From: Myxococcales bacterium
GTDB taxonomy: Bacteria > Desulfobacterota > Binatia > HRBIN30
Direction: 5' to 3'
DNA length: 64,000 bases
NCBI GenBank assembly: GCA_037445065.1
Contig: JBBILD010000007.1
Location: 32,001 to 96,000, forward strand
Position numbers and translations under genes: made by a program. Numbering within the stretch: the first letter of the stretch is position 1; each line of letters begins with the position of its first letter. The notes under the pieces were generated by a model, which worked only from the letters and a program-made list of their open reading frames with translations, was not told where the DNA came from and did no database searches. Shown here in pieces: positions 1 to 64,000 of this stretch.

Positions 1-1618
1 GCGCGGGCACTGCGCGGCGCAGTCGCGCCGGCACCCACGCATCCGCCAGGAGCTGGGCTACGCACCAGGGGGTGGCGATGGCAAGCAGGAACCAGGACTG
101 CAGGTAGAGCTTGAAGACCGTGTTCATCCGATAGAGCCGCTCGCCGTACGGATCTTTGATGTACACCACTTCGCATGCCAGCAGCGCCACACTGGCGGCT
201 AGGATCAGCAGGACCGGTGCGCGCCGCTCGGCGGATTCTTCCGCGTACGCGACGAACAACGCGGCGAGCGCCAACGCTGCCATGAGCACGAGAACCGCCT
301 TGCCGGCGAGGAGTCCGATCCCCACCGCCAAGCCGGCGAGCGCCAGACACAGTTGGAAGCGCTGGTCCCAGCCCAGCCGGGTTCCCACTCGGCTCCCCAG
401 GTAGAGTGTCGGGAAGAGCAACAAGGCTCCGAACACGGTCAAAAACTCGGAGAGAGCGGTGGTAGCGAGCTTCACTCCCACTCCTCCTTGCGGGGCCTGG
501 AAGTGCCAGTAAAAGGGTAAGAAGAACAAATACCCGAGCAGCACCGCTGCCACAGTCATGAGCACCGTGCGTATCCGCTCCCATGCGAACAGCGGGCGCA
601 GCGGCAGCTCTTGCTGGAGGAGCAAGAAGGTCACCATCATCCCGACCGGCAACTCCCACGGGCTCACCGCAACCATCGCCCCAAACACCCCACAGAGAAG
701 CAGAAAGCGGATTAGGTCAGCCATGTTGGCAAAGCCCCGGTTAGCAGGGGTGCGCCAACGGGCTGCATCGAGCAACCAAGCCCACAGGAGCAGAGTGACG
801 GGCATGACCAAGAAATGCGGATGCAAGTCGCCGTGGATGACGGTGAAGTAGGGAAACTCGTTGATCGTCGCATCGCGCCCGACAATGCGGGTAGAGCGGA
901 AGTAGTCCATAGGTGCGAGCGCCCCATTTTCGAGCACCTGCAAGAAGCCATCCCAATTGCCGAGCAGGACACCCAGGGCGCCGGTGAGCCACGCCGCCCA
1001 ATGGCGCCGGGTGAGTCTCCAACCGATGGCGCAAAGCAGGGCGAAGATGAGCCCGCCCAAGGTCGCCACGCACAGGTTGTAGGCGATCGGCGAGGCAATG
1101 CTGGCCAGCCGCGCCAGGTTCGCGCACGCGAGGTAGCCGAAGTAGTAGTAGTTGAAGGGCAGCCCCGACATCCATGGATCCTGGGGCGGCATGGTGTCGG
1201 TGCGGATCAGGGTGTTGAAGAACGCGAAGTCCATGTACTTCTCCTGATCCACGATGTGCGGGTGCAAGCTGCGCTGCCAGGCGAAGAACAAAAAGGCTGC
1301 GCCCCACCAGAGCTCCACCCAGAGGAGCGCTTTCCAGCCTCCTGAGCGCAACCACTGTACAAGCTCGTGCCGCTGCACGGCAAAAAGAACGAGGCCGAGC
1401 AACAATGCGCCCAAAGCGGCGCACCACAGCGCTGTGCCGTAGGGAACGCCGAGGTTGCCCAGCAGCCACGCGACATAGGTGAGCAAAAGGATGCCCGTGA
1501 TCTTGGCGAAGGCGTAACCGCGCTCGGGAGCAGCCGCAGAGAACATCCAAAAGGCAAGCGGGAACGCGACCGCCCCGATGCCCTCGATCATCACCCACCA
1601 AAGCAGCAGCTCGCCCAT
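1..1618 (-). CDS. DUF2298 / YYY-motif multi-pass membrane protein, 3' end truncated by window edge
   Basis: Not in the ORF track because it runs off the edge. Manual translation from ATG 1618 gives MGELLLWWVMIEGIGAVAFPLAF..., with the signature EKYMDF...MPPQDPWMSGLPFNYYYFGY, INEFPYF..DLHPH and RMNTVFKLY. Confidence 0.85.
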   Translation of the reverse strand, partial: MGELLLWWVMIEGIGAVAFPLAFWMFSAAAPERGYAFAKITGILLLTYVAWLLGNLGVPYGTALWCAALGALLLGLVLFAVQRHELVQWLRSGGWKALLWVELWWGAAFLFFAWQRSLHPHIVDQEKYMDFAFFNTLIRTDTMPPQDPWMSGLPFNYYYFGYLACANLARLASIASPIAYNLCVATLGGLIFALLCAIGWRLTRRHWAAWLTGALGVLLGNWDGFLQVLENGALAPMDYFRSTRIVGRDATINEFPYFTVIHGDLHPHFLVMPVTLLLWAWLLDAARWRTPANRGFANMADLIRFLLLCGVFGAMVAVSPWELPVGMMVTFLLLQQELPLRPLFAWERIRTVLMTVAAVLLGYLFFLPFYWHFQAPQGGVGVKLATTALSEFLTVFGALLLFPTLYLGSRVGTRLGWDQRFQLCLALAGLAVGIGLLAGKAVLVLMAALALAALFVAYAEESAERRAPVLLILAASVALLACEVVYIKDPYGERLYRMNTVFKLYLQSWFLLAIATPWCVAQLLADAWVPARLRRAVPA

Positions 1619-1640
1619 GGTCCGCCGAAGTAAGAGGCGC

Positions 1641-1669
1641 ACGCTATCCGCTCAGAGCACGAATTGCAA
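1641..1669 (-). promoter_or_regulatory. Putative sigma70 promoter of the DUF2298 gene
   Basis: TTGCAA-N17-TAGCGT on the minus strand, 22 nt upstream of the ATG. Confidence 0.45.
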
Positions 1670-1765
1670 TGTGCCAGCACCCGGCACTCCGTCTCGATGT
1701 TGCCCGCGGACGAGCGGCGCCTGCGGCCGCTCTCCTCGCTCCGGCACACTCGCACCCGCGCCAGC

Positions 1766-1817
1766 TTGACAAGCGCGCCGCCGTTCCCGTAGACAAGCCA
1801 CTCAATCAATTGATTGA
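1766..1817 (+). promoter_or_regulatory. Promoter with a palindromic operator upstream of the TetR gene
   Basis: TTGACA at 1766-1771, a weak -10 (TAGACA, 1790-1795), and a perfect 16-bp palindrome TCAATCAATTGATTGA at 1802-1817. Confidence 0.7.
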
Positions 1818-1836
1818 AGATCGGAAGAGGAATCGG

Positions 1837-2490
1837 ATGGGTCGCGCCGCGCCACGGATCGGGGAGGAGAGCGCTTCGACAAAAAGCGCCATCCTGGCCG
1901 CTGCCGAGGAAATCTTCGCCACGTACGGGTACGCTGGGGCATCCACGCGTGCCATTGTGCGCCGGGCGGGGGTGAATATCTCGAGCTTGCACTACCACTG
2001 GTCGTCGAAGGAACGCCTGTATTTTGCCGTCTTCGAAGACATTTACGCGCGGATCACCGAAGTGATCCGCGCCACCTTGCAGAAGTGCGCGGAGCGGCGC
2101 GTCGGCCGCCTGGAAACCATGACCGCGGTGATGGCGGCACTGGTGGACTTTTTCCTCGACCACCCCACGGTTCCGCGCTTGCTCGCCCGCCGCCTTTTGG
2201 AGAACGAAGACGAGCACGCCGACATCGAGCAGCGCATCCTCAAGCCGGCATGGCGCACGTTCTCGCAATGGGTACGTTCCTTTGGCGGCGCCGGGATGAC
2301 CGAGCTGGACGCCAACTTGTTCATGTTCACCGTCGAAGGCGCGGTGCTGCTGTTGCTGCTGGATAGCCCGCACGTCACCGCCCTGCTCGGCGGATCGGCT
2401 CGCTCTCCTCGCTTGCGCAACAAACTCCGGCAGTACTTGGTAGACCTAGTGCCGGTGCTTCTGCAGCGGAGTGCTTCCCACAACCCATGA
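1837..2490 (+). CDS. TetR/AcrR family transcriptional regulator
   Basis: N-terminal HTH ILAAAEEIFATYGYAGASTRAIVRRAGVNISSLHYHWSSKERLY; GAGGA SD before ATG 1837. Confidence 0.92.
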   Translation: MGRAAPRIGEESASTKSAILAAAEEIFATYGYAGASTRAIVRRAGVNISSLHYHWSSKERLYFAVFEDIYARITEVIRATLQKCAERRVGRLETMTAVMAALVDFFLDHPTVPRLLARRLLENEDEHADIEQRILKPAWRTFSQWVRSFGGAGMTELDANLFMFTVEGAVLLLLLDSPHVTALLGGSARSPRLRNKLRQYLVDLVPVLLQRSASHNP

Positions 2491-3509
2491 AGGCGCTCAT
2501 TACCGCCTCCTTCGCGCCCGAAGAGCTCGCCCGCCTGCAGCAAACGATGGAGGTCGAGTACCAGGACTGGCGCGTGCAGCGGCGGATTTACTTCGACGGC
2601 CGCGAGTTCGCCGAGCGCATCCGCCAGGCTGGGGCACAGGTGCTGGTGGTGGAGGCGGATTTGGTGCACGACGAAGTGCTCGAACAAACCGACCTGTACC
2701 TGGTAGCTTGCTGCCGCGGCGACCCGATCAACGTCGCCGCCGCGAAAGCCACCGCGCTTGGCATTCCCGTGCTTTTTACCCCGGCGCGCAACGCGCGTGC
2801 GGTAGCGGAACTCACCGTGGCGTACATGCTCGCCCTAGCGCGCAACCTCTACCCGGTGAACTGGCTGCTCAAGACGGGCCAGCTCCGCTTTACTGGCGCG
2901 CAAGACTACCTGGCGGCGTACGAGCGCTACGGGGGCTTCGAACTGGGAGGCGCCAGCGTAGGCATCGTTGGGTTCGGCGCCATTGGCCGCGCCGTCGCCG
3001 AGATGCTGCGCGGCTTTGGCACGCGCGTGTTGGCCTTCGATCCGTTCGTGCCGGCCGAGGAGATATCGGCGCGCGGTGTGGAGCCTCGCTCACTCGGCGA
3101 TCTCCTGCCCGAAGTTGCCTTTCTGACCGTGCACTGCCCGCTCAATCCGTCCACCACCCATCTCATCGGTCGAGCCGAGATCCAACGCATGCGGCGGGGC
3201 GCTTACCTCCTCAATCTCGCACGCGCGCAGATCGTGGACGAAGACGCGCTCTACGACGCGCTCACCAGCGGCCATCTTGGCGGAGCGGCACTGGATGTGT
3301 TTCGCGACGAGCCCGTGCAGCCAGAAAACCGCTTCGTGCAGTTGCCGAATGTGCTCGTCTCCCCGCACTTGGGCGGAGCGACCCGCGACGTGGTGCGCCA
3401 CCAGAGCCGCATGGTGGTGGACGGCATCGAGCGCTGGCTGGCCGGGCAGAAGCCCCTGCACCTGCTCAATCCCGAGGTGTGGGACAAGCGCAAACCGCCG
3501 CCGGCGTGA
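2487..3509 (+). CDS. D-isomer-specific 2-hydroxyacid dehydrogenase (SerA-like)
   Basis: Motifs NARAVAE, GIVGFGAIG, LNLARAQIVDE, AALDVF and SPHLGGAT; ATGA overlap with the TetR gene. Confidence 0.9.
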   Translation: MKALITASFAPEELARLQQTMEVEYQDWRVQRRIYFDGREFAERIRQAGAQVLVVEADLVHDEVLEQTDLYLVACCRGDPINVAAAKATALGIPVLFTPARNARAVAELTVAYMLALARNLYPVNWLLKTGQLRFTGAQDYLAAYERYGGFELGGASVGIVGFGAIGRAVAEMLRGFGTRVLAFDPFVPAEEISARGVEPRSLGDLLPEVAFLTVHCPLNPSTTHLIGRAEIQRMRRGAYLLNLARAQIVDEDALYDALTSGHLGGAALDVFRDEPVQPENRFVQLPNVLVSPHLGGATRDVVRHQSRMVVDGIERWLAGQKPLHLLNPEVWDKRKPPPA

Positions 3510-3537
3510 ACGGACGTGGAGGTCGAGGAAAGAGCCG

Positions 3538-5034
3538 ATGGACCTGTTCGTGGCCCTCGACGCCGGCACCGGTAGCGGCAAAGCGTTTGTGTTCGACGCC
3601 AGCGGGCGCCAGCTCGCCTATGCGGCTGAGCCCTGGTCGTACACCGTTCGCGACGATCCGGAGCTACCGAGCGTGAAGCACTTCTCCTTCGACCCGCAAG
3701 CGTTCTGGGAGGCACTCTGCCGCTGCGTGCAGCGGGCACTGGAGCAATGCGGCCGCAAGCCCGCCGAGGTGGCGGGTGTAGCGGTCACCAGCCAGCGGGA
3801 AGCTTGCGTCTTTCTCGACCGTTCCGGACAGGAGATCTACGCGGGGCCCAACCTCGACGCGCGCGGCTTTCGCGAGGGCCTGGAAGTCCTCAGCGAACTG
3901 GGCGCCGAGTGCCTGTACGCGATTACTGGTCATTCGGCACCGTTTATTTTCCCCCTTGCTCGCTACCTGTGGCAGCGCAAGCAAGGCGGCCCGCAAGTCG
4001 CGCACCTGCTGATGATGAACGACTGGCTCACCTGGCGGCTCAGCGGGGTGCTGGTGAGCGAACCGTCGAACGCAACCGAATCCATGCTGTTCGACTTCCG
4101 TACCCGGCAGTGGTCGGAGACCATTCTCGAGCGCTTCGCCATTCCGCGCCACATCTTGCCCGAAGTGGTCCCCAGCGGAGCGCGTGTGGGAGCCGTGCAG
4201 CGGGAGGCCGCGCAAAGGAGTGGGCTGCGGGAAGGAACCCCAGTGTTTGCCGGTGGGGCAGACACGCAGTGTGCGCTGCTCGGCGCCGGCTGCATCGAGG
4301 AGGGCGACGTCGGCGTGACCCTCGGCACCACCACGCCGCTTCAGTGGGTTGCAGCGCGCCCGACGCTCGATCCGCAGTCGCAACTGTGGGCCGGCTGCCA
4401 CGTGATGCACAACCGCTGGGTGTTGGAAAGCAACGCCGGGGACACGGGAGACGCCTATGCGTGGCTGGTGCGCTTGCTGGCAGGTAGCGACGGCGAGGAA
4501 GCACGGCGGGCCCTCGACGACGAGGCGGAGCGCTGCTCCAAGAGCGACGTGCTCATGTTTATCGGCCCTGCCATTTTCGACCTCAGCCGCATCGCCCTGC
4601 AACGGCCCGGGGGCATCCTGTTTCCGTTTCCCACTCTGCACGTGCGGCCGAGCGCGGCAGAGCTGATGCGAGGCTTTTACGAGAGCCTCGCCTTTGCCCT
4701 GCGCGCCAACCTCGAGCAGTTGGAACGGGTGTGGCAACGCCCGCCTGCGCGCATCGTCGCCAGTGGCGGCATGGCCCGCAACCGGTTGCTCCTGCGCATC
4801 TTGGCATCGGTGCTGGGGCGGCCCGTCGCGGTGTGCAGGCAGGCACAAAGTGCAGCACTCGGCGTCGCTCTGCTCATGATGAGCGAGGGCAAGGACCAAG
4901 CGCTGCAGTCGCTGGCTCGCATCGTCCCGCAGCACGAGCTGTGGGCGCCGGACGAAGAAGGAACCGGCCGCTACGAGGCTCGCTACCACACCTGGCGCCG
5001 ACTGCACGAGCAGCTCTTCGACATGACGATCTGA
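3538..5034 (+). CDS. FGGY-family carbohydrate kinase, LsrK (AI-2 kinase)-like
   Basis: Motifs ALDAGTGS, TSQRE, PNLDARG, EPSNA, GGADTQ and ASGGMA. Confidence 0.85.
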   Translation: MDLFVALDAGTGSGKAFVFDASGRQLAYAAEPWSYTVRDDPELPSVKHFSFDPQAFWEALCRCVQRALEQCGRKPAEVAGVAVTSQREACVFLDRSGQEIYAGPNLDARGFREGLEVLSELGAECLYAITGHSAPFIFPLARYLWQRKQGGPQVAHLLMMNDWLTWRLSGVLVSEPSNATESMLFDFRTRQWSETILERFAIPRHILPEVVPSGARVGAVQREAAQRSGLREGTPVFAGGADTQCALLGAGCIEEGDVGVTLGTTTPLQWVAARPTLDPQSQLWAGCHVMHNRWVLESNAGDTGDAYAWLVRLLAGSDGEEARRALDDEAERCSKSDVLMFIGPAIFDLSRIALQRPGGILFPFPTLHVRPSAAELMRGFYESLAFALRANLEQLERVWQRPPARIVASGGMARNRLLLRILASVLGRPVAVCRQAQSAALGVALLMMSEGKDQALQSLARIVPQHELWAPDEEGTGRYEARYHTWRRLHEQLFDMTI

Positions 5035-5078
5035 GCCGGCTCTGGCTCGAAGCCCGCAGCTTTCGTAGAAACAGCACA

Positions 5079-5741
5079 ATGAACCTCGTGCACGCGGCTT
5101 ACGAACCAGAGGGCTCGGGTCCTCATCCCACCATCCTCGCCTTGCACGGTTGGGGTGCGAATGCGCTCGACTTGCTCGGCCTCGCACCCCACTTGTGCAA
5201 CGGGCGCTGGCTCGTGCTCTGCCCACAGGGGCCGATCGCGGTTCCGCTCGGGGCGATGGGAACCGGCTGGGGCTGGTTTCCGCTCACCCTCGGCCAGCCG
5301 CCGGATCCGGCTGCCTTTCGTGCCGCAGTCGCTGCGGTGCAAGCCTTCCTCGATGCAGCCGAGGAGCGCTACCCGATCCAGAAAAACAAAGTCGTGTTGC
5401 TCGGCTTCAGCCAAGGAGGAGTGGTCGCGTACGCGCTCGCATTGTCCGAGCCAGAGCGCTTCGCCGGACTTGCTGCCCTCAGCTCCTGGCTCCCGGCGGC
5501 GGTGGTTGAGGCGCTTCCCGCGCGCGATCGCTCCCAACTCACCACGTTGGTGCAGCACGGCACCGGCGACGATTTGATCTCGGTGTCGCGGGCCCGCGAG
5601 TCGCTCGAGCGGCTGCGTTCCCTGCGCGTGCCGGTCACCTACCGCGAATACGACATGGGCCACGAAATTACGGGAGAGAGCGTGCGCGACCTCTCGACGT
5701 GGCTCGAACGCAGTGTGCTGTCCCCCATCATCACCTTGTAG
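5079..5741 (+). CDS. Phospholipase/carboxylesterase (alpha/beta hydrolase)
   Basis: LHGWG, GFSQGG nucleophile elbow, HGTGDD and MGHEI catalytic residues. Confidence 0.9.
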   Translation: MNLVHAAYEPEGSGPHPTILALHGWGANALDLLGLAPHLCNGRWLVLCPQGPIAVPLGAMGTGWGWFPLTLGQPPDPAAFRAAVAAVQAFLDAAEERYPIQKNKVVLLGFSQGGVVAYALALSEPERFAGLAALSSWLPAAVVEALPARDRSQLTTLVQHGTGDDLISVSRARESLERLRSLRVPVTYREYDMGHEITGESVRDLSTWLERSVLSPIITL

Positions 5742-5812
5742 GGGACGCGATTGCAGCTCGGGGCTGCTCGGCTGCGCCTGCCGCAGCCCCGCGGGGCTGG
5801 TGCGGTGAGGTC

Positions 5813-5854
5813 CAAAACGAGCGGGGCCTTCCTGCGCTCCAGGAAGGCCCCGCT
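5813..5854 (-). terminator. Intrinsic terminator hairpin between convergent genes
   Basis: Perfect 15-bp stem AGCGGGGCCTTCCTG (5820-5834) / CAGGAAGGCCCCGCT (5840-5854), followed by CGTTTT on the minus strand. Confidence 0.75.
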
Positions 5855-5927
5855 GTGAGCCGAAGCTCGGGTCTGAGTCGAGGAAAAACCGGAAAACGTA
5901 CCTACGAAAACGACCTCTACGTCGCGG

Positions 5928-6005
5928 TTACTTCTTCTTCTTCGGTGCCGCTTTCTTCTTCGCTGGGGCTTTCTTCTTTGCCTTGCTGCTCTTGGTTGTT
6001 GCCAT
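5928..6005 (-). CDS. 25-aa Lys/Ala/Pro-rich basic micro-protein (histone H1 tail-like): MATTKSSKAKKKAPAKKKAAPKKKK
   Basis: Below the ORF-track length cut-off. SD AAGGAGGT lies 4 nt before the ATG, the stop is TAA, and there is an upstream promoter and a downstream terminator. Confidence 0.75.
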   Translation of the reverse strand: MATTKSSKAKKKAPAKKKAAPKKKK

Positions 6006-6108
6006 AGCGACCTCCTTGTCACTCTTGGGAGTGTTGTGGTTGTCCCTCACTCCCTCGACTCAGACCCGTACCGCGACCTCCTCCTCACCTCCACCACTCA
6101 CGCCCGCG

Positions 6109-6172
6109 CTTATATTCAGGTCCTTTGTCAAAAGTCAAGAGGAGAATACCATTTTAGAAAAATTTTTTTAAA
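6109..6172 (-). promoter_or_regulatory. Sigma70 promoter with AT-rich UP-like element for the micro-ORF transcript
   Basis: TTGACT (6138-6133)-N18-TATAAG (6114-6109), preceded by A/T tracts at about 6150-6172 in otherwise GC-rich DNA. Confidence 0.6.
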
Positions 6173-6486
6173 CCGTTCCGTATCGGAATTTCGATGGGTT
6201 ACGCCGGCATAAAATCGCGTTCCCCGATCTTGAGGCCGATTCTTAGGCGATTGTTTTAGAGGGTTGTCCACAGCCGCGGGGAGGACTACGGACAGGGCTC
6301 GAGGGAGACTGTTGCGGGCGAGCTGTTAAAGTTGCGGATGCATCTGCAACGCTCCGCGTCCGTGGCCTACAGGCGCTTATCTACCCTCGCCGCACAGCCG
6401 TTTGGATCCACCTACACGCAGCGCCCGTACAGTCGGGAAAGACGCTGCTATGCAGGCCGTTTCTTTGCGGGCGGGGGCTCCACCCT

Positions 6487-8169
<1,683 letters not shown>

Positions 8170-8221
8170 TCTCGCCTTTGCCGTTGCGCGTGCGCCGGCA
8201 AGCTTTTACGATCGAGCAACC

Positions 8222-9340
8222 ATGCTCGCCTGGGAACGCTTGCGACAAGTACGCGAGGAACTGTCGCAGTTGTTTGTGGAGCGGGCAGAAGTCATTGACG
8301 GCGCGCTCTGCTGCCTGCTTGCCCGCCAGCACCTCCTGTTGATCGGCCCTCCTGGCACGGCCAAGTCCATGCTCGCCGAGGAGCTGTGCGCGCGCATCGA
8401 AGGGGCGCGCTACTTCTCGTGGCTGCTGACCAAGTTCACCACGCCCGAGGAACTGTTCGGTGCGATCTCGCTGGCGGCACTCGAGCAGGACGAGTACCGG
8501 CGGGTCACCACGCACAAACTACCCGAAGCGCACATTGCGTTTCTCGACGAGGTGTTCAAAGCGAACTCCTCCATCCTGAACGCTTTGCTGGCGGTGATGA
8601 ACGAGCGCCGCTTCCACAACGGCAAGGAAATCCAGAGTGTACCGCTCATGACGCTTTTCGGGGCCAGCAACGAACTGCCGGAAGACGACGAACTGCAAGC
8701 CCTCTACGATCGCTTCCTCGTGCGCTTCGTGGTGGGATACATCGAAGAGGACTTCCATTTCTTGCGCATGTTGCAGGGACGCGCGGCCCCTACCCGCACC
8801 GTGCTGCCCATGGAGCTGCTCCAGGAACTGCAAGCAGCCACCGCGCAAATCGAGATCCCACAGGGGATCTACCGCTCGATCGCCGAACTGCGCCGCGCTC
8901 TGCAGCAAAAGGCCCTGGTTTCCTCCGACCGCCGCTACCGCCAAGCGATGGGGTTGCTGCAGGCACACGCGCTCTTGCGCGGTGCCCGCTGCGTGGAAGA
9001 GGACGATGTATTCTTTCTCGAGCATGTGCTGTGGCGCATCCCAGCGCAGCGGGCCGACGTGCGGGCACTGATTCGCGAACTCTTGCGCGGCTACGAAGAG
9101 GAGGCCAAGGCGCTCCTGTTCCGCAGCCAAGAACTGCACGAATACGCCAGCCGCCCGTGGGACAACGGCGAACAGCGCAGCCGCGCGGTGCTCGAGGCAC
9201 ACACCAAAATCCACCAGATCTTACAGCAACTGGCCCAGCTCATTGCCGAGGCGCGCGAGCGCGGGCGGCCGGTGGAAACCGTCGAAGCGGTGCGCGCGCA
9301 AGTGGAGCAAATCCAGCAACGCATGCTCGAGACCTTGTAG
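8222..9340 (+). CDS. MoxR-family AAA+ ATPase, RavA-like
   Basis: Walker A GPPGTAKS, TTPEELFG, Walker B FLDEVFKANSSILNALL, ASNELP and ALYDRF. Confidence 0.92.
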   Translation: MLAWERLRQVREELSQLFVERAEVIDGALCCLLARQHLLLIGPPGTAKSMLAEELCARIEGARYFSWLLTKFTTPEELFGAISLAALEQDEYRRVTTHKLPEAHIAFLDEVFKANSSILNALLAVMNERRFHNGKEIQSVPLMTLFGASNELPEDDELQALYDRFLVRFVVGYIEEDFHFLRMLQGRAAPTRTVLPMELLQELQAATAQIEIPQGIYRSIAELRRALQQKALVSSDRRYRQAMGLLQAHALLRGARCVEEDDVFFLEHVLWRIPAQRADVRALIRELLRGYEEEAKALLFRSQELHEYASRPWDNGEQRSRAVLEAHTKIHQILQQLAQLIAEARERGRPVETVEAVRAQVEQIQQRMLETL

Positions 9341-9348
9341 GAGACACG

Positions 9349-10929
9349 GTGGCAACCCGGAGCCGGAGCCGCGCGGAGCTGGCGCGCGTCGAGATCAGCC
9401 AAGCGAGCGCAGCGCTCGACCAACGCAGCCCGTCGTGGATCGAGACCGATGCTTTCGACCGGGACGCATTTCGCAAGTGGAGCGAGGCGTCTCCCTCGTT
9501 CCATGACCTTTCCAGCCACGCGGGTCGCCTCTTGCCTCATTTCGACGCCTTCCTGCTCGACTTGTACGCCTTGCTCTACAAGCTTAACGTCTCGTTCCGT
9601 CCTGCCGAAGCGGTGCTGCCCAGTGCAGCGCTCTACGGCCCACTGCTGCGCGCCATTGCCGGCACGCCTGCCCTCGAGTTGCTGCGGCTGCAGACCGCGC
9701 TGGATGAAGCCCGCGCCGCCATTGGCGCGCTCCTCTTGGGAGAAAAGATCCTCGCCGTTCTCAAGGAAGAGTGGCTGCTGAACCGCGGGCAGATGCTCGA
9801 CGCCTGGGGCCTCAAGCAGCAAGAGGAAGAACTCATGCGCCTCTGGCAGCAAGCACGCGCGGTGGCGACGCTGGCCGACGAATCGCCGCGGCCTTCGCTC
9901 GTTCATCTTGCGCGCCGCCTGCACCAAGAAGCAGAACTCGCCGAGCGGCGCCTGTCCCAGCGGCTGGAAGATGTACAGCGGCCAGTGCGGGAAAATATCG
10001 AGCGGCAGACGGCGCGCTTGCAAAGCGAAATTGCGCAAGGCTGCACTGCGCTAGAAGACTTCGAAGCCGCTGCGCACGAATGGGACACGGGTGTGGGGCA
10101 CGAAGCCTACCGCTCGCCTGCCCTACAAGTTGAGTTCGGCAAGCGGCTCGCGCAAAACCCGCGCCTGCGCAAACTCGCCAACCTGGTGGGGCGCATGCGT
10201 GCCCACGCGCGTGCCCTGCGGCAAAAGGCTTTGGAGCGCTGCAACGAGGAGATGTACTCGGTCGGCACCGGCGCCGACTTGGGGCGCATTCTCCCCTGCG
10301 AGCTGGCAGCGTTGCGCCATCCCCTGCGGCGGCGGGACTTTGCCCGCCGCCTGCTGGAGGGAACCCTCCTCCAATACGAACTCCGCGGCCAAGAGGAAGC
10401 CGGCCGCGGCCCTCTGATCGTTTGCCTCGATGTGAGCTCCTCCATGTCGGGGGACAAGGACGTGTGGGCCAAAGCCGTAGCTCTCACCTTGCTCGACATC
10501 GCCCAACGCCAGCGCCGGCTTCTGCACGCGATCTGCTTTGCGGGACCGGACACCCCGCTCTACGAATCGGATCTCAATTACGGGCAGCGTTACAGCAGCG
10601 ACCCGCAGGAAGTTTTGCGTTTGGCCAGTTACTTCCCCGGCGGTGGCACGGATTTTCGCCGTCCGCTCGAAGCGGCCCTGCACCGTTTGCAGCAAAAACC
10701 GCTGCGCAAAAGCGACGTAGTGCTCATTACCGACGGCGAGTGTACCCTCGAACCCGGCTGGACCGAGCAGTTCCTCGAGCACAAAAGACGCCTCGGCTTT
10801 CGCCTGTACTCCGTGCTGATCGATATTGGCAGCGCCACCACTCACTCCTTGCGCCAGATCAGCGACCGCGTCGCCAGCGTGCGCCAGCTCACTTGCGAGG
10901 CAGGGAGCGACTTGTTCTTGGCGCTTTGA
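9349..10929 (+). CDS. vWA-domain protein, ViaA-like partner of the MoxR ATPase
   Basis: C-terminal MIDAS GPLIVCLDVSSSM, GGGTDF and LITDGE; GTG start with AGGAG SD. Confidence 0.88.
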   Translation: MATRSRSRAELARVEISQASAALDQRSPSWIETDAFDRDAFRKWSEASPSFHDLSSHAGRLLPHFDAFLLDLYALLYKLNVSFRPAEAVLPSAALYGPLLRAIAGTPALELLRLQTALDEARAAIGALLLGEKILAVLKEEWLLNRGQMLDAWGLKQQEEELMRLWQQARAVATLADESPRPSLVHLARRLHQEAELAERRLSQRLEDVQRPVRENIERQTARLQSEIAQGCTALEDFEAAAHEWDTGVGHEAYRSPALQVEFGKRLAQNPRLRKLANLVGRMRAHARALRQKALERCNEEMYSVGTGADLGRILPCELAALRHPLRRRDFARRLLEGTLLQYELRGQEEAGRGPLIVCLDVSSSMSGDKDVWAKAVALTLLDIAQRQRRLLHAICFAGPDTPLYESDLNYGQRYSSDPQEVLRLASYFPGGGTDFRRPLEAALHRLQQKPLRKSDVVLITDGECTLEPGWTEQFLEHKRRLGFRLYSVLIDIGSATTHSLRQISDRVASVRQLTCEAGSDLFLAL

Positions 10930-10951
10930 AGCGGCCAGGCAAGGCGCGCCC

Positions 10952-12508
10952 TCAGCCGCCGCTCGCGCGAAGCGGCGCGGGCACGGGCTCCGGCAATTCA
11001 GGGAGCTCGCGCAAGAGCCGCTCGAGCCGCCGAGAAGTGTCGCGCATGTACTCGTAGAGGTGTTTGTGCAACAGCGCGAAAGTCACCGCGTCCCGAAACG
11101 CCGCCGGACGGCGCAGGAGTGTTTCGATGAGCAACGACAGCGTCATCCACGAGCGGCGCGGCGAGGCCTTGAGCACGCAGTGCCACAGCACCCGAGCGAA
11201 AATGGCGAGGTCCTGCGCCGATGTGACCAGGCGGCGTTCGACCAGTTTGCCGCGGTTCAAGATGAAGTCCATCACCCGCCTCCGGTAGCTGCGGTAGCTG
11301 TACAAGCGCTCGAGCAAGCTGCGATACCCGCGATAGAGGTCTGCCAGGCTCATCCCCGCCGGAACAATGTTGGTGAACACGAACTGATCCCCGACCGATT
11401 CCGCCACCAAACGCCCAGCCCGTTTGAGCCGCTCATAGAGCGGTGTTTTCGGCACCGCGTTCAGCATCCCGGTCATGGACACCGGAATCCGAGCCTGCTG
11501 GATGAATTGGTACTGCTCTTCGAAAATGCTCGGGTCGTCGTGATCGAAACCCACGATCATGCCGGCCATGACTTCGATGCCAGCACGCTGGATGCGGTGC
11601 ACGGCGTCGAGCAGGTTGCCGCGCAGGTTCTGCGTTTTGTGCGTCTCTTGCAGACTGGCCGCGCGCGGCGTCTCGATGCCGATAAAGATGGTGGTGAAAT
11701 TCGCTTGCCGCATGAGATCGAGCAATTCGTCGTCCTGCGCAACGTTGAGACTCACCTCCGTCATCATCTCGATCGGATAGTCGTTCTCCCGCTGCCATGC
11801 CGCGATGGCGCGCAGCAACTCTTTGGCTTCGCGCTTGTTGCCGATGAAGTTGTCGTCCACCACGAAGATGTTCCGCACTCCCAAGCGGTGGATCTCACGG
11901 ACTTCGGCCATGACTTGCTCCACGCTCTTGGTGCGCGGGCGCCGGCCGTACATGACGATGATGTCGCAAAACTCGCAGTTGAAGGGGCAGCCGCGGGCAA
12001 ACTGGATGGTCATGGTGCGGTAGCGATCGATCTTGAGAAGGTCGAAGCGAGGCAGGGGCGAGTCGCGCATGTCCGGCTTCTCCACTTGCCGGTACTCCTC
12101 CTTCCACTCGCCGCGCTGATAGTCGGCCAAAAACTGCGGCCAGGTGTACTCGGCCTCGTCAATGAAAATTACATCCACCTTCCCGCGCAGTTCCTCCGGA
12201 CAAAGCGAGGCAAACGGGCCCCCGACCACCACGAATTTGCCACGACGGCGAAACTCGGCCGCCAATTCGAAGATGCGCTGCTTGTGGACGACGTAGCCAG
12301 TGAGGCCGACAATGTCGGCGTCGGTATCGAAGTCTACCTCCTCTACGTTCTCATCGCACAGCACCACTTCGTGCTCGGGGGGCGTGATGCCGGCAACGGT
12401 GGGCAGGGAGAGATTGGGAAATACGCACTTCTTGCCCAAGGCGGGAAGGATGCGGTCGAAGGTCCAAAACGACTCCGGGTTCTTGGGCGCGATCAGGTAA
12501 ATCTTCAT
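10952..12508 (-). CDS. Cobalamin-binding radical SAM protein (DUF4070-type)
   Basis: N-terminal B12-binding domain (VVGGPFAS), CPFNCEFC, VDDNFIG and PKTPLYERL. Confidence 0.9.
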   Translation of the reverse strand: MKIYLIAPKNPESFWTFDRILPALGKKCVFPNLSLPTVAGITPPEHEVVLCDENVEEVDFDTDADIVGLTGYVVHKQRIFELAAEFRRRGKFVVVGGPFASLCPEELRGKVDVIFIDEAEYTWPQFLADYQRGEWKEEYRQVEKPDMRDSPLPRFDLLKIDRYRTMTIQFARGCPFNCEFCDIIVMYGRRPRTKSVEQVMAEVREIHRLGVRNIFVVDDNFIGNKREAKELLRAIAAWQRENDYPIEMMTEVSLNVAQDDELLDLMRQANFTTIFIGIETPRAASLQETHKTQNLRGNLLDAVHRIQRAGIEVMAGMIVGFDHDDPSIFEEQYQFIQQARIPVSMTGMLNAVPKTPLYERLKRAGRLVAESVGDQFVFTNIVPAGMSLADLYRGYRSLLERLYSYRSYRRRVMDFILNRGKLVERRLVTSAQDLAIFARVLWHCVLKASPRRSWMTLSLLIETLLRRPAAFRDAVTFALLHKHLYEYMRDTSRRLERLLRELPELPEPVPAPLRASGG

Positions 12509-12605
12509 ACCCTCGTCTCCTTCGCTGGCGTCCGAAAATGGGCTCCTTTGTACCCTACGGTTGCGAGCACGCCAAGCCGCTCGAAAGGTTTCTCTGCGCG
12601 CAAGC

Positions 12606-13103
12606 TCAGCCTCGCGCCGCACGTGCGATTGCGGCGCGCGCCAGCGCATCGCAACGTTCGTTCTCAGGATGGCCAGCGTGGGCGCGCAGCCAGTGCCAGT
12701 GCACCTCGTGGGTCTGACTCAAGCGGTCGAGCTCGCGCCACAAATCCGCGTTCTTCACAGCCTTGCGCCCCGCGGTGCGCCAGCCGTTGGCTTTCCAGCG
12801 CGGCAGCCACTCTGTCATCCCGCGCCGCAAGTACTCGGAGTCCGTGTACACGTGCACGCGGCACCTTCGCCGCAAGTGGCGCAGGGCTTCCACCGCAGCG
12901 CGCAACTCCATGCGGTTGTTGGTGGTCTCGGCCTCCGCACCGCTGATCTCCTTGCGCCGGTCGCCGTGGATCAAAATCGCTGCCCAACCGCCGGGCCCCG
13001 GGTTCCCGCTACACGCGCCGTCGGTGTATACGGTGACCAAAGGCAGCGCTGCTCCCGAGCCTGCTCGCTGCGCGGCTGCCTCGCTGCCCATGCCTGTACT
13101 CAC
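12606..13103 (-). CDS. rnhA: Ribonuclease HI
   Basis: Motifs [35 protein letters not shown] and [11 protein letters not shown]. Confidence 0.97.
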
Positions 13104-14134
13104 TCGAGTCGCACGCGCTGGCGCTCTCCCCGCGGGCAGCGCACGATTTCGCCGACTCGGTAAGCGCCGATCCGCCGCCGCTTGAGCGCCTTCAGCACGG
13201 AAGCAGCATGCGCGGCAGCCACGACCAGCACGAAGCCCAGACCCATGTTGAAGGTGCGGTACATTTCTGCCTCGCTAACCTCGCCTAGCCGCTGCAAGGC
13301 GCGAAAAATCCCCGGCACTGGCCAGCTTCCCGTGCGCAGCACGGCGGCGCACCCAGGCGGCAAAACGCGCGGCAAGTTCTCCACGATGCCGCCGCCGGTA
13401 ATGTGCGCCATGCCTTTGAGCGCCGCACGCGGGAGGGCGCGCACCGCACGCACGTAAATGCGCGTGGGTTCCAACAGTTCCTGCGCGAGCGGGCGGCGCA
13501 ATTCGGGTAAGCGGGCGTCCAGCGGCAACCGGTGGCGCTCGAACAAGATGTGGCGAGCGAGCGAAAAACCGTTGCTGTGCAGGCCGCTAGAGGCAAGCCC
13601 GATCACTACGTCCCCCGGCACGATGCGACGGCCGTCTACGATCTGGTCCGCCTCCACCACACCCACCACGAAGCCGGCGAGATCGTACTCGCCGGGAGCG
13701 AAACAACCCGGGTGCTCCGCAGTCTCGCCGCCCACCAAGGCGCAGCCCGCCCGTTTGCAGCCCCGCGAGATACCGCGCAGCACAGCGCTGGCGACTTCCA
13801 CCTCCAGCCGCTCGGTCACGAAGTAATCCAAAAAGGCTAGTGGCTCAGCCCCCAAAGTGAGAATGTCGTTGGCGTTCATCGCCACCAGGTCAATGCCGAC
13901 CGTGTCGTGGCGGCCTGCCAAGCTGGCCACGTGGAGCTTGGTCCCCACCCCGTCCGTGGCCGCCACCAAGAGCGGGCGGCGATAACCGGCTGGGATGCGA
14001 AACACCGCTCCGAAGCCGCCCACCCCGGCGAGAATCTCGGGCCGCAAGGTCGCCCGTGCCCAGCGCTTGGCGGCCCTCGCGACGGCATCGCCGCGGGCGA
14101 TGCTGACCCCTGCCTGTTCGTATGTGAGCCCCAT
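13100..14134 (-). CDS. purM: Phosphoribosylformylglycinamidine cyclo-ligase (AIR synthetase)
   Basis: Motifs [34 protein letters not shown] and TFNMGLG. Confidence 0.97.
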
Positions 14135-14155
14135 GTGAGCCGCTCGTTCGCCCAA

Positions 14156-15820
14156 TCAGAAAGGCAGACGGTGGTCCTCCCCGGCCCACCGCTGGCACTT
14201 TTCGGGAGCACCGGCCCCCGACATTTCGAGCAGGCGGACGGCTTCAAACAACGTGCACATGACGTGGTCACCAATGGACGGACTGGCGTTAAAAATGGCG
14301 TTGTCGTTCTCGGGCGCCGCGGCGCGCACTTGTTCGTAGCCATCCTCGGGAGCAATGAGGTAGCCGAGCTGGTCGTTGGCGAGGCCGAAAACAAAGTGTT
14401 CCTGAGCCGGTACGCGTTCCACCAACTCGAAGCGGATCGCCGGGTAGCCCTCACCGGGAATGGCCGAAAACAGCAGCTCCCCGACTTGGAGCACCGAGGC
14501 GAAGGTGCCGATCAAATCGTTTTCGAGCCATGGTGGTACCGCGCTGCGGGAAATCAGCTGGCCCAAAACGGAAAGCTCGACCAGCGGGTTGGCAAAGCGC
14601 TCGCGCAAGAAGAGCTGGCGTGCCGCCAGGGTACGCCCCCGCACTGGCTCGAGGGCGCCAAGCGCTGCCCGCGTGCGTTCGAGCACGCGCTCCGAGTACT
14701 CTTGCAGTCGCTCCACATCGGGCAGATCGCCGCGGTCGGCCGGTTGTGTGCGACCAACGTCTCCCACCATCACCACCGCCCCCTGTAAGCCCAGCTCTTG
14801 CTGCAACGCCTCCGCCACCACACTGGGCCACTCGCCCGAAAGCAGCGTATTGCTGGCACCCATGACCGTGGCGTGCGCAGCAAAATTCACCAGCACCGCG
14901 CGCAATCGCTCCGGTTGCCCGGGAGCGGTGGCAACGAGCACGCGCAGGTCGCCGTCCACTCGATCGTTCGGCGGCGAGGAAAACTGGCTCCGCAGCAGCG
15001 GCGTGGCATCGGCCCGACCCACGTACAAGTCGGCAGGCTCGAGAGCGTTCCACGCGTCCACGATCGCTCCGACGGTTTGGTTCATCAGGAAGGCCATGTA
15101 CGCATTCGGCAAGCCGCCCCAAACGCCGGTGGTGTCCGGGCCCGCATGCGTGTGATTCGAGTTGATCACGATCTGGGTGGCAGGGATCGCGCCGCTGGTT
15201 GCTTGCTGGACAGCAAGTCGCGTCTCAGTGAGGCCGAAGGGCCCGCGCTTGTAGGCAGCGAAGGTTCCTTGCGTTTCGTTGGCTGCAAAGGCCACGCTGG
15301 TGTGGCCATCGGATAACACCCAAGCGCGCACGAAAATCGGTGCCAGCACACCGGTGGAGCGGCGCGAGGGGCCGAACCCGTACCCTCCCAAAAACACGCT
15401 CGAATCGGGGGTGATGTCACGCTGGGCCACCCCCACGTACCAACCGCTGCTCGAGGGAGGTAGCGAGGGTGACGGAGAGCCCAGGGGCGACGGAGTGACC
15501 GTGGCCGTGCCCGTCGCGGTGAGGGTCGGGGTCGGAGAGGAAATCACGCTGGGCGACACCGTCGGAGTGGCGGACACGGTTGGCGAGAAGCTCGCCGTGG
15601 TGGTGTGGGTGGGAGACGAGGCACGCGTGGGAGTAAAGCTCGGCTCTGGCGTAGGCGAAGGCACCAGCGGGCTCGCTGTCGGCGACGCTTGCGGCGTCGG
15701 CGTGAGCACAGCGCGGGTCGGCGTCGGAGCCGGTGCACCATCATCGTCCCCACAGCCGATCAGCGTCAAGGCCCACAGCCCGCACACGCCCAGCAACCCT
15801 AGCCGCGCAGCCATTCTCAT
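14156..15820 (-). CDS. Lipoprotein with a Pro/Thr/Ser linker and a neutral/alkaline ceramidase-like domain
   Basis: Lipobox LIGC-GDDDG, about 100-aa PTS-rich linker, then VGVAQRDITP, NHTHAGPD, NFAAHAT, IPGE and GLANDQLGY. Confidence 0.72.
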   Translation of the reverse strand: MRMAARLGLLGVCGLWALTLIGCGDDDGAPAPTPTRAVLTPTPQASPTASPLVPSPTPEPSFTPTRASSPTHTTTASFSPTVSATPTVSPSVISSPTPTLTATGTATVTPSPLGSPSPSLPPSSSGWYVGVAQRDITPDSSVFLGGYGFGPSRRSTGVLAPIFVRAWVLSDGHTSVAFAANETQGTFAAYKRGPFGLTETRLAVQQATSGAIPATQIVINSNHTHAGPDTTGVWGGLPNAYMAFLMNQTVGAIVDAWNALEPADLYVGRADATPLLRSQFSSPPNDRVDGDLRVLVATAPGQPERLRAVLVNFAAHATVMGASNTLLSGEWPSVVAEALQQELGLQGAVVMVGDVGRTQPADRGDLPDVERLQEYSERVLERTRAALGALEPVRGRTLAARQLFLRERFANPLVELSVLGQLISRSAVPPWLENDLIGTFASVLQVGELLFSAIPGEGYPAIRFELVERVPAQEHFVFGLANDQLGYLIAPEDGYEQVRAAAPENDNAIFNASPSIGDHVMCTLFEAVRLLEMSGAGAPEKCQRWAGEDHRLPF

Positions 15821-16339
15821 GGGTGCCTACCGTTACCAAGCCTACCCGCAAATTCCAACTACGCGAGATGGAACGATTGCGAAGGGTGAACGAGCTCTCC
15901 AACTCGAGATTTCCACACCGCAGCGGCGCCGCTGCCCGCACGCGCGGCACCGCTTACCCCGGGGACAACCCGCTTCGGGTTGCGGTCTGAAAAAGTAGGA
16001 GCTCCCGCCGCCCGCCGCTCGCGCGGCGAGGCGCGGCTTTCTCGTTTCGCGCTCGCAACGTGAGCGCCAGGGCGCACCCGTGGCCCGCTTCGGCAGCGTG
16101 CGCTGTTCTCGGCATTGCGAGCAGGTACAAGGCCTACCCCTACACAGCGAAGGCGGCGAGAACGTTCCCACAAAAACAGCTCAACCGCACCGGCGATTGT
16201 CTTTGCCGGTGTTGTCGCGCGCCCGCCTGCTCTGATCCCGGGAAAGGATTTGTCCGCGGAAGCGGCGACCTTTTCCCGTGCGAAACGGCTTCCTGGGGTG
16301 ACTTACGGGCGTGGCGGATCGCGTTGCGCAGCCCACCAA

Positions 16340-16368
16340 TTGCGCAGCCTACGTTCCAGCAATAGCGT
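16340..16368 (+). promoter_or_regulatory. Putative promoter giving a leaderless mRNA
   Basis: TTGCGC-N17-TAGCGT with the ATG 6 nt after the -10 and no SD. Confidence 0.45.
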
Positions 16369-16374
16369 ACGGGC

Positions 16375-16809
16375 ATGAACGAGGCAGAGGCACAACCCCT
16401 CTCGCAGCCACTCGTGCTGTACGACGGGGAGTGCGCGCTCTGCCACGCAACCGTGCGCTGGCTCCTCGCCCATGACACGCAACGGGTGTTGCGGTTTGCC
16501 CCTTTGCAAGGGAAAACCGCTGCACACTTGCGCGAACAAGGTCTGGCGCTCCCGCAGGGGCTGGACAGCGTGGTTCTCGTTACCCCGTCAGGCGACCGGG
16601 AAGCACGAGTGCTCGTGCGCTCGCGCGCGGTGCTGGCCCTGTGCGACCTCATCGGGTACCGGTCTTTCTCTGTGCGGCTTTTGCGCCTGCTGCCACGCGC
16701 CGCCACGGATGCTGCCTACCGCATAGTGGCAGCGACGCGTTATCGCATCTCCGGGCGCAGGGCGTGCCTTCTTCCCCCGGAGGCCGAGCGCGACCGGTTC
16801 CTTCCCTGA
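16375..16809 (+). CDS. DCC-family (DUF393) thiol-disulfide oxidoreductase
   Basis: LYDGECALC (DxxCxxC), LRFAPLQ and YRIVAATRY. Confidence 0.9.
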   Translation: MNEAEAQPLSQPLVLYDGECALCHATVRWLLAHDTQRVLRFAPLQGKTAAHLREQGLALPQGLDSVVLVTPSGDREARVLVRSRAVLALCDLIGYRSFSVRLLRLLPRAATDAAYRIVAATRYRISGRRACLLPPEAERDRFLP

Positions 16810-17069
16810 AGCGGCCCGAATCGGGGACGCCGCCAACGCGGCGAGCTAGGCGGGCAGTTCCTCGAGGGCGACCCGCGCCCCGGGGCAAGCAGCCGGAGGA
16901 TCGCCGAACCCGTTGCGGCTGGGCGGGCGGAAGAGCGGTCTGCCCAGCTTCGATTCCTCGGAGCTTGGTTCGCGCCCACGACGATGCGCGGGCCCGTGTC
17001 GTCGTGCTCGGGCAGCAACCCGTACCCCCAGGTGCAATCAGGCACACCCGCAGGCTGCCAATTCGTTTT

Positions 17070-17924
17070 TCACCCGCCGTTCCGGGGCATTCGGTGACCG
17101 CTCGCTTCCGAGCGGAAGGGCAGCGCGAGCATGCCGGGTAGATCCACGACCGCGCCGGGCTCGCGCAAGTCGGGGAGCCCGATCACCATTCGCTCGTGCC
17201 CGGCAGCGGGACGATCCTTGTAGGTGCCGAACAGGCGGTCCCAGAGCGACAAGTTGAATCCGAAGTTCCGGTTCGTCTCTTGGGCGTCGGTGGAGTGATG
17301 CACACGATGCATATCCGGGGTGACGATGACGCAGCGCAAGATGCGGTCCAGTGCGGGTGGCAGGCGGACGTTGCCGTGATTGAACATGGAAGTGGCGTTG
17401 AGCAAGACCTCGAAGGCGACCACCGCAAGCACCGGCGCCCCCAGGACCACGATGGCCGCTGACTTGATCAGCATGGAGAGAACGATCTCCAGCGGATGGA
17501 AGCGCACTCCTGTGGTCACGTCGAAGTCGAGATCGGCGTGGTGCACTCGGTGCAGCCGCCACAGCGGCGGTATCGAATGAAAGACCCGGTGCTGGAAGTA
17601 GACGATAAAGTCGAGCGCCACGACCGAGCCCGCAACCGCGCACCAGAACGGCAAGGGAACCTGATGCAACAGTCCCCATCCTCGCTGAGCCGCAAACAGC
17701 GCCACGCCTGCCGCTGCTCCCGGAAACAGCAGCCGCACGAGCAGCGTATTCACGAGCGAGATACCGAGGTTGCTCACCCAACGGCGGACCCACCGAATGG
17801 TGCGCTGGCGGCGCGGTGCACGAGTCTCCCAAGCCGCCATGGTGGCGAGCACGCCGAAAAACGCAGCCATCCTGATGAGCGGCTCGCTACTCCATACCAA
17901 CTCTGCCCAAAACGGATTGGTCAT
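17070..17924 (-). CDS. Sterol desaturase / fatty acid hydroxylase family membrane di-iron enzyme
   Basis: His boxes HRVFH, HRVHH, FNHGN and HRVHH; NFGFNLSLWDRLFGT. Confidence 0.92.
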   Translation of the reverse strand: MTNPFWAELVWSSEPLIRMAAFFGVLATMAAWETRAPRRQRTIRWVRRWVSNLGISLVNTLLVRLLFPGAAAGVALFAAQRGWGLLHQVPLPFWCAVAGSVVALDFIVYFQHRVFHSIPPLWRLHRVHHADLDFDVTTGVRFHPLEIVLSMLIKSAAIVVLGAPVLAVVAFEVLLNATSMFNHGNVRLPPALDRILRCVIVTPDMHRVHHSTDAQETNRNFGFNLSLWDRLFGTYKDRPAAGHERMVIGLPDLREPGAVVDLPGMLALPFRSEASGHRMPRNGG

Positions 17925-18207
17925 GGCCTTGCCCTGGGAGATTCCTTCGGCGCCTCGTTTACTTCACTTGTCGGGCCACAAGCGTAGCAATGGAACACAC
18001 TGGAGCAGAACTCTGTGTTCGCGATCACCACCCCAACCCAAGAGCATTACCAACTGGGTGCACCAGCCCTCGACCCAGTTGGGAGGGCGCCTCGCAGGCT
18101 TCCAACCGGGTGGTCTACGCCCCCGGCGTCCGCCTCAGCGATGGCTTGCGTGAGTCAGCCTTCCCGAGGCTCGCTTGCTGAACAAATCCTCGCTGGTACT
18201 GAGCCCC

Positions 18208-18969
18208 CTAGATTGAATATCGCCGATGTAAGAACCGCGGATGAGCATGAGCCCCTCCCGGATCACCATGTACTCCAGAGACGCGCTCAAAACCTGCCCA
18301 AGGCTCCGTGTACCGGGCTACCAGGAGCCACTGCGGAAAGACAGCGCAGCGAGTCGCGATGCGTTCCAACAATCCACCTCTTCCGAACCGATCGTAGTTG
18401 CCCCCGAAACCATGATCCTCCAGTACCACTGCAAAGGGTGGTGGGTGACCCGCGTCTTGACAGAACAAGGCATCGTAGGCCGCGATCCCATCCGCACCGA
18501 GGAAAACAATGGCGAGGCGGCGCGCGCCGTGGCTGTCGTCGAGTTCGCCGTGCCGTTGAAGAATTTCGAGAAATGCGAACGGCGAGTCCGCTGTGGCGGC
18601 AGCGCGGTATCGTTGCGGCGGCAACTCAGAGGCCCGGGCGTGGGGAATCCATTCTCCGGGGACGAGGTCGCGCGGGCGGAGCTGAATTCGAGCGACACTG
18701 TAATACCCGCGGAAGCCCTCGATCGGGTGTCCGAGTTTTGATTCGATCGTCAGCTGCGGCACGCCAAAATCAGCGTACACGAAGCAATGAGCGCTGTGTG
18801 TCGAACCGAATAGCATCACTGGGTGCCCGTCCGTCCCACAGCCGGGATAGTAGACTACCCGTGATGCAAAGAATTCGCGACGAGGAAATGGCATCCCGCG
18901 CTGAAACTGGTCAAGCCACACAGGAACCGGCTCGCGCATCTCTCGCAAGTACGCTCGCAAAGTCATCAT
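18208..18969 (-). CDS. Hypothetical protein
   Basis: 253-aa ORF with protein-like composition and a GGAG SD; the YYPGCGTD segment resembles a SAM-binding motif I. Confidence 0.65.
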   Translation of the reverse strand: MMTLRAYLREMREPVPVWLDQFQRGMPFPRREFFASRVVYYPGCGTDGHPVMLFGSTHSAHCFVYADFGVPQLTIESKLGHPIEGFRGYYSVARIQLRPRDLVPGEWIPHARASELPPQRYRAAATADSPFAFLEILQRHGELDDSHGARRLAIVFLGADGIAAYDALFCQDAGHPPPFAVVLEDHGFGGNYDRFGRGGLLERIATRCAVFPQWLLVARYTEPWAGFERVSGVHGDPGGAHAHPRFLHRRYSI

Positions 18970-19734
18970 ACTCCGAAGCCTCTCCGTGGTGTCACCCGCC
19001 GCCGTTGGGAATGCTTACTCCAACCGGTGTCGCTGTAGCAACACTCACCCAAGCAGCGGCGGCGAAAGGGGAAGTGCCTTTGCGCGAAAAAAAGGGTGAA
19101 GTCTTCACGCTGATGTTTTGTTTCGCTTCCGTGCACTGCGCTTAAGGGCAACTTCCGAAAACAGCCGCGCCTGTGCTCCGGGCAACGCCGGACCCGAATC
19201 AGCCAAACCACCACTTGCCTCACCGCCACGGACTCGGGCTGGGTAAGCTCTTGCCGCGCCAAGTTGGAAGGTCCACGCCAGAGGGCCTCTGCTGGATGCC
19301 AGCCGCACGTGCCCCCTCAAGAGCGTGATGAAAGCCGACGGCGCCACGCAGGCACATGGGACAACGCAAACGGGCTTCCGTGCCAGCTTCGGACGACCGC
19401 GGCGGAAGAAGACCGAGACTCTGCAGCTCTGAAGCCCAGTGCAAAAAGCCCTGATCCCCTTCGCGGGGGCGACGCCGAGGTGCGCCGGCAAGGCGCGGCT
19501 TGGTCTGTAGGCGGCACAACACGCCTGGAGCCGTTTCGCAACGTGGACGGCGATACGGCGCACTTACCGCGCAGTTATCGTGCAACGCAGGGCCTCTCGC
19601 GATCGAATCGTTCGCCAACGCCTCCACAACTCCCCGAACAGGGGTTTCCTAACTCAGGAGAAATGCTTACATAGGCGCCGTTTTTCAGCGTCCAAAGCGA
19701 ACCTGTTCGCGGCGACAAGAAGGAGACATCTCGA

Positions 19735-20250
19735 ATGGGAACGACCAAAGGGTTGATTCGCGCGATGAATAAGAAGGGAACGCGCAAGACCAAGAAGCCA
19801 GCCGTGGCCGTCAAAATGCTTCCACCGCCCGACCCATCCTGCTGCGAGCGTTGCGGGGCGCTGTACACCAAACAAGCCTGGCGGCGGGCTGGGGAGCGTT
19901 CCCATTCCCTGCTGCAGAAAGTGCACTGGACGGTCTGTCCGGCGTGCAAGCAAGCCGAACGAGGCGAGTATTTTGGCCGCGTGGTCGTGCGCGGCCGCTT
20001 TGCCGCCGAACACGAGGATGAAATTCGGCGGCGGATTCGCAACATCGAAGAGCGTGCCCGCTTCACGCAACCCTTGCGCAAAGTGGTGGCAGCCGAGCGC
20101 ACCGGCGATGTGTTCGAGGTGTACACCACCTCCCAGAAGCTTGCGCATCGGATCGTGCACGAACTCAAGAAACTCTACAAAGGCAAAGCCACGTACCGCT
20201 GGTCGCCCGACGACGGCTGCTTGTACGCGACTTGGGAGCGGGACGAATAA
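19735..20250 (+). CDS. BCAM0308-family (NMD3-like) Zn-finger protein
   Basis: CERCGA..W, CPACK, IRNIEE...PLRKV, TTSQKLAHRI..LKKLYKG and a C-terminal WER; AAGGAG SD. Confidence 0.8.
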   Translation: MGTTKGLIRAMNKKGTRKTKKPAVAVKMLPPPDPSCCERCGALYTKQAWRRAGERSHSLLQKVHWTVCPACKQAERGEYFGRVVVRGRFAAEHEDEIRRRIRNIEERARFTQPLRKVVAAERTGDVFEVYTTSQKLAHRIVHELKKLYKGKATYRWSPDDGCLYATWERDE

Positions 20251-20272
20251 AGCCTCCAGGAAGGGGGTTCGT

Positions 20273-20491
20273 ATGGCTGAGGTGATCGACTTGCGCACGC
20301 GCCGCCCGAAAAAACCGGGCAGTGGTGCCCGCTTCGTTCATTGTGCGTACTGCGGGGAGCGACACCCGATCGTGCGCTTGGCCGACGGGACCGACTCGTG
20401 TCCCACTGCGTTCTCGGATGGCGGGCTCTGGTTCTGCCGCAACCGCGGCTGCCGTTCGTCGTACTTCACTCCGCGCCGCCCGCAGAACTGA
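20273..20491 (+). CDS. Small Cys-rich hypothetical protein (72 aa)
   Basis: MAEVIDLR..., HCAYCGERH and WFCRNRGC; fills the gap between two co-directional genes and has a G-rich SD. Confidence 0.65.
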   Translation: MAEVIDLRTRRPKKPGSGARFVHCAYCGERHPIVRLADGTDSCPTAFSDGGLWFCRNRGCRSSYFTPRRPQN

Positions 20492-20500
20492 GGGTCAGAG

Positions 20501-21376
20501 GTGAAAAAGCGCGCGATCTTCCCCATGCCCGAGGCGCGCAGCTTTGGGCGCCGCCTCGCCAACAGGGGGCGAATCGCCCTGGGGCGGGTTACGCGGCACG
20601 AGTTTCCCGACGGCGAGAGCTTGGTGCGCGTACCGAGCCCAGCCGCGAATCAAGCCGTGGTCGTGCAGTACTTGCACCAACCGAATGCGAAAGTCCTCGA
20701 CACGTTGCTTGCCGCCGACGCGTTGCGGCAGGCGCGGGCAGAACGAGTGGTACTGGTAGCGCCGTACTTGCCGTACATGCGCCAGGATTCCGTGTTCGAA
20801 CCCGGCCAACCCGTATCGCAAAAGGTGTTCGGCAAACTCTTGCAGGTGGGCTTCGATGCTGTGCTGACGGTCGAGCCCCATTTGCACCGCGTGCAGCGTT
20901 TCGGCGAAGTGGTGCGGGGCCGCGCCGTGTCGGCCGCACCAGCGATCGCGCGCTGGCTCGAGCGAAAGTTCCCCGATGCGTGGATCGTGGGGCCCGATGC
21001 CGAGTCGGAGCGGTGGGTTCGCCCCGTGGCGCGAACGCTGCGCCAACCATGGATGGTCGGCAAGAAACAGCGACTCGACGAGCGCACGGTGCGCATTCAG
21101 TTTCCGCGCATCCCGCGCGGCGCGCGTGTGGTGCTCGTAGATGACATCGTGAGCAGCGGCGCCACGCTCGTTGCCGCGGCCCGTGCCCTGCGCCAGGCAG
21201 GGGCGAGCGAAATCCATGCAGTAATGGTGCACGCGCTCTTCGACCTAGAGACCGCCAAAGCCATGCGCGCAGCTGGAATTCAGCGCATCGCCTCCTGCGA
21301 CACCGTCCCGCATCCGACCAATCGGATCTCTTGCGTGCCCGAAATCCTGCAGGCTTTGCAACGCGTGCTGGCATGA
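20501..21376 (+). CDS. prs: Ribose-phosphate pyrophosphokinase (short, archaeal-like type)
   Basis: Motifs FPDGES, APYLPYMRQD, GPDAES and the PRT loop VLVDDIVSSGAT. Confidence 0.9.
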   Translation: MKKRAIFPMPEARSFGRRLANRGRIALGRVTRHEFPDGESLVRVPSPAANQAVVVQYLHQPNAKVLDTLLAADALRQARAERVVLVAPYLPYMRQDSVFEPGQPVSQKVFGKLLQVGFDAVLTVEPHLHRVQRFGEVVRGRAVSAAPAIARWLERKFPDAWIVGPDAESERWVRPVARTLRQPWMVGKKQRLDERTVRIQFPRIPRGARVVLVDDIVSSGATLVAAARALRQAGASEIHAVMVHALFDLETAKAMRAAGIQRIASCDTVPHPTNRISCVPEILQALQRVLA

Positions 21377-22800
21377 AACCGGGCCACGGCGGACCGCCCC
21401 GGCCCGGGGTGCCGATTCTGCGCTTCCTCGGGGCAGCGGGGACCGTAACCGGCAGCCGATTCTTGCTGGACACTCCACGCGCGCGCCTGCTGGTGGACTG
21501 CGGTTTGTTCCAAGGGCTCAAATCACTCCGCCTGCGCAACCGGGAAGGCATGCCCATCCCCCCTGCTTCGATTGACGCAGTGGTTCTATCGCATGCGCAC
21601 CTCGACCACTCTGGTTACTTGCCGGCGCTGGTGCGGGACGGGTTTCGCGGTCCGGTGTACGCAACCCCGGGCACGGTGGAACTCGCAAAAATCCTGCTGC
21701 CCGACAGTGGCCGCGTTCAGGAGGAGGACGCCGCCTACGCCAACCGCAAAGGGTTTTCCAAACACGCCCCGGCGCTGCCGTTGTACACCGAGGAAGACGC
21801 GGTGCGTGCCCTCCCCTCCCTGACGACCGTACCGTTCGGGGAGCTGCGTGAAGTGGCGCCAGAGGTGGGGATGATCTTTCACCGCGCCGGCCACATCCTC
21901 GGCTCAGCGATTGTGGAAATCCGCATCGGGGGCGACCGCCCACGCACCGTGGTCGTCTCCGGAGACCTCGGCCGCCCGCATCACCCAATTCTCTTGCCAC
22001 CGCGCACGCGGCCGCAGTCGGAGATCCTCCTGGTCGAGTCTACGTACGGGGACCGCGAGCACGAGGATGTTGCCTCGCTCGAGCGCTTTTGCCGAGCCAT
22101 CCGCGAGACCGCAGATCGGGGCGGGATGGTCATCATTCCGGCCTTTGCAGTGGATCGCACCGAGGTCGTGCTGTTTCACCTAAAACGCCTCATGCAAGCG
22201 GGCGAAATCCCTCGCTTGCCCGTGTGGGTGGATAGCCCCATGGCTCTGGCCACCCTCAGCGTCTACCGGAAAGCGTTGCGCGACCCCAACCATGAGCTGG
22301 ACCCAGAGCTGGCGAGCTCGCCAGAAGATCCCTTCGATCCAGGAACGTTGATCGAGGCCCATACCCCAGAGCAGTCGCGCGCCATCAACAACGAGAGCGG
22401 ACCGGGGATCATCGTTTCCGCATCCGGTATGGCTACAGGCGGGCGAGTGCTCCACCACCTGCGCCACCGCCTTCCTGAGCCGCGCAATACGGTGGTGCTC
22501 GTAGGGTTTCAGGCAGAAGGGACGCGGGGGCGCGCGCTACTGGAAGGGGCGCGGGCCATCAAACTGTTGGGGCAGTACGTGGCGGTGCGAGCCGCGGTGG
22601 TAGACGTACCGGCCTTCTCGGTGCACGCCGACCGCTCCGAGTTACTGGCGTGGCTGCGCAGCGGTTTGGGGCGACCCGATGTGACCTACGTCGTGCACGG
22701 CGAACCAGCCGCATCCGAAACGTTCCGTAGCGCGATCGAAAGGGAACTTAGCTGGACTGCGGTCGTGCCCCGCTACCTCGAAAACGTTCGCGTGGCTTGA
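21373..22800 (+). CDS. MBL-fold beta-CASP ribonuclease-like hydrolase
   Basis: Motifs GAAGTVTGS, HAHLDH, AGHILGS, ESTYG, SASGM, SVHAD and VHGE. Confidence 0.92.
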   Translation: MKPGHGGPPRPGVPILRFLGAAGTVTGSRFLLDTPRARLLVDCGLFQGLKSLRLRNREGMPIPPASIDAVVLSHAHLDHSGYLPALVRDGFRGPVYATPGTVELAKILLPDSGRVQEEDAAYANRKGFSKHAPALPLYTEEDAVRALPSLTTVPFGELREVAPEVGMIFHRAGHILGSAIVEIRIGGDRPRTVVVSGDLGRPHHPILLPPRTRPQSEILLVESTYGDREHEDVASLERFCRAIRETADRGGMVIIPAFAVDRTEVVLFHLKRLMQAGEIPRLPVWVDSPMALATLSVYRKALRDPNHELDPELASSPEDPFDPGTLIEAHTPEQSRAINNESGPGIIVSASGMATGGRVLHHLRHRLPEPRNTVVLVGFQAEGTRGRALLEGARAIKLLGQYVAVRAAVVDVPAFSVHADRSELLAWLRSGLGRPDVTYVVHGEPAASETFRSAIERELSWTAVVPRYLENVRVA

Positions 22801-23178
22801 AGGCGTGTTATGCAGGGTCGGTGAGCGAGAGCCAAGGCACCGTTTGCCGAGAAGACCGGCTCGGAGTGCGCTCCCACTGGGTCGCCCACCCCGGTGAGCA
22901 TCTGCAATCGCCGTCACGAAGTGGACTGCTCCGATGCCCGCAACGCACGACGGGCTCGCCACGATTGCACCACCTACCCACCGGCAGGACTCCAAATCGT
23001 CTCTCGGCAAGCCACAAGGGCACGGGACAAAGCAGATGGCCGTGCCAGTTCCGTGAGATTTGGCAGCTTCATTTTCCTCGTTCTCGCATTGTGGGGAGTT
23101 CAAGCCCGGTGGTATTGCAGGCTTGTGATCTCAGCGCTGCGCCCGCGCACACATGGGCGCCGCCGCAAGGAGCAGGTA

Positions 23179-24225
23179 ATGAACCAAGCCAAGCTGGAGC
23201 GCTTCCTGGACAAATTGCTGACCGACATGAGCGGCGCAGCCATGTGGGCAACCGTGCTGGTCGGCGAGGAACTCGGGCTGTACCGGGCATTGCGGGGGGC
23301 CGGGTTTCTGAGCCCCGAAGAGCTGGCGGAGCGTGCGCAGTGCCACCCGCGCCTAACACGGGAATGATTGTGCGCGCAGGCAGCGGCAGGGTACATCGAA
23401 ACCAAAAACGGGCGTTTTCGCCTCACCGAGGAACAAGCAATGGCGCTTGCCGACGAAGACTCGCCGGCGTACGTGGCCCCTGCCGCGCAAGTCCTGGCCA
23501 GCATGTTTTTGGACAAAGACAAGCTCGTGCAAGCCATGCGCGGGAGCGGTGGCCTGGGGTGGGGCGACCACCACCCGTGCCTGTTTGTGGTACGGGAACG
23601 GTTTTTCCGCCCCGGCTACCGCGGGCACTTGCTTGCAGAATGGCTGCCAGCATTGGATGGGGTCGTCACGAAGCTCGAACGAGGCGCGACGGTGGCCGAT
23701 GTGGGCTGTGGCCACGGGGTTTCGACGATCCTCATGGCCCAAGCGTATCCGGCCTCTCGTTTCTTTGGCTTCGATTTCCACGCGCCCTCGATCGAGACGG
23801 CCCACGCGCGAGCCCGCGAAAGTGGACTGGGGGATCGGGTCACCTTCGAGCGATACACCGCGAAGGACTACCCGGCGAGAAATTACGACCTCATTTGTTT
23901 CTTCGATTGCCTGCACGACATGGGGGACCCAGTCGGGGCTGCACGACATGCCTGCGAGGCACTGGCGGACGACGGCACAGTGCTTCTCGTCGAACCCTTC
24001 GCGAACGACCGGCTGGAAGACAACCGGAACACTGTGGGGCGCATGTACTACGCGGCCTCTACCTTCGTGTGTACGCCGAGTTCGCTTGCCCAAGAGGTCG
24101 GCCTTGCCCTTGGTGCCCAAGCAGGCGAAGCGCGCTTGCGCGAGGCCCTTGGTGAAGCTGGCTTCCGCCAGGTTCGGCGTGCGGCGCAGACGCCTTTCAA
24201 CATGATCCTCGAAGCAAGCAAGTAA
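23179..24225 (+). pseudogene. HTH + class I SAM methyltransferase (Rv2258c-like) with an in-frame TGA at 23365-23367
   Basis: One frame from ATG 23179 (AAGGAG SD) through LTRE*LCAQAAAGY, where the family has REWL, to ADVGCGHG and FDCLHDMGDP. Confidence 0.8.
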
Positions 24226-24344
24226 AACCGGCAGGCCGGTAGGCGGGCGCCGAGAAGCAGCGGACAGCGACGTAAAAACTGCTCGACAAAGCTGGGTGCG
24301 GCTGCCGCGTCTCGCCTGTCCCGGCGCCACGAAGGGCCGGTTCG

Positions 24345-25274
24345 CTAGAACTCGATCGGTCTGCCGTCGATGACAGCGATGGCACCGGATTCTCTCGCTG
24401 CCGCGACGCCCTTGTTCGTCACACCCTCGCCTGCCACCACAGCCAGGGCCCGCTTGCCTGTGAGCTTCTCCAGCAGCTTGGCTCGGCGAACCGCTCGAGC
24501 CACATCTCCTGCACCGATTCCCCCAAACACTTCCACCGCCAAGTAGGTCTCCGCACCGTCCGCGCGCGAAACGCCAGTGACCACGACATCCGTAGCCAAA
24601 AGCTCGCCCCGTCCCTCCGCCGAAATGAGCCCCTCCTCCTCAGCCTCGTCAATCATGCGCGCGAGATCCTCGCTGCTGAGTGCGCGAATGCGTCGCAGCA
24701 AAGGCGCGAAGTACGCCGGCGCTCGCTCCCGGTAGCGCCGTTCCAACTCCGCCCCTTGGAGCCTGCCTACGACAGTCGTGAGCCGAGCAAGCCGCCGCTC
24801 CGTATCCCGCTGCGCCTCGGCCAACTCGGCCATCCGTTGCTCCAAAATACTGACACGCTCCTCCGTCCGCCGCTGCGCTTCGGCCAATTCGGCCATGCGT
24901 TGCTCGAGTACGCCCAGCCGCTCCTCGGTGCGCCGCTGCGCTTCGGCCAGCGCCTCCAGCCGCTCCTCCGTCCGCCGCTGCGCTTCGGCCAACTCGGCCA
25001 TGCGTTGCTCGAGCACGCCCAGCCGCTCCTCGGTGCGCCGCTGCGCTTCTGCCAGTGCCTCCAGCCGCTCCTCCGTCCGCCGCTGCGCTTCGGCCAGCGC
25101 CTCCAGCCGCTCCTCCGTCCGCCGTTGCGCTTCGGCGAGTTCGCCTACAACACGCACCAAGTCTTCCCACGGACCCCGGTCGCCGAACAGAACCTTACGG
25201 AAAGCGGCACGCCACTCAGGATGCTGCTCGAAAAGCGCGAGAAATTGCTCCCAATCTTCGGGGGTGAAAGGCAT
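24345..25274 (-). CDS. Coiled-coil repeat protein with a C-terminal PD-(D/E)xK-like domain
   Basis: HPEWR N-terminus, seven LAEAQRxTE(E/R)R repeats, C-terminal TDVVVTG..YLAVEV..DVARAVRRA. Alternative start at 25292. Confidence 0.75.
   Translation of the reverse strand: MPFTPEDWEQFLALFEQHPEWRAAFRKVLFGDRGPWEDLVRVVGELAEAQRRTEERLEALAEAQRRTEERLEALAEAQRRTEERLGVLEQRMAELAEAQRRTEERLEALAEAQRRTEERLGVLEQRMAELAEAQRRTEERVSILEQRMAELAEAQRDTERRLARLTTVVGRLQGAELERRYRERAPAYFAPLLRRIRALSSEDLARMIDEAEEEGLISAEGRGELLATDVVVTGVSRADGAETYLAVEVFGGIGAGDVARAVRRAKLLEKLTGKRALAVVAGEGVTNKGVAAARESGAIAVIDGRPIEF
24789..25139 (-). repeat. Intragenic tandem repeat of 42-nt and 63-nt units
   Basis: Units of 14, 14, 21, 14, 21 and 21 aa plus a degenerate copy; near-identical at the DNA level. 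Confidence 0.9.
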
Positions 25275-26154
25275 TGGAAGCTCTCCTAGCATGTCCCTCC
25301 TGTTTCGGCATACCGAGACGGTTCGATATCACCGGACCCACGCGTACAAATGGGGAATCTCCTTCTTCCCTGGCAACCGCGCTCTAGTTCCGCCGGTTAT
25401 GACGATCTTTCCGGTTGCCTCACCGGAAACTCGAACCACTTTAGCAGCGACGGACTGCCGGCCACCGACGACACCGCGCCTCGAGCATCCGAGCGGGGAT
25501 TCGGCAAGGCTTGGGCTTCGCTGCGAGAGCGGAACAGGCGTCCGCTCCCACACGCCATTCCTGCGCCATAGGCCCGGAGTACGCGCTCCAACGAGGAGCT
25601 GATGTGACTATCGTATGCTGAAGAGCCCGAGCAGTGGAAGCCCGTCCAGTTCAGTCAGCACCGTACACCCCGGTCGCAGAGGCGGTCCCCCCAGCTCAGC
25701 AGCCCGTCTTTGTGCGGGTCCGTCGTCAAGGCACGAAAGAGGTGCCTCCTGTAAGGACCCGTTCCCGCATTCCCGAGCATCGCTCGCGGCAACCTCTTCG
25801 CACCGTGCGGCTCGACCATCGGCCGTCTCGTTCCGCGGACGATCGCTCCCCAAGTTCCTCTTTGCCCTTGTGCCGTCGGCCTCCTAAGAACATCGCCGAG
25901 GATGCTGCCCGCCAGCGCAGGGAGATGCCGCCGTGGTCCTCGTCCAAGTGCGAGTGCCGAATCCGCCGGCTCGCGGCCGCGATTTGCTCGCAGTTCGGGC
26001 TTGCTGCAACTTCCGCTCACAATCTCCGGGCACACAGGTTGGCAGCTGTTGCAAACTCTCCGGCCACGATAGGCGGCGACGGCGCAACTCTCTCAAATTG
26101 GGAAGCGGCCTTGCGCTTGCCGCAAATCGCTCCCGAGCGAGGGCGCAACCGCCA

Positions 26155-28143
26155 TCAGGCTCGCTGTAAAAGCAGATGACCGGGATCCAAGACTCGAGCC
26201 TTCCAACCTGGGGGTAACCAGGTGGTCGCACTCATTTCGACAATGAGCGCGGGCCCTTCTAGCCGGGCTCCGGGTGACAATTGCTCTCGCTCCCAAACCG
26301 AAGCCCGGCGCCAGCGGCCGCCAGTGTAGACCGGGTGGGTCCGCAGCGGTCCGGCTGCAGCCCGTCGGGCTGGCGGCTTTCTCGTCGAGATACGGGGGGC
26401 CGGTGCGGTGACCTGGACGCGGGCATGGACCACTTCCACGGCGCGACCCGGATCGGCGTAGCCGTAGAGCTGGCGATGCCGCCGCTCGAAGTACGCTTTG
26501 TAGTCTGGCACCGCGGGGACCACGATTTCGAACGACTGGCCGCTGTAGCGCACGTCGAGATAGCCGTGCACCCGCTGCCGGCGGCGGGGTATACCCAGGC
26601 TTTCCAACTCGCCGGTGAGTTCCTCCGCCAACCCAGCCAGGATGTCCTGTAAAGTGGGAAAAGCCGGATTCACAGCGTGCACCGAGCGCACGCCATCGCG
26701 CTGCACCGGAGCGGTGGCTGCACCAAAGGCAGAGAGGAGCCCAGGGAAGGCTGGGATCAGCACCTGCGGGATGTCGAGTTCCTCGGCAAGCTCGCAGGCG
26801 TGCTGGCCCGCCGCACCGCCGAAGGCCACCAGGGTAAAACGGCGCAAATCATAACCGCGCTCTACCGAAATCCGGCGGATGGCCCGCTCCATGTTGGCGT
26901 TGGCAACACGCACCACTCCCGCCGCAGCCGCCTCCAAGGATAACCCCAGTTGTGCAGCGAGTTCCGCCAACGCCGTGCGAGCGCGCTCCGGAAACAGGCG
27001 CATCCGCCCGCCCAAAAAACGCTCGGGGACCAGACGGCCGAGCAGCAAGTTGGCGTCCGTTACGGTTGGCTGCCGGCCGCGCCCGTAGCAAGCCGGACCT
27101 GGCTCGGCCCCTGCACTGTGGGGCCCCACTTTGAGCGCTCCGGCCTCGTCACAAAACGCAATCGAGCCACCTCCGGCACCCACCGTATGCACGTCCGTGC
27201 TCAGCACCTTGAGCGGTGAGCCTGCAATGTTCCACTCGGTGGTGAAGCTGATGGCGCGATCGATCAGGCTCACGTCCGTCGAGGTACCACCCATGTCGAA
27301 TGTGATGACCCGCGTGAGCCGCGCCTGGCGCGCAACGCGCGCCGCACCTCTCACCCCGCCGGCTGGTCCAGAAAGGCAAGTGCGCACTGCCTCGCGGGCT
27401 GCGAGCGCCGGAGGGATCGCCCCGCCATTCGACTGCAAGACCCGCCAGCGCACGCCCCGCTCGGCAAAGGCCCGCTCCAAGCGCTGTACGTGCTCGCTCA
27501 TGACTGGCCCGACGTATGCGTTGACCACTGCGGTACTGAAGCGCTCGTATTCCCGGTGCTCGGCAATCAGCGCGTGCGAGGCGGTCACAAACAACCTCGG
27601 AAAGGCCCGGCGCAGAGCCTCCGACATCTTGCGCTCGTGGCGTGGATTCACGTACGAGTGCAGGAAGCACACCGCCACCGCCTCGGGCTTGCGCCGCCCC
27701 AGCAGCTCTACCACCCGGCGGATCTCCCCGGCTCGCAGCGGAACGAGTGCGCGGCCGTCGAAGAGCATACGCTCCTCGACCCCGATCCGGGCGTGGCGCG
27801 GCACCAGCGGCGACACGCGGCTCGGCTCTAACGCGTACAGTTCGCTTCGATTCTGCCGCCCGATCTCGATCACGTCTTCGAAACCGCGCGTGGTCAGCAG
27901 CAGAACACGCGCTCCACGCCGCTCAAGCAGTGCGTTGGTCGCCACCGTGGAACTGTACGTAAGCAGCGCTGGGAGCGCTTCCGGCAAGATCTGCTGCAAG
28001 CCCCGCAGCACGGCCGCGGCCGGATCGCCGGGTGTGGACAGGACCTTCAGTGTGCGCAGCTCTCCGCGAACGACGGCAACCAAGTCGGTGAACGTGCCAC
28101 CCGTGTCAATGCCGATGACCGCCGCGGTCGCTCCCGCCCTCAC
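26155..28143 (-). CDS. Hydantoinase A / 5-oxoprolinase (ATP-binding) subunit
   Basis: Motifs IGIDTGGTFTD, SGPAGG, DMGGTSTD, GAGGGS and FGGAAG; GTGA overlap with the fmdB-like gene. Confidence 0.92.
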   Translation of the reverse strand: MRAGATAAVIGIDTGGTFTDLVAVVRGELRTLKVLSTPGDPAAAVLRGLQQILPEALPALLTYSSTVATNALLERRGARVLLLTTRGFEDVIEIGRQNRSELYALEPSRVSPLVPRHARIGVEERMLFDGRALVPLRAGEIRRVVELLGRRKPEAVAVCFLHSYVNPRHERKMSEALRRAFPRLFVTASHALIAEHREYERFSTAVVNAYVGPVMSEHVQRLERAFAERGVRWRVLQSNGGAIPPALAAREAVRTCLSGPAGGVRGAARVARQARLTRVITFDMGGTSTDVSLIDRAISFTTEWNIAGSPLKVLSTDVHTVGAGGGSIAFCDEAGALKVGPHSAGAEPGPACYGRGRQPTVTDANLLLGRLVPERFLGGRMRLFPERARTALAELAAQLGLSLEAAAAGVVRVANANMERAIRRISVERGYDLRRFTLVAFGGAAGQHACELAEELDIPQVLIPAFPGLLSAFGAATAPVQRDGVRSVHAVNPAFPTLQDILAGLAEELTGELESLGIPRRRQRVHGYLDVRYSGQSFEIVVPAVPDYKAYFERRHRQLYGYADPGRAVEVVHARVQVTAPAPRISTRKPPARRAAAGPLRTHPVYTGGRWRRASVWEREQLSPGARLEGPALIVEMSATTWLPPGWKARVLDPGHLLLQRA

Positions 28144-28376
28144 CACTCGCCCGTGCCGGTCGCACACATACCCCGCTGCGGTGCTCCGCAAGCCCCGCAC
28201 GGCCCGGGTTCAGCGGCCGAAGCCGCTGCTTCGCTCTGTACGGCGAAGGCCGAGAGCAACCGCTCGAGATCCCCGGCCCCGCATTGCCGGCAGGCGCTCG
28301 GGCGATCCTCACGCGACAACTGCAGCTCTTCGAACTGCGCCCCGCAGTTGGTGCAACGGTACTCAAAAATCGGCAT
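28140..28376 (-). CDS. FmdB-family zinc ribbon protein
   Basis: MPIFEYRCTNCG...CRQCG...LERLLSAF with a C-terminal CGACG. Confidence 0.88.
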   Translation of the reverse strand: MPIFEYRCTNCGAQFEELQLSREDRPSACRQCGAGDLERLLSAFAVQSEAAASAAEPGPCGACGAPQRGMCATGTGEW

Positions 28377-28436
28377 CGTTCCCTCTTCGCTCCTGCTCGA
28401 ATGTCTTCGCAGTCGCGGGTTTTTGTACCGCACCCC

Positions 28437-30023
28437 TTAGTTCGCGGCAACGGAGGAAGCGTCGCGCTGGTATACGCGGCGTCCAGCGACCCAGGTCTCC
28501 ACCACACGCGGCGGTTGGTACGGGTCGAGCACCCCTTCGATCACCACCAAATCGGCACGCTTGCCGGGTGAGAGCGAGCCGCGCTCACCTTCCTGCTCGC
28601 CGGCAAAGGCCGCTCCCCAGGTGTAGGCACGCAGCCATTCCTCGTAAGGAAGAGCCTCCGCCGCAACATACACAGAGCCCGAGCTCGTGCGGCGCGTCGT
28701 ACCGCACGCAGCTGTGCGCAGCGGCTCGAAAAACGCACACGGATCATCGGAAGAAGCCGCAATCGCCACCCCGGCGCGCGCCATGCTGGCAAACGGCAAC
28801 CAAGAGGCATCCTCAAAGGAGACCCCTTCCACTGCCGCACCCAAATGATGCACGAAGCCGGGTTGCACCACACCCACGACCCCCAGCTCGGCCATGCGCC
28901 GCCACTGTGCGGGACTCAGCAAGCAGGCATGCTCGATGCGCAAGCGGTGTTCGAACGAGGGAAATCGCCTGCGCACCCTGGCAAAGGCTGCGAGCGCTCG
29001 CTCCACCCCAACGTTGCCGATAGCGTGCACAGCAACGCCAAAGCCACGCTCGGCGGCTTGCAGGACTTGCGATGCCAGTTCGGGAAACTCGATCCCAATT
29101 TGCAAACGCGTGCCCGCACTGCACACATCAATGGCCGGGGCGATGCCTCCGTCCGCAAACAGTTTGACCGCACCGACGCGAATCCTCTCGTCGCCTTCGC
29201 CCGTGCGTGGGCCTTCCCAACGCGCTGCATCCATTCCCTGCAGCAAAGCGGCCGCGTGTGGCATGACCAGCACGGATAGCGGCAGCGCTCCCTGACGAGC
29301 CAGGCGGTGGTAGATTTCTTCCGCTTGCGGAGAACACGCCGCGTCGTGCACGCATGTGATCCCCTCGCGCAGGAGCTGGCGGGCGCGCGCGACGAACAGT
29401 TGCTCCCAACGCTCAGGGTCGCGGTAGGCCATCATCGAGCGCGCATGCGCTTCGCCCCATGCCCGCTCGATCAGCAAGCCACTCGGCTCGCCGTTCCAGT
29501 CACGCGCAATGAGTCCACCCGGAGGATCAGGCGTGTGGCGGCCGATCCCTAACTCGTCGAGTGCGCGCGAGTTCACCACCCCTTGATGCAGCGTGTAATG
29601 GGCGACGATCACAGGCCGATCGAATCCCATTTCATCCAACATCCGCCGATCCGGGATGAAGCCGGTTGCCACTTCGTTCCAATTGGCACCCCGAATCCAG
29701 GGTGCCTCCGGTTCCCGTTCCGATTGCTCCTTGAGAGCCGCATAGAGGTCGGCGGCGGTACGCGCCGCCGAGAGATCCGCCCACAACGGGTGGAGCGCGG
29801 CAATGGAGAGATGGTTGTGGGCGTCAATGAACCCGGGCAGGAGGGTGCGGCCCTGTAAATCTACAACCTGTGCTCCTGGGAAGGCACGGGCAAGCTCGCG
29901 CTCTCCCGCGGCCGCGATGCGGGCACCCTCGACGACCAGCACCTCTGGCTCACCCAGCCAGGGGTCCATGGTCAGGATCCGCCCATTGCAAAAGAACCAG
30001 CGATGCGGTTCTTGGCCACCCAT
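28437..30023 (-). CDS. Amidohydrolase family 3 (YtcJ-like)
   Basis: Motifs PGFIDAHNH, KLFADG, HAIG, RIEH and GKRADLVV. Confidence 0.9.
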   Translation of the reverse strand: MGGQEPHRWFFCNGRILTMDPWLGEPEVLVVEGARIAAAGERELARAFPGAQVVDLQGRTLLPGFIDAHNHLSIAALHPLWADLSAARTAADLYAALKEQSEREPEAPWIRGANWNEVATGFIPDRRMLDEMGFDRPVIVAHYTLHQGVVNSRALDELGIGRHTPDPPGGLIARDWNGEPSGLLIERAWGEAHARSMMAYRDPERWEQLFVARARQLLREGITCVHDAACSPQAEEIYHRLARQGALPLSVLVMPHAAALLQGMDAARWEGPRTGEGDERIRVGAVKLFADGGIAPAIDVCSAGTRLQIGIEFPELASQVLQAAERGFGVAVHAIGNVGVERALAAFARVRRRFPSFEHRLRIEHACLLSPAQWRRMAELGVVGVVQPGFVHHLGAAVEGVSFEDASWLPFASMARAGVAIAASSDDPCAFFEPLRTAACGTTRRTSSGSVYVAAEALPYEEWLRAYTWGAAFAGEQEGERGSLSPGKRADLVVIEGVLDPYQPPRVVETWVAGRRVYQRDASSVAAN

Positions 30024-30116
30024 CGCAGCCTCCCTTCACGAACTGCGCCCCATCACCTCTGGCCGCTCCGCGCGGCCTGTACAAGCGTGCCGCCTGGGCA
30101 AACGCACGGGCCAAAC

Positions 30117-30872
30117 CTACGCTTCGAGCACCCCCTGCTCAGCACGAGAAAACTTGCGCCAGCTTCCGTCCACCAGCCGTTCGTGCGGGAGAAACCGGGC
30201 CTTGTACGCCATGGTCTCACAACCCTCCACGTACAGGCCGAGATAGAGGTAGCGGAGACCCCACTCGCGGCACAGTTCGAGTTGCTTCAGAATGGAAAAC
30301 GTGCCGAGGCTCAACTGGCGCAAACTGGGCTCGTAGTAGCAGTACACGGCGGACAGAGCGTCAGCGGCGCGGTCGGTAATCGCCACGCCCACCAACGCTC
30401 CCTCCAACCAGTAACTCAGCTCGAACGTCTCTGTACACGAGTCGACCAAAAACTCTTCGTACAATTCCGGATCAATGAGGCCATCGCCGGACAACAAGCG
30501 CCGCTGCACCTTGTGGCGGTTGTAGAGGCGGACGCGCTCGGCGCTCACCTCCGGCGAACCCAAGCGCACCTCCAAGAGGCGGTTGCCGCGCTTCCAAATG
30601 CGGCGCTGCGTCCGATTCGGGCGGAACTCCTCGACATTCAGCCGGATGGCCTGGCACGCCTGGCAGCCCGGACAGCGGGGCCGATACAAGAGCACGCCTT
30701 GCCGGCGATCGCCCTCACGCAGCCGCTCCGCCAGTTCGGCAGGGCCGAGCGGATGAATGGGCAAGCGCAGCGGTAAGCGCGCGATTTGTCCGGGCAGATA
30801 CGGGCAGGCGGTGTATTCGTCGTACACCAGCCATTCCCGCGCTGCACCTAAAGACCGACGTTGTTTTTCCAT
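30117..30872 (-). CDS. ate: Arginyl-tRNA-protein transferase / Asp-Glu leucyltransferase (ATE/Bpt)
   Basis: Motifs CPYLPG, YRPRCPGCQAC, LSAVYCYY, SLGTFSIL, YLYLG and MAYKARF. Confidence 0.9.
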   Translation of the reverse strand: MEKQRRSLGAAREWLVYDEYTACPYLPGQIARLPLRLPIHPLGPAELAERLREGDRRQGVLLYRPRCPGCQACQAIRLNVEEFRPNRTQRRIWKRGNRLLEVRLGSPEVSAERVRLYNRHKVQRRLLSGDGLIDPELYEEFLVDSCTETFELSYWLEGALVGVAITDRAADALSAVYCYYEPSLRQLSLGTFSILKQLELCREWGLRYLYLGLYVEGCETMAYKARFLPHERLVDGSWRKFSRAEQGVLEA

Positions 30873-31009
30873 GCGTGCCCCAACCCGAACGACCGATTGC
30901 AGTTTGCTTGCTTTCGCCTGGGGACGCAAGCCGAAAACCACGCGCCCGGGCAGCGTCGGCCGCACCCCCTCGCCACCGTTCCTTAGGCGCGTTAGGAAAA
31001 GACGACGCG

Positions 31010-31780
31010 ATGGTTCTAACGGCGCAAGAAACGCCGCTGATTCGGCTGCGCGAGGTGAGCCGCTCCTACCAGCGCGGCGTGGACCGCGTGCACGCTCTCG
31101 AACGGGTGAGCCTCGACATTCCCGCCGCCCGTTTCGTGGCCTTCATGGGGCCCTCAGGGTCGGGAAAGTCTACCCTGTTGAACTTGGTTTCTGGGATAGA
31201 CCGGCCGACCAGCGGCGAAGTGTGGGTTGCCGGGCAGCGACTCAACGACCTCGACGAAGACCAACTGGCGCAGTGGCGCGCGCGTCATGTCGGCTTGATC
31301 TTTCAGTTTTTCAACCTGATGCCGGTACTCACGGCGCTCGACAATGTGGCCCTGCCTCTGCTGCTGACCCAACTCGACAAGCGCGAGCGGGCGCGGCGGG
31401 CCGAACTGGCGTTGCGGATCGTCGGGCTGGGCCACCGCCTGCACCACTACCCGCGAACCCTTTCTGGTGGGGAGCAGCAGCGGGTTGCCATCGCGCGGGC
31501 TCTGGTGACGGATCCCGACCTGATCGTGGCAGACGAGCCTACGGGGGACCTGGACGCACGCAACGCCGAAGCCGTGCTGGCCCTGCTTCGCCAGCTCACG
31601 CACGGGTTCGGGAAGACCATCGTCATGGTCACCCACGACCCGCGCGCACTGCGTTTCGTGGATCAGGCATTCCATCTCGACAAGGGCCGCTTGCTCGAGG
31701 GAAACGACGCAGAGCGGGCCCACGAAGCGATTCTCCTCGCTGCCGGCGGCGGGGGCGCGGCGGCCGCCGTCTTGCCATGA
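31010..31780 (+). CDS. ABC transporter ATP-binding protein (LolD/MacB-type)
   Basis: Motifs [23 protein letters not shown] and VTHD. Confidence 0.95.
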
Positions 31781-32946
31781 TCAGTTGGTTCGGTTTGGTG
31801 CTCGCCAATCTCGGCCGCAACCGGCTGCGCACCGCACTCACGTTCGGTGCAGTCGCGCTTGCCGTGATGCTGGTCGTCTTTCTGCTCACGATGCCCGCCG
31901 GGCTCGATGCGCTGCTCAACAGCATTGCCAGCAACACGCGCATTTCGGTGCATAACAAAGCCGGGATCGTGTACTCCATGCCGTACTCGTACGCGCGCAA
32001 AGTCCGGCAGGTGGAGGGAGTGGCAGCTGCGGTGGGCATGACCTGGTTCGGCGGCGCGTATGAGGAAGAAGGGCGCGTTACGTTCCCGAATTTCGCGGTG
32101 GAGGCCGAGTACGTCGGGGCTGTCTACCCAGATTACGGCATCCCCAAAGAACAACTGGAGGATTTCCGCCGCTACCGCGACGGGGCCATCGTCGGGCGCC
32201 AGACGATGCGCAAATACAACTGGAAGATCGGTGACCGGATCACGCTCAAGAGCAACTTGTGGCCGGTGGCCTTGGACCTGCGCATCGTCGGCGAAATTCC
32301 ACAAGAGCGGGCACCCATGCTCTGGCTTCAGCGCGCATACCTGGACGAAGCCTTGCTCGCCGCGCGCGGACGGGGGCTCGAAATTGTCGGCATCGTGTGG
32401 GCGCGGGTGGAGGACCCAGAGCGGGTCGACCAAGTCATGCAGGCCATTGACGATCTCTTCCGCAACAGCGAGGCCGAAACAGCCAGCGAAACCGAGAAAA
32501 GCTTTTTCGGGAACTTTTTCGGTTCGCTCAAAGGCTTTGTCACCGTGATCTTGGTGGTCACCGCATTGGTTGCGCTTTGCATCGTGGTGATCGCTGCCAA
32601 CACGGCTTCCATGGCGGTGCGCGAGCGGCACGGAGAGATCGCTGTACTCAAGGCCATCGGTTTTTCCCGCCGGCGCATCTTTGCGGCGCTGTTGGCAGAA
32701 TCTACCCTGCTCTGCACCAGCGCCGGGCTCACTGGTGTGGCTCTCGCCTACGGCTTTGCTCAGGCACTGCGCAGCTTCGCGGGGTGGAGCCCAGCCCTCG
32801 GGCCGCTGGGCAGCTTTCTGGTCACTCCGGGGGTGGCCCTGCGCGGTGTGCTGCTTGCCTTGGCGGTGGGCTTCATCTCCGGGCTCCTGCCCGCTTGGGG
32901 AGCAGCGCGCAAACCCGTTGCCCAGTCGCTGCACGAAGTCTTCTGA
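31777..32946 (+). CDS. ABC permease, MacB/FtsX family
   Basis: NLGRNRLRT N-terminus, large periplasmic domain, and VRERHGEIAVLKAIGF. Confidence 0.9.
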   Translation: MISWFGLVLANLGRNRLRTALTFGAVALAVMLVVFLLTMPAGLDALLNSIASNTRISVHNKAGIVYSMPYSYARKVRQVEGVAAAVGMTWFGGAYEEEGRVTFPNFAVEAEYVGAVYPDYGIPKEQLEDFRRYRDGAIVGRQTMRKYNWKIGDRITLKSNLWPVALDLRIVGEIPQERAPMLWLQRAYLDEALLAARGRGLEIVGIVWARVEDPERVDQVMQAIDDLFRNSEAETASETEKSFFGNFFGSLKGFVTVILVVTALVALCIVVIAANTASMAVRERHGEIAVLKAIGFSRRRIFAALLAESTLLCTSAGLTGVALAYGFAQALRSFAGWSPALGPLGSFLVTPGVALRGVLLALAVGFISGLLPAWGAARKPVAQSLHEVF

Positions 32947-32958
32947 GGGTGGCCCCAC

Positions 32959-34134
32959 ATGTTGCCGCTGTCGTACAGTTTGAAAAACCTGTGGGCACGC
33001 CCGCTGCGCTCGGCGATGACCGCGCTGGTGATCGCGCTCGTGGTGGTGGCGACCAGTTTGTTTCTCGGGCTGATCTCGAGCCTCAAGCGAACGTTGGTCG
33101 GCACCGGCCATCCGCAAAACCTCGTGGTCATGCGCAAGGGTTCGGACAACGACGGCGCCTCCGCCTTGCCGCAGGAAGCGTACCAGGCCATCCGCTTTCT
33201 CGACGGCATTGCCCGTAACGCCGCCGACCAGCCACTGGTCAGCCCGGAACTGGTTGTACAGCCCTTCTTCCGGACACTCGATGGCGGGCGAGAAAACGTG
33301 CTGGTGCGTGGTGTCGAGCCCATTGCGCTCGAAGTGCACGATCAGGTGCAAATCGTCGAAGGGCGCATGTTTCGCCCCAGTGCCGCGGAGACAATTGTCG
33401 GGCGAGCGGTAGCCGGCCGCTATCGCGGCACCACGCTCGGCAGCGAACTCGAGTTCGGGCGCGGGCGCTGGAAAGTGGTCGGGATCTTCACCGCCGCCGG
33501 CTCGTCCTTCGAAAGCGAGGTGTGGGTAGATGTGCGCGAGCTGGCCAACGATGCCAAACGGCCCCTCCCGTACTCGGGCATTCGCCTGCGCGCCGCAACG
33601 GAAGGGGATCTGGTAGCGCTGCAAGAGCGTATCGAGAACGACCCCCGTTTTGCGCTGCAGGCGCAACGGGAAACGGACTACTACGCCAAGCAGTCGGAAT
33701 CGGCCAATTCCTTGTACGTGTTGGTCGTCGCGATTGCGTTGTTTTCCGGGATTGGCGCGGGCTTTGGTGCCGCCAACACGATGTACGCTGCGGTACAGAG
33801 CCGCATCGCGGAAATTGGGACGCTGCGTGCCATCGGCTTTTCCCGCGCCAGCATTTTGTTTTCGTTTCAACTCGAGGCGCTGCTGCTCGCCATCGCCGGT
33901 TTCGCCGTGGGGAGCCTGATCGCCGTGCTGTTCGCAGCCAGTCTCGGCTCCTGGCTCAAAGGCATCGCCTTCGGTGCTGCCACGTTTACGACCAACGTGG
34001 TTACGCTCGAGGTACGCGCCAGCGATCTCCTCGTTGCTCTGCTCTTAGCCCTCGGCATCGGGCTCAGCAGCGGCTTTGGCCCAGCGTTTCGTGCCGCGCG
34101 CATGCGCCCGATGGAGGCTCTGCGTCGCGGTTGA
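32959..34134 (+). CDS. ABC permease, MacB/FtsX family
   Basis: NTMYAAVQSRIAEIGTLRAIGF; C-terminal PAFRAARMRPMEALR. Confidence 0.9.
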   Translation: MLPLSYSLKNLWARPLRSAMTALVIALVVVATSLFLGLISSLKRTLVGTGHPQNLVVMRKGSDNDGASALPQEAYQAIRFLDGIARNAADQPLVSPELVVQPFFRTLDGGRENVLVRGVEPIALEVHDQVQIVEGRMFRPSAAETIVGRAVAGRYRGTTLGSELEFGRGRWKVVGIFTAAGSSFESEVWVDVRELANDAKRPLPYSGIRLRAATEGDLVALQERIENDPRFALQAQRETDYYAKQSESANSLYVLVVAIALFSGIGAGFGAANTMYAAVQSRIAEIGTLRAIGFSRASILFSFQLEALLLAIAGFAVGSLIAVLFAASLGSWLKGIAFGAATFTTNVVTLEVRASDLLVALLLALGIGLSSGFGPAFRAARMRPMEALRRG

Positions 34135-34186
34135 CGCAACGGGGCTCGTTTGCAGCACCAACTCTGGTAGTGTGCAGGGAGCACCT

Positions 34187-35398
34187 ATGAGCGACCAGCG
34201 AATCGAAGAACACGTGGCTCGCGAGGCACTCGAGGCGCTGCGCCTCGACCGCGAGCAGGCATGGTCTCCGCGCCAGCGCCGCTGGCGCTGGTGGTGGGTG
34301 GGATTGTTGCCACTGGCAATTGTCGCACTGGGCCTGTGGCGACACTTGCAGGCGGTGCCGGTGGTGAGCGTTGCCGAAGTTACGCGCGCCACTGCGAGCG
34401 AGCTGGGTCCGCTGCCCGTGCTGTCCGGTTCCGGGTACATCGTCACCGGCGAGCGCTACGTGTCCATCGGGGTGCGCGTGCCGGGCCGCATCGAGCGCTA
34501 CTTCGTCGAGGAAGGGCAAACCGTACGCAAAGGCGACCCGCTCGTGCAACTCGACGATCGAGACTATCTCGCCCAAGTGCGCCGCGCCGAGTCCGCCCTC
34601 GCCTCAGCCCGCGCGAGCCTGGAACTCGCTCTGGCTGACCTACAGCGCATTCGCGCTCTGCACGAACAGGGGGTCGTGTCGCAGCAGGAGCGCGATGCTC
34701 AAGAGAGCCGCGCTCGGGTCGCTCGGGCCGCCGTGGAGTCAGCAGAGGCCGAGCTGGAGCAAGCACGCGTCAACCTCGATTACACGATTTTGCGCGCGCC
34801 GACCGACGGCGTCATCCTGGCGAAAACCAAGGAAGTGGGCGAAATCGCCGTGCCTGGTGGCTTCGCCGGTTCCGGCGACCTGATACGCATGGCCAACCTG
34901 TCCGATATCCGCGCCCAAGTGGATGTCAACGAAGCCGACCTGAGCCGGGTTTCCCTCGGGCAGCGGGCAGTGGTGACCCCGGATGCCTATCCGCAAGCGC
35001 AGTACGAGGCCGAGGTGGTCAAATTCTACCCGCAGGTAGACCGCGCCAAGGGTACGCTGCGGATCGAGGTGCGCCTGCGCGCTCCCGACGAAAAACTGCT
35101 GCCCGACATGAGTGCGCGCATTACGTTTCTCGCCGATCCGCAAAAATCCGCGGATGGCTCCGAGCCGCTCATCTTGGTCCCGAGCAGCGCCCTGCGCAGA
35201 AATTCGACTGGGCAGAACTTCGTCTGGGTCGTTGCCAGCAACGGGCGCGTGCAGGCGCAGCCGATTCGAACCGGCACCGCCTTCGGAGGCAGAGTCCAGG
35301 TCCTGGAGGGACTGCGCGGTGGTGAGCAGGTCGTGGTCAGCAACGTCCCACTTTCTGACGGGCAAGCCGTGCGCATCGCCAACGGGTCCGGCTCGTAG
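34187..35398 (+). CDS. Efflux periplasmic adaptor (MacA-like membrane fusion protein)
   Basis: TM anchor, VEEGQTVRKGDPLVQLD, alpha hairpin, IL-RAPTDG and LPDMSA. Confidence 0.92.
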   Translation: MSDQRIEEHVAREALEALRLDREQAWSPRQRRWRWWWVGLLPLAIVALGLWRHLQAVPVVSVAEVTRATASELGPLPVLSGSGYIVTGERYVSIGVRVPGRIERYFVEEGQTVRKGDPLVQLDDRDYLAQVRRAESALASARASLELALADLQRIRALHEQGVVSQQERDAQESRARVARAAVESAEAELEQARVNLDYTILRAPTDGVILAKTKEVGEIAVPGGFAGSGDLIRMANLSDIRAQVDVNEADLSRVSLGQRAVVTPDAYPQAQYEAEVVKFYPQVDRAKGTLRIEVRLRAPDEKLLPDMSARITFLADPQKSADGSEPLILVPSSALRRNSTGQNFVWVVASNGRVQAQPIRTGTAFGGRVQVLEGLRGGEQVVVSNVPLSDGQAVRIANGSGS

Positions 35399-35572
35399 CG
35401 ACGAAGTTGGCCGGTCGCGCTGTCCCGCGTCTCATCGTACTCGCACGCTGAACAGCTCGAGCGGCAGGCAACGAGCGTTCCCAGCAGCGCAGGAGTGTCG
35501 CCTCGGCTGCCACCGTGCCAGTGGCGCTTCGGCACCGTGCCGGTGCGGCCGGGCGAGAGCCGTGCATCCTCG

Positions 35573-36889
35573 CTAGCGGATCCCTGTCCGGCTCCGAGTG
35601 CGGGCGCGAAACCAAAGGTAAAACGGCAGGCCACTCGCGCTCACTGCCAGCGCCAACGTGCACTCGAGGGGACGGCCCACCAGCATCGCCAAGGCGATGC
35701 CGGCGTTGGCGAGCAAATAGATCGCGGGCAGCCATGGGTACCCCCATGCTCGATAAGGCCGCGGTTGGTGCGCACGGCGCCAGCGCAACACGAACAAGGC
35801 CGTCGTATCGGCCATGGTAGCGAGGACGATGGCGAAGGTGGTGTAGTCGAGCACGCTCGGGAAGCGCTGCAACACGGCCACCAGCGCAGCGGCAGTGGCC
35901 GCCTGCACGACAATGGCCCGGTGCGGGGTACCGAAGCGGGCATGAACTCGATCCACGCCCGGGAAGTAATCGTCCAAACTCATCGCGTACGCGATGCGCG
36001 GGCCCACCAAAATCGTTGCATTCAAGCAACCGAGCACCGAGGCGAGCACGAGCAGGGCGACGACGGCTGCTCCGATCGGCCCGAACAGCCGCTCCGCCGC
36101 CGCCTCGCCGCTGCGCACGGTGCCCGCGAGTTGCTCGATCGGAAGCGCGTAGAGGTAGGCAACGTTGAGCAGCAGATAGAGCGCCGTACAAATCGCCAAC
36201 CCGAGAAACAACGAGCGCGGGATATTTCTTCCCGGCGAGCGGATTTCGCTCGCCACGTAGACCGGAGCGTTCCACCCGAGGTAACTAAAGAGCACGGGCG
36301 AAAGGGCAAGCGCGAAGCTCGACACGAGTTGCGGCTCTCCCGCCGGCAGCAGCGGCGCGAAGTGCCCCCATGAGCCACCACTGCTCGCCAGGCCCCAAAG
36401 CGGCAACAAAACCATGGCGGCAATCTTGAGCAGCGCGGTTCCATTGTTCACTTGCGCCCCGCGGCGCACGCCCCAGTAGTTCACCGCCGAAGTCGCGGCG
36501 ATCAGGAAGACCGCCAGCACGGATGCGGTAAGCGGTCCGAGTGGCAGGAAACGCTCGAGACCCGCAGCAAAGCCGACCGCCAAGGTGGCGATCGTGCCAG
36601 CGTAGATCACAAAAAACGAGAGCCATCCGACCAAAAACCCGGCCAAGGGATGGTAGGCTTCACGCAGATAGACGTAATTGCCACCTGCGTGCGGGAACAT
36701 GGCCCCGAGTTCGGCATTGGCGAGCGCTCCCATGAGCGAGAGCGCGCCACCGACGACCCACGCAAGCAAGAATAAACCCGGGTGTGGCACACTGGCCGCA
36801 ATCGCGCCCGGGGTCAGGAAAATACCGGCGCCGATGATCGAAGAAACACAAAGGAGCGTGGCATCCCAGAGCCCCAGCTCGCGCCGCAA
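35573..36889 (-). CDS. APC-family amino acid permease
   Basis: Motifs IIGAGIF, AELGAMFPHAGG, SYLGW, SEIRSPGRNIP and PYRAWGYP. Start uncertain. Confidence 0.9.
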   Translation of the reverse strand: MRRELGLWDATLLCVSSIIGAGIFLTPGAIAASVPHPGLFLLAWVVGGALSLMGALANAELGAMFPHAGGNYVYLREAYHPLAGFLVGWLSFFVIYAGTIATLAVGFAAGLERFLPLGPLTASVLAVFLIAATSAVNYWGVRRGAQVNNGTALLKIAAMVLLPLWGLASSGGSWGHFAPLLPAGEPQLVSSFALALSPVLFSYLGWNAPVYVASEIRSPGRNIPRSLFLGLAICTALYLLLNVAYLYALPIEQLAGTVRSGEAAAERLFGPIGAAVVALLVLASVLGCLNATILVGPRIAYAMSLDDYFPGVDRVHARFGTPHRAIVVQAATAAALVAVLQRFPSVLDYTTFAIVLATMADTTALFVLRWRRAHQPRPYRAWGYPWLPAIYLLANAGIALAMLVGRPLECTLALAVSASGLPFYLWFRARTRSRTGIR

Positions 36890-36992
36890 ACGGTCGCGCG
36901 GATGGCGGTCCAGGGCGAGCGCCGCCTCGCCGGAAGGCGCCCGTTCGGGCCGTTCAAACGAACCCGCAGCGAACAGCGGCGTGGTCGTGCCC

Positions 36993-38123
36993 TCAGACCG
37001 TGAAAATGTGAATCGTGCAGGCGGAGCCGAGCCCGATCACGTGGGCGAGTCCCACCTTGGCGTTCTCTACCTGGCGGGCACCCGCTTCGCCGCGCAAGTG
37101 GGTGACGATCTCATAAATGTTCGCAACCCCGGTGGCGCCAAGTGGGTGTCCTTTGGAGAGCAAGCCGCCGCTCACGTTGACCGGTAGGCGCCCGCCCCAT
37201 TCGAACCATCCCTCGTCCACCGCGCGCGCCGCCTCTCCTTCCGCGCACAAGCCCAAATTCTCGTAGTGCAAGAGTTCGGCGGTGGCAAAACAATCGTGCA
37301 GCTCCACCAAGTCGAGGTCCTCGGGCCCAATCCCCGCGCGCTCGTAGGCTTGCTTGGCGGCATTCCGGGTCAGGGTGTTCACGTCCGGCAGGGTCAGATC
37401 GCGCTCCGTCCACGGATCCGAAGTCAGTACAGAACACGCTACCTTCACCGCCTTGCGATCGGATTTCTTCGTGACCGACTCCGAGACCAGCACCGCGGCA
37501 GCGGCCCCGTCTCCAGTTGGGCAGCACATGTAAAGCGTGTTCGGATAGGCCACCATGCGCGCCTTGAGCACGTCCTCCAGGCTCACCTCTACCTGGTACT
37601 GGGAAAGCGGGTTTTTAGTGGAGTGCTTGTGATTCTTCACCGAGATTTTCGCAAAATGCTCCACCTTCGTGCCGTACTTCCGCATGTGCTCGACGCCGGC
37701 CTGCGCGAACACGGCAGGCATGAGCCCGCTACCCAAAATGCCTTCCACACTCTCGCGCCTTTCCCCGGCGCCGAGCAAACCGGCCTTGCCCATTTGCTCC
37801 GATCCCACCGCCAGGGCGATATCGTATTCGCCGCTGCCCACGGCAAAGTACGCCTCGCGAAAGGCGGTGGAGCCGGTGGCGCAAGCGTTGGCCACGTTGA
37901 CCACGGGGATCCCGGTCTGGCCGATTTGCTGGAGGATGCGCTGCCCGACCATGGCGTGCGACTGAAACAAGTTCCCGCTCGCCAGTAGTTGCACGTCATC
38001 AATGGTCATCCCGGCGTCCTGCAGCGCGAGCAGAGCGGCCTCGGCCGCGAGTTCGGCAACGTCTTTATCCGGATAGCGGCCAAATTTGATCATCCCGACC
38101 CCGAGCACGTAAACATCTCGCAT
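36993..38123 (-). CDS. Thiolase-family protein (SCP2/Ltp-type)
   Basis: Motifs NACATG, ELHDCF and NVSGGLLSKGHPLGATG. Confidence 0.92.
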   Translation of the reverse strand: MRDVYVLGVGMIKFGRYPDKDVAELAAEAALLALQDAGMTIDDVQLLASGNLFQSHAMVGQRILQQIGQTGIPVVNVANACATGSTAFREAYFAVGSGEYDIALAVGSEQMGKAGLLGAGERRESVEGILGSGLMPAVFAQAGVEHMRKYGTKVEHFAKISVKNHKHSTKNPLSQYQVEVSLEDVLKARMVAYPNTLYMCCPTGDGAAAAVLVSESVTKKSDRKAVKVACSVLTSDPWTERDLTLPDVNTLTRNAAKQAYERAGIGPEDLDLVELHDCFATAELLHYENLGLCAEGEAARAVDEGWFEWGGRLPVNVSGGLLSKGHPLGATGVANIYEIVTHLRGEAGARQVENAKVGLAHVIGLGSACTIHIFTV

Positions 38124-38179
38124 GGTTAGCCTCCTCTTCCAGTTCCTACTCGCCTACTCGGCCGTCGCCTCGTCGTTTC

Positions 38180-38635
38180 TTAGCGCGCCTCGGCGGCTTG
38201 CACTGGACGGAAAAAAAAGGCGATGACGTCATTGCCATCCTTGTCCTCGCGGACTTTGCGAGTCACCATTTCCACCGGCATTCCGAAGGGGATGCGACTC
38301 GGGTCTGGCTCCACGTCCACTAGCGTGCAACGTACGCTGATCCCTTCGGGCAGGTCCACGATTGCCGCCACATACGGAACCGGCACGCCAGGCATGGACT
38401 GGTGGACGATCGAGTACGTCCACAGCGTGCCGCGATCGCTCACCCGTGTTTCCTCGAAGGCCCCAGCGTAATGGCAGCGGGCGCAGGCCACCCGCTTGCC
38501 CCAGTACAGCGCACCGCAGCGCGGGCACCTCTTGGCCACCAAGTACGGCTTCTCTCCACGCTCTCCTAAGCGCAAAAATGGCACGATCGGGCGTTGCGGG
38601 CGCGGCTGGGCTGCCTCGCTCTGTGCTTCTCCCAT
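38180..38635 (-). CDS. DUF35 Zn-ribbon/OB-fold thiolase partner
   Basis: CPRCG...CARC, GTLWTYS, PYVAAIVDLPEG and GMPVE. Confidence 0.9.
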   Translation of the reverse strand: MGEAQSEAAQPRPQRPIVPFLRLGERGEKPYLVAKRCPRCGALYWGKRVACARCHYAGAFEETRVSDRGTLWTYSIVHQSMPGVPVPYVAAIVDLPEGISVRCTLVDVEPDPSRIPFGMPVEMVTRKVREDKDGNDVIAFFFRPVQAAEAR

Positions 38636-38698
38636 GCTTTGTTCCTCCGGCTTGTGCAACTCGCGAAGTCCGAGCTTTTTCACGGGTGCACCGTTGAA

Positions 38699-39679
38699 TC
38701 AAGGCTGTGGCGACACCCGCCGTGCCGCGGGCAGCGGCGGCTGCCGCGTCACCATCGCAATGGCCGCAAACACGAGAACACCCCCAATCGCGTGCCACCA
38801 CGTGAGCGGCTCGTGCAGGAGATAGGCAGCCAGCACACTCGCCAGCACTGGTACGGCAAGAAACGTGATCGAGATGGTGAAGGCAGAGACGTGCTGGTGC
38901 GCCCAGTTCGACAGCGCATGGCCTAGCGTCCCTGGAAACCAGGCAATCCAGAGCAGCCCCAACCAGTCCCACCCGCGCGGCGAGTCGAGTTTCTGGCCGG
39001 TGGCCAAGGCCACGCCGGTGAGCAACACGGCAGCGGTGCTAGTGAGCCCCGCCACGTATTCCCAGGTAGAAAGCCACTGGCGGATTCGTTTGGAGGCGAG
39101 AAAGTACGCGGTGAAGGCAAACAAGTTGAGCGTGGCGAGCAAGTCGCCAGCCGGGCTCCACGCCAAACCCTGGCTCGAGCCCACGATCACCAAGCTGACT
39201 CCGGCCACTGCCAGCAAGCACCACAACCATGCTGCCTTGCCGCTGCGTTCGCCGAACATGCGTCCTGCCACCAGCAGCACCAGAACCGGCTGCAAAGCAC
39301 CGAGCACCGTTACGTTGGCCACGCTCGTGAGTTTGAGGCTGGTGAAGAACAGCACCTGATGGAGGGCGAACAACGATCCTCCGATCAACGAGGCCACACA
39401 CCAATCGCGGTCGAGCAGCGCTGGCCGGCGGCTCCACAACACCGGCAGCCAAACCACCGGCAAAGCAAACCACAAGCGGTAGAAGGAAACCACGATGCCA
39501 CTCGTGGAGACGAGTTTCGCCACCACGTTGCTCGCACTCCACACCAACACCACAACGGCCAGGGCAGCAAGGCCGAGCTCGGGCCGCGTGGCGCCAGCCG
39601 CCACAGGACGAGCGGAGGCTCGGCGCCGCTCCCGTACCGGGTCGTTACGGTTGTCTATCGGGTGGGCCGAGGAACTCAC
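38699..39679 (-). CDS. DMT/EamA family transporter
   Basis: About ten hydrophobic segments in two EamA repeats; GTGA overlap with the upstream gene. Confidence 0.85.
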   Translation of the reverse strand: MSSSAHPIDNRNDPVRERRRASARPVAAGATRPELGLAALAVVVLVWSASNVVAKLVSTSGIVVSFYRLWFALPVVWLPVLWSRRPALLDRDWCVASLIGGSLFALHQVLFFTSLKLTSVANVTVLGALQPVLVLLVAGRMFGERSGKAAWLWCLLAVAGVSLVIVGSSQGLAWSPAGDLLATLNLFAFTAYFLASKRIRQWLSTWEYVAGLTSTAAVLLTGVALATGQKLDSPRGWDWLGLLWIAWFPGTLGHALSNWAHQHVSAFTISITFLAVPVLASVLAAYLLHEPLTWWHAIGGVLVFAAIAMVTRQPPLPAARRVSPQP

Positions 39680-41520
39680 TCTGGCCACGGGTACCGATCC
39701 AGCGGAAAGGCATGGCACTCCGTGCGCGCCTGGTAGTCAGTGGCGGAGAAGACGCGGCCCCACTCGACCAGGTAGCGATACACGGTGCAGCGCTCGCGCG
39801 CCGAACGAAGCCGCGTGTCGTGCGGCAATTCCGCGAGGATTGCCTGCGCTACCTCCTGCCCGCTCTGCATGCGAATCCCACCGCCAGCGGGCGTGTCGAA
39901 CACGAGAAACCGCGGCGCCTTCGCATCCCACGGCAACCATTCGGGCAAGGTGCCGTCCTGGCCCCGCGCCGGCGCGCCGCTGGCAGCAAAGCGGCTCCAG
40001 TACTGCATCATCGCGGAACTCAGCCACAGGCGTCCGTCGCGATTGGCGGCAGTGAACATGCGGTTTCCCAGGCGCCCGAGATCGAAGTGCCCGAACACGA
40101 ACGGGATCTCAAAGCCGTGCGCCGCTCCGAGCAGGGCAGAAAGATCGGTGCCCCACAAGCGAGGCTGCTCATCCCAATCGAAGCGGTACACAAAGACCGT
40201 TCCCTCTTGTTCCGCAATGGCTTGCGCCGGCTCGTCCGCCCCAGTGGCCTTCCACAGGCGCGACATGTACTCGGCGAGTACACCGTAGAGTCGCTCGTTG
40301 CGGATGCGGGGCAAAACCCACAAACGGTAGCGCACCAAATCTCTGTCCTGAGAAAGGAACAGCTTGTTTTCGTCGCGGTTGGTGCCGACGATCACCGGAA
40401 CTCGCTGCCCTCCGCCCGCGCGCAGCACCTCGAGCGGCTCGCGCGCCGGCAGCACGTGGCCGTCGCGAAACACGAGCGGCATGCGGATCATGCCGGAGGG
40501 CTGAGGCTGGTAAAGAGCGAGGAAGGTACGAGCCGGCACCGACCTGAGTTCGGCGGCAAGCTCGGCCGGCGCCGCCTTTGCGAGGCGCTCGAGTGCTGCT
40601 TCCCGGCTGCCCGCCTGCTCGCTCAGGTAGCGCAGGACCACCTCGGCGCCGCCGTTCGGGTCGCCACCCTGATCCACCGGCACATCGGCGCGGCCCGGTT
40701 CCGCAAACCGCAAGCCACCACTCTGCACAATGGCGCGGTGGAAAAGCCCGCTCGCGGCCGGGGAGAGCAACAAGCTAAAGACATTCGTTCCACCCGCCGA
40801 CTCACCAAAGATCGTCACCCGGCTCGGATCGCCTCCGAAGGCGGAGATGTTTTCTTGCACCCACTGCAAGGCGCGAATGAGGTCCAACGTGCCGAAATTT
40901 CCTGAAGCATCGCGCAAGTTGTCGGCCTGGGCACGCAAAACCGGATGGCGAAACCACCCGAAGGGCCCTAGTCGGTACTGCACCGTGACCACGATCACGC
41001 GCCCAGCCACCGCCAAGTGGCCACCTACGTAGAAGCGCGCGCTTCCGATCGTGTTCCCACCGCCATGGATCCACACCATGACCGGCAAGCGTGGAGGATT
41101 GGCGCGCAACTCCTGCGGCGTAAATCGCGGTGCCCAAATGTTGAGCGTGAGGCAATCCTCGTCGCCGACCACCTCGCCGGCGCGGCCTTCCACTCCACCG
41201 AGGGGGCTTGCGTATTGCACGCACGGGGCTCCGAAATGGGTCGCGACCAGGGCCTCTTTCCACGGCGGCACTGGCTCGGGGGCGCGCCAGCGGCGCCCTC
41301 CGACCGGCGGGGCAGCATACGGGATCCCCAGCCACGCGTCGCTCTGGTAACTGTGCTCCATCCCGATTACGGGCCCGGCCGGCGGCTCGCGGTACGTGCG
41401 TGGGTCGGGCTGGCCGACCCTCGGCCCCCGTGGCCGGCAGGCGAAGGCCGCCAAGCAAAGCACAAGACAGGCGAGGATCCACAAAAGGCCCAAGTTGCCG
41501 GAACGCGTCTGCCGTCTCAT
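39676..41520 (-). CDS. Type-B carboxylesterase/lipase, exported (possible lipoprotein)
   Basis: Motifs GIPYAAPP, EDCLTLNIW, WIHGGG, FGESAGG, GTNRDE and AHGFE; signal peptide ending AFAC. Confidence 0.92.
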   Translation of the reverse strand: MRRQTRSGNLGLLWILACLVLCLAAFACRPRGPRVGQPDPRTYREPPAGPVIGMEHSYQSDAWLGIPYAAPPVGGRRWRAPEPVPPWKEALVATHFGAPCVQYASPLGGVEGRAGEVVGDEDCLTLNIWAPRFTPQELRANPPRLPVMVWIHGGGNTIGSARFYVGGHLAVAGRVIVVTVQYRLGPFGWFRHPVLRAQADNLRDASGNFGTLDLIRALQWVQENISAFGGDPSRVTIFGESAGGTNVFSLLLSPAASGLFHRAIVQSGGLRFAEPGRADVPVDQGGDPNGGAEVVLRYLSEQAGSREAALERLAKAAPAELAAELRSVPARTFLALYQPQPSGMIRMPLVFRDGHVLPAREPLEVLRAGGGQRVPVIVGTNRDENKLFLSQDRDLVRYRLWVLPRIRNERLYGVLAEYMSRLWKATGADEPAQAIAEQEGTVFVYRFDWDEQPRLWGTDLSALLGAAHGFEIPFVFGHFDLGRLGNRMFTAANRDGRLWLSSAMMQYWSRFAASGAPARGQDGTLPEWLPWDAKAPRFLVFDTPAGGGIRMQSGQEVAQAILAELPHDTRLRSARERCTVYRYLVEWGRVFSATDYQARTECHAFPLDRYPWPE

Positions 41521-41704
41521 TCCCTCACTGCTACTCGCATGCGCGCACAAACGAAAGCCGGGCCTCGTCCGCAGTTCCCACGCTCTTGGCTAAGAAAGAG
41601 ACGCTGGCGAGAAAAGAGAAAGGATTGCTCAAGTTGACACAAGCCGCGACTGCATGCGAGCTTCGAGCACTTCGATTACGGGCCAGGCAGCCACGGAGGC
41701 AACC

Positions 41705-43162
41705 ATGTTGAAGATTCCTGCTAAGGGACGGAGCAAAGAGGAAATCCTGCGCGACCTCGAATCGTTTCGCGCCAACGATGTGGATTGGCGCAGCGGGCGC
41801 ACCTGGGCGTACGTGTACGATCCCGGACCGGAAGCCGAAGAGGTCATCAAGCAAGCCTACATGATGTACCTTTCCGAAAACGGCCTCGACCCAACCGCCT
41901 TTCCCAGCGCGCTGCGCCTGGAGACGGAGCTGGTTGCGATGGCGGCCAGTCACTTGCGCGGCGATGAGAACGTGGTCGGCAATTTCACCTCTGGTGGCAC
42001 CGAGAGCATTTTGCTGGCGGTCAAAACCGCGCGCGACTGGGCACGCGCCCATCGGCCGCAAGTCAGCGAGCCGGAGATCGTGCTTCCGGTCACTGCCCAC
42101 GCCGCGTTCCAAAAAGCAGCGCACTATTTTTGCGTGAAGCCGGTGCTGGTGCCAGTAGACCCGGTTACGTTCCGCGCCGACCCGGCCGCCATGGAGAGGG
42201 CCATCACACCGAACACCATCCTACTGGTCGGGTCTGCCGTGTCCTACGCACACGGGGTGGTGGATCCGATCCGCGAACTCGGAGAGATTGCCCAGCGGCA
42301 CGGCAAGATGTTCCATGTTGACGCATGCATGGGGGGCTTTCTCCTGCCCTATTTCCGCCGCCTCGGAGCCCCCGTGCCCGACTTCGAGTTTCACGTACCC
42401 GGGGTAACGTCGATCTCCATGGACTTTCACAAATACGCCTTTGCCGCCAAAGGCGCCTCGGTCATCCTCTATCGCAATGCCGAGCTGCGCCAGTATCAGA
42501 TTTTTACCTGTGCCTCGTGGACTGGCTACACGGTGGTGAACCCCACGGTGCAGAGCACCAAGTCAGCCGGGCCGCTGGCCGCCGCGTGGGCAGTCCTGAA
42601 TTTCTTCGGCGACGAGGGATACCTACGCATTGCACGCACGGTGCTGGAGGCCACCCGCTATCTGGCGAGCGAGATCGAGAAAATCCCCGGTTTGCGTCTC
42701 CTCGGAAAGCCGGACATGAACCTGATCGCCTTTACCTCGGATGAGGTGAACGTGTTTCACATCATGGACGAGATGAAGGCGCGTGGCTGGTACGTGCAAC
42801 CACAACTCGGGTACCTCGGATCGAAAGAAAACATCCACCTGTCGGTCAATCCGGCCAACGTGCGCTGGACCGAAGCGCTGCTTGCCGATCTGCGCGAGTG
42901 CGTGGAAGCGGCGCGCAAGGCGGCGAATGACGAGGCGGGCGCCCTCAAGGCGCTGTTGGATCAGGTGGACATTGACAAACTCAGCGCCGAGGAAATCCGG
43001 CAAATGCTGGCCTTTGCCGGCATCTCCGGCAGCTCGCTCCCGCAGCGCATGGCGAGCATTAGCACGCTCTTGAACTCCTTGCCACCAAAGTGGGCGGAAA
43101 AACTGCTCACTGCGTACATCAACGACCTCTACCGCTACCGCGAAGGTGGGGCGGGCACCTGA
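41705..43162 (+). CDS. PLP-dependent group II decarboxylase, sphingosine-1-phosphate lyase-like
   Basis: Motifs TSGGTESI, AHAAFQKAA, HVDACMGG and SISMDFHKY (PLP lysine); GGAGG SD; TTGACA at 41634. Confidence 0.88.
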   Translation: MLKIPAKGRSKEEILRDLESFRANDVDWRSGRTWAYVYDPGPEAEEVIKQAYMMYLSENGLDPTAFPSALRLETELVAMAASHLRGDENVVGNFTSGGTESILLAVKTARDWARAHRPQVSEPEIVLPVTAHAAFQKAAHYFCVKPVLVPVDPVTFRADPAAMERAITPNTILLVGSAVSYAHGVVDPIRELGEIAQRHGKMFHVDACMGGFLLPYFRRLGAPVPDFEFHVPGVTSISMDFHKYAFAAKGASVILYRNAELRQYQIFTCASWTGYTVVNPTVQSTKSAGPLAAAWAVLNFFGDEGYLRIARTVLEATRYLASEIEKIPGLRLLGKPDMNLIAFTSDEVNVFHIMDEMKARGWYVQPQLGYLGSKENIHLSVNPANVRWTEALLADLRECVEAARKAANDEAGALKALLDQVDIDKLSAEEIRQMLAFAGISGSSLPQRMASISTLLNSLPPKWAEKLLTAYINDLYRYREGGAGT

Positions 43163-43178
43163 GCAACGAGGAAACCAC

Positions 43179-44633
43179 ATGTGGCGAGTCACCGGTTTGC
43201 TCCTCCTGGCAGTGGCCCTCTTTATGGGCCTGCTCGCGATGCGCGCCGAGCACCTGTCCTCGCGCCAGCCCGTGCCGCTCGCTGTGGAAGCGATCAGCCT
43301 CGACCGGGAGCGGGCGCTCGAGCGCTTTGCCGGAGCGATCCGCATCCCCACAATTTCGGACAGCGAAGAGGGTCCGGTACGCGGAGAGGAGTTCAGCCGC
43401 CTGCACGAGTACCTGGCCGCTAGCTTTCCGCTCGTGCACGCAGGTTTGAAGCGCGAGGTCGTGGGTGGTCACTCCCTGCTCTACACCTGGACGGGGCGTG
43501 ATCCGCGCCTTCCTCCGGTCGTTTTGATCGCTCACATGGACGTGGTTCCTGTGGAGCCTGGTACAGAGGCAAAATGGACCCACCCGCCGTTTGCCGGAGT
43601 GGTGGCGGACGGGTTCGTGTGGGGGCGCGGCGCACTCGACGACAAGATCGGCGTGCTCTCGCTCTTGGAGGCGGCCGAGTGGCTGCTGGGACGCGGCTTC
43701 GTGCCGGCCAGAACGCTCTACTTTGCCTTCGGGCACGACGAAGAGGTGGGGGGCGACAACGGCGCGCTGCGCATTGCCGAGGAACTAGCGGCGCGCGGCG
43801 TGCGGGCAGAGTTTGTGCTGGACGAAGGCGGCTCGCTCATTCGTGACTTTTTGCCTGGCCTATCCGGCCCGGTGGCCTGCGTCGGGATCGCGGAAAAAGG
43901 CAGCGTGGCGGTACGGCTGGAAGTGCGCGCCGAGGGCGGGCACTCCTCTTCACCCCCGCCTCATAGCACCATTGGGCTGTTGGCCCGAGCCCTGACCCGC
44001 ATCGAGGAGCGCCCCATGCCTGCCAAACTGGTGGCTCCGATGCAGGCACTGCTGGAATGGTTGGCGCCGGAGCTTTCGTGGTCGTACCGCTTGGTGTTGG
44101 CCAACTTGTGGCTGAGCAAGCCACTGTTGTTGCGGTTAATGCAGGGCCATGCGGCGACCAACGCGGCAGTTCGCACCACCGCCGCAGTCACCATGGCTGG
44201 CGGTGGGGTGAAGGAAAACGTGCTGCCCTCGTCGGCCTGGGCGGTCGTGAACTATCGCATTTTGCCTGGCGATACGATCGAGCAGGTGCTCGAACACGTG
44301 CGCAAAGTGGTGGATGATCCGGCAGTACAGGTCGAAGCCTTGCCGAGGGGACGCGAGGCCTCAGCGGTCTCCTCGCCCATGCACCCGTCGTTTCAGCAAC
44401 TTGCCGCCTTGATTCGCGCCGTCTTCCCAGACTCGGTGGTCGCGCCCTACCTGACCATCGGCGGAACCGATGTGCGCCACTACCAGCGCATCAGTGATCA
44501 GTTGTACCGGCTCACGCCCATCGTGGTGGAGCGCAGCGATCTGGCGCGCTTGCATGGCACGGACGAGCGGGTCAGCGTCGAGAACTACCTGCGCGCAATC
44601 GAGTTCTACGTACACTTGATGCAGCGGCTCTGA
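43179..44633 (+). CDS. M20 metallopeptidase (carboxypeptidase S / PM20D1-like), exported
   Basis: Motifs AHMDVVP, GRGALDDK, GHDEE, LDEGG, GGHSS, GGTD and HGTDE; N-terminal signal or anchor. Confidence 0.9.
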   Translation: MWRVTGLLLLAVALFMGLLAMRAEHLSSRQPVPLAVEAISLDRERALERFAGAIRIPTISDSEEGPVRGEEFSRLHEYLAASFPLVHAGLKREVVGGHSLLYTWTGRDPRLPPVVLIAHMDVVPVEPGTEAKWTHPPFAGVVADGFVWGRGALDDKIGVLSLLEAAEWLLGRGFVPARTLYFAFGHDEEVGGDNGALRIAEELAARGVRAEFVLDEGGSLIRDFLPGLSGPVACVGIAEKGSVAVRLEVRAEGGHSSSPPPHSTIGLLARALTRIEERPMPAKLVAPMQALLEWLAPELSWSYRLVLANLWLSKPLLLRLMQGHAATNAAVRTTAAVTMAGGGVKENVLPSSAWAVVNYRILPGDTIEQVLEHVRKVVDDPAVQVEALPRGREASAVSSPMHPSFQQLAALIRAVFPDSVVAPYLTIGGTDVRHYQRISDQLYRLTPIVVERSDLARLHGTDERVSVENYLRAIEFYVHLMQRL

Positions 44634-44944
44634 GCGGGCGTTCGAGCAGCAGCGCGGCAGCTAGCAACCCGATGGCCGAAGGCGAGCTTCGGCTCCTGTT
44701 CCCCGCGCGAGCCGCTACCCAGTTTGGGCTGTGCTGGTACGGGTGCGAACGCGCGCAGGGAGACACTCGGCCGGAGGCGGGAAAACACAGAGTCTCCGTG
44801 TGGTACCGGGGGGGTGAGGAGTGGGAGCGAGGGGATCGTATGAGAGAGATCACGGGCCAGAGTAGGTGCACCGGGATCGGGCCCTCGCGGTACACCAACA
44901 GGGCAAGCAGCGGCGGGCAATAAAAATAAGGAAAGGGCTGGGGG

Positions 44945-44973
44945 TTGCCTGGAAGCGAAAATTTGGCGAAAAT
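44945..44973 (+). promoter_or_regulatory. imuA promoter overlapped by a direct repeat (candidate LexA box)
   Basis: TTGCCT -35 at 44945-44950; GCGAAAAT-ttg-GCGAAAAT at 44955-44973. Confidence 0.55.
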
Positions 44974-44981
44974 CAGGGACC

Positions 44982-45755
44982 ATGCAGTTCCTGTCCGTGG
45001 CTTCCCCAGTACCCGATCTAGCTTCTAGCCCCGGCGGCCAACCAAGCGGGCCGAACAAGCTCCAGCAGGCTGGGAAGGCACCTGCCCCAGCAGTTCCGTT
45101 GTTTCCGGGGCTGCGGCGAGGAAGCGCCAGCGAACCTCTGGCGCGCCTGTCCTCTGGCTGCCCTGCCGTAGATGCACTGCTCGGTGGTGGGTGGCCACGC
45201 GGGCGAATCAGCGAGTTGTGCGGCCCCCGTTCGAGTGGGCGCACTGCTTTGGCGTTGCATACTGCAGCGACCGTGACGCGCAGCGGCGGGTTTGTGGCTT
45301 GGGTAGACGGAGCCGATACCCTCTCCCCTCTTTCCCTTGCCTGGTCTGGGGCCATCTTGTCGCAAATCTACTGGGTGCGCCCGCCGGATTTCCGAGTCAG
45401 TCTGCGCTGCGCGGAATTGTTACTGCAGAGCACGGGCTTTTCCCTGCTCGTGCTCGACTGCGGCGATACGCCCCCGCGCCTTTCCAGCTCTGCACCCTGG
45501 ATACGATTGCAGCGCGCCGCCGAGCAAGCAGGCGCCGCTCTGTTGCTTCTCTCCCCCCGTGCCCTAGCGGGCAGCTTCACAGCTCTGCGCTTGCGCCTCG
45601 AACGGCGCCGCCCGTACTGGCAAGGAGGCGCCTGGCCGCTGTTTCTCGGGTGGGAAAGTACGGGGGTTATCGAGCGCAACAAGCTCGGCAGGGAGGGAAA
45701 ACGCCTCTTGCTTCCGGTGCGTACCTTCGAGCGCCTCACTCCGGGTGGCGCATGA
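44982..45755 (+). CDS. imuA: RecA-like mutasome accessory protein ImuA
   Basis: SSGCPAVDALLGGGWPRGRISELCG, degenerate Walker A SSGRT, VAWVDG and LLVLD; first gene of the imu cassette. Confidence 0.88.
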   Translation: MQFLSVASPVPDLASSPGGQPSGPNKLQQAGKAPAPAVPLFPGLRRGSASEPLARLSSGCPAVDALLGGGWPRGRISELCGPRSSGRTALALHTAATVTRSGGFVAWVDGADTLSPLSLAWSGAILSQIYWVRPPDFRVSLRCAELLLQSTGFSLLVLDCGDTPPRLSSSAPWIRLQRAAEQAGAALLLLSPRALAGSFTALRLRLERRRPYWQGGAWPLFLGWESTGVIERNKLGREGKRLLLPVRTFERLTPGGA

Positions 45756-45777
45756 GGCCAGCGCAGGAGGGGCGGGA

Positions 45778-47265
45778 ATGCCAGTGGCGTGTTTGTACGT
45801 ACCCGATTTCCCACTTGCTGCTTGGATTCGCGCCCAGCCGGAACTCGGAGAAGCACGTCTTGCCATCGCCCGCACGAGCGGGGCGCAGGCAGAACTCGTG
45901 GCTGTCTCCGCTGCGGCCCGCCAGCGTGGGGTCCTGCCAGGCATGCGCGCCGCGCAGGCGTGGAGTCTGGATCCATCGCTCCTGATTCGCCCCCTTTCGC
46001 CTGCCTTGCTAGCGAGCGCACAAGCTGCCTTAGCGGACTGTGCTGCCTCGTTTTCCCCTTGCGTGGAAGATGCTGGCGATGGCGTGGTGTATCTGGATTT
46101 GCAGGGGCTCATCGGCACCTTGTTTCCCTCGCTGCGCGCTCTGGTCACGGCACTGACCCAGCGTGCAGCGCGCTTCGGGCTTCCTGCACGGGTCGGCGTC
46201 GCGAGAACCAAGCTGGCTGCCCGCTTAGCGGCACGCCAAGGGGACGGGGTCACCCTGCTTGCGCCCCACGAGGAAAGCGAGTTCCTCGCCGCGCTTCCGA
46301 TCGCAGTGCTGCAGCCGAGCGAAGCAGTGGCCGCCACGCTGCAGCGGTGGGGCATTGCCACCCTCGGGCAGCTCGCTGCCCTGCCCGCAGCAGGAGTGGG
46401 AAGCCGGTTGGGTCCGGAAGGAGTCGCGTTGTGGCGCCAGGCACGAGGCGAAGATCCCCATCCTCTGGTGCCCCGCCCGCAACCCGTTTTTTTCGAGGAG
46501 GGGATTGACCTCGACTACGGGGTGGAATCGCTCGAGCCGTTCGCGTTTGTCTTGCGCGGACTCCTCGAGCGCCTCACCACCCGCCTCGCTGCACAAGGAT
46601 GGCTGTGCAGCGCTTTGCACCTGCGCTTGCGCCTGGCCATGCGGCAGCGGGAAGAACACACGCTGCCGGTCGCGTGGCCGCACAACGAAGTCAAGCCTTT
46701 GCTCGCTTTGCTTCGCTTTCACCTCGAGCAGCATCCGCCCCAGGCCCCGATCGAAGGCGTGGTGCTGCGCGCCCTGCCCCATCCGGCACGCCCACTCCAG
46801 CTCGACCTCTTTCGCTCTGCCGGACCCACGGCAACCACCTGGGGGGCCACGCTGACCCAAGTGCTCGCCCTGTGCGGCCCGCAACGGTGCGGCACACCCG
46901 GCGTGCTCGCCTCGCACCGCCCGCAAGCGCATTGCCTCGGCGCGTTTGACCCGATCCAGACTGCGCGCACCACAGCTCCGGCAACCCCGGTGGCTTCCTT
47001 CCCGGTGCTGGCGCTCCGCCACTGGCGGCCACCGCGCCCGGTGGAGGTGTTTTGCGATCGCGACCGGCCCGATTTCGTGCGTGGCGAGGGCGTGGGCGGA
47101 CGCGTGGTGAGCTACGCCGGCCCGTGGCGTTTGCAAGGCGAGTGGTGGCAGGCCGATGCCTACGACCGCACGTACTACGACGTGCACCTGAGCGATGGCG
47201 GTATTTACCGGGTGTACCGTGAAGAGCCGGCAAACCAATGGTTCGTAGAAGGCGTGTACGACTGA
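45778..47265 (+). CDS. imuB: Inactive Y-family polymerase ImuB
   Basis: ACLYVPDFPL, GVLPGM, QLDLF clamp-binding motif, C-terminal GPWRLQGEWW..RTYY..GVYD. Confidence 0.92.
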   Translation: MPVACLYVPDFPLAAWIRAQPELGEARLAIARTSGAQAELVAVSAAARQRGVLPGMRAAQAWSLDPSLLIRPLSPALLASAQAALADCAASFSPCVEDAGDGVVYLDLQGLIGTLFPSLRALVTALTQRAARFGLPARVGVARTKLAARLAARQGDGVTLLAPHEESEFLAALPIAVLQPSEAVAATLQRWGIATLGQLAALPAAGVGSRLGPEGVALWRQARGEDPHPLVPRPQPVFFEEGIDLDYGVESLEPFAFVLRGLLERLTTRLAAQGWLCSALHLRLRLAMRQREEHTLPVAWPHNEVKPLLALLRFHLEQHPPQAPIEGVVLRALPHPARPLQLDLFRSAGPTATTWGATLTQVLALCGPQRCGTPGVLASHRPQAHCLGAFDPIQTARTTAPATPVASFPVLALRHWRPPRPVEVFCDRDRPDFVRGEGVGGRVVSYAGPWRLQGEWWQADAYDRTYYDVHLSDGGIYRVYREEPANQWFVEGVYD

Positions 47266-47301
47266 TGATGCGCACCCGAACGAACGCGAGCGAGACCTAA
47301 A

Positions 47302-50300
47302 ATGCCGTACGTCGAGCTGCGCGCCCATTCTGCTTTCGATTTCCTGCGTGCGGCCTCGCTCCCGGAGGACTTGGTCGAACGCGCTGCAGCCCTCGGCTAT
47401 CGCACGCTAGCACTCGCCGACCGCGACGGCGTCTACGGCGCCCCTCGCTTCCACATGGCCGCCCGCACTGCAGGCGTGCGTGCCTTGGTCGGGTGTGAAC
47501 TGAGCTTGCACCTCCCTTCACCACCCGTTGCGCCAGCCACTGCTCCCCCGCCACTTCCATCCTTGTACGTGCTGGTGCAAAACCGCACCGGCTATCGCAA
47601 CTTGTGCCGCACCATCACAGCCGCCAAGCGAACGGCTCCAAAAGGAGAGTCCCATCTTGGCTGGGAGCAGCTCGAAAGCAACACCGAGGGGCTCATCTGC
47701 CTGGTACGCGATCTGCTGCTCTTTCCGCCGCCAGCAGAGTCGCCCACTTCCCTGCTCGAGCGGTTGCAGCGCTTGTTCCCGGGGCGCCTGTATCTCGAAC
47801 TGCAGCGCCACTTCGACGAACAAGAGGAGCGCGCCAATCGCTACTTGCTGGCGCTGGCCAGCGCCTTTGGCCTGCCGGTGGTAGCCACCAACGAGGTACG
47901 GCACACGACGCCGCGGGGGCGCGCACTGCTCGACGTCCTCACCTGCATTCGCCACCACACCACGCTCGACGATGCGGGATGGCTCCTGGCACGCAATGCC
48001 GAGCGCCACCTCAAGGCACCGGGTGAAATGGCAGCCTTATTTCGCGACCTGCCCGCAGCCATCCACAATACCGAGCGCATTGCCGAGCAATGTGAGTTCA
48101 CCCTGGCCGATCTTGGCTACCGCTTTCCCGACTACCCATTGCCGCCCGGCGAAAGCGCGATGGCCCACCTGCGCGAGCTGGTTTACCGCGGGGCCCGCGA
48201 GCGCTACCGCACCCTCACCCCCGCCGTGCGACGCCAGCTCGAGCACGAGTTGCAGGTGATCGGCAAGCTCGACCTGGCGGGATACTTTCTGATCGTCTGG
48301 GACATTGTGCGGTTTTGCCGCGAGCAGGGCATCCTGGCACAAGGGCGCGGCTCGGCAGCGAACAGTGCCGTGTGTTACGCACTGGGGATCACCGCCGTCG
48401 ATCCGGTAGGAATGGAGTTGCTGTTCGAGCGCTTCCTTTCCGAGGAGCGAGGCGAGTGGCCGGATATCGACATTGACCTGCCCAGCGGCGAGCAGCGCGA
48501 GCGCGTGATCCAGTATGTCTACCAGCACTACGGGCCGCACGGTGCGGCGATGACCGCCAATGTGATCACCTACCGCTTGCGCAGTGCCGTACGCGAAGTC
48601 GGGAAAGTCCTCGGACTTGTCCCCGAGCAAGTAGATCGGCTGGCGCGCCTCCTGCACCGCTTCGAGTTCCGCGACCCGCGCGACGATCTGCTGCCGCAAC
48701 TTCCGGCTGCCGGGCTCGACCCCACCGCGCCGCGCGTCCGCTGGTTCGCTCAGTGCGTGCGTGCAATCCTGCACCTGCCCCGCCACCTAGGCCAGCATTC
48801 TGGAGGCATGATCATCGCTGCTGGGCGCCTGGACGAAATCGTGCCCCTCGAGCCAGCGCGCATGCCCGGGCGGGTGGTGGTACAGTGGGACAAAGACGAT
48901 TGCGCTGACCTGGGCATCATCAAAGTGGACCTGCTCGGCTTGGGCATGATGGCGGTCCTCGAAGACGCCATCCCGCTCATCCGCCAGCACGAAGGCGTGG
49001 AGATCGATCTTGCCCACCTGCCCGCCAACGATGCAAAAACCTACGAGCAACTCCAGCGCGCCGACACCATCGGTGTGTTCCAAGTGGAAAGCCGCGCCCA
49101 AATGGCCACCCTCCCTCGCTTGCGCCCGCGCTGTTTCTACGACCTGGTCGTGGAAGTAGCGCTCATCCGCCCCGGGCCCATCGTGGGGCAAATGGTGCAC
49201 CCGTACTTGCGCCGGCGCGCCGGGCGGGAACCGATCACGTATCCTCACCCCTCGCTCGAACCAATCTTGCGGCGCACGCTCGGGGTGCCGCTGTTTCAAG
49301 AACAGCTGTTGCGCATTGCCATGACCGTCGCTGGCTTTTCCGGTGGCGAAGCGGAAGAGCTGCGCCGCGCCATGGGCTTCAAGCGCTCCCTGGAACGCAT
49401 GCGAGCCATCGAAGCTCGCCTGCGTCAGGGCATGGCAGAGCGCGGAATTACCGGCGACACTGCCGAGCAAATCGTCCGCAGCATCACCTCGTTTGCCCTG
49501 TATGGTTTTCCAGAGTCACACGCGGCCAGCTTTGCTCTGCTGGCGTATGCCTCTGCGTACCTCAAAGCCCACCACCCGGCAGCCTTTGCCTGCGCCTTAC
49601 TCAATCACTGGCCGATGGGATTTTACCACCCTGCCACAATCGTGAAGGATGCCCAGCGCCACGGCGTGCGCGTGCTGCCCATGGATGTCACTCGCTCGCG
49701 CTGGGAGTGTACGTTGGAGCGTGCCGCGCCCGGCCAGCCGTTGTGCCTGCGCCTGGGTTTGCGCTTCGTTGCCGGGTTGCGCAGCGCGGCGGCCGAGCAA
49801 CTCGTGCGCGAGCGCGAACAAAGCCCGTTTCGTTCGCTCGAAGATTTGGTGCGCCGCTGCGCGTTACGCAGCGAAGAACTCGAACGCCTGGCTGAGATCG
49901 GCGCCTTCGCCTCCTTCGGCCACACCCGCCGTGCAGCCCTCTGGCAAGTGACAGGAATCGCGCGCGGGCCGCTCTTTAGCAAATCCGCTTCATCGGCAGA
50001 GCACACCCACCGGCAAGATCGCACAGAAGCAAGCCCGCTTGCGGACATGAGCGCGTGGGAACGCACGCTTGCAGACTACCGCGGAACCGGGCTCACCGTC
50101 GGCCCGCATTTGCTGGCCCACTTGCGCTCCTATCTCGACCAGCGTGGTGTAGTACGGGCCCAGCAGCTCGCCACTCTCGCCAACGGGCAGTGGGTGCGGG
50201 TGGCAGGTTTGGTCATTGTCCGGCAACGTCCCGGCACAGCAAAGGGCTTTTGCTTTCTGACCTTGGAAGACGAAACCGGCATTGCCAACGCTGTTCTCTC

Positions 50301-50490
50301 CCCCACCCTTTTCGATCGCTATCGCACCCTCGTTCACACCGCTCCCCTGCTGCTCGCGGAAGGCCCGCTGCAAAAGGTGGACGGGGTCATTCACGTACGC
50401 GCCCAGCGCTTGACGGCTCTCGCCCTCCCCCGCCCGCGTCTTACGCAGCGGGGGCGCGGCTACCGCATGCGCTTGACCCCAGAGGAATAG
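47302..50490 (+). CDS. dnaE2: Error-prone DNA polymerase DnaE2 (ImuC)
   Basis: PHP domain, GRGSAANS, PDIDID, KVDLLGLGM, GFPESH and OB-fold VRQRPGTAKG. Confidence 0.97.
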   Translation: MPYVELRAHSAFDFLRAASLPEDLVERAAALGYRTLALADRDGVYGAPRFHMAARTAGVRALVGCELSLHLPSPPVAPATAPPPLPSLYVLVQNRTGYRNLCRTITAAKRTAPKGESHLGWEQLESNTEGLICLVRDLLLFPPPAESPTSLLERLQRLFPGRLYLELQRHFDEQEERANRYLLALASAFGLPVVATNEVRHTTPRGRALLDVLTCIRHHTTLDDAGWLLARNAERHLKAPGEMAALFRDLPAAIHNTERIAEQCEFTLADLGYRFPDYPLPPGESAMAHLRELVYRGARERYRTLTPAVRRQLEHELQVIGKLDLAGYFLIVWDIVRFCREQGILAQGRGSAANSAVCYALGITAVDPVGMELLFERFLSEERGEWPDIDIDLPSGEQRERVIQYVYQHYGPHGAAMTANVITYRLRSAVREVGKVLGLVPEQVDRLARLLHRFEFRDPRDDLLPQLPAAGLDPTAPRVRWFAQCVRAILHLPRHLGQHSGGMIIAAGRLDEIVPLEPARMPGRVVVQWDKDDCADLGIIKVDLLGLGMMAVLEDAIPLIRQHEGVEIDLAHLPANDAKTYEQLQRADTIGVFQVESRAQMATLPRLRPRCFYDLVVEVALIRPGPIVGQMVHPYLRRRAGREPITYPHPSLEPILRRTLGVPLFQEQLLRIAMTVAGFSGGEAEELRRAMGFKRSLERMRAIEARLRQGMAERGITGDTAEQIVRSITSFALYGFPESHAASFALLAYASAYLKAHHPAAFACALLNHWPMGFYHPATIVKDAQRHGVRVLPMDVTRSRWECTLERAAPGQPLCLRLGLRFVAGLRSAAAEQLVREREQSPFRSLEDLVRRCALRSEELERLAEIGAFASFGHTRRAALWQVTGIARGPLFSKSASSAEHTHRQDRTEASPLADMSAWERTLADYRGTGLTVGPHLLAHLRSYLDQRGVVRAQQLATLANGQWVRVAGLVIVRQRPGTAKGFCFLTLEDETGIANAVLSPTLFDRYRTLVHTAPLLLAEGPLQKVDGVIHVRAQRLTALALPRPRLTQRGRGYRMRLTPEE

Positions 50491-50563
50491 GCGCTGCCGA
50501 CAGGAGCTCGCTCTCGCAACGCCTCCCCAGCCCCCATCTCAGGGCAGAACCCGGGGCGAGGCG

Positions 50564-51475
50564 TCAACGGGAAGATGAAGCGGACTCGGCCCGCTTGCGC
50601 ACGAACGCAAGCCAGTTCGCGATCTCGCGGCGGCGCACGGAATCATCGAGCAAAGTGCGGTCGGCCCCCAACTCCTGCGCCGCTTCGGCGCACCCCGGGT
50701 CTCGGTGCAAAGCTTCGCACGCAGCCACGAAACGCTCGACTGCCGCTTCGCTCGCAAAGCGGCGCTGCCGCAACAGCTCCTCGGCGCGAAACACACACAA
50801 GCGCGCGATCTCGTGAAAGTCGTACTCCGGATGGTACTGCACGCCCCAAAACGGCGCCGGTGTCTCCAGCGCGAGGGCCTGCACCGGCGAGTACAGGTTG
50901 GCAGCAAGCCACTGCGCTCCCTCGGGGAGCGTGACCACGTGGTCCGCGTGGCTCGTGAAGGCAAGAAAGGCCGCAGGTTTGCGCGTGTACATGGGGTGCT
51001 CGACGGCTGCAGCCAGCAACTGAATGGGCTGTGCGATCCCGAATTCCCGCCCCACGGGATGGGCTGCACAACGCCCGCCAAAGGCCACCGTGGCCAGTTG
51101 TACTCCCCAGCAACTCCCGAACTGCGGGACGCCACGGGCCGCGGCTGCGCGAACCAATTCGATCTGCCGCTGCACGCGCGGGTCCTGGTCGTGGTACACC
51201 GTGAGGCTCGAACCGGTCCACACCACCCCGCCGTAGCGCTCGAGTTCCCCGCCGCTGGGAAGCGGGCAATCCAAGTCGGCTGCGCACACCACGTCCACCG
51301 CCACGTCTGCGGCAAGTCGCAGGAGAACCCAGCGCCACAGCTCTCCTGCCTCGCTGGCGCCTGCCTCACGCAGGCGCTGGCGCACCTCGCGCGGGTACGC
51401 CTCGCATACCAAGATCGCCAGGCCCTGGCTGCGTCTTGCCGCCAACAACTTGCCCTCAGCGCGGCATGTCGCCAC
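50564..51475 (-). CDS. Class I glutamine amidotransferase-like protein
   Basis: WTGS, GSCWG (catalytic Cys) and GVQYHPE (His-Glu). Confidence 0.85.
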   Translation of the reverse strand: MATCRAEGKLLAARRSQGLAILVCEAYPREVRQRLREAGASEAGELWRWVLLRLAADVAVDVVCAADLDCPLPSGGELERYGGVVWTGSSLTVYHDQDPRVQRQIELVRAAAARGVPQFGSCWGVQLATVAFGGRCAAHPVGREFGIAQPIQLLAAAVEHPMYTRKPAAFLAFTSHADHVVTLPEGAQWLAANLYSPVQALALETPAPFWGVQYHPEYDFHEIARLCVFRAEELLRQRRFASEAAVERFVAACEALHRDPGCAEAAQELGADRTLLDDSVRRREIANWLAFVRKRAESASSSR

Positions 51476-52313
51476 GCACGGTCGCCCGGAACATCAGCCG
51501 ATCGAAATCGCGGTAGTCATCCATCGCGTAGTGCTGGACGCTGCGGTTGTCCCAAATCGCCAGTGTGCGCGGCTGCCAGCGCAAACGGCACGTGAACTCC
51601 GGGCGCACACTGTGGGCAAAGAGGAAGTCCAGGACCGCGCGGCTTTCCGCCTCGCTCAGCTCGACGATGCGCTGCGTGAACATCGGGTTCACAAAAATGC
51701 TCTTCCGGCCGCTCTGCGGGTGGGTGCGAATCACGGGGTGGATCACTTCCGAGTAAATCGCCTGCTCGTCGTAGCGATATTGGATCGGAGCCTCGCCGCG
51801 GTATTTGTGCTCGCCGGTCACCCTGGGGTCGTACGCGCGTGCCGCGCTGTGCACGGCGTGCAGGGGGTCCAAAAAGCGCTGCATGGCAGGCGAGAGTGCT
51901 GCGTACGCCCTCTCCATGGAAGCGTACAGCGTGTCGCCTCCGTATGGAGGAATCGTTACTCCGTACAGCAACGAAGCCTTACTCGGTTCTGGGAAGAACG
52001 AGTTGTCCGAGTGCCAGCCCACGCCAAAGCTCGCGGACTCTCCCTTGGGCTTCCACACCCGAACGATTTCCGGATACTCCTCCATGCCTTTGACGATCGG
52101 GTGCACGTCCAGCTCGCCAAAGCGGCGCGCAAAGGCAGCGAGCTGCGCCAAGTCGAGCTGCTGGTCGCGAAAAAAGATCATGCCGAAGTCCACCAAGGCA
52201 GCTTCAATTTCGGCAAACGTTTCGTCATCGAGCGGGGCGGCGAGATTCACCCCGCGCACCTCGGCGCCCATGGCGCCCGACAAAGGCAACACTTCGATTC
52301 GATCGAATTGCAT
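51456..52313 (-). CDS. TauD/TfdA-family Fe(II)/2-oxoglutarate dioxygenase
   Basis: WHSD (HxD), GGDT, HPVIRTHP and WDNRSVQH. Confidence 0.93.
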   Translation of the reverse strand: MQFDRIEVLPLSGAMGAEVRGVNLAAPLDDETFAEIEAALVDFGMIFFRDQQLDLAQLAAFARRFGELDVHPIVKGMEEYPEIVRVWKPKGESASFGVGWHSDNSFFPEPSKASLLYGVTIPPYGGDTLYASMERAYAALSPAMQRFLDPLHAVHSAARAYDPRVTGEHKYRGEAPIQYRYDEQAIYSEVIHPVIRTHPQSGRKSIFVNPMFTQRIVELSEAESRAVLDFLFAHSVRPEFTCRLRWQPRTLAIWDNRSVQHYAMDDYRDFDRLMFRATVRGDMPR

Positions 52314-52412
52314 CAGAGAAACTCCGCGCGCCTTTTATCGAAGGCCACCGGTACGGAAAAGAGCGCCACCCGGTTGCTTGTCCTTTGCCACCTCTGATTG
52401 AACAGCAGCCCC

Positions 52413-53258
52413 ATGGACGTTCGCACTCTAAAGGGGAAATGGGTGCTGGTCACCGGTGCGGCCAGCGGGATCGGGAAGGCTACCGCCCTGGCCTGCGCGC
52501 GGCGCGGAGCGGATCTCGTGTTGTGCGACCTCAACGAAGGAGGGCTCGCCGAGGTCGCGGCGGCCATCGAGCAGCTCGGCTGCAAAACGCTTGCCCGCCG
52601 CGTCGACGTTTCGGTTCGCCACGAAATGCGCCAGTTCGCCGACTGGGTCGCAAGGGAGGCAGGCGTTTTGGATCTCTTGATCAACAACGCCGGTGTGGGG
52701 CTCGGTGCCAATTTTCTGGACACCCCGCTCGAAGATTGGGACTGGATCGTCAGCATCAACCTGATGGGCGTGGTACACGGGTGCTTCTATTTCATTCCAC
52801 CCATGGTGGAACGCGGTGCGGGAGGTCATGTCGTGAACGTCTCCTCCGCCGCGGGCTACGTGGCAACACCCCCGCTGGCGGCCTACTCGGCGACCAAGTT
52901 TGCCGTGCTGGGCCTCAGCGAAGCGCTGCGGCAGGAGCTGGCCCCGCACCGGATCGGGGTGACGGCCGTCTGCCCCGGAATCATCAACACCCCAATCACG
53001 CGTAGCGCTCGCCTGCGCGGCGCGGCCGCCGACGAGCGCGCGCGCGAGCGTATGGTGCGCTTTTACGAACAGCGCAATTACCCGCCCGAGCGAGTTGCCG
53101 AGAACATCCTCAAGGCCATCCAACGGAACCGCGCAGTGGCGCCTACTTCGCCAGAAGCCTGGGTTTTCTACTACTTGAAGCGATTCGCGCCGGGTCTGAT
53201 CGTACGGCTGAACCGCTGGCTGGCCAGGCGCGCCGGGGCGGTTCCTGGAAGCCGCTAA
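52413..53258 (+). CDS. Short-chain dehydrogenase/reductase
   Basis: TGAASGIG, NNAG and YSATK. Confidence 0.93.
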   Translation: MDVRTLKGKWVLVTGAASGIGKATALACARRGADLVLCDLNEGGLAEVAAAIEQLGCKTLARRVDVSVRHEMRQFADWVAREAGVLDLLINNAGVGLGANFLDTPLEDWDWIVSINLMGVVHGCFYFIPPMVERGAGGHVVNVSSAAGYVATPPLAAYSATKFAVLGLSEALRQELAPHRIGVTAVCPGIINTPITRSARLRGAAADERARERMVRFYEQRNYPPERVAENILKAIQRNRAVAPTSPEAWVFYYLKRFAPGLIVRLNRWLARRAGAVPGSR

Positions 53259-53271
53259 GTCCGCGGCTCGC

Positions 53272-54666
53272 TCAAGCCTCGCGAATCGCGGCAATCAAAT
53301 CGAGAATCGCCTTCTTCCCGTCGGCAAAGTACATCAAGGTGTTGTCCGCCGCGAATAACGGGTTGGGCACGCCGGCGAACCCCGGCGAAAGCGAGCGTTT
53401 CACCACCACCACCGTGCGCGCCTTGTCCACGTCGAGAATCGGCATTCCAGCGATCGGGCCGCTCTGCGCATCGCGGGCGAGCGGGTTGACCACATCGTTC
53501 GCGCCGATCACGATAGCCACATCGGTTTGCTCGAAGAGCGGATTGGCCTCCTCCATGGTCAGCATTTTCTCGTACGGCACATCCGCTTCGGCCAACAGCA
53601 CGTTCATGTGCCCCGGCATGCGTCCAGCCACCGGATGGATCGCGAACAACACCTCGGTGCCGCGCGATTCGAGCAGCTTCATCAAGTCGCGCACCGCGTG
53701 CTGGGCCTGCGCAACCGCCATCCCGTAGCCGGGCACGATGATCACCCGGCGGGCGTTCTCCAGGGTCATCGCCACCTCTTCGGCGCTCACGCTCTTGATG
53801 CGACCGGCGTAAATGTCCTCTTCTGCCTGTGCCCCCGCCGCCACCACACCCACGCCCCCGAACAAGACATTGGGCAGGGAACGATTCATCGCCCTGCACA
53901 TGATTTGGGTGAGGATGATGCCGCTCGCGCCGACCAAGGAGCCGGCGATAATCAGCATGTTGTTGTTCAGAACGAACCCGGTGGCGCACCCGGCAAGGCC
54001 GGAATACGAGTTGAGCAGGGAGATGACCACCGGCATGTCGGCGCCGCCGATGGGAATCACGGTGAGCACTCCCAGCACCGAGGACAACGCCACCACCACC
54101 CAGTACAGCCACAACTGCTCTGGCTGCGCGACCACCCCTGCGCTCAACACCAACACGGCGAGCGCCAGCAGCGCATTCCAGACGTGCCGTCCCGGCAACA
54201 GGATCGGCTGCCCGGGCATGATTTCCTGCAGCTTGGCAAACGCGACGAGCGAGCCCCAAAAGGTGACGGCACCGATGAGCCCAGAGGCAGCGGTGGCAAC
54301 GGTCAACTGTAACGTAACCGGGCGCTCGGCAATCCCCACCGCTTCGATCAAGGCTGCTCCCGCCACCAACACCGAAGCCCCGCCACCGAACCCGTTGAGC
54401 AGCGCCACCATCTGCGGCATCGCGGTCATGCGGATGCGGTAGGCAAGCAGCGCTCCGATCACCGAGCCGAGGAGCAAGCCGGCAAAAATGCCCGCGTACG
54501 ACAGCACTTGGCGGTCGAGCAAGGTGAACACGATGGCGATGAGCATGCCCACCGCGGCGATGCCGTTGCCGCGCCGCGCCGTGCGCGGGTGACTGAGTTC
54601 TTTGAGGCCCCAAATGAACAGCAGGGCCGCAATCAGATACGCAACGTTAATGACCGCTAGCGGCAC
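53272..54666 (-). CDS. pntB: NAD(P) transhydrogenase beta subunit
   Basis: Motifs IGGADMPVV, PGYGMAVAQAQ, HPVAGRMPGHMNVLLAEA and GANDVVNP. Confidence 0.97.
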   Translation of the reverse strand: MPLAVINVAYLIAALLFIWGLKELSHPRTARRGNGIAAVGMLIAIVFTLLDRQVLSYAGIFAGLLLGSVIGALLAYRIRMTAMPQMVALLNGFGGGASVLVAGAALIEAVGIAERPVTLQLTVATAASGLIGAVTFWGSLVAFAKLQEIMPGQPILLPGRHVWNALLALAVLVLSAGVVAQPEQLWLYWVVVALSSVLGVLTVIPIGGADMPVVISLLNSYSGLAGCATGFVLNNNMLIIAGSLVGASGIILTQIMCRAMNRSLPNVLFGGVGVVAAGAQAEEDIYAGRIKSVSAEEVAMTLENARRVIIVPGYGMAVAQAQHAVRDLMKLLESRGTEVLFAIHPVAGRMPGHMNVLLAEADVPYEKMLTMEEANPLFEQTDVAIVIGANDVVNPLARDAQSGPIAGMPILDVDKARTVVVVKRSLSPGFAGVPNPLFAADNTLMYFADGKKAILDLIAAIREA

Positions 54667-54669
54667 CGC

Positions 54670-54951
54670 TCAGTCCTTCCGTCGGAACATGCCGAGCATG
54701 CGGTCGGTCACCAGGAAGCCGCCCACCACGTTGATCATCGCGAACACCACCGCGAGAAAGCCCAGAATCGCGGTGAGCAACGTGTGCTGCATGCCCAAAG
54801 AAAGGATCGCGCCCACGATGGTGATCCCCGAGATCGCGTTCGAGCCAGACATGAGCGGCGTATGCAGGGTGGGCGGCACCTTACTGATCACTTCGAAACC
54901 CACCAGGATGGCAAGCACAAAAATGGTCAGCACGTTTACAAACTGTTCCAT
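54670..54951 (-). CDS. pntA: NAD(P) transhydrogenase alpha subunit part 2 (membrane)
   Basis: VPPTLHTPLMSGSNAISG and NVVGGFLVTDRML. Confidence 0.95.
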   Translation of the reverse strand: MEQFVNVLTIFVLAILVGFEVISKVPPTLHTPLMSGSNAISGITIVGAILSLGMQHTLLTAILGFLAVVFAMINVVGGFLVTDRMLGMFRRKD

Positions 54952-54961
54952 TGCCTCCTCC

Positions 54962-56119
54962 TCACGTAAGCTGCGCCAAGGCAGCGCGGACCGCCGGGTG
55001 TACGACTTCTCCATCCCGCACCACCAGCGTTTCGCGCACGATTTCGTCTTGGGCGTCGAACGAAATCTGGCCTTGGCGCATGAGGTGCAAGAAAAAGGTC
55101 GTGAGATTGTTCGAGTACATTTGGCTTGCATGCAGGGGCACGGTGCTCGCCAAGTTCACCGCTCCCACGATGCGCACACCGGCCACCACGATTTCCTCCT
55201 CCGGCTGGGTGAGCGCGCAGTTGCCGCCCCGCTCTGCCGCCAAGTCAACGATCACCGAGTCCGGCTTCATGGAGCGCACCATTTCCTCGGTTACCAGCAC
55301 CGGCGCTTTGCGCCCCGGCACTGCCGCGGTCGTGATCACCACGTCGCTCTCCGCCACTCCGCGCGAGAGCAGTTCGCGCTGTTTCTGGTAAAAGGATTCG
55401 TCTTGTGCCTTGGCGTACCCACCCTTGTCTTCCGCTTCCGCCACCTCGAGCGGCAGCTCCAAGAAACGAGCACCGAGGCTCAGCACCTGCTCTTTGACTG
55501 CCGGCCGAATGTCGTATGCGTACACCACGGCTCCCAGCTTGCGAGCGGTGGCAATCGCCTGCAAACCGGCCACACCCGCACCTAAGACGAGCACGCGCGC
55601 TGGCTGCAGGGTGCCCGCCGCAGTCATCATCATGGGGAAGAGTTTCGGCAAGCGGTCCGCGGCAAGCACCACTGCCTTGTACCCGCTGACGGTCGCCATG
55701 GAGGAAAGGGCGTCCATGCTTTGCGCGCGGGTAATGCGTGGCATCAGTTCGACCGCGAACACGTTCACCCCCGCCTTCGCCAGCCGTGCGATCGCCTCCG
55801 GCGCGCCGAGAGGGCGCTGAAACCCGATCAGCACGCATCCGGGGCGAAGCCGGGGCAGATCATCCGCACCTGTTTTCGGATTCGCCCCCAAGCCCAGCAC
55901 CTGGAAGATCACGTGGGCGCGGGCAAAGACTTCCTCCCGGCTCGGCACAATCTCCGCCCCCTTCTCCGCGTACTGTGCATCCGGAAAGCCCGCCTGCACA
56001 CCCGCTCCGCTTTGCACCACAACCTGGCAGCCGGCTTTTTGCAAAGCCGGGAGCGAGGCGGGCACTAGGGCCACACGCCGCTCCCCAGGGTACGACTCCC
56101 TCGGCACGCCCACAATCAT
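54962..56119 (-). CDS. pntA: NAD(P) transhydrogenase alpha subunit part 1 (domain I)
   Basis: GERRVA, PRITRAQSMDALSS, GAGVAGLQA and DLAAERGGNC. Confidence 0.96.
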   Translation of the reverse strand: MIVGVPRESYPGERRVALVPASLPALQKAGCQVVVQSGAGVQAGFPDAQYAEKGAEIVPSREEVFARAHVIFQVLGLGANPKTGADDLPRLRPGCVLIGFQRPLGAPEAIARLAKAGVNVFAVELMPRITRAQSMDALSSMATVSGYKAVVLAADRLPKLFPMMMTAAGTLQPARVLVLGAGVAGLQAIATARKLGAVVYAYDIRPAVKEQVLSLGARFLELPLEVAEAEDKGGYAKAQDESFYQKQRELLSRGVAESDVVITTAAVPGRKAPVLVTEEMVRSMKPDSVIVDLAAERGGNCALTQPEEEIVVAGVRIVGAVNLASTVPLHASQMYSNNLTTFFLHLMRQGQISFDAQDEIVRETLVVRDGEVVHPAVRAALAQLT

Positions 56120-56338
56120 GCGTCTCCTCCTGCCATCGGCCTTGCCCGCCGGGTAAACTCGGGAAGTTTACCCAAAGCAAGAGTTTTGTCACCTAGGATT
56201 CGGCCCAATAGACCTTTTCTGCAGTGGCCTGCCACACGTCGGTCTTGGGATTCGTTCCCGCGACCGGCTGGCTGCGCGCGTCTTGCCAGGCGCAGCGCCC
56301 AGCAAGATCCCGAATCGGGCACATGCCAACGGGCGGCA

Positions 56339-56968
56339 CTAGGATCCAGTGGCGTGGTCGTTCCGGGTGGGCTCTGACCAAGCCTTTGGCGGATGCCACT
56401 CTGCCTCTGGCTCCACGCGGCAGGGAACGGCCCACGGCGCCGCAGTGTTTTCCGGCTGCCGTACCTCGGCCGTCGTAACGCCTCCGCGCCGCCCGTCGGT
56501 CACTGAGGCCAAGAGCCGCGCCTTCCGCACCACCGCAGCCATGCACGCCTGCGAGGCGATCCCGTTGCAGTCTACGCCAGAGGGCAACTCCAGCGCAAAC
56601 TCGCCCGTAGCACTGACCTCCTGCCGGTCCGCCAGCGGCAAGCGGCAGCCGGCCACTTCGGAGAAAAGAACCAAGCCGCTTCCGTTCCCGCGGCAGACCA
56701 AGCGGATCGCCCCTCCCGACGGGCAGGCCGCCTCGGCTTGTTGGGCAAAAAACGCCCGCAACGCCGCACTGGCAAGCGCAAGAAACAACGGCGGAGGCGC
56801 GCCATCGGTGCTCCGCGGCTGGGCCGGCTCTTCCACCACCCGAAGCAGCCCTGGCCACGCGGGCGGCTGGAGGACCAAAGCGGTTTCACCCGGAACGCGT
56901 GCAGCCCAAAACAAGCCGACGACGGTCACCGCGCGCAGCATTGCCCGTGATTGTCTTCTAAACCGCAT
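56339..56968 (-). CDS. Hypothetical, possibly exported Cys-containing protein
   Basis: ORF co-directional with its neighbours, with a signal-like N-terminus and several cysteines; no family recognised. Confidence 0.35.
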   Translation of the reverse strand: MRFRRQSRAMLRAVTVVGLFWAARVPGETALVLQPPAWPGLLRVVEEPAQPRSTDGAPPPLFLALASAALRAFFAQQAEAACPSGGAIRLVCRGNGSGLVLFSEVAGCRLPLADRQEVSATGEFALELPSGVDCNGIASQACMAAVVRKARLLASVTDGRRGGVTTAEVRQPENTAAPWAVPCRVEPEAEWHPPKAWSEPTRNDHATGS

Positions 56969-57158
56969 GAGCAGCGGCCGGTAACAGGAGCACAAGGGTT
57001 TTGCCATGCGTTCCTCTTGCGCAGCGAAGAGGATGCCAACTCTTTCGCTCATTGCCGGCTCGTGTCCCGCACGGGTTTCGGTGGCATCGCCTGTGTCGGC
57101 CCCTGACACCGGTGCCACAATGCGCGCGCTCGAGCCTCTCCCCGAGTCCCGCGGTGCG

Positions 57159-58028
57159 TCACGCCAAGTCTACCTTCAAGCCTCGCGAGGCCAGGTCGGT
57201 CGCCGTGAACACGCGACGCGCTTGGCGTACTAGCTCGACCAAGGCGCGATCGTCGTGCGACGGGTCGTGGTGAAACAGGAGCAACCTCTCGACACCGGCA
57301 GCCCGCGCCACCTCGGCGGCAATGCGGACCGTGCTGTGGCCCCATCCGACTTTGCCCTTGCGCGCGGCAGCGTACTCTTCGTCGGTATACTGGGCGTCGT
57401 GTACCAGAACCGCAGCTCCCTGCGCGAAGCGCACGACGTCTTCAAACCCCTTCCCCACCGCCTCGATGTCGGTCGCGTACACCAGGGCACGGCCCGCGCA
57501 CTCGACCCGGTATAGAGCCACGCCCAGCTTCGGGTGTGCGCCGCTGATCTGCACCCTGACCCGCGCTGGCGGCCGCCCAGCGAAGCGAAGCACCGCGTGC
57601 CTCGCCAGTGAACGAATCTGTGGGCGGGCGGGCAGCTCCGGCCATTCGACCGGGAAAAAAGCCGGCGACATAGCCATGCGCAGCACGCGTTCGGGTAGAA
57701 ACCCGTGCAGCTTCGGGCCATGGATCCGACAGCGCCAGCCGCGCTCGTACAGAGGCGCGAAAAAGCGCAGACCGTCAATGTGATCGTGGTGGTAGTGACT
57801 CAGGAACACCTCCACCCGGCGATTTCCAGGTTCGCGGAGTAACGCTTGGCCGAGGCCAATTAGGCCCGTCCCCGCATCGAACACCAGCAGGCGGCCTCCG
57901 GCGCGCACTTCCACGCACACCGAGTTGCCACCAACCCGTACCGTGCTCGGCCCTGGCGTGGGATGGCTCCCGCGTACGCCCCAGAAGCGCACCCAGAACC
58001 GCCCCTCGTCCGTTCCCTCCCCGAGCAT
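57159..58028 (-). CDS. MBL-fold metallo-hydrolase (phosphodiesterase / RNase Z-like)
   Basis: FWGVRGS, DAGTG, HYHHDH, ATDIE, GWGHS and FHHDP. Confidence 0.9.
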   Translation of the reverse strand: MLGEGTDEGRFWVRFWGVRGSHPTPGPSTVRVGGNSVCVEVRAGGRLLVFDAGTGLIGLGQALLREPGNRRVEVFLSHYHHDHIDGLRFFAPLYERGWRCRIHGPKLHGFLPERVLRMAMSPAFFPVEWPELPARPQIRSLARHAVLRFAGRPPARVRVQISGAHPKLGVALYRVECAGRALVYATDIEAVGKGFEDVVRFAQGAAVLVHDAQYTDEEYAAARKGKVGWGHSTVRIAAEVARAAGVERLLLFHHDPSHDDRALVELVRQARRVFTATDLASRGLKVDLA

Positions 58029-58211
58029 GTGACCTTTCCACCGCCTACCAGCCCGCCTGAAGCAAAGCAACGAGAAGTTCGCGGGGGGGAAACCCGAGCC
58101 CCGGCGCTGAGCCCGTGGCCAGGGAGCAGAAGGCCCGCCACCAGGGGTCACGCTCCGGGCAGAGCACAGGCACCAGCGGCCGCAGCCACTGCAGGCAACG
58201 AACCAGCGGCG

Positions 58212-58859
58212 CTATTCCGGAGCCATCACCGCGCCCAGCGCTCGCACTACGGTGTCCACGAAGCCTCGGATTTCGGCTTCCTGGCGCCCCGAGAGCTGCA
58301 TCTGCACGACCATATGTGCACCGCTGATCATGAGCCGCGCGCCGAGTACCGGGTCGAGCCCCCGGTTGAGCGTACCCTCGCGCTGGCCGCGGGCAATCGT
58401 GCCGGCAATGATCGCCTCCACTTGGTCTTGAAACGCCAAGTAAAGAGGCCACTCCCGATCCCGGATCGAGGTGCTCCAGTGCAGCCAAACGCGCGCGTAA
58501 GCCGGATGGGTGCGCACTGAGTCGGCGAAGGCACGCGCGTGTGCCAACAAGACGGCATCTGCTGGCTCTTGCACTCGCTCGTGAACTTGGGCCGCCTGAT
58601 CCCGATAAAAGCGACTCACTTCTCTCAACACTGCCTCGACCAAGCTCCGCCGGCTGGGGAAGTACACAAAGGTCGTTGCCAGCGAGACTCCGGCACGACG
58701 AGCAATCTCCGCGTGCCTGGCTTCACCAATTCCCCTTTGGGCGAACACTTCGAGAGCACACTCGAGGAGCTGTGCGCGGCGCCGCTCCGGCGCCAATCGC
58801 GAGGCCCGCCGCCTGCGCTCCGAAGCTCGCTTCCCTGCCTGCCGACCCCCACGCGGCAT
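58212..58859 (-). CDS. TetR-family regulator resembling Vibrio LuxR/HapR/SmcR
   Basis: RLAPERRRAQLLECALEVFAQRGIG..HAEIA...VSLAT.F.YFP.R and VWLHWSTSIRDREWPLY; AAGGAG SD. Confidence 0.85.
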   Translation of the reverse strand: MPRGGRQAGKRASERRRRASRLAPERRRAQLLECALEVFAQRGIGEARHAEIARRAGVSLATTFVYFPSRRSLVEAVLREVSRFYRDQAAQVHERVQEPADAVLLAHARAFADSVRTHPAYARVWLHWSTSIRDREWPLYLAFQDQVEAIIAGTIARGQREGTLNRGLDPVLGARLMISGAHMVVQMQLSGRQEAEIRGFVDTVVRALGAVMAPE

Positions 58860-59399
58860 AACCGCTCCTTACTACCAGAACCGCGTCGCACCAAGAGACT
58901 GCCACGCACCGGCCTTTCGGCGGCCACCCCGGCGCCGGCTTTCCGCTCTCATTTTTGGGGCGGGGCTGTGTTGGGATGCCCTTGCCGTGGGAATGCTGAC
59001 CCGAGTCTGCCCATTTTCAACGGCAGGTACGCACCGGAACGATCCCTCCCGTCGCCCAAACCAAAGCTGTAGGCTCGCAGCGTTCCTCCGCCTCAGAAGC
59101 CACACCCGCAGCGTGCACCTGTGTCGCAACGGTCACCGGACTCGGCGTCTATGGGAGCTGTGGCGCCACCTTCCGGCCCTGCAGCGTGCGCACATGTCAC
59201 TGAAGTCTCGTCGGGGCGGCTCGACCCGCTTGCCCTGCGGTACTCAGTCCGAACCCCTCCGCCGTCTGCCGCTCGGACCGGGCAGCGGTGATGGGGGCTG
59301 CGAAAAACCGCGGGACCCGCGCTCCGGCTCATGTCGAGGGCGTTCTGTTCCGGTGCAGATCCCGCTCGGAACCCCGGGGCTGGCGGCGAGGTGGCTGTC

Positions 59400-59432
59400 C
59401 ACGGAACCAGTCCACGGAACCACACGGAACCA
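59400..59432 (+). repeat. Three direct copies of CACGGAACCA in an intergenic region
   Basis: Copies at 59400-59409, 59413-59422 and 59423-59432. Confidence 0.7.
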
Positions 59433-59996
59433 CCGCGGCACGCAAGGAAACGGGCCTGCCTGCGCAGTGCAGCATTGCCGCAGAGACGCCGTGCTCGCTC
59501 CTCTCTGAACGGACCGCTGGCCCTTCGCCACCCGCCGCTCACGGCTCGCAGCCACGAGGGGCACCGTCACCCATCTCGGAGGCGCGCCGCCGTACCGGTC
59601 GTGGTCGGTCATCTCGGAACGGCCCGTTCCCCATGCGCAATTCACCGTTTCTTGCTCATCGCTGGTTGCGGCATCCGCATGAGCCTGCGGAACGACCGTT
59701 CACCCTCACTAGTGGCCGTTCGCTTAGGGCTGCATTGACTCGATATGTGCGCTTGCGGTACGCGCTGCCAGCGGTGAGACGAGCATCACGGCAGCCGACG
59801 CTCCGCGCACGCAGCCGCGTGCCGCGTTTCGCTCGACGCCGACACAGCGGTGACCGTAGCCCGTCGGACAATGACCTCGACCCGACAAGGAGCCGTTTCC
59901 GGCGCATGCCGCGCCGCCCGCATGGCTGCGTTCTCTCGCGAACGCGCGGCCGCTAAGTACACGCACCATCAAGAAGATTCCTAGGAGGTTTTCACC

Positions 59997-60638
59997 GTGG
60001 AAGGGTTGAGCGTACTCGACTTGATCCAGCAGGGCTGGATCGCAACATACCCGTTGCTGCTTTTCTCCGTGGCAACCGTGACCATTATCCTCGAGCGCGC
60101 CTGGTCGTTGCGCGGGCTGATCCCCAGCACGTTGAGCTTGGCGGAACAAGTGCGGGCACCGCTCGAACAAGGCAACTTCCGGGCTGCCCTAGAAGCCGCG
60201 CAAGCTGCCAATGGAACCCCGGCCGGCCGTATCTTCACCGACGTCATTACCCGGCATCAGTCCGACTCTCTGGAGTATCTTTCCGATTTGACGGAGGACA
60301 AGCGCTTCGAAGAAATCGAGGCGCTCAAGGGTCCGCTGTGGGTACTGGGGACGGTCAGCAGCTCCGCGCCGTTCATCGGCCTGTTCGGCACCGTGATCGG
60401 CATCATCAAAGCGTTTCACAACATGGCGGTGATGGGAAGCGGTGGCTTTTCTGTGGTGGCTGCGGGCATTTCCGAAGCTCTGGTGGCCACGGCTCTCGGG
60501 CTCGGCGTCGCCATCCTGGCGCTGATTTTCTACAACTATTTTCAGACCCAAATCGAGCGCATCGAGGCGGCGCTCACCATCGCCTGCAACCGGGTGCTCG
60601 ATGCCATCCATCTGGGGAGGCAGAACCATGGCGTTTAA
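59997..60638 (+). CDS. MotA/TolQ/ExbB proton channel protein
   Basis: SSAPFIGLFGTVIGII and GISEALVATALGL; AGGAGG SD before the GTG. Confidence 0.95.
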   Translation: MEGLSVLDLIQQGWIATYPLLLFSVATVTIILERAWSLRGLIPSTLSLAEQVRAPLEQGNFRAALEAAQAANGTPAGRIFTDVITRHQSDSLEYLSDLTEDKRFEEIEALKGPLWVLGTVSSSAPFIGLFGTVIGIIKAFHNMAVMGSGGFSVVAAGISEALVATALGLGVAILALIFYNYFQTQIERIEAALTIACNRVLDAIHLGRQNHGV

Positions 60639-61047
60639 TGCCCGTCACCGGGGCCATAAAGGCATCGTCTCGGAAATCAACATCACACCCCTGACCGACA
60701 TCTTCCTCGTGCTGCTGATCATCTTCATGGTAACCAGCGCCGCGATGGTGGAGTCCGGCGCGAAAATCAGTCTCCCTGAGGTGGATTCCACGGCCGCGCA
60801 ACCGCGCGAAATCACCATCACGGTGACCCCGCAAAACGACGTGTACGTCAACGCCCAACTCACCCCCTATGAACAGTTGGAAGACACCTTGCGGCAACTC
60901 ATTCAGAATCGCCCGGACGTACCGGTGGTGCTGGAGGGGGACCGCGAGGTTTTGTTCGGACAGGCGGTAAAAATCCTCGCACTGGCGCAAAAGGCGGGCG
61001 CCTCGCAAATCGCGATTGCCGCTCAGCCGCGGCGCGCAGCTCCCTGA
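60628..61047 (+). CDS. ExbD/TolR family protein
   Basis: EINITPLTDIFLVLLIIFMV with the essential Asp; LEGDREV. Confidence 0.95.
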   Translation: MAFNARHRGHKGIVSEINITPLTDIFLVLLIIFMVTSAAMVESGAKISLPEVDSTAAQPREITITVTPQNDVYVNAQLTPYEQLEDTLRQLIQNRPDVPVVLEGDREVLFGQAVKILALAQKAGASQIAIAAQPRRAAP

Positions 61048-61049
61048 GT

Positions 61050-62192
61050 ATGAGCGCAGCTCCGCCTCCGACGTCTCGCTCCAACTTCGATCCTTGGGCG
61101 CCGCGCCCCCGCGCTACGGCACGCTGGGTGGTGGTCTCGGGGCTGGTGCACGCCGCACTACTGCTGCTGTTCGCAACCGTGACCCTGACCGTGATCCAGA
61201 AAATCGAGGAGATTCGGGTCAAGGTGCAGGAAGAGGCGATCCCAGGCCCGGAAAATTTGGAGGGGGCAGATTCCCTGCGCGACGTGGCCGGCGCCCTGCG
61301 GCCGGAACAAGCCTTGCCCAAACGAGCCCAAGCGAGCGGGCCCGCGCCGCAAGGCATCCGCGCCCCCGAGCTTCCCGCCATCGGTGGTTTCGGACCGAAG
61401 CTCGGCGGGCCGGTCCTCGATATTCACACTCCAATTTCCTTTGGCGCGGGCGGCGCTGGGGTCGGCGGACTGGGCGGTTCATTCGGTGAATACGTGGGCG
61501 GGCTGCGGCGCGTCGGCCTCGACGTGGCCTTGGTGATCGATACCACCGACAGCATGCAGTTCGTCATTGACGAAGTGCGCTCGCGCCTCAAAGCGTTCGT
61601 CGCCGCGCTGCAACGGATGGTGCCCACTACCCGCGTTGGCATCGTGGTCTATCGGGACAAAGGCGACGACTACGTGGTGAAGTGGACCGACCTCAGCTTC
61701 AACACCCAAAAGCTGCTGGATTTCTTGGCCAACATCCGAGCGGGCGGCGGGGGCGACTGGGAAGAGGCGGTCAAAGACGCACTCGATACAGCAGTGCACG
61801 AACTCAACTGGCGCAAGAAATCTAAAAAGGTCCTGATTATCGTCGGCGATGCACCACCACACCCGTGGGAACTCGACGAGGTCAGGGGAATCGTGCGCGA
61901 GTTTCGCCAGCAAGGCGGCTTCGTGAGTGCGATTGACGTCACCATTCCGGCGCACGAAATCTTCGACCGCCATATGTGGCGCTCTCTCCACGGCAGCAAA
62001 CCGTACCAGCCCTCTCCACTGCCGGACTTCTACCACGAAGTGAGCCGCACTTATGGGGAGATCGCCAAACTAGGCGGTGGCGAACTGGTACAGCTCCGCG
62101 AGAACAAGGCACTCATGCGCAGCATTCTCGAACTGACCTTTGGCAGTCGCTGGAAAACGGAGATGCAAAAGTACCTGAAGGAGTTGACCTAA
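61050..62192 (+). CDS. Membrane-anchored vWA protein with a TonB-like N-terminal helix
   Basis: TM VVVSGLVHAALLLL (SxxxH), Pro/Gly-rich linker, then vWA motifs LVIDTTDSM, GGGDWEE and VGDAPPH. Confidence 0.85.
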   Translation: MSAAPPPTSRSNFDPWAPRPRATARWVVVSGLVHAALLLLFATVTLTVIQKIEEIRVKVQEEAIPGPENLEGADSLRDVAGALRPEQALPKRAQASGPAPQGIRAPELPAIGGFGPKLGGPVLDIHTPISFGAGGAGVGGLGGSFGEYVGGLRRVGLDVALVIDTTDSMQFVIDEVRSRLKAFVAALQRMVPTTRVGIVVYRDKGDDYVVKWTDLSFNTQKLLDFLANIRAGGGGDWEEAVKDALDTAVHELNWRKKSKKVLIIVGDAPPHPWELDEVRGIVREFRQQGGFVSAIDVTIPAHEIFDRHMWRSLHGSKPYQPSPLPDFYHEVSRTYGEIAKLGGGELVQLRENKALMRSILELTFGSRWKTEMQKYLKELT

Positions 62193-62193
62193 C

Positions 62194-64000
62194 GTGGGGC
62201 GAAACGTCTGGCTGCTCGCCCTGCTGGCATTGCTGGCCAGCGCGGTGGCAGGCGCGCAATCCGTGGCCGACATCGTGGCCCGCGCCCGGCAGGTGAAGCA
62301 AAGCTGGTCCGGGGGCCAACCACCGAGCGACGAAGCAGCCCTGCGCCAATCCATCGCCCGGTTAGGAGAGGCGGCCTTGCAGTTCATCGCCCTCAGTGAT
62401 CGCTTCGAGCAGCAAGGGGGAGGGAAGGAAGGGGAAGCTTTGCTGGAAGCATACCGCGCGCTGAGCCAACCGCTCGAAGCCATTTACGAGGCGACAGGCG
62501 GCAAGCTCGAGCGCATGGTGCAAAAGGTCATCGCGGAAGACGGCGACTTGGAAGCTCTCTACGAATCCCCGGAGTACCGCAGAGCCGGCACCCTCGGAGC
62601 GCAAGCACTCTACTATCTGAATTGGGTCCGTTTTTACGGCGCGCGCCGGATGGAAGGCGCCCAACGCAAGATTCTCTTGGAGAAAGCAATGCAGGGTTTC
62701 GGCGAGTTTGCCGGCAGCGACAACGCGGAACTCCGACGCGAGAGCTTGCTCGGCCGCGGCCTCTGCGCCCTCGAACTGGGCGACTTGGACGCCGCCACCC
62801 AGGATCTCCTCGCAGTGGCCGACGACCCGCAAAATCCTGCCGAACGCCGATCCAAGGCGCGCCTGGCCTTGCTCGATGCGTACGTGCGGCATGGTCGGTA
62901 TCGGGAAGCGGTCCAGCTTTCTGCCGCCTTGATGGGTACCGCTGGGGCGGATGCGCGGGTGCGCTTTTTGCACGCCCGCGCCTTGTTGGAACTGGCGCGC
63001 AAAGCCAGCGCCGAAGAAGCAGAACGGTTGCGCAAGGACGCGGTGGCTGCGCTCGAACCGCTGCAGCGTGGCGGCGGGGTGTGGGCCGAACGCGCACAAG
63101 GACTCCTCCTGTCGTTTGCGGACGATCCGGCGCGGCTCGCCAAAATGGTCGAAGGTCCCCGGGCGCGCATCGAGCTGGCCAAAATGCTGCTGCAGAAAAA
63201 GGACTACCGGCAGGCCATCTCCGTGCTCGAAGAGGCGGGGAGGTCCGGGTCTCTTTCCCCCGCACTCGAAGCAGAGCGCCGTTACGTGCTGGGTTTGGCC
63301 CAGTTCCAAAGCGGCCTGTGGCGCGAAGCGGCGGAGAACCTGAGGCTAGCCGCACAGGAGAAGACCGGCGAGGACGCGGCGGAGGCAGCCTACCTCCACT
63401 TCAAGGCTTGGGAGCGGATGGCTGCCGACCAACGGGAACAAGCGGACTTGGCTGCCTACGAGCGAGCCATCCGAGCGTACGTCGAGCGCTTTCCCCAGCA
63501 CCGCTTTGCCTACGAGGGCTTTTTCCGGCTGGGCGAGCTGCTCCAGCAGCGCAAACAGTGCAAGGAGGCGCTGGAAGCATTCGCGCGTGTGAGCGGCGAT
63601 GCGGAGTTTCATGTCCGTGCTCGCTTCGGAGCGCTTCAATGCCGAGTGACCTTGCTCGCCGAGTCGGGTAGCCCCTCTGCACAAACGCTGGCGGAACTCG
63701 GCAGTGAACTTGCGATACTGACCCGGGCCCTCGAAGATCTCAAGCACCGCCAGCGCAACGAGCCCGTGGTGCTGAGCGGTCTCGAAGCGAAACTCACCCT
63801 CCTTCGCGCCGCGTGGCAAAGCTGGCAGGCGGAGCCAGACTGGCAGCAAATCGCCTCCGCGCTCGAAAACTTCGAGCAGCGCTATGCGCAGCAAAGCGAG
63901 CTGTTTGCGGCTGTCAACCGCTTGCGCTTACTCGCCTACTTGCGCCTCGGCCGCTTCCGCGACGCCGAGGCCGTGGCCGAGCGCTGGGCGTCGGAACTGG
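62194..64000 (+). CDS. Large exported TPR protein, 3' end truncated by window edge
   Basis: Not in the ORF track because it is open to the edge. GTG 1 nt after the upstream stop: MGRNVWLLALLALLASAVAGA-QS signal peptide, then TPR-like helices (LLGRGLCALELGD, YVLGLAQFQSG, YVERFPQHRFAYEGFFRLGELL). Confidence 0.85.
   Translation, partial: MGRNVWLLALLALLASAVAGAQSVADIVARARQVKQSWSGGQPPSDEAALRQSIARLGEAALQFIALSDRFEQQGGGKEGEALLEAYRALSQPLEAIYEATGGKLERMVQKVIAEDGDLEALYESPEYRRAGTLGAQALYYLNWVRFYGARRMEGAQRKILLEKAMQGFGEFAGSDNAELRRESLLGRGLCALELGDLDAATQDLLAVADDPQNPAERRSKARLALLDAYVRHGRYREAVQLSAALMGTAGADARVRFLHARALLELARKASAEEAERLRKDAVAALEPLQRGGGVWAERAQGLLLSFADDPARLAKMVEGPRARIELAKMLLQKKDYRQAISVLEEAGRSGSLSPALEAERRYVLGLAQFQSGLWREAAENLRLAAQEKTGEDAAEAAYLHFKAWERMAADQREQADLAAYERAIRAYVERFPQHRFAYEGFFRLGELLQQRKQCKEALEAFARVSGDAEFHVRARFGALQCRVTLLAESGSPSAQTLAELGSELAILTRALEDLKHRQRNEPVVLSGLEAKLTLLRAAWQSWQAEPDWQQIASALENFEQRYAQQSELFAAVNRLRLLAYLRLGRFRDAEAVAERWASEL

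Follow-up and report, generated by a model that had tools for sequence, protein, structure and literature searches.

What does an ExbB-ExbD stator pull on when the gene in the position of tonB or tolA encodes a protein that ends in a vWA domain? The question is raised by four tightly packed genes of an uncultured Binatia bacterium, all on the + strand, at the end of the 64,000-nucleotide stretch of DNA that was analysed (the window). Ton and Tol are the sole well-understood routes by which Gram-negative bacteria send inner-membrane energy across the periplasm. Judging from sequence, we consider it probable that the operon encodes a proton-driven system dedicated to exerting force across the periplasm, the third beside canonical Ton and Tol-Pal. 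Its features are as follows:

59997-60638, + strand: ExbB/TolQ-like stator subunit (213 aa; PF01618, E 1.7e-30)
60628-61047, + strand: ExbD/TolR-like stator subunit (139 aa from the ATG at 60628, in an ORF that opens at 60601; PF02472, E 2.2e-29)
61050-62192, + strand: TonB/TolA-like anchored vWA protein (380 aa; PF00092, E 1.6e-11, residues 158-297)
61125-61196, + strand: TM helix of the vWA protein (residues 26-49; Ser30 at 61137-61139, His34 at 61149-61151)
61236-61505, + strand: Pro/Gly-rich disordered linker of the vWA protein (residues 63-152; from pLDDT and composition)
61518-62189, + strand: vWA head with a MIDAS-like site (residues 157-380; from Foldseek and conservation)
62194-64000 in the window, + strand: exported TPR protein (residues 1-602 in the window, 779 aa in full)

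The four genes form one translationally coupled operon. The ExbB-like and ExbD-like genes overlap by 11 nt, a gap of 2 nt precedes the vWA gene and a gap of 1 nt the TPR gene, as the initial annotation of overlapping or abutting genes had stated. Upstream lie a divergent TetR regulator, a metallo-beta-lactamase-fold protein and PntAB. The TPR gene extends 534 nt beyond the window edge, behind which a canonical tonB or tolA might have followed; among the genes read further along the contig, no tonB, tolA, receptor or outer-membrane barrel follows the operon. Instead, a peroxiredoxin gene starts 27 nt past the TPR gene, followed by a gene for an Fe/Mn superoxide dismutase. These two neighbours are found only at the source locus and its closest relative (L004); the remaining 19 related loci lack them. 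On the opposite strand, about 9 kb downstream, is a gene for a TonB-dependent receptor.

The ExbB-like gene starts with GTG behind an AGGAGG, and its product is presumed to form a pentameric proton channel. It scores 105 bits against the NCBIfam tolQ model and 75 bits against exbB, both under the model cut-offs, and matches solved ExbB (5sv0) and TolQ (8odt) equally (E about 7e-15). The C5 and Ton paralogues of ExbB in the genome share 42% identity with it, whereas the genome's TolQ shares 35%. For the ExbD-like gene a start at ATG 60628 is likely, with a GGGAGG Shine-Dalgarno sequence 8 nt upstream. Its TM helix bears the conserved channel Asp (NITPLTDIFLVLLIIFMV), a motif found by a strict pattern at 17 of the 20 related loci; the protein reaches 88.6 bits against the tolR model (cut-off 127) and matches TolR (9ddm) and ExbD (6tyi) with E about 1e-11.

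The vWA protein has the three-part layout of TonB and TolA: a Ser-x3-His TM helix, a disordered linker of about 90 residues and a globular head. Its N-terminus is cytoplasmic with an RFDPW-type motif, and the TM helix (WVVVSGLVHAALLLLFATVTLTVI) contains no Asp. The SxxxH membrane motif noticed in the initial annotation is present as SGLVH (residues 30-34, 61137-61151). S30, H34, L38 and T43 are invariant across 30 homologues (55-78% identity in the S30/H34 alignment), and F41 and T45 stand seven and eleven residues past His34; their TonB equivalents we take to be Leu and Ser. The concern that the His might not be conserved is unfounded: it is kept in all 30 close homologues, SxxxH is found at 20 of 20 motor-linked loci, and at the aligned positions of a wider family of 121 sequences (the window's vWA protein plus 120 cluster representatives) His is present in 110 and Ser in 101. 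On account of this retention at all three levels, the anatomy of the protein is more than chance. Directly past the helix the segment IEEIRVKV (residues 52-59) is conserved in the 30-homologue alignment; because AlphaFold2 draws it as a helix, we only infer that it is strand-like, a candidate 'motor box'. Ser-x3-His followed by xVxV strands also occurs in TolA (SALLH) and in one TonB protein (SVLTH) of the same genome. The likeness of the anchor to TonB and TolA is at the level of motifs only, since helix profiles give these proteins no significant E-values: a profile of residues 1-62 has no significant match to the TonB/TolA proteins of the genome (best E=27), and a family helix profile, itself built from segments preselected for S...H, places the TonB on C3 (E 0.22) and TolA (E 1.8) at ranks 3 and 5 of 31,921 ORFs. 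The source genome also encodes a further Ser-x3-His anchored protein with a head of unassigned kind.

The AlphaFold2 model comprises a helix (residues 20-62), a segment with pLDDT below 50 (63-152) and a confident vWA fold (157-380). The low-confidence segment is the predicted Pro/Gly linker, which holds up with 11 Pro and 21 Gly in 90 residues (36% Pro+Gly) and includes the conserved motifs GPKLG and FGxYVGGLRK. The head is matched by PF00092, PF13519 and PF25106, and Pfam finds no TonB_C, TonB_2 or TolA domain in the protein (no PF03544, no PF13103). Its best Foldseek matches are BatB (3ibs_A, E 2.2e-10) and 4jdu (E 1.0e-9), followed by anthrax-receptor and integrin I domains. The MIDAS-like site consists of D164-x-T166-x-S168 (DTTDS, 61539-61553), D236 (in GGGD, where a canonical MIDAS has Thr) and D267 (in GDAPPH). 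In the 121 sequences D164 is retained in 119, T166 in 114, S168 in 116, D236 in 102 and D267 in 105; yet all but one of the 20 related motor-linked loci have Gly or Ser at the D267 position. The vWA fold and the DTTDS of the annotated DxTxS...D site are thus borne out and the second Asp is not general among motor-linked members, so that metal-dependent ligand binding is not assured.

Relatives of the vWA protein are widespread: of 8000 scored candidates, 628 are homologues at E<=1e-3, and matching cluster representatives number 7666 at E<=1e-3 and 114 at E<=1e-30. An orthologue (E<=1e-40) is present in 110 of 151 sampled Binatia genomes, a count that takes in one unpublished genome (G282), and in 98 of the 132 high-quality ones. 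Among 49 long relatives that were scanned, 26 carry an N-terminal FHA domain and none a fused TPR domain. In five Planctomycetota genomes with relatives, the gene has no ExbB gene nearby. An Atlas listing shows look-alike clusters in Verrucomicrobiota and Planctomycetota, which are taken as leads only.

The fourth gene encodes, as annotated, an exported TPR scaffold of more than 600 residues: the full product has 779 aa (L003, 2695-5034) and a signal-peptide-like N-terminus (about residues 1-21) with no lipobox, and C748 near its C-terminus is invariant. A PDB search returns generic TPR matches only, including CpoB (E 2.5e-4). Against the tol_pal_ybgF model the protein has a weak match (residues 410-468, E 6.2e-9, 36.5 bits with a cut-off of 90), and a BatC-type TPR match is weak as well (E 0.0038).

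A survey of co-occurrence finds the complete set of ExbB, ExbD, SxxxH-TM-vWA and TPR genes at all 20 motor-linked loci, which belong to several lineages and show two gene orders: ExbB-ExbD-vWA-TPR (12 loci) and vWA-ExbB-ExbD(-ExbD2)-TPR (8 loci). Clustering of neighbouring genes yields only these four conserved families, plus a second ExbD at 5 loci, all of the vWA-first order (two confirmed by Pfam); loci of the source-type order have a single ExbD.

The Ton and Tol components of the genome are encoded elsewhere. Contig C4 harbors a Tol-Pal cluster with TolR, TolA and TolB by Pfam, where the adjoining MotA_ExbB gene is taken as TolQ, and there is a separate TonB-ExbB-ExbD cluster. All four TonB_C-type genes are located away from the operon. 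Two of them have no adjacent stator: the TonB gene on C3, which carries SVLTH and lies in a receptor/binding-protein/FecCD/ABC cluster, and the one on C6, which adjoins BamA. A fourth stator has no obvious partner. Given these stator-less TonB genes and the partnerless stator, the operon's stator could serve another protein; that is, ExbB-ExbD might be a spare Ton stator for a motor-less TonB of the genome, with the vWA and TPR proteins as periplasmic accessory or regulatory proteins that share the operon. The receptor gene 9 kb downstream is consistent with this, but the vWA and TPR genes, and no TonB, accompany the stator at every related locus in several lineages and both gene orders, and the vWA protein itself retains the Ser/His helix, which makes the explanation quite unlikely. 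An actual Ton system is ruled out by the missing TonB C-terminal domain and the absence of a receptor in the operon. As for Tol, the stator scores higher with the tolQ/tolR than with the exbB/exbD models, and the TPR matches to tol_pal_ybgF and CpoB suggest an envelope-integrity system in which a CpoB/YbgF-like coordinator is combined with a vWA head that stands in for TolA domain III and, in growth or division, tethers an outer-membrane partner or mobilises it. We regard this as unlikely: the tolQ, tolR and tol_pal_ybgF scores are all under the curated cut-offs, the stator is closer in identity to the C5 and Ton paralogues than to TolQ, and the operon contains no TolB or Pal gene, a complete Tol-Pal cluster being present elsewhere. 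The low tolQ/tolR scores and the genes on C4 also rule out that the operon is itself the Tol-Pal cluster.

The structural matches of the head to BatB and to the B. fragilis aerotolerance membrane protein (4jdu), the BatC-type TPR match and the adjacent peroxiredoxin and dismutase genes would fit a Bat-like vWA and TPR envelope complex for oxidative-stress tolerance, in which a proton motor replaces the MoxR ATPase. It is highly improbable, as the two oxidative-stress genes are not shared by the 19 further loci, no MoxR or DUF58 gene is found, the NCBIfam Bat models are not reached, and the fold matches are those of a generic vWA domain (12-19% identity). A literature search combining Bat terms with ExbB found no paper that joins both. 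We give still less credence to a pared-down Agl-Glt-type motor for surface motility or adhesion, which would move an adhesin-like vWA head along or through the envelope, assisted by the TPR scaffold. Gliding is raised as a possibility in PMC12204202, PMC11761067 describes a similar combination of parts in Agl-Glt, and an N-terminal FHA domain, as in GltG, occurs in about half of the long relatives. The source vWA protein, however, has no FHA domain, its head is tethered to the inner membrane by about 90 residues and not surface exposed, and neighbour clustering reveals no conserved gene beside the operon for an adhesin, an outer-membrane barrel or any other Glt-like component.

We therefore return to the dedicated third force system. 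Here the Ser/His face of the helix would dock on the rim of an ExbB5-ExbD2 stator in the manner of TonB and TolA, and the short conserved segment IRVKV behind the helix, a putative strand, may engage the periplasmic domain of ExbD. Proton flow would then pull the linker, and the vWA head would put force on whatever its metal site holds; our committed guess is that this site holds the co-conserved TPR protein of the periplasm, or else a client bound to that protein. If so, a complex in the periplasm or outer membrane would be loaded, moved or released by the motor. The initial annotation of a PMF-driven puller distinct from Ton and Tol fits the anatomy, the co-conserved genes, the Ser/His motif, the absence of a TonB_C or TolA domain and the separate Ton and Tol-Pal clusters, but the functions it named (remodelling, export, envelope biogenesis, motility) are guesses, as are our own candidates of envelope maintenance, surface or adhesin handling and protein remodelling. 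A bolder version, unlikely in our estimate, holds that in Binatia and scattered deltaproteobacteria-type lineages a metal-site vWA 'hand' is drawn against a giant periplasmic TPR scaffold by proton flow through this third, widely conserved motor and so acts as a force-gated clamp for loading, unfolding or releasing envelope proteins; the system would be the proton-driven counterpart of ATP-driven MoxR-vWA (Bat-type) remodelling systems, with the FHA domains of distant relatives providing phospho-signal control. The TonB/TolA helix would then serve as a general plug by which 5:2 motors are joined to many different heads in the periplasm. If Ton and Tol have a third counterpart with a head of another kind, conserved in roughly three of every four sampled Binatia genomes, the picture drawn from them would widen, and the four genes would offer a compact system for asking what a proton-driven vWA head pulls on.

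The closest known counterpart is the class of 'vWA force transducers' encoded beside tolQ, tolR and TPR genes (Williams-Jones et al., Mol Biol Evol 2025, PMC12204202, section 8), for which a prototype from Tichowtungia aerotolerans was presented and AF3 docking through the His proposed. Common to both are a TM helix that bears the Ser/His (SHLS) motif of TonB and TolA, a strand next to it (putative here), a disordered linker (about 100 residues there), a vWA head that replaces the TonB/TolA C-terminal domain, and an operon with tolQ-like, tolR-like and co-occurring TPR genes. On architecture and synteny, matched to the published description, the locus appears to join this class. The architecture is hence not new, as the initial annotation had supposed, but because the published work is computational only, the system is described and not characterised. 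The gene order differs: TPR, tolQ, two different tolR and vWA in the published PVC loci, compared with ExbB, one ExbD, vWA and TPR here. A search of that text for lineage terms finds neither Binatia nor deltaproteobacteria-type lineages named. The locus thus extends the class to a new lineage and adds a simpler form with a single ExbD and the TPR gene downstream; it also shows that the Ser, the His and most metal-site residues are conserved far beyond motor-linked members, and points to FHA-bearing relatives. A second family in PMC12204202 lacks TolR, and its TolQ-like channel goes with a pair of 'trans-pore helix' vWA proteins. It likewise ties a vWA protein genetically to a TolQ/ExbB-like channel, but has a proton-binding Asp in the vWA helix and no ExbD, and is ruled out here by the ExbD gene and the Asp-free Ser/His helix. 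MotAB-type anti-phage systems were also rejected: PADLOC defence-system models (Zorya-like) match none of ExbB, ExbD and vWA, and the one match of the TPR protein is at chance level.

With TonB-ExbB-ExbD and TolA-TolQ-TolR the operon shares 5:2-type stator genes with the channel Asp and a partner with an N-terminal Ser-x3-His helix, a post-helix strand and a long flexible periplasmic spacer; unlike there, the head is a vWA domain and receptor, TolB and Pal are missing from the operon. Bat operons (BatA/BatB/BatC) similarly encode membrane-anchored vWA proteins together with TPR proteins, but open with MoxR and DUF58 and contain no ExbB/ExbD. The operon is ruled out as a Bat aerotolerance operon by its upstream genes and the unreached Bat models. 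To our knowledge, the Ser/His helix is not a described feature of Bat proteins. The Agl-Glt machinery of Myxococcus (PMC11761067) shares a TolQR-like motor (AglRQS), TonB-like arms with a long disordered linker (GltG/GltJ; GltG is built from an FHA domain, a helix, a linker and a head), large TPR proteins of the periplasm (GltD/GltE) and the involvement of a vWA domain (CglB), and GltG is predicted there to grip the TPR protein GltD; the FHA-helix layout of GltG is also that of many distant relatives of the vWA protein. Agl-Glt comprises at least 17 proteins including outer-membrane barrels, and its arms end TonB-like with the vWA domain in a separate surface adhesin, whereas in the four-gene operon described here the vWA domain is itself the head of the arm.

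The operon at 59997-64000 of the window is predicted from its sequence to be a further member of the vWA force transducers, a class proposed computationally by Williams-Jones et al. (Mol Biol Evol 2025, PMC12204202). It consists of four + strand genes arranged head to tail, and the overlapping or abutting layout described in the initial annotation is borne out by the gene calls. The source genome (3.79 Mb, 97.7% complete) contains the window as part of its contig C7, and the records that come closest bear the label Candidatus Binatia. The features of the locus and its flanks are:

58860-59996: intergenic gap of 1.1 kb between a divergent TetR gene and ExbB
59997-60638, + strand: ExbB/TolQ-like gene, 213 aa (PF01618, E = 1.7e-30)
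60601 (opening of the ORF), + strand: ExbD/TolR-like gene (PF02472, E = 2.2e-29), likelier start ATG 60628
61050-62192, + strand: vWA gene, 380 aa (PF00092, E = 1.6e-11; also VWA_2 and VWA_4)
62194 (start), + strand: TPR gene (Pfam)
5062-6537 of L003 (the same contig read past the window edge), strand of the operon: peroxiredoxin (AhpC/TSA), then Fe/Mn superoxide dismutase

GGGAGG lies 8 nt upstream of ATG 60628, which is probably the start of the ExbD gene, instead of 60601; with this start, ExbB and ExbD overlap by 11 nt, and the next two junctions have gaps of 2 nt and 1 nt. Upstream of the operon lie unrelated genes, namely those for the divergent TetR regulator, a metallo-beta-lactamase-fold protein and PntAB. 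The 1.1-kb gap before ExbB contains no Pfam-bearing ORF, gives no match in an Rfam search, and shares no conserved block in an alignment with the same gap of the closest relative. A promoter and terminator scan returned no promoter-like sites, and terminator-like sites were no commoner than in shuffled sequences. Downstream, the peroxiredoxin gene begins 27 nt after the TPR gene. Peroxiredoxin and dismutase were considered as operon members but are not counted as parts: of the 20 related motor-linked loci (L004-L023), only the nearest relative (L004) has them beside the operon as here, and the other 19 lack them. Past these two genes, on the opposite strand, come genes for a PD40 protein, ABC/FecCD transport and a TonB-dependent receptor, and the contig beyond the window edge has no tonB, tolA, additional motor gene or barrel continuing the operon.

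The vWA protein combines an SxxxH membrane motif, a Pro/Gly linker and a terminal vWA domain, as first annotated. In its AlphaFold2 model (30-sequence alignment), residues 20-62 form one helix, residues 63-152 have pLDDT below 50, and residues 157-380 adopt a confidently predicted vWA fold. The helix (WVVVSGLVHAALLLLFATVTLTVI) carries SGLVH at 61137-61151, the linker contains 11 Pro and 21 Gly per 90 residues, and DTTDS opens the vWA head. S30, H34, L38 and T43 are invariant in 30 homologues (55-78% identity), and so are D164, T165, S168 and D236. Of 8000 scored candidates, 628 are homologues of the vWA gene at E<=1e-3, with lengths of 349-420 aa among the 120 listed; an exhaustive search with the vWA protein yields 7666 cluster representatives at E<=1e-3, of which 114 reach E<=1e-30. 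In a wide-family alignment of 121 sequences, comprising the vWA protein and 120 representatives sized 300-800 aa, the motor-coupling His proposed in the initial annotation is widely kept (H in 110 of 121, 9 gaps, one Q, one N), and at the Ser position 101 of 121 have S (8 others have A and 2 have T). All 20 motor-linked loci retain SxxxH in the helix of their vWA proteins.

The metal-site positions are kept as D164 in 119, T166 in 114, S168 in 116, D236 in 102 (plus 8 E) and D267 in 105 of the 121 sequences, and the site is therefore described as DxTxS...D...D, with Asp replacing the canonical Thr. Of the MIDAS-like pattern noted initially, DxTxS stands, whereas the last Asp, though present in most of the wider family, is replaced by Gly or Ser in 19 of the 20 related motor-linked loci, which read GGSPPH or GSSPPH; GDAPPH is retained only by the window and its closest relative.

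In sequence, the likeness of the vWA anchor to TonB lies in the motif alone. When a profile of residues 1-62 was run over the genome's 31,921 ORFs, no TonB or TolA matched significantly (best E = 27). With a helix profile built from 80 distant representatives, the vWA protein comes top among the same ORFs, followed by an unannotated SxxxH protein; the TonB of contig C3 is third (E = 0.22) and TolA is fifth (E = 1.8), a ranking that leans on the motif since the 80 input segments were preselected for S...H. Following the helix, a strand-like IRVKV is conserved in the vWA family, and the TonB/TolA proteins of the genome have IRVIIV, IEVTF, RVQVVF and YTVELV at a comparable place; IRVKV would fit the 'motor box' of PMC12204202.

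We note that contig C5 encodes a 373-aa protein (219103-220233, - strand; 5104-6222 of stretch L095) with an N-terminal Ser-x3-His helix (FGWLFASLLLHLLLLAF), an EPIEVDL strand and a Pro-rich linker. Its C-terminal ~150 aa match no Pfam family at E<=0.1, and the gene immediately upstream is for a zinc-ribbon plus DUF3426 protein. The protein looks like another TonB/TolA-style arm, with a head outside the Pfam families.

Co-occurrence was surveyed in a scan of one genome per species, in which 538 of 600 matched stretches were confirmed as relatives. The best 80 loci were compared by tblastn and with profiles made from the operon's own proteins, resulting in three groups. The order of the window, ExbB-ExbD-vWA-TPR, is found in 12 of the best 80 loci (L004-L014 and L023; labelled Binatia, Desulfurellales, Thermodesulfobacteriota, Deltaproteobacteria and Polyangiaceae), and the order vWA-ExbB-ExbD(-ExbD2)-TPR in 8 (L015-L022), five of which have a second ExbD (two confirmed by Pfam). 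Genes for ExbB, ExbD, an SxxxH-helix vWA protein and a TPR protein hence occur together in 20 loci. The other 60 of the best 80, among them 15 from Planctomycetota, have no ExbB/ExbD within 7 kb. Clustering of all ORFs in the 20 motor-linked loci revealed no other conserved neighbour; additional ORFs upstream of ExbB (four loci) and a shared downstream ORF (four loci) match no Pfam family. Within the class of the source genome, an orthologue at E<=1e-40 is present in 110 of 151 sampled genomes, a count that takes in one unpublished genome (G282); among high-quality genomes it is 98 of 132, and by genera 57 of 74. A phylum-wide sample gave an orthologue in 10 of 201.

Two of the loci with the full gene set, L018 and L020, belong to MAGs that bear the labels Limnocylindria (Chloroflexota) and Acidimicrobiia (Actinomycetota); these groups are usually regarded as single-membraned. 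The two loci could reflect mis-binned contigs or a real oddity.

Of 49 distant relatives that represent the vWA family at lengths of at least 440 aa, 26 have the Ser-x3-His helix preceded by a cytoplasmic FHA domain, and some others have a zinc ribbon; FHA-type relatives include the Planctomycetota loci L025, L029 and L036. The Planctomycetota relatives were rejected as motor-linked given the 15 loci lacking nearby stator genes and five genomes with FHA-type relatives, which carry 2-9 ExbB genes each, none of them adjoining the vWA-family gene.

The genome holds four MotA_ExbB genes and four TonB_C-type genes. On contig C4, TolR, TolA (TonB_2 domain, SALLH helix) and TolB (TolB_N plus PD40), all Pfam-confirmed, adjoin a MotA_ExbB gene, a set read as Tol-Pal; C4 also carries a TonB-ExbB-ExbD set. 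The fourth stator cluster, on C5 (4994-7605 of stretch L092, + strand), has ExbB and ExbD followed by a 511-aa AAA ATPase and lacks a neighbouring TonB-like gene. Two TonB genes lack a stator, one within a receptor/binding-protein/FecCD/ABC cluster and one beside BamA. Against this background, the rival reading of the vWA-linked ExbB-ExbD pair as a spare Ton stator has some support. The ExbB of the pair is 42% identical to both the C5 and the Ton paralogues and 35% to TolQ, and its ExbD is 42% identical to C5, 36% to Tol and 33% to Ton, which makes the C5 pair the closest paralogues. Some support likewise exists for a Tol-like envelope system, as tolQ and tolR are the top-scoring NCBIfam models, yet below their cut-offs. 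Solved ExbB and TolQ match about equally well, as do solved ExbD and TolR. In a small midpoint-rooted tree, window-type stators join the C5 paralogue and those loci of the other order that have a single ExbD; a very long branch, where a joining artefact is possible, leads to the two-ExbD stators. In the two-ExbD loci (L015, L017, L019, L021 and L022) ExbB is very divergent, branching outside the genome's own TolQ and ExbB, so that vWA arms may pair with at least two stator lineages.

A Bat-like stress complex also has some support. The top structural match of the vWA head is BatB of Bacteroides thetaiotaomicron (3ibs, E = 2.2e-10), another of the best is a B. fragilis aerotolerance membrane protein (4jdu), and anthrax-toxin-receptor and integrin I domains come next; as all matches are only 12-19% identical, the head is taken as a generic vWA fold. 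The family profile finds a single, weak match among PDB sequences. For a motility motor, which has some support as well, the relevant likeness is that the FHA-helix layout of the distant vWA relatives mirrors GltG of Myxococcus. A defence-system reading had no PADLOC support and was rejected.

The TPR protein, annotated from the window as an exported scaffold of over 600 aa, indeed proves to be 779 aa long when the contig is read beyond the window edge, with a signal-peptide-like N-terminus without a lipobox, an invariant D116-G-D118 loop and an invariant Cys close to the C-terminus. It matches generic TPR only, and none of the 49 long relatives scanned is a fused vWA-TPR form.

The published vWA force-transducer model is taken as the best model for the operon. 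In PMC12204202, inner-membrane proteins combine a vWA head with an SHLS helix and with a disordered linker that includes a motor box; AF3 docks the helix via a conserved His, and a deletion phenotype is stated as never reported. Its main text contains no Binat-, Deltaproteobacteria or Desulfobacter-, and the supplements, outside this search, may list more taxa; a literature search found neither a second paper on vWA force transducers nor an experiment. The initial annotation had proposed a candidate new proton-motor system: the motor-arm reading is sound, but the claim of novelty does not hold, the class having been published. By analogy, the stator would be ExbB5-ExbD2, onto whose rim the Ser/His helix would dock, with a flexible spacer between helix and head. 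Our own committed guess is that the head would act on the exported TPR protein, which is co-conserved. The GltG-GltD complex predicted for Myxococcus, in which an arm grips a large periplasmic TPR protein, offers a precedent (PMC11761067). Relative to the published class, the operon described here differs in its single ExbD, the TPR gene downstream and its broad conservation in Binatia.
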